Assembly: GCA_964447495.1 (NCBI GenBank)
Contig: CAYUTF010000100.1
Span: forward strand, 1-10,703
From: an uncultured archaeon
Lineage (GTDB): Archaea; Asgardarchaeota; Lokiarchaeia; Sigyniarchaeales; SOKP01
Reading direction: 5' to 3'
Length of the DNA stretch: 10,703 bases
Made by a program: the position numbers and the translations under genes. The notes beneath the pieces were generated by a model. That model had not been told where the DNA came from. It ran no database searches and worked only from the letters and a program-made list of their open reading frames with translations. This document shows, one piece after another, positions 1 through 10,703 of the stretch (within the stretch, counting starts at the first letter, position 1; the number at the start of each line of letters is the position of its first letter).

Positions 1-118
1 GACTATAATAATGAGTAGCAATAAAATTTGATTAAACTTAATATTGGTTGTTTAATTTACTTTAATATCATTATAATATAAAAATTGCGTACTAATAAAG
101 AAAAAGGTTGATCTTAAA

Positions 119-1621
119 ATGAAGGAAAATGAAATTTACGATATAGCCATTATTGGCGCTGGACCAGGAGGTTATCATTCAGCCATTAGAGCTGCTCAAT
201 ATGGAGCCAAAGTAGCACTGATAGAAAAAAACAAATTAGGTGGTACGTGTTTGAATTGGGGCTGTATTCCAACTAAAGCTTTGTATGCTTCAGCACATTT
301 AATCGAAAAATTTCGGGTTGCAGATGATTTTGGTATAGAAGTAAATGACTTTAAACCTAATTTTGTGAAAGCAGTTGAGCGGAAAAATAAAATTGTGAGA
401 GAATTAGAAGAAGGAATTATGAGTCTGCAAAAAGGTTGGAAAAATGATGTGTATAAAGGTCATGGAAAAATAATAGAAGGAAATGCAGACGAAGGTTTTG
501 AATTATCGATAGAAGGAGAGAATAACACAACTATAAAAGCAAGGAGGGTAATAATCGCCACAGGTTCGACTCCGGCATTGATCCCTGCTTTCAATATTGA
601 CCATAAACGAATTCTAACTAGTGATGATATCTTAGAAACTGATTTTAAAACAGTACCTAAAAGTATTGTAATTGTTGGGGCGGGTGTTATTGGATGCGAA
701 TTTGCCAATATATTTGCAAACTTCGGTAGTAGGGTTGAATTACTTGAGTTCCTGCCTAATCCTATTGCTACTGAAGAACCTGTCATTATAAAAGAACTAC
801 AAAAGAAATTGGAATCATTGGGAGTTAAAATTCATACATCTCAAGCAGTTTTATCTGTAGAAAATACGGGTTCTGGTGTGAAGGCTATTACGTGCTCTGC
901 AGATGTTCCACGAGATCAACAGGAAGATGCTGAGAAATTTATCTATGAAGCGGATTTATGTTTAGTCTCGATTGGAAGAGCTAAAGTATCCAGTGATCTA
1001 GGATTAGAGGAAATGGAAATAGAAACGGAAAGAGGAGCTATTAAAGTAAATCCTTCTACTTTAGAGTGCTCTGTTGAAGGTGTTTATGCAATTGGAGATG
1101 TTAATGGAGGAATAATGCTTGCTCATGTGGCGAGTGCTGAAGGAGATGTAGCAGTAGCAAATGCTTTAGCTAGTATGGGTGGATTTCCCGTTAACTCAAC
1201 TGAGATTGATTACGATGTAATTCCCGCAACCATTTTTACTTCCCCGAATATTGCATCTGTCGGATTAAGAAGAAGTCAAGCACGAGAAAAAGGTATTGAT
1301 ATTTTAATGGGGCAATTCCCTTTTTCAGCACTAGGTAAAGCTAAATGCATGGGTGAAGAGGAGGGTTTTATTATGATTCTTGCAGATAAACATGATTACC
1401 GGATCATCGGTGCCTCTTGTATTGGAACTGAAGCGCCGGAATTGATTTCAGAGATTGCTCTCGCGATGAGACATGGATTAACTGTTCAAGATATAGGTGA
1501 GACTATTCATTCACATCCCACTATTTCGGAAATGGTTCTTGAAGGTAGTGAAGCAGTATTGGGAAGAGCTGTTCACAAGAGAGGGCGTCCTATTCTTCCA
1601 AAACCACGTTATGTATATTAA
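119..1621 (+). CDS. lpdA: Dihydrolipoyl dehydrogenase (E3 / glycine-cleavage L protein)
   Basis: FAD motif IIGAGPGGY, redox disulfide GGTCLNWGCIPTK, NAD motif GAGVIGCEFA, C-terminal catalytic HSHPTISE. SD-like AAGGTTGA lies just upstream of the ATG. Confidence 0.96.
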   Translation: MKENEIYDIAIIGAGPGGYHSAIRAAQYGAKVALIEKNKLGGTCLNWGCIPTKALYASAHLIEKFRVADDFGIEVNDFKPNFVKAVERKNKIVRELEEGIMSLQKGWKNDVYKGHGKIIEGNADEGFELSIEGENNTTIKARRVIIATGSTPALIPAFNIDHKRILTSDDILETDFKTVPKSIVIVGAGVIGCEFANIFANFGSRVELLEFLPNPIATEEPVIIKELQKKLESLGVKIHTSQAVLSVENTGSGVKAITCSADVPRDQQEDAEKFIYEADLCLVSIGRAKVSSDLGLEEMEIETERGAIKVNPSTLECSVEGVYAIGDVNGGIMLAHVASAEGDVAVANALASMGGFPVNSTEIDYDVIPATIFTSPNIASVGLRRSQAREKGIDILMGQFPFSALGKAKCMGEEEGFIMILADKHDYRIIGASCIGTEAPELISEIALAMRHGLTVQDIGETIHSHPTISEMVLEGSEAVLGRAVHKRGRPILPKPRYVY

Positions 1622-2670
1622 ATTCTTACTCCTTTTTTTACTAAATCGTCTATTATTTTTTTTGATGTAGAATTTTCTGATAAATCAAGTGGATTTTGCT
1701 TAATACATAAGTATTGAATACGTGGTAAATTTTTTAACGCTATAGGAAGGCTTGTTAACTTATTATCTAGTAAATCTAATGATTCTAATGAAAGTAAATT
1801 TTCAATTGAATGCGGAAAAGTTATAAGTTTATTATGTCGTAAAGCTAATACTTCAAGATTTGTTAAATTTTCTATAGAATCAGGAAATGTTGAAATTAAA
1901 TTATCGTTTAAATACAATTCCAGTAAATTTTTGCAATTTCCTATTGATTCTGGAAGGTATTCTAATACGTTTTTGTTTACTCGTAATATTTCTAAATTTA
2001 TAAGCTTAGTTATTGTATCTGGGAGTCCTCTCAATTTATTCTGATCTAAATTGAGATATTTTAAACTTGTGGCATTTCCTATTTGATCAGGAAGAAATTT
2101 AAGCTGATTGCATTCACAAAAGATTTCTTCAAGGTTTTTAAGATTCCCTATTGAATCGGGAAGAGTAGATAGTTCATTTTCACTTACGATAAGTATTTGA
2201 AGTGCCTCTAAACCTCCAATATCTTCGGGTAATTCATTTAGACCACAATCATTTAAACCAAGTTCGATAACTCGATGATTTATTACTCGAAAGCTCATTT
2301 GGGGGTTATAAGTTTCATCACATATATATTTAAATGTCATATTGAGAGAGCGTTCGAGTTTTTCTAAAATTTTTACTTCAGATTTGAATATTTTTGTCCC
2401 TCTAAAGAGCGAAAGTTCTTTTTCTTCTTCTTTACTTGCAGATATATCTATTTTTTTAGCAGGTTTAAGAAAAGAATCTTTTACCCATCGTTTTTTTCTT
2501 TGATGCATTTCGTAGGATGTGTGTTTTTTTTGTTCTGTTTTTTCAACAGGTATGTTGCCTGTTAAAACACTCGCGATATCTGAATACCTTAAATGATCAA
2601 GAATAAAGTCTAATTTTGATTCAATACTATCTAATTTTTCTCTTATTTTTTTGATTTCTTCATCAATCAT
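1618..2670 (-). CDS. Leucine-rich repeat protein with an N-terminal coiled-coil-like segment
   Basis: Eight consecutive 23-aa repeats of the form LxxLPxxIxxLxxLxxLxLxxNx (aa ~144-327). The N-terminus has heptad-like periodicity (IDEEIKKIREKLDSIESKLDFILDHL). Confidence 0.93.
   Translation of the reverse strand: MIDEEIKKIREKLDSIESKLDFILDHLRYSDIASVLTGNIPVEKTEQKKHTSYEMHQRKKRWVKDSFLKPAKKIDISASKEEEKELSLFRGTKIFKSEVKILEKLERSLNMTFKYICDETYNPQMSFRVINHRVIELGLNDCGLNELPEDIGGLEALQILIVSENELSTLPDSIGNLKNLEEIFCECNQLKFLPDQIGNATSLKYLNLDQNKLRGLPDTITKLINLEILRVNKNVLEYLPESIGNCKNLLELYLNDNLISTFPDSIENLTNLEVLALRHNKLITFPHSIENLLSLESLDLLDNKLTSLPIALKNLPRIQYLCIKQNPLDLSENSTSKKIIDDLVKKGVRI
1690..2241 (-). repeat. Coding tandem repeat: 8 x 69-nt (23-aa) LRR units
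   Basis: Units begin LNELPEDIGG, LSTLPDSIGN, LKFLPDQIGN, LRGLPDTITK, LEYLPESIGN, ISTFPDSIEN, LITFPHSIEN, LTSLPIALKN, with an exact 23-aa period. Confidence 0.9.
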
Positions 2671-2771
2671 TACGATTTACTTTACTCAATCAGATTATTT
2701 TTAATTGATATTACAAGATTTTTAAAATTTCATACTATTAAATAATTTTTTACTAATTTTTAAAACAATTT

Positions 2772-2785
2772 AAAAAAAAAAAGAA
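2772..2785 (-). terminator. Archaeal-type oligo(U) terminator closing the redox operon
   Basis: On the minus strand the TAA stop (2788-2786) is followed directly by TTC and then 11 T residues (A-run at 2772-2782 on +), with no GC hairpin before it. Confidence 0.55.
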
Positions 2786-3994
2786 TTATTGTTTATAATT
2801 TCCATAAATCTTTGTGGGAATCCAGTCTTCTCCAACATAATGATACATTTTTTCATATAGTGCTCCTGTTGGACATGCATATACACATGCTAAACAAGTA
2901 ACGCAATCAGTATCACTTAATTTTTGATTCAATCCAGCAGACACAATAGTTCTTGCCCCGCGATTTGCAAATCCAAAATTATGTATTCCCGCAACCTCTT
3001 CACACGTACGAATACATCTACCACAGAGCAAACATCGATTTGGATCCAAGATAAAAGCATCGCTAGAAATATCGAGTGGCAAAAGTTGTTTATTTAGTTT
3101 ATATCGAATAGTATCTATCCCAAATTGATGGATTAGATCCTGTAATTCGCACTTAGTGTTACTCGGACAGAATAGACAATTATGTTCGTGAGCAGCGAGA
3201 ATTAGTTCCAGAATCATGCGACGATATTTATAGAGTTCGTTGTCATCAGTAATTATTTTCATTCCTTCTGATACAGTGGTGGTACACGATGGCACAAGCC
3301 CACGCATACCTTCAACTTTCACTAAGCAAAGTCGACAAGCTCCGACTGATTTTAAACATTCCTTAAAACATAAATGAGGAATTTTAAATCCATGCTCTTC
3401 ACAAGCTACTAATAAATTTTCCCCTTGTTTACTTTGGTACTTTTTTCCATTAATAGTGATCTCTACTAAATTATCTTGAGGAACCTTTCCTATATCTGCA
3501 TCGAAAAAGGTGTCATAAAGACCTAATTGCTGAGCTACATCCTTTAGGGATATTCCTTCAGCTTTGGGTTCTAAAGGTATATCATCATACGGATTTGTAA
3601 GTAATGTGCCTCTCTTTTCAGAGATGTTTCCTACTCCTACAGTTTTAAAGGTTTTTATAATTTTTTTATCTTTAAATTTCTCTTCTACACATTCCCAACC
3701 CTCTTCACAAGCAATCACAATTATGACTGTTGCTTGATCAAATATCTTCTTTTTCTCTTGATTTACTAAACGATCATCAATGAGTTCTGGTACACAAGAC
3801 ACGCTTATTAATTCTTTTTTCAGCACATTATAGCCATCATGGGTCAACATCTTTTCCAGAATTTTCATATTTTTAAAACCGCCAAGGCCCATGAATCTTA
3901 TACAGGTATCACAGCTCCATATTACTATTTTATCATCCTTTGATAACTGTTTCTTTAAATCGTCATAAGATAAAGATCTTAGTGATATAATCAT
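2786..3994 (-). CDS. Fusion of a MetV-N-terminal-like Cys domain and a HoxU/HydA-N/NuoG-N-like Fe-S relay ([2Fe-2S], His/3Cys [4Fe-4S], 2x[4Fe-4S]), without a catalytic domain
   Basis: C-terminal half: LCFKECLKSVGACRLC..PSC, HEHNCLFCPSNTKCELQ, CLLCGRCIRTC, CVTCLACVYACPTGAL, then a stop about 23 aa later. N-terminal half: MIIS..SCDTC..LGG..SC..IACEEG. ATG 3994 is preferred over the track's GTG 4012 because it overlaps the upstream TGA (ATGA) and follows GGTGGAGGG. Confidence 0.85.
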   Translation of the reverse strand: MIISLRSLSYDDLKKQLSKDDKIVIWSCDTCIRFMGLGGFKNMKILEKMLTHDGYNVLKKELISVSCVPELIDDRLVNQEKKKIFDQATVIIVIACEEGWECVEEKFKDKKIIKTFKTVGVGNISEKRGTLLTNPYDDIPLEPKAEGISLKDVAQQLGLYDTFFDADIGKVPQDNLVEITINGKKYQSKQGENLLVACEEHGFKIPHLCFKECLKSVGACRLCLVKVEGMRGLVPSCTTTVSEGMKIITDDNELYKYRRMILELILAAHEHNCLFCPSNTKCELQDLIHQFGIDTIRYKLNKQLLPLDISSDAFILDPNRCLLCGRCIRTCEEVAGIHNFGFANRGARTIVSAGLNQKLSDTDCVTCLACVYACPTGALYEKMYHYVGEDWIPTKIYGNYKQ

Positions 3995-4389
3995 GTTTTT
4001 GGAACCCTCCACCTTTTTGTATTTGTTTTTGAATCAACTATTATTTCTGTGCCTCGATCTTGTAATGCAGGCACGATTTTTTTATCCGGAAAATGTGTTG
4101 TAGCATTTGCACATCCACAAGAACATGCAAGCATTACTAAGGTGTTAACACTGGGATGTAATTCTACATTTTCTATGTAGGAATCTACACAAGGCATTGT
4201 AATCAAAAAACCATCAACAACGTTGAAACTGTCTTTTCTCAATCTATTTGCCAGCATCCTTAGCTTTTTCTCTCCTCCTGTATTCGAAAGACGCGTACAG
4301 GTATTACAACTAATCACAGAAATTACATCCTTCTTAAGATCGAGTTTTCCTTTTATTTCATCATACTTAGCTGGTCTTGTCTTGTTCAA
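3991..4389 (-). CDS. Small stand-alone MetV-N-terminal-like cysteine domain protein (putative Fe-S or metal binding)
   Basis: Pattern SCNTC-x5-TGGEKK...PC...VMLACSCG...FPDKKIVPAL resembles, by recall, the N-terminal domain of MetV (GCxxC..TGGExE..C..LACGxG..P.hhPAL). The TTG start overlaps the upstream TGA (TTGA) and follows AGGAG. It is clearly paralogous to the N-terminus of the next gene. Confidence 0.75.
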   Translation of the reverse strand: MNKTRPAKYDEIKGKLDLKKDVISVISCNTCTRLSNTGGEKKLRMLANRLRKDSFNVVDGFLITMPCVDSYIENVELHPSVNTLVMLACSCGCANATTHFPDKKIVPALQDRGTEIIVDSKTNTKRWRVPKT

Positions 4390-7300
4390 GTTTTCTCATC
4401 TCCTTTTTTTACATCACATCTTAAACATCTAAGGGCTTCCGTAATAGCCTGTCCTTTTGAAAATGTTTGAACTATTTCTTTAAAGTTTTGAACTCTTTCT
4501 TCTAATGGTAATTCAAGAGGGATGTTTCTATTTCCACTTTCAGGCTCTTCCGGAACTTCTGCTTTATAAAAGAACTTTTTAAATAATTTGTTGAAATTGT
4601 CTTTTCCGGTTAGGAAAATATTAATACCTTTAGCGGCATTTTTCCCTTCACCCATTGCCTCTGCACAAGTAGACGGACCAATGATAAAGTCGCCCCCCGC
4701 AAATACTTCAGGAATATTAGTCTGATGTGATAACGGATCTATTGCGATTTTGTCCCGTTGTTTAATTTCAATACCCGAATCTTTAATGAATTCCATTTTT
4801 ACTTTTTCACCAATGGCTTTAATTACCGTATCACAGGGAAATTTAAAGGTTTCACCATCAGGTAATGATTTTAATCTTCCAGACCAATCACATTCGCCAC
4901 ATTTCATTTTCATTAATTCGATTGATTTCACATGATTATTTGATCCAAGGATGTTTTCAGGAGAAACCATGTACATGAAATTTATGCCTTCCTGCTCTGC
5001 TTCTTCAATTTCAGCAATTAAAGCGGGCATATCCCATTTATGACGACGATATGCAATTGTCACTTGAGCTCCAAGTCTAAGTGCAGATCTTGCGGCATCA
5101 ATTGCAGAATTACCTCCTCCAACAACAATGACTTTTCTACCTATTCCAGCAGGTTCATTCTTCGCTATCTTCTCTAATACATCAATCCCTGAAATTACAC
5201 CCTCTAAATCTTCACCCCCACATCTAAGTGGTAGATCTAAATGGGCACCAATGGCTATAAATATGGCATCATATTCATCCTTTAATGATTTAATAGATAT
5301 TTTATCTCCTATTTCGCTATTAAAAAGAAAGTTTGCGCCTAATTGTTCAACAAAACCAATTTCACGATCAAGTACATCTCTTGGTAGTCGATATGGAGGA
5401 ATTGCATATCGTAAAAAACCCCCAGCTTCAGCTCTCTTTTCATAGATATCGACTTTATGTCCTAATCTTAGTAAGTAAAAAGCCGCACTTAATCCCGCTG
5501 GTCCAGAACCAATAATCGCAACTTTTTTACCGGTCGGCGGTAATTTTTCTATGATTAATTTTTTAATTATAGCCTCATCTTTATTCTTTGCATAAGTTGT
5601 ATCTGCAATATACCTATGAAGCTCTCTCGTACTTACCGCTCCGTCAATATCTGTTCTTCTGCATTTAACATTACAATGTGCTCTACAAATTCTTCCAGTT
5701 GATGCAGGTAAACAATTATCAAGTAAAATACACTCAAATGATTCTTCAAGGCGATCTTCTTTGAATAATTGGATAAATCCAGGTATGTTTATATGTAATG
5801 GGCAACTATTTGTACAGTTTGATTGAAAGAGTTTTTGACATACACCTGCACTACAACGATGCTCAATAATATGTTCTTTATACTCATTAAGGAAATATTT
5901 AAGCGTTGTTAATACAGGATTTGGAGCGGTTTGCCCCAGTGCACATAATGAGCAATTTTTAATCATATAACTTAACTCCTCGAGTATATCCAAGTCTGCA
6001 AGTTTTGCTGTACCATCACAAACAGAATTTAATATCTTTAGAGCTTGAGGTAATCCCTCGCGACAAGGAACACATTTACCACATGATTCAGATGCTGTAA
6101 ATGTAACGAAATATCGAGCAATATCACACATACAATTAAACTCATCCATTACTACAACTCCACCACTCCCCATAATTGCTCCTATCCCTGTAAGTGATTC
6201 ATAATCAACAGGTGTACTGAGTAAATCTTTAGGAATACATCCCCCTGAAGGTCCTCCCAATTGAACTGCTTTAATATCCTTAACACTTGAACTACCTCCT
6301 CCTATATTGAAAATCATCTTATCTAATTCTGTACCAAGTGGAATTTCAACTAAACCTGTGTTTTTTACAGTTCCCACTAAAGAAAATACTTTGGTTCCTG
6401 TACAAGTAGGAATCCCTATAGAACTAAACCATTCTCCACCTTTATTTATAATAACAGGAATATTGCTCCACGACTCAACATTATTTATATTAGTTGGTTG
6501 GCCCCAGAGTCCTTTATTTGCTGGAAAGGGGGGTCTAGGTCTTGGTCTACCAGCAGAGTTTTCGATAGAAGCAATAAGTGCCGTCTCTTCTCCACATACA
6601 AACGCTCCCGCACCCTCAACCATATCAATATCAAAAGAAAACTTCGATCCTAAAATATTTTTACCCAGAAACCCATACTCGCGTGCTTGTAGAATAGCTT
6701 CACGAAGTCTTCTAACTGCTAGTGGATATTCAGCACGACAATATATAATCCCTTCTGTTGCTCCCATTGCATAAGCTCCGATAATCATCCCTTCTAAAAC
6801 CATGTGTGGATCGCCTTCCATCTCATTTCGATTCATATATGCTCCGGGATCACCCTCATCTGCATTACAAATAATATATTTATGACTATCTTCTGATTTT
6901 GCACCGCGCATAAATTTCCATTTCAGAGCAGTAGGGAATCCTGCGCCTCCCCGTCCTCTTAGCTTTGCTTTTTCTACTTCCGCAATTACTTGCTCTGGTG
7001 AAAAATTGTTAAGCACTTTATCTAATGCGGAATATCCCCCTACTCCAATGTATTCTTCAATATCATCTGGATTAATTAAACCGCAATGGCGTAATACGAT
7101 TTTTTCTTGTCTTCCAAAATATGGTAGTTCTTTCCATACCTTAATATTTTCATAATTTTTTCCAATTTCAATTTTCTCGGGAAGATTAAGAAAATCCCAC
7201 TCTTCTATTTTGCAAAGCGCTAAATCTTCAGGAATTTCTTTATGTCTTACAAAATCGATAATTTTATCAACATTATAATATTTTACTTGATTCAATAGGA

Positions 7301-7556
7301 CAATAGGATTACCAGGAATATGGATAGATAGAATTGGTTCTTCAAAACAACAACCAAAACAACCCACCGGAACAAGATCAACTTTTGCTTTTATTTTTGT
7401 CGGGATATCCTTTTTCAATTTTTCATATACTTTATCTGCGCCATTTCCAGTCCCACATGTTCCAACTCCTACCGTGACTCGGACATTTTCAGAAAAAATT
7501 TTTTTGAATCCTACTTCTTGAAGGCTTTTAAGCATTTTACTATTCTTTACGATCAT
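4386..7556 (-). CDS. nuoF: NuoF/HydB/HoxF-like FMN-NAD(H) subunit fused to a C-terminal GltD/NfnL-like FAD-NADP(H) oxidoreductase
   Basis: N-terminal thioredoxin-like domain (GTCG..VGCFGCC..EP), LRGRGGAGFPT, CNADEGDPGAYMNR, GAGAFVCGEETAL, GGPSGG, ESCGKCVPCREG..SLCALG, H..CSAGVC. From ~5830 onward: CTNSCPLH, GRICRAHCNVKC, GSGPAGL, GGGNSAIDAAR, AYRR, FAGGD and a terminal EALRCLRCD. An alternative start at ATG 7535 is possible. Confidence 0.92.
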   Translation of the reverse strand: MIVKNSKMLKSLQEVGFKKIFSENVRVTVGVGTCGTGNGADKVYEKLKKDIPTKIKAKVDLVPVGCFGCCFEEPILSIHIPGNPIVLLNQVKYYNVDKIIDFVRHKEIPEDLALCKIEEWDFLNLPEKIEIGKNYENIKVWKELPYFGRQEKIVLRHCGLINPDDIEEYIGVGGYSALDKVLNNFSPEQVIAEVEKAKLRGRGGAGFPTALKWKFMRGAKSEDSHKYIICNADEGDPGAYMNRNEMEGDPHMVLEGMIIGAYAMGATEGIIYCRAEYPLAVRRLREAILQAREYGFLGKNILGSKFSFDIDMVEGAGAFVCGEETALIASIENSAGRPRPRPPFPANKGLWGQPTNINNVESWSNIPVIINKGGEWFSSIGIPTCTGTKVFSLVGTVKNTGLVEIPLGTELDKMIFNIGGGSSSVKDIKAVQLGGPSGGCIPKDLLSTPVDYESLTGIGAIMGSGGVVVMDEFNCMCDIARYFVTFTASESCGKCVPCREGLPQALKILNSVCDGTAKLADLDILEELSYMIKNCSLCALGQTAPNPVLTTLKYFLNEYKEHIIEHRCSAGVCQKLFQSNCTNSCPLHINIPGFIQLFKEDRLEESFECILLDNCLPASTGRICRAHCNVKCRRTDIDGAVSTRELHRYIADTTYAKNKDEAIIKKLIIEKLPPTGKKVAIIGSGPAGLSAAFYLLRLGHKVDIYEKRAEAGGFLRYAIPPYRLPRDVLDREIGFVEQLGANFLFNSEIGDKISIKSLKDEYDAIFIAIGAHLDLPLRCGGEDLEGVISGIDVLEKIAKNEPAGIGRKVIVVGGGNSAIDAARSALRLGAQVTIAYRRHKWDMPALIAEIEEAEQEGINFMYMVSPENILGSNNHVKSIELMKMKCGECDWSGRLKSLPDGETFKFPCDTVIKAIGEKVKMEFIKDSGIEIKQRDKIAIDPLSHQTNIPEVFAGGDFIIGPSTCAEAMGEGKNAAKGINIFLTGKDNFNKLFKKFFYKAEVPEEPESGNRNIPLELPLEERVQNFKEIVQTFSKGQAITEALRCLRCDVKKGDEKT

Positions 7557-8133
7557 TAGAATTCATCTCTTTTTTCTTCTTTTTCTTTTCTTTTTCTTCC
7601 TTTCTAATTTTTTCTATCAAATTCTTCAATTTTTCTGTATTCATATGGGCATGTATTTCTCCATCAAGTTCCATAACAGGAGATAAGGCACATTGACCAA
7701 AACACGCAATGGTCCTTACTGTAAACATTCTGTCAGGAGTTGTAATAAAAATTTTTTCATTTTCATTTATTTCCTCTTCGATGTTTAAATAATCGATCAA
7801 AAACTCTAAAAGAAAGCGAGATCGTTTCGTATGACATGCCGTACCTCTACAAATAGTTATGCAATGTTCACCCTCGGGAATAAGATTGAAAAACGAGAAA
7901 AATGTAACTACGCTAAATATTTTTGCAGTATGAATATTGAGTTTTTCTCCAATATATTGTATTGTATTCATTGGTAAATAATGATAACGATTTAATTTTT
8001 GAACTTCCTCAAGAATCAATAATAACTCACCAGGTTTATTCCGATATTTTGCAATTACTTTATCAACTTCTCCTTGTTCTACTTCAAATTCTATTAATTC
8101 AAATTTATTTTTTTTTTCTATTTTTGCTTCCAT
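7540..8133 (-). CDS. nuoE: NuoE/HydC/HoxE-like [2Fe-2S] subunit
   Basis: LLLILEEVQ..YLP, VVTFFSFF, ICRGTACH and ACFGQCALSPVM supply four Cys ligands. SD GGAGGGAG lies upstream of the ATG. The C-terminal tail is Lys-rich. Confidence 0.92.
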   Translation of the reverse strand: MEAKIEKKNKFELIEFEVEQGEVDKVIAKYRNKPGELLLILEEVQKLNRYHYLPMNTIQYIGEKLNIHTAKIFSVVTFFSFFNLIPEGEHCITICRGTACHTKRSRFLLEFLIDYLNIEEEINENEKIFITTPDRMFTVRTIACFGQCALSPVMELDGEIHAHMNTEKLKNLIEKIRKEEKEKKKKKKEMNSNDRKE

Positions 8134-8138
8134 TTTTA

Positions 8139-8146
8139 CTCCCTCC
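8139..8146 (-). promoter_or_regulatory. Shine-Dalgarno site for the nuoE-like gene
   Basis: The minus strand reads ...GATCGGAGGGAGTAAAAATG. Confidence 0.65.
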
Positions 8147-8222
8147 GATCATATTCATTATCATTCTCGGACATTTAATGATCAATTTCAATAATATTAC
8201 ATGATAATAATAATTTTCTAAC

Positions 8223-8236
8223 TTTTATAATTTCCT
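8223..8236 (-). promoter_or_regulatory. Candidate archaeal BRE-TATA promoter for the redox operon
   Basis: The minus strand reads AGGAAA-TTATAAAA, about 90 nt upstream of the nuoE ATG. The region is very AT-rich, so a chance match is possible. Confidence 0.4.
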
Positions 8237-8446
8237 AATTCATTTAATTATTAATATATTCGAATAAAATTCAGTGTATGTTCGATATTTTACTTTTTCT
8301 TTTTGAGACGATAATGCATTTTAGAGAGATTTTTATATAGATTGAACAATTTTTATTCATTAAGTAATAGATTTCTATCTTCTGATTTAAATTTTATAGG
8401 ATCTGATTCGGATCAGTTTATATAATTATTGATAATTCATTTAAGA

Positions 8447-8479
8447 ATTTGAATTTCTTTCAATAGAAAAAATTCAAAT
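8447..8479. repeat. Inverted repeat in the divergent intergenic region
   Basis: ATTTGAATTT-N13-AAATTCAAAT has perfect 10-bp arms and extends to a 14-bp stem with one bulged C and a 4-nt loop. Confidence 0.45.
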
Positions 8480-8581
8480 CAAAATAGAGATGTGATATTA
8501 TGCGAGTAAATTCTTGCTAACATAAACATACTGATTATTAACAAGGAAATTAGAAATATAATGGATATTTTTTTAAAACGG

Positions 8582-8609
8582 TACTTATTCTTAATACATA
8601 GAATAAGTA
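8582..8609. promoter_or_regulatory. Inverted repeat (candidate operator) abutting the putative iorA TATA box
   Basis: TACTTATTCT-N8-AGAATAAGTA has perfect 10-bp arms. TATTAATA at 8608-8615 ends about 26 nt before GTG 8641. Confidence 0.4.
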
Positions 8610-8640
8610 TTAATATTTAATTTTTAAATACGATAATACT

Positions 8641-10703
8641 GTGAAAATAGCAGAATTATTTCAAGATAGTCCTGGAAAGAAAGTCCTAATATCGGGTAAT
8701 GAAGCTTTTGCTCGTGGTATTTTTGAATCAGGAGTGAGATTTGCGGCTAATTATCCCGGAACACCATTAAGTGAAGTGGGAGATTATCTTAATTTTCTCT
8801 CTAAAAATTCCGATGGTTTTACTTTTGATTATTCTGTTAATGAAAAAGTGGCATTAGAATCGTGTATTGGTGTTAGTTGGACAGGGTTAAGATCTGTAGC
8901 CATGTTCAAACACTTAGGGCTGAATGTGGCAGCAGATCCTTTGCATACTTTTCCCTATTCTGGGGTTGATGGGGGGATGTTAATATTATGTGGGGGAGAT
9001 CCGGGAATTTTATCTTCCACTAATGCTCAAGATAATCGACTTTATTCTTTACATACTAAAATTCCGATAATCGAACCGTCCACAGTTCAAGAATGCAAAG
9101 ATTTCATCAGAGAAGGGTTACGTCTTTCAGAATTATATAAAATTCCGATCTACGTCCATGTAACCAGCAGATTATGCCATAGCCATGGAATAGTCACTTT
9201 AGGAAAGATTAACATGATTGAAAATACGGGAACGTTCAAAAAAGATCCCGATCGTTATATTAATACATTAAATAGGGCTTTATCTAACCAAACTAAGTAT
9301 TTTCAAATTGTAGGTGAACTTGCGAAAAATAAAAAAATATTTTACTTGTTTAATAAGGTAAAAGAGTGGGGTAAAAAGAAGGAAATAGAAGATATCTCTG
9401 AGGTCGGTATCATTACAAGTGGTTTGTGTTATAGCTATGTTATTCAAGCATGTCGTAAACTTGAAATTAAACCACCGATTCTTAAGCTTGGTTTAATATT
9501 TCCGATTAATAGAGATGAAATTTGCACTTTTGCGAATACCTATAATCTAAAGAAACTACTAGTGGTTGAAGAATTAGAACCATTCATTGAAACGGTTTCT
9601 AAACGGACTTTTTGCAATTATTGCGATTCGAAAAGAGATTTAGAAATCCATGGAAAAGATTTCCTCCCCAAGATTGGAGAACTCACCACAGATATTGTGA
9701 TTCGATTTATAATGAACCACTATAACATAGAAAGAGAGCATTTGATTGAGAATATTGACCAGAAAGAACAGATCCTAAAGGAAATACTACCAAGTCTCCC
9801 AATTAGAGAACCAACCTTTTGTGCAGGCTGCCAATATAGACCCGTATTTTATAGTTTAAAAAAAGCTGTGGAAAAATTAAGTGAGAAGAAAGGTTATGAA
9901 TTCATATACGCTGGAGATATAGGATGCTATACGCTTAGTGAATCATATCCCTATCAAATGCTCGATTGGGTCGTGTGTATGGGAGCCGGAATCGGAATTG
10001 CGAATGGGATGGCTCAAGTTGTAAATGAACACCAAAAATTAATCGCATTTATCGGTGATAGCACTTTACTTCATACAGGGCTACAACCTCTCATTAATGC
10101 TATAAAAAATAATACTGAAATGACAATTATCATTTTCAATAATTATTGGACATCCATGACGGGTCAACAAGAACATGCCGGTACGCCTAGATCGCTCATA
10201 GAAGTCCAAGATTCCGCATCAAAACGTGAAAAAAAAGAAATTAATATAATCGCCCTCTTGGAAAATATCGGTTTGGAAAAAGAAAATCTAATAGTTTCAA
10301 GAGCCTATAATATAGAACAATTAGAAAAAGTGTTTTTAAATACTCTTCCAAGACCAGGCACCAAAGTCATTGTAATCAATGAAGAATGTGCACTTGAGAA
10401 AAAACGAAGACAAAAACTATATGAGGACCAAGATGCTGATTTGCAAAAAGAACAAGTATATTATACTATTTTAGATTCATGTATAAAGTGTAATGAGTGT
10501 ATTGAATATTTGGGTTGCCCTGCTATTAATATAGAGATATTAGAAAAGGGGGAAAATCTTTCTGATGATAATATTATACCTAAAAATTATAAATATTTCA
10601 TTAATGAAAGTAGCTGTATGCCAAACATTTGCCCCGGCGTTTGTAAAACAGTGTGTAAGGATAATATGATCAAAAAGACCCTCATCAATCCAAATGATAA
10701 TAA
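8641..10703 (+). CDS. iorA: Indolepyruvate:ferredoxin oxidoreductase subunit alpha (3' end just outside the window)
   Basis: Hand translation from GTG 8641 stays open to the window end (>687 aa), with an in-frame upstream stop at 8611. Motifs: SGNEAFARG, YPGTPLSE, SVNEKVALE, MFKHLGLNVAADPL, VVEELEPFIE, PTFCAGCQYR, GDIGCYTL, CMGAGIG, the TPP-binding IGDSTLLHTG..NNYWTSMTGQQ, and C-terminal CIKCNEC..GCPAI. Confidence 0.93.
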   Translation, partial: MKIAELFQDSPGKKVLISGNEAFARGIFESGVRFAANYPGTPLSEVGDYLNFLSKNSDGFTFDYSVNEKVALESCIGVSWTGLRSVAMFKHLGLNVAADPLHTFPYSGVDGGMLILCGGDPGILSSTNAQDNRLYSLHTKIPIIEPSTVQECKDFIREGLRLSELYKIPIYVHVTSRLCHSHGIVTLGKINMIENTGTFKKDPDRYINTLNRALSNQTKYFQIVGELAKNKKIFYLFNKVKEWGKKKEIEDISEVGIITSGLCYSYVIQACRKLEIKPPILKLGLIFPINRDEICTFANTYNLKKLLVVEELEPFIETVSKRTFCNYCDSKRDLEIHGKDFLPKIGELTTDIVIRFIMNHYNIEREHLIENIDQKEQILKEILPSLPIREPTFCAGCQYRPVFYSLKKAVEKLSEKKGYEFIYAGDIGCYTLSESYPYQMLDWVVCMGAGIGIANGMAQVVNEHQKLIAFIGDSTLLHTGLQPLINAIKNNTEMTIIIFNNYWTSMTGQQEHAGTPRSLIEVQDSASKREKKEINIIALLENIGLEKENLIVSRAYNIEQLEKVFLNTLPRPGTKVIVINEECALEKKRRQKLYEDQDADLQKEQVYYTILDSCIKCNECIEYLGCPAINIEILEKGENLSDDNIIPKNYKYFINESSCMPNICPGVCKTVCKDNMIKKTLINPNDN

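Follow-up and report, generated by a model that had tools for sequence, protein, structure and literature searches.

The window, that is, the whole stretch of 10,703 nucleotides analysed here, comes from an Asgard-type archaeon and contains four genes on the minus strand that encode the proteins termed E, FD, S and U. The features of this operon and its borders are listed below by position in the window; residue numbers of U refer throughout to the 408-aa frame that opens with GTG.

8134-8640, no strand: AT-rich spacer of 507 bp (GC about 0.26-0.28) between the operon and a divergent IorA gene
7540-8133, minus strand: E, 197 aa, NuoE-like
4386-7556, minus strand: FD, 1056 aa, NuoF::GltD fusion
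7137-7490, minus strand: FD residues 23-140, N-terminal thioredoxin-like domain (C34, C66, C70)
5868-7067, minus strand: FD residues 164-563, NuoF core (TIGR01959, PF01512, PF10589)
5838-5876, minus strand: FD residues 561-573, EHIIEHRCSAGVC, His/Cys hinge motif forming the B2 site with C475
4413-5819, minus strand: FD residues 580-1048, NfnL/GltD-like module (PF14691, PF07992)
3991-4389, minus strand: S, a small free four-cysteine protein of 132 aa, MetV-N family, flavodoxin-like fold, with conserved C28, C31, C67 and C89
2786-3994 from ATG (402 aa) or 2786-4012 from GTG (408 aa), minus strand: U
3488-3994, minus strand: UN, MetV-N-family domain of U (C34, C37, C73, C102)
2789-3469, minus strand: HoxU/minimal-BfuA wire of U (Fer2_4, NADH-G_4Fe-4S_3 and Fer4 families of Pfam)
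2772-2782, minus strand: run of 11 T

The junctions were read directly from the DNA and agree with the overlaps given in the original prediction: the ATG of FD at 7556 lies 17 nt inside E, which stops at TAG (7540-7542); FD stop and S start share TTGA (4386-4389); and S stop and U start share ATGA (3991-3994). The start of U is most likely this ATG at 3994, as first proposed, and not GTG at 4012, because all five aligned homologues begin at M7. Downstream, the T11 run noted earlier indeed begins 3 nt past the U stop codon TAA (2786-2788), and it likely marks the end of the transcript; oligo-T tracts terminate archaeal transcription. On the other side, the spacer presumably acts as promoter region for both the operon and the IorA gene, and a scan with a sigma-70 model—unsuited to an archaeon—returned 20 sites against 27.8 expected. 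Logan contigs from four DNA runs contained no indels in the operon and bridged the FD/S and S/U junctions in all four; among the matches listed, three of the four bridged the E/FD junction and three the NuoF-GltD joint, with the caveat that the runs are not fully independent since the one with the best coverage may come from the source sample itself.

Subunits E and FD

E matched PF01257 (E 2.3e-35) and displays Cys95, Cys100, Cys144 and Cys148—the [2Fe-2S] motif of cluster C1 that characterizes BfuC—together with a Lys/Glu-rich tail. The HoxE, NuoE and FDH-gamma models of NCBIfam matched as well, each under its cut-off.

FD combines PF01512, PF10589, PF14691 and PF07992 in one protein and, on these matches, is a BfuB/HydB-type NuoF fused to an NfnL/GltD-type flavoprotein module. 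Its front part aligned with NfnB (9n5u_B, residues 23-578, 3.2e-188) and with 7t2r_B (residues 27-577, 1.2e-187), and it contains the FMN/NADH, B1, B5 and B2 sites by which BfuB is defined (PMC12018979, section 6), at positions 33-37, 65-70, 475, 490-499, 536-541 and 561-573. The thioredoxin-like domain, with a weak match to PF01257 (E 0.0098), corresponds to the B5 site of bifurcating BfuB. The NuoF core reached E 2.8e-135 with TIGR01959, yet stayed under the family cut-off; it includes the NADH/FMN motifs GRGGAGF (201-207) and NADEGDPG (231-238) and the B1 [4Fe-4S] ligands C492, C495, C498 and C538. Moreover, the hinge motif aligned to its equivalent in both 9n5u_B and 7t2r_B, and this B2 ligand set is typical of Bfu B subunits (PMC12018979, section 6).

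The C-terminal module of FD has seven cysteines for two [4Fe-4S] clusters (581-632), the FAD motif GSGPAG (683-688) and the NADPH motifs GGGNSAID (813-820) and YRR (836-838). Its best solved relatives were the NADPH modules of NfnA (9bov_A, 4e-111; 9n5u_A, 2.3e-106) and StnC (8oh5_C, 3.1e-102), followed by NfnL (5jca_L, 2e-91). The module sits at the place of the 2x[4Fe-4S] ferredoxin-like domain of BfuB: the match of FD to BfuB structures stops at residue 578, and the ferredoxin-binding B3/B4 domain (2x CX2CX2CX3CP) is absent. For this reason, we file the operon as a Bfu variant and not as a standard member, and bifurcation is not assured.

The missing domain also speaks for a simple diaphorase, an NAD(P)H:acceptor oxidoreductase that does not bifurcate and would exchange electrons between NAD(P)H and ferredoxin or another carrier with no energetic coupling; B3/B4 is counted among the invariant elements of the bifurcating core, and non-bifurcating NuoEFG relatives are well known (PMC9304861, section 5). 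However, two nucleotide sites and a long wire exceed what a diaphorase needs, and we regard this explanation as improbable.

The U wire and two MetV-N-family domains

On its motifs, U is a UN domain joined to a HoxU-like wire. Residues 182-389 cover HoxU-type Fer2_4, NADH-G_4Fe-4S_3 and 2x[4Fe-4S] regions, with ligands for a [2Fe-2S] cluster (C215, C226, C229, C243), a His-ligated [4Fe-4S] cluster (H275, C279, C282, C288) and two further [4Fe-4S] clusters (C327-C337 and C370-C380), after which the protein ends, lacking the H-cluster domain of HydA.

S and UN found no match in Pfam or NCBIfam even at E<=10, and PF12225 likewise gave none in S or U at that threshold. A profile search nevertheless tied both to the front half of MetV, so that the "MetV-N-like" assignment, originally made from the letters alone, proved right although Pfam is blind to it directly. 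The S+UN profile matched the first ~120 residues of proteins as long as MetV, recovered the genome's own MetV at E 4.3e-17 and gathered a family of 179 representative proteins (E<=0.001); PF12225 lies behind the matched N-terminal domain in 31 of the 113 aligned members. S and UN are paralogues (31% identity, E 2e-17), and a quick tree placed S, UN and MetV in separate groups, with SH-aLRT values of 98 for the S clade and 97 for the MetV clade. Both domains thus have the N-terminal family and the four conserved cysteines in common with MetV of MetVF methylene-THF reductases, but they lack its C-terminal PF12225 half (NGPCGG), are paired, form clades of their own and have no adjacent metF, none being found within the window. 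UN additionally possesses a conserved extension that closes with FFDAD (169-173). Each of the two domains probably holds one [4Fe-4S] cluster, although its four cysteines could instead bind Zn or play a thiol role. A precedent for fusing such a domain to an NADH flavoprotein subunit is RnfC2 of A. woodii, which has an N-terminal MetV domain (PMC8760232, PMC8515935).

Co-folding of U with S scored 0.73 (runs 0.71, 0.73 and 0.76), whereas the best of three controls scored 0.00; at least 67% of contacts were common to the runs, and the pLDDT of the partner was at least 78. Of 80 solved complexes, 58 attain the mark used, compared with 2 of 110 mismatched pairs, counts that apply only approximately here because our own alignments were used; the score expresses model confidence, obtained with shallow, self-built alignments. 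In these models, S approaches U through the region around its cysteines, touching residues 318-319, 372/374 and 387-407 as well as the UN extension (127-153), and is thereby predicted to dock where the wire has its last [4Fe-4S] motif.

Known relatives and the search for a catalytic partner

Domain searches bear out the original observation that the operon carries no catalytic module: no H-cluster, NiFe or molybdopterin domain was found with Pfam and NCBIfam. The genome (98.4% complete) gave no match to the [FeFe] H-cluster family PF02906, for which an equal search was positive in 2 of 14 control genomes. FD is its only NuoF homologue, and no orphan was found among catalytic genes of the classical kinds—both clear NiFe loci come with their own Hdr/MvhD genes, and MetV-MetF lies on another contig behind HdrA::MvhD-HdrC-HdrB. 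The flanks of the operon vary by lineage and offered no conserved neighbour suggestive of a partner, with only U-LRR-Lpd kept in close relatives.

These absences could be read as the loss of hydA or hyhSL from a hydrogenase operon, leaving a decaying remnant kept by chance or for a residual function. Genomes of the same order do have HydABC with a true H-cluster subunit (e.g., PF02906 at E 1.5e-89 in L024), and the closest bacterial E (55% identity) and FD (57% over the full length) belong to a HydA operon, L078. However, none of the four frames is broken and the genes remain coupled in translation, the metal ligands are conserved throughout, S plus U amounts to a gain of a module and no loss, and the four-gene set recurs at 59-85% identity in G035 and L146 (partially in G193), which makes a decaying remnant very improbable.

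Among known systems, NfnABC/StnABC (C. saccharolyticus, 9bov; S. ovata, 8oh5; and the archaeal enzyme of PMC12018979) resemble the complex in their NuoE-like C subunit, in a BfuB with thioredoxin-like N-domain, FMN, B1 and B2 sites, in an NfnL/GltD-type FAD-NADPH module and in having no hydrogenase or pterin chemistry. They differ in that their NADPH module is inserted in BfuA, between its [2Fe-2S] domain and an Fdh/NuoG-like body, whereas here it replaces B3/B4 at the BfuB C-terminus, and U has neither insert nor Fdh/NuoG-like body but two MetV-N-type domains are added. Bacterial HydABC operons with HydB::GltD and, as described in PMC11216029, the archaeal group F hybrid hydrogenase HydBCD share the fused flavoprotein and the NuoE-like subunit; the group F enzyme also has a comparable four-cluster NuoG-like conduit. 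Both of these contain HydA, or HydA-HyhS plus HyhL; here, the HydB, HydC and HydD parts are matched in kind, and contiguous HydA-HyhS and HyhL are absent from operon and genome alike. The NuoE/NuoF/HoxU-like trio recalls the HoxEFU diaphorase, and HoxU and HoxE were among the best NCBIfam names, but the scores fell short of the cut-offs (226.7 bits vs 333 for HoxU; 102.6 vs 224 for HoxE), FD carries bifurcating-type extras and the GltD module, and the hoxYH of HoxEFU(YH) is missing from the operon, the NiFe loci of the genome being Hdr/MvhD-linked. Finally, the GltD/NfnL-type subunit of NfnSL (NfnAB) is homologous to the FD module, which here is fused to NuoF and has no NfnS partner in the operon.

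Distribution of the operon and its proposed role

All four protein identities were as originally called (NuoE, NuoF+GltD, MetV-N and MetV-N+HoxU), but the view that the architecture as a whole was unrecognised did not stand. NuoF::GltD fusions of about 1045-1055 aa number at least 7997 at E<=0.001 (7999 scored candidates), spread over thousands of protein clusters and often found with HydA, and PMC11216029 mentions a glutamate-synthase domain on HydB for archaeal hybrid hydrogenases. Four of the five fusion loci examined were bacterial HydABC operons, and S or UN was absent from all five. The unusual part of the operon is the S+UN pair. Its combination with an NADH/NADPH core is found again in further anaerobes and appears to be undescribed.

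Self-contained E-F-S-U sets occur in Asgard (G035, G046), one Bacteroidales MAG and one Bathyarchaeia MAG (a second Bathyarchaeia contig is cut inside S), in line with the original proposal. In G046, as in these three records from outside Asgard, the F subunit is a canonical BfuB that lacks GltD. Moreover, S+UN also occurs unfused, behind genes for MvhD::ferredoxin and polyferredoxin, within AOR-type and Hdr/fumarate-reductase-like clusters of all five Asgard genomes examined. Bacterial MetV stands directly behind an MvhD-like gene at 8 of 12 MetV loci, which suggests that the family takes up electrons delivered by Fe-S wires.

We propose, with a probability of about 0.5, that the operon encodes a soluble NADH/NADPH core of the Bfu family whose third port, S+UN, would serve a separately encoded partner. 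Against this proposal, the genome already contains NfnSL-like genes, and the need for another NADH/NADPH link is not evident. A self-contained Nfn-like transhydrogenase—a domain-permuted NfnABC that needs no further partner—is possible, if unlikely. NADPH would then enter at the FD flavin module, NAD+ would be reduced at FMN, and ferredoxin would bind at the NfnL-like clusters or at an S+UN cap replacing the lost B3/B4. The kinship of the NADPH module with those of NfnA and StnC fits this idea, as does the divergent IorA, a ferredoxin-reducing enzyme. MetVF enzymes accept electrons from reduced ferredoxin in vitro (PMC8515935, PMC8760232), and a MetV-type domain can therefore handle ferredoxin. 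Two genomes of the same genus (G004 and G016) have E-FD-U (U of 237 aa) amid three glutamate dehydrogenase genes, and in the window's genome two Gdh genes adjoin genes of the NfnL-like and NfnS-like types, hinting at equivalent roles. In G004 and G016, however, a GltB-like gene that follows U after 3 bases may be the real third module of those operons. Since E-FD-U and E-FD-HydA occur without S+UN, FD does not need the pair as a complement, and where S+U accompanies a canonical BfuB with its own ferredoxin-binding domain (L042, L044 and L145) a second ferredoxin port makes little sense. The distribution of S+UN thus leans towards a docking module over a transhydrogenase.

Under the proposed third-port arrangement, the four proteins would form a single soluble complex, an iron-sulfur flavoprotein of the Bfu (HydABC/NfnABC) family devoid of a catalytic third-substrate domain. 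It would receive cluster C1 from E and FMN/NADH with B1, B2 and B5 from the NuoF part of FD, whose FAD/NADPH module, most like that of NfnABC, would replace the ferredoxin-like tail of BfuB. BfuA would be cut down to a four-cluster HoxU-like wire and, at the end where HydA has its H-cluster domain, the two paralogous four-cysteine flavodoxin-fold domains—UN fused, S free—would form a port connecting NADH and NADPH with a third redox partner, which would be a protein or enzyme encoded elsewhere as opposed to a small-molecule substrate. Which clusters are bound, the preference for NADPH, bifurcation itself, the way in which electrons flow and the partner are all inferences. Such a complex would help to keep redox pools in balance in an anaerobe that ferments amino acids. 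In a more speculative and rather unlikely version, S+UN would be a hitherto unrecognised adaptor of the MetV-N superfamily, portable and built of two iron-sulfur proteins, that plugs the electron-bifurcating Bfu (NuoEF-type) and Hdr/MvhD systems onto enzymes encoded elsewhere, connecting the NADH/NADPH core here to a MetF-type methylene-tetrahydrofolate (or H4MPT) reductase or another flavoenzyme. If true, this would represent an energy-coupled reductase of the kind long sought in Wood-Ljungdahl organisms.

Operon layout and the Bfu-type core

The genome of the window comprises 3.81 Mb in 223 contigs, with the window being one entire contig of 10,703 bp. An operon of four minus-strand genes spans 2786–8133, and on its 3' side lie genes for a leucine-rich-repeat (LRR) protein and a dihydrolipoyl dehydrogenase (Lpd):

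119–1621, plus strand: Lpd, converging with the LRR gene, the two 3' ends overlapping by 4 nt
1618–2670, minus strand: LRR protein, 350 aa, with leucine-rich repeats and a coiled-coil-like N-terminus
2786–4012, minus strand: U, a MetV-N-type domain (UN) plus a HoxU-like wire; ORF from a GTG, with ATG 3994 as the likelier start (402 aa)
3991–4389, minus strand: S, a free MetV-N-family protein, 132 aa
4386–7556, minus strand: FD, a NuoF::GltD fusion, 1056 aa
7540–8133, minus strand: E, NuoE-like, 197 aa
507 bp between the operon and the divergent indolepyruvate:ferredoxin oxidoreductase alpha gene: AT-rich spacer
8641–10701, plus strand: this IorA-like gene (TIGR03336, 526.8 bits, under the cut-off of 650.9), extending past the contig end

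The ATG start of U is likely because each of the five homologues aligned starts at Met7 of the 408-aa GTG frame, whose numbering is kept here. The gene junctions described in the original prediction (a 17-nt overlap, TTGA and ATGA) were confirmed on direct reading, and the 11-T tract it had noted lies at 2772–2782, 3 nt past the final stop. The order U, LRR, Lpd is retained on a related contig (L146), U and LRR are retained on a short contig of another genome (G193), and Lpd is found near HydABC in three sister-family genomes (L023, L024, L028).

The operon stretch showed no indels in contigs from four DNA runs labelled salt marsh metagenome, of which the best-matching may be the source sample of the genome; no RNA run was present among the listed sequencing runs containing the stretch. 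The FD/S and S/U junctions were spanned by contigs in all four DNA runs, and the NuoF–GltD joint and the E/FD junction each in three of four, among the pieces listed. As contigs span these joints, the fusions are not assembly artefacts.

E is NuoE/HoxE-like, with four cysteines forming a [2Fe-2S] site. FD residues 23–578 match the B subunits of solved bifurcating enzymes of the Bfu family (BfuABC: HydABC, NfnABC and relatives) end to end—NfnB (9n5u_B, 3.2e-188), NiFe-HydB (7t2r_B, 1.2e-187) and HydB (7q4v_B)—and the alignment includes the NuoF cluster motif as well as the hinge motif EHIIEHRCSAGVC and Cys475, which make up the His/Cys B2 site. In excerpts of PMC12018979, this hinge is described as kept in Bfu B subunits and missing in non-bifurcating homologues, and a standard NuoF-type subunit (BfuB) as continuing into a ferredoxin-like domain with clusters B3 and B4, where ferredoxin binds. 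The BfuB likeness of FD stops at residue 578, beyond which follows an NfnL/GltD-type module whose seven cysteines would ligate two [4Fe-4S] clusters; this module also has an FAD motif and a YRR-containing NADPH motif. Its closest solved relatives are the NADPH modules in NfnA/StnC (9bov_A, 4e-111; 9n5u_A, 2.3e-106; 8oh5_C, 3.1e-102), followed by NfnL of NfnSL (5jca_L, 2e-91). We read the YRR as a putative mark of NADPH preference. U residues 182–389 form a HoxU-like four-cluster wire that carries a [2Fe-2S] cluster, a His-ligated [4Fe-4S] cluster and two further [4Fe-4S] clusters. The HoxU, HoxE and NuoF NCBIfam equivalog scores all fell under their cut-offs.

The MetV-N-type pair and its predicted docking

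Neither S nor UN (U residues 1–180) matched a Pfam or NCBIfam model, and a search at E ≤ 10 was also empty. The two are paralogues (31% identity, E 2e-17) with four invariant cysteines in common. A word-index search with S returned 6 close relatives only; an exhaustive profile search with the S/UN family recovered 179 representatives (E ≤ 0.001). MetV's Pfam domain, PF12225, is present in 31 of 113 aligned family members (111 profile matches plus S and UN) and, in the six PF12225-bearing proteins inspected, sits at about residues 110–212, behind the profile match at about 1–120. It follows that the S/UN domain is the N-terminal half of MetV, a part that Pfam leaves unmodelled, and the MetV-N-like assignment first made from the sequence was thus borne out.

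A quick maximum-likelihood analysis covered 132 sequences; its branch support is SH-aLRT alone, the careful search did not finish, and the midpoint root serves drawing only. MetV proteins formed a group with a support of 97, all 10 labelled S proteins one with 98, and all 10 labelled UN domains, together with 3 fused proteins, one with 93 (core, 97). The AlphaFold model of S (pLDDT 93.3, pTM 0.86) adopts a flavodoxin-like α/β fold, for which Foldseek against the PDB gave no match at E ≤ 0.001 and generic α/β folds only. A PDB profile search with the alignment of the small proteins reached a best E of 0.077, leaving the domain without a solved counterpart in these searches; the PDB matches of a U-containing alignment were discarded as structures of the domain, having arisen solely via the HoxU columns. 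The ESM Atlas returned unnamed small-protein clusters only, and a search for longer fused forms of the small domain, of a type that gives weak evidence, returned none. MetV reportedly carries one or two [4Fe-4S] clusters (PMC8515935 and PMC8760232, in the excerpted text), and by analogy S and UN may each hold one. An apparent selenocysteine in matches from several Asgard genomes was rejected, as the in-match TGA terminates the S gene lying upstream (checked at locus L131).

Co-folding of U with S scored 0.73 (runs 0.71, 0.73 and 0.76) versus 0.00 for the best of three controls. Solved complexes attained the tool's mark in 58 of 80 cases and mismatched pairs in 2 of 110, counts that apply only roughly here, as our own alignments were used. 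The runs had at least 67% of contacts in common, with a partner pLDDT of at least 78. On the S side, the predicted interface comprises residues near its cysteines (29–31, 67–71 and 89–92); on the U side, it involves the last ferredoxin-type motif (372, 374), residues 318–319, the C-terminal tail 387–407 and the conserved UN extension 127–153. The model supports an arrangement in which S would cap the distal end of the U wire—roughly, judging from domain order, where HydA carries its H-cluster domain.

Distribution of the two fusions and of the pair

The NuoF+GltD architecture, part of an arrangement that the original prediction had not recognised from characterised enzymes, proved common: in a search with the joint (FD 470–730), E ≤ 0.001 was reached by at least 7997 proteins, 7999 candidates having been scored, and taken by itself the fusion protein is not new. 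The 120 matches listed all span 98% or more of the joint at 57–100% identity and all contain PF10589, PF14691 and PF07992; three shortened entries (590–663 aa) among those listed lack PF01512. Sources include Omnitrophota, Bacteroidetes, Acidobacteria, Elusimicrobia and others. Five of the 80 kept GTDB loci gathered via the HoxU part carry NuoF::GltD, adjoined by a full HydA in four and by a 242-aa wire only in the fifth, from a Hydrogenedentota MAG. Greening et al. 2024 (PMC11216029, in the excerpted text) mention archaeal hybrid hydrogenases whose HydB bears a glutamate-synthase domain. The terms GltD, glutamate synthase, fused, fusion and MetV are absent from the main text of Schut et al. 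2022 (PMC9304861).

Among 41 related genomes, the full-length fusion was found in the window's own genome (G000), G004, G016 and G035, where the copy is split across two contig ends. G004 (L016, G004:C94 7133–17337) and G016 (L017, G016:C38 6588–16995), both of the window's genus, have the same gene order: glutamate dehydrogenase (Gdh), NuoE-like, NuoF::GltD (1019–1031 aa), HoxU-like U (237 aa), GltB-like, Gdh and Gdh. Beginning after 3 intervening bases past U, the 526-aa GltB-like protein is a distant GltB-FMN-domain homologue (PF01645, E 3.5e-13), and this operon may represent a Bfu-type module linked to the metabolism of glutamate. The FD version of the four-gene operon occurs in G035, on contig L146 and partly in G193.

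The MetV-N::HoxU fusion is rare, with 3 of 80 kept GTDB loci—one in a Bacteroidales MAG (58% identity) and two in Bathyarchaeia (44–49%)—and three to four representative clusters; a metagenome scan with U added one close relative only, on a 6.2-kb contig. L042 and L044, which hold the whole operon on their contigs, read E, F, S and U, where F is a canonical BfuB of 620–621 aa without GltD, and genome G046 has the same operon. The contig of L043 starts within S. The gene 3' of U lies on the opposite strand in L042, L043 and L044, as does the gene 5' of E in L042.

UN matches at E ≤ 1e-8 were found in 16 of 400 sampled genomes of the phylum, with S and UN adjacent in 14; UN is wire-fused in 4 and unfused in 11, and one weak match is probably MetV. 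We inspected five of the 11 unfused cases. Three (G392, G316 and G349) share a cluster of amidohydrolase, ferredoxin, tungsten-type aldehyde:ferredoxin oxidoreductase, MvhD::ferredoxin, polyferredoxin, S and UN, the pair ending the cluster and MvhD being fused to a 2×[4Fe-4S] domain (L141, G316:C28 1130–9123; also L140 and L144). G397 (L142, G397:C9 4274–15032) has 2-oxoacid oxidoreductase subunits, HdrA, MvhD::ferredoxin, polyferredoxin, S, UN, HdrC, HdrB and then a fumarate-reductase-like pair (Fe-S protein, 248 aa; flavoprotein, 569 aa), and may encode an Hdr-coupled fumarate-type reductase. G145 (L143, G145:C48, a 4.4-kb contig) carries S, UN, HdrC, HdrB and the Fe-S protein only, ordered as in G397. 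The pair is thus found both with canonical Bfu cores and in Hdr/MvhD systems, and the simplest account is that S+UN is an independent module at the ends of iron-sulfur wires. In the literature searched, neither MetV-N-type domains on HoxU/BfuA nor the S+UN pair was described.

Candidate partners and the reading of the pair

Bfu-type enzymes are sorted by what is attached to the wire subunit, BfuA: a hydrogenase, a formate dehydrogenase, an NADPH module or a tungsten enzyme. On FD-type cores, this end was found with HydA, the GltB-like protein, nothing (L116) or, in the window, S+UN; here it bears nothing catalytic, just the pair of MetV-N-type domains. In this operon, S+UN would replace the third-substrate domain, and we likewise infer cluster content, electron path, bifurcation and partner, that is, all mechanistic steps.

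No H-cluster gene was found in the window's genome (98.4% complete), and its sole NuoF homologue is FD. Two NiFe hydrogenase loci are clear: one accompanies HypD/HypE and HdrC/HdrB-like genes, and the other lies behind an HdrA::MvhD fusion. A further NiFe match fell under the threshold, and the genome also encodes molybdopterin proteins of 434, 450 and 672 aa. A split operon was rejected on the basis of the H-cluster search and the two clear NiFe loci: no H-cluster gene turned up, and Hdr/MvhD partners already accompany these NiFe loci. On contig C66 (L123, G000:C66 3952–15178), two Gdh genes stand beside NfnL-like (464 aa) and NfnS-like (290 aa) genes, with a distant GltB-FMN-domain homologue of 550 aa 5 kb away; this layout mirrors that of Gdh beside E-FD-U in G004 and G016.

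A link to MetF was also set aside: the genome's MetV-MetF already has its own HdrA::MvhD-HdrCB. This Moorella-like arrangement lies on another contig (L033, G000:C9 5932–12574) and comprises HdrA::MvhD (1162 aa), HdrC, HdrB, MetV (236 aa) and MetF, with a Ras-family GTPase gene directly upstream. Of the five genomes with the S+U module, three have MetF (PF02219) and two PF12225; those without MetF are two Bathyarchaeia MAGs of 1.6–1.7 Mb, completeness unstated. The MetF neighbourhoods in G046 and the Bacteroidales MAG held no clue to a MetF link. The Bacteroidales MAG carrying E-F-S-U also has a 522-aa ORF with MetF-like and PF12225 (MetV C-terminal) parts (L171, G405:C25, 6173–7741).

The closest published idea to S+UN on a Bfu core, as far as the excerpted text goes, is an 'X-type' reductase that Yi et al. 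2021 (PMC8515935) put forward speculatively, in which metFV is preceded by NuoEFG genes. Across 12 MetV loci of five bacterial genomes, an MvhD-like gene lay directly 5' of MetV in eight; NuoE or NuoF lay beside MetV in none, nor was the X-type arrangement of NuoEFG with MetVF found at any. Several bacterial HdrA proteins beside MvhD-MetV-MetF (L158–L168) are fused to a GltD-like module (1216–1489 aa), and at one such locus a 688-aa GltD::MvhD fusion precedes a 344-aa MetV.

As S+U also accompanies a BfuB in which the ferredoxin-binding domain is retained, S+UN probably serves a partner other than ordinary ferredoxin. For this reason, we rank a port for a separately encoded partner, to which we give roughly an even chance, above a self-contained Nfn-like transhydrogenase, in which the four proteins would need no such partner and which we consider unlikely.

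The physiological electron donor of MetVF reductases is a matter of debate. Should the pair prove to be a docking port of general use, it would account for how MetV gets its electrons in these reductases, constitute a new module for flavin-based electron bifurcation and offer a tangible way into the redox balance of fermenting Asgard archaea and Bathyarchaeia.
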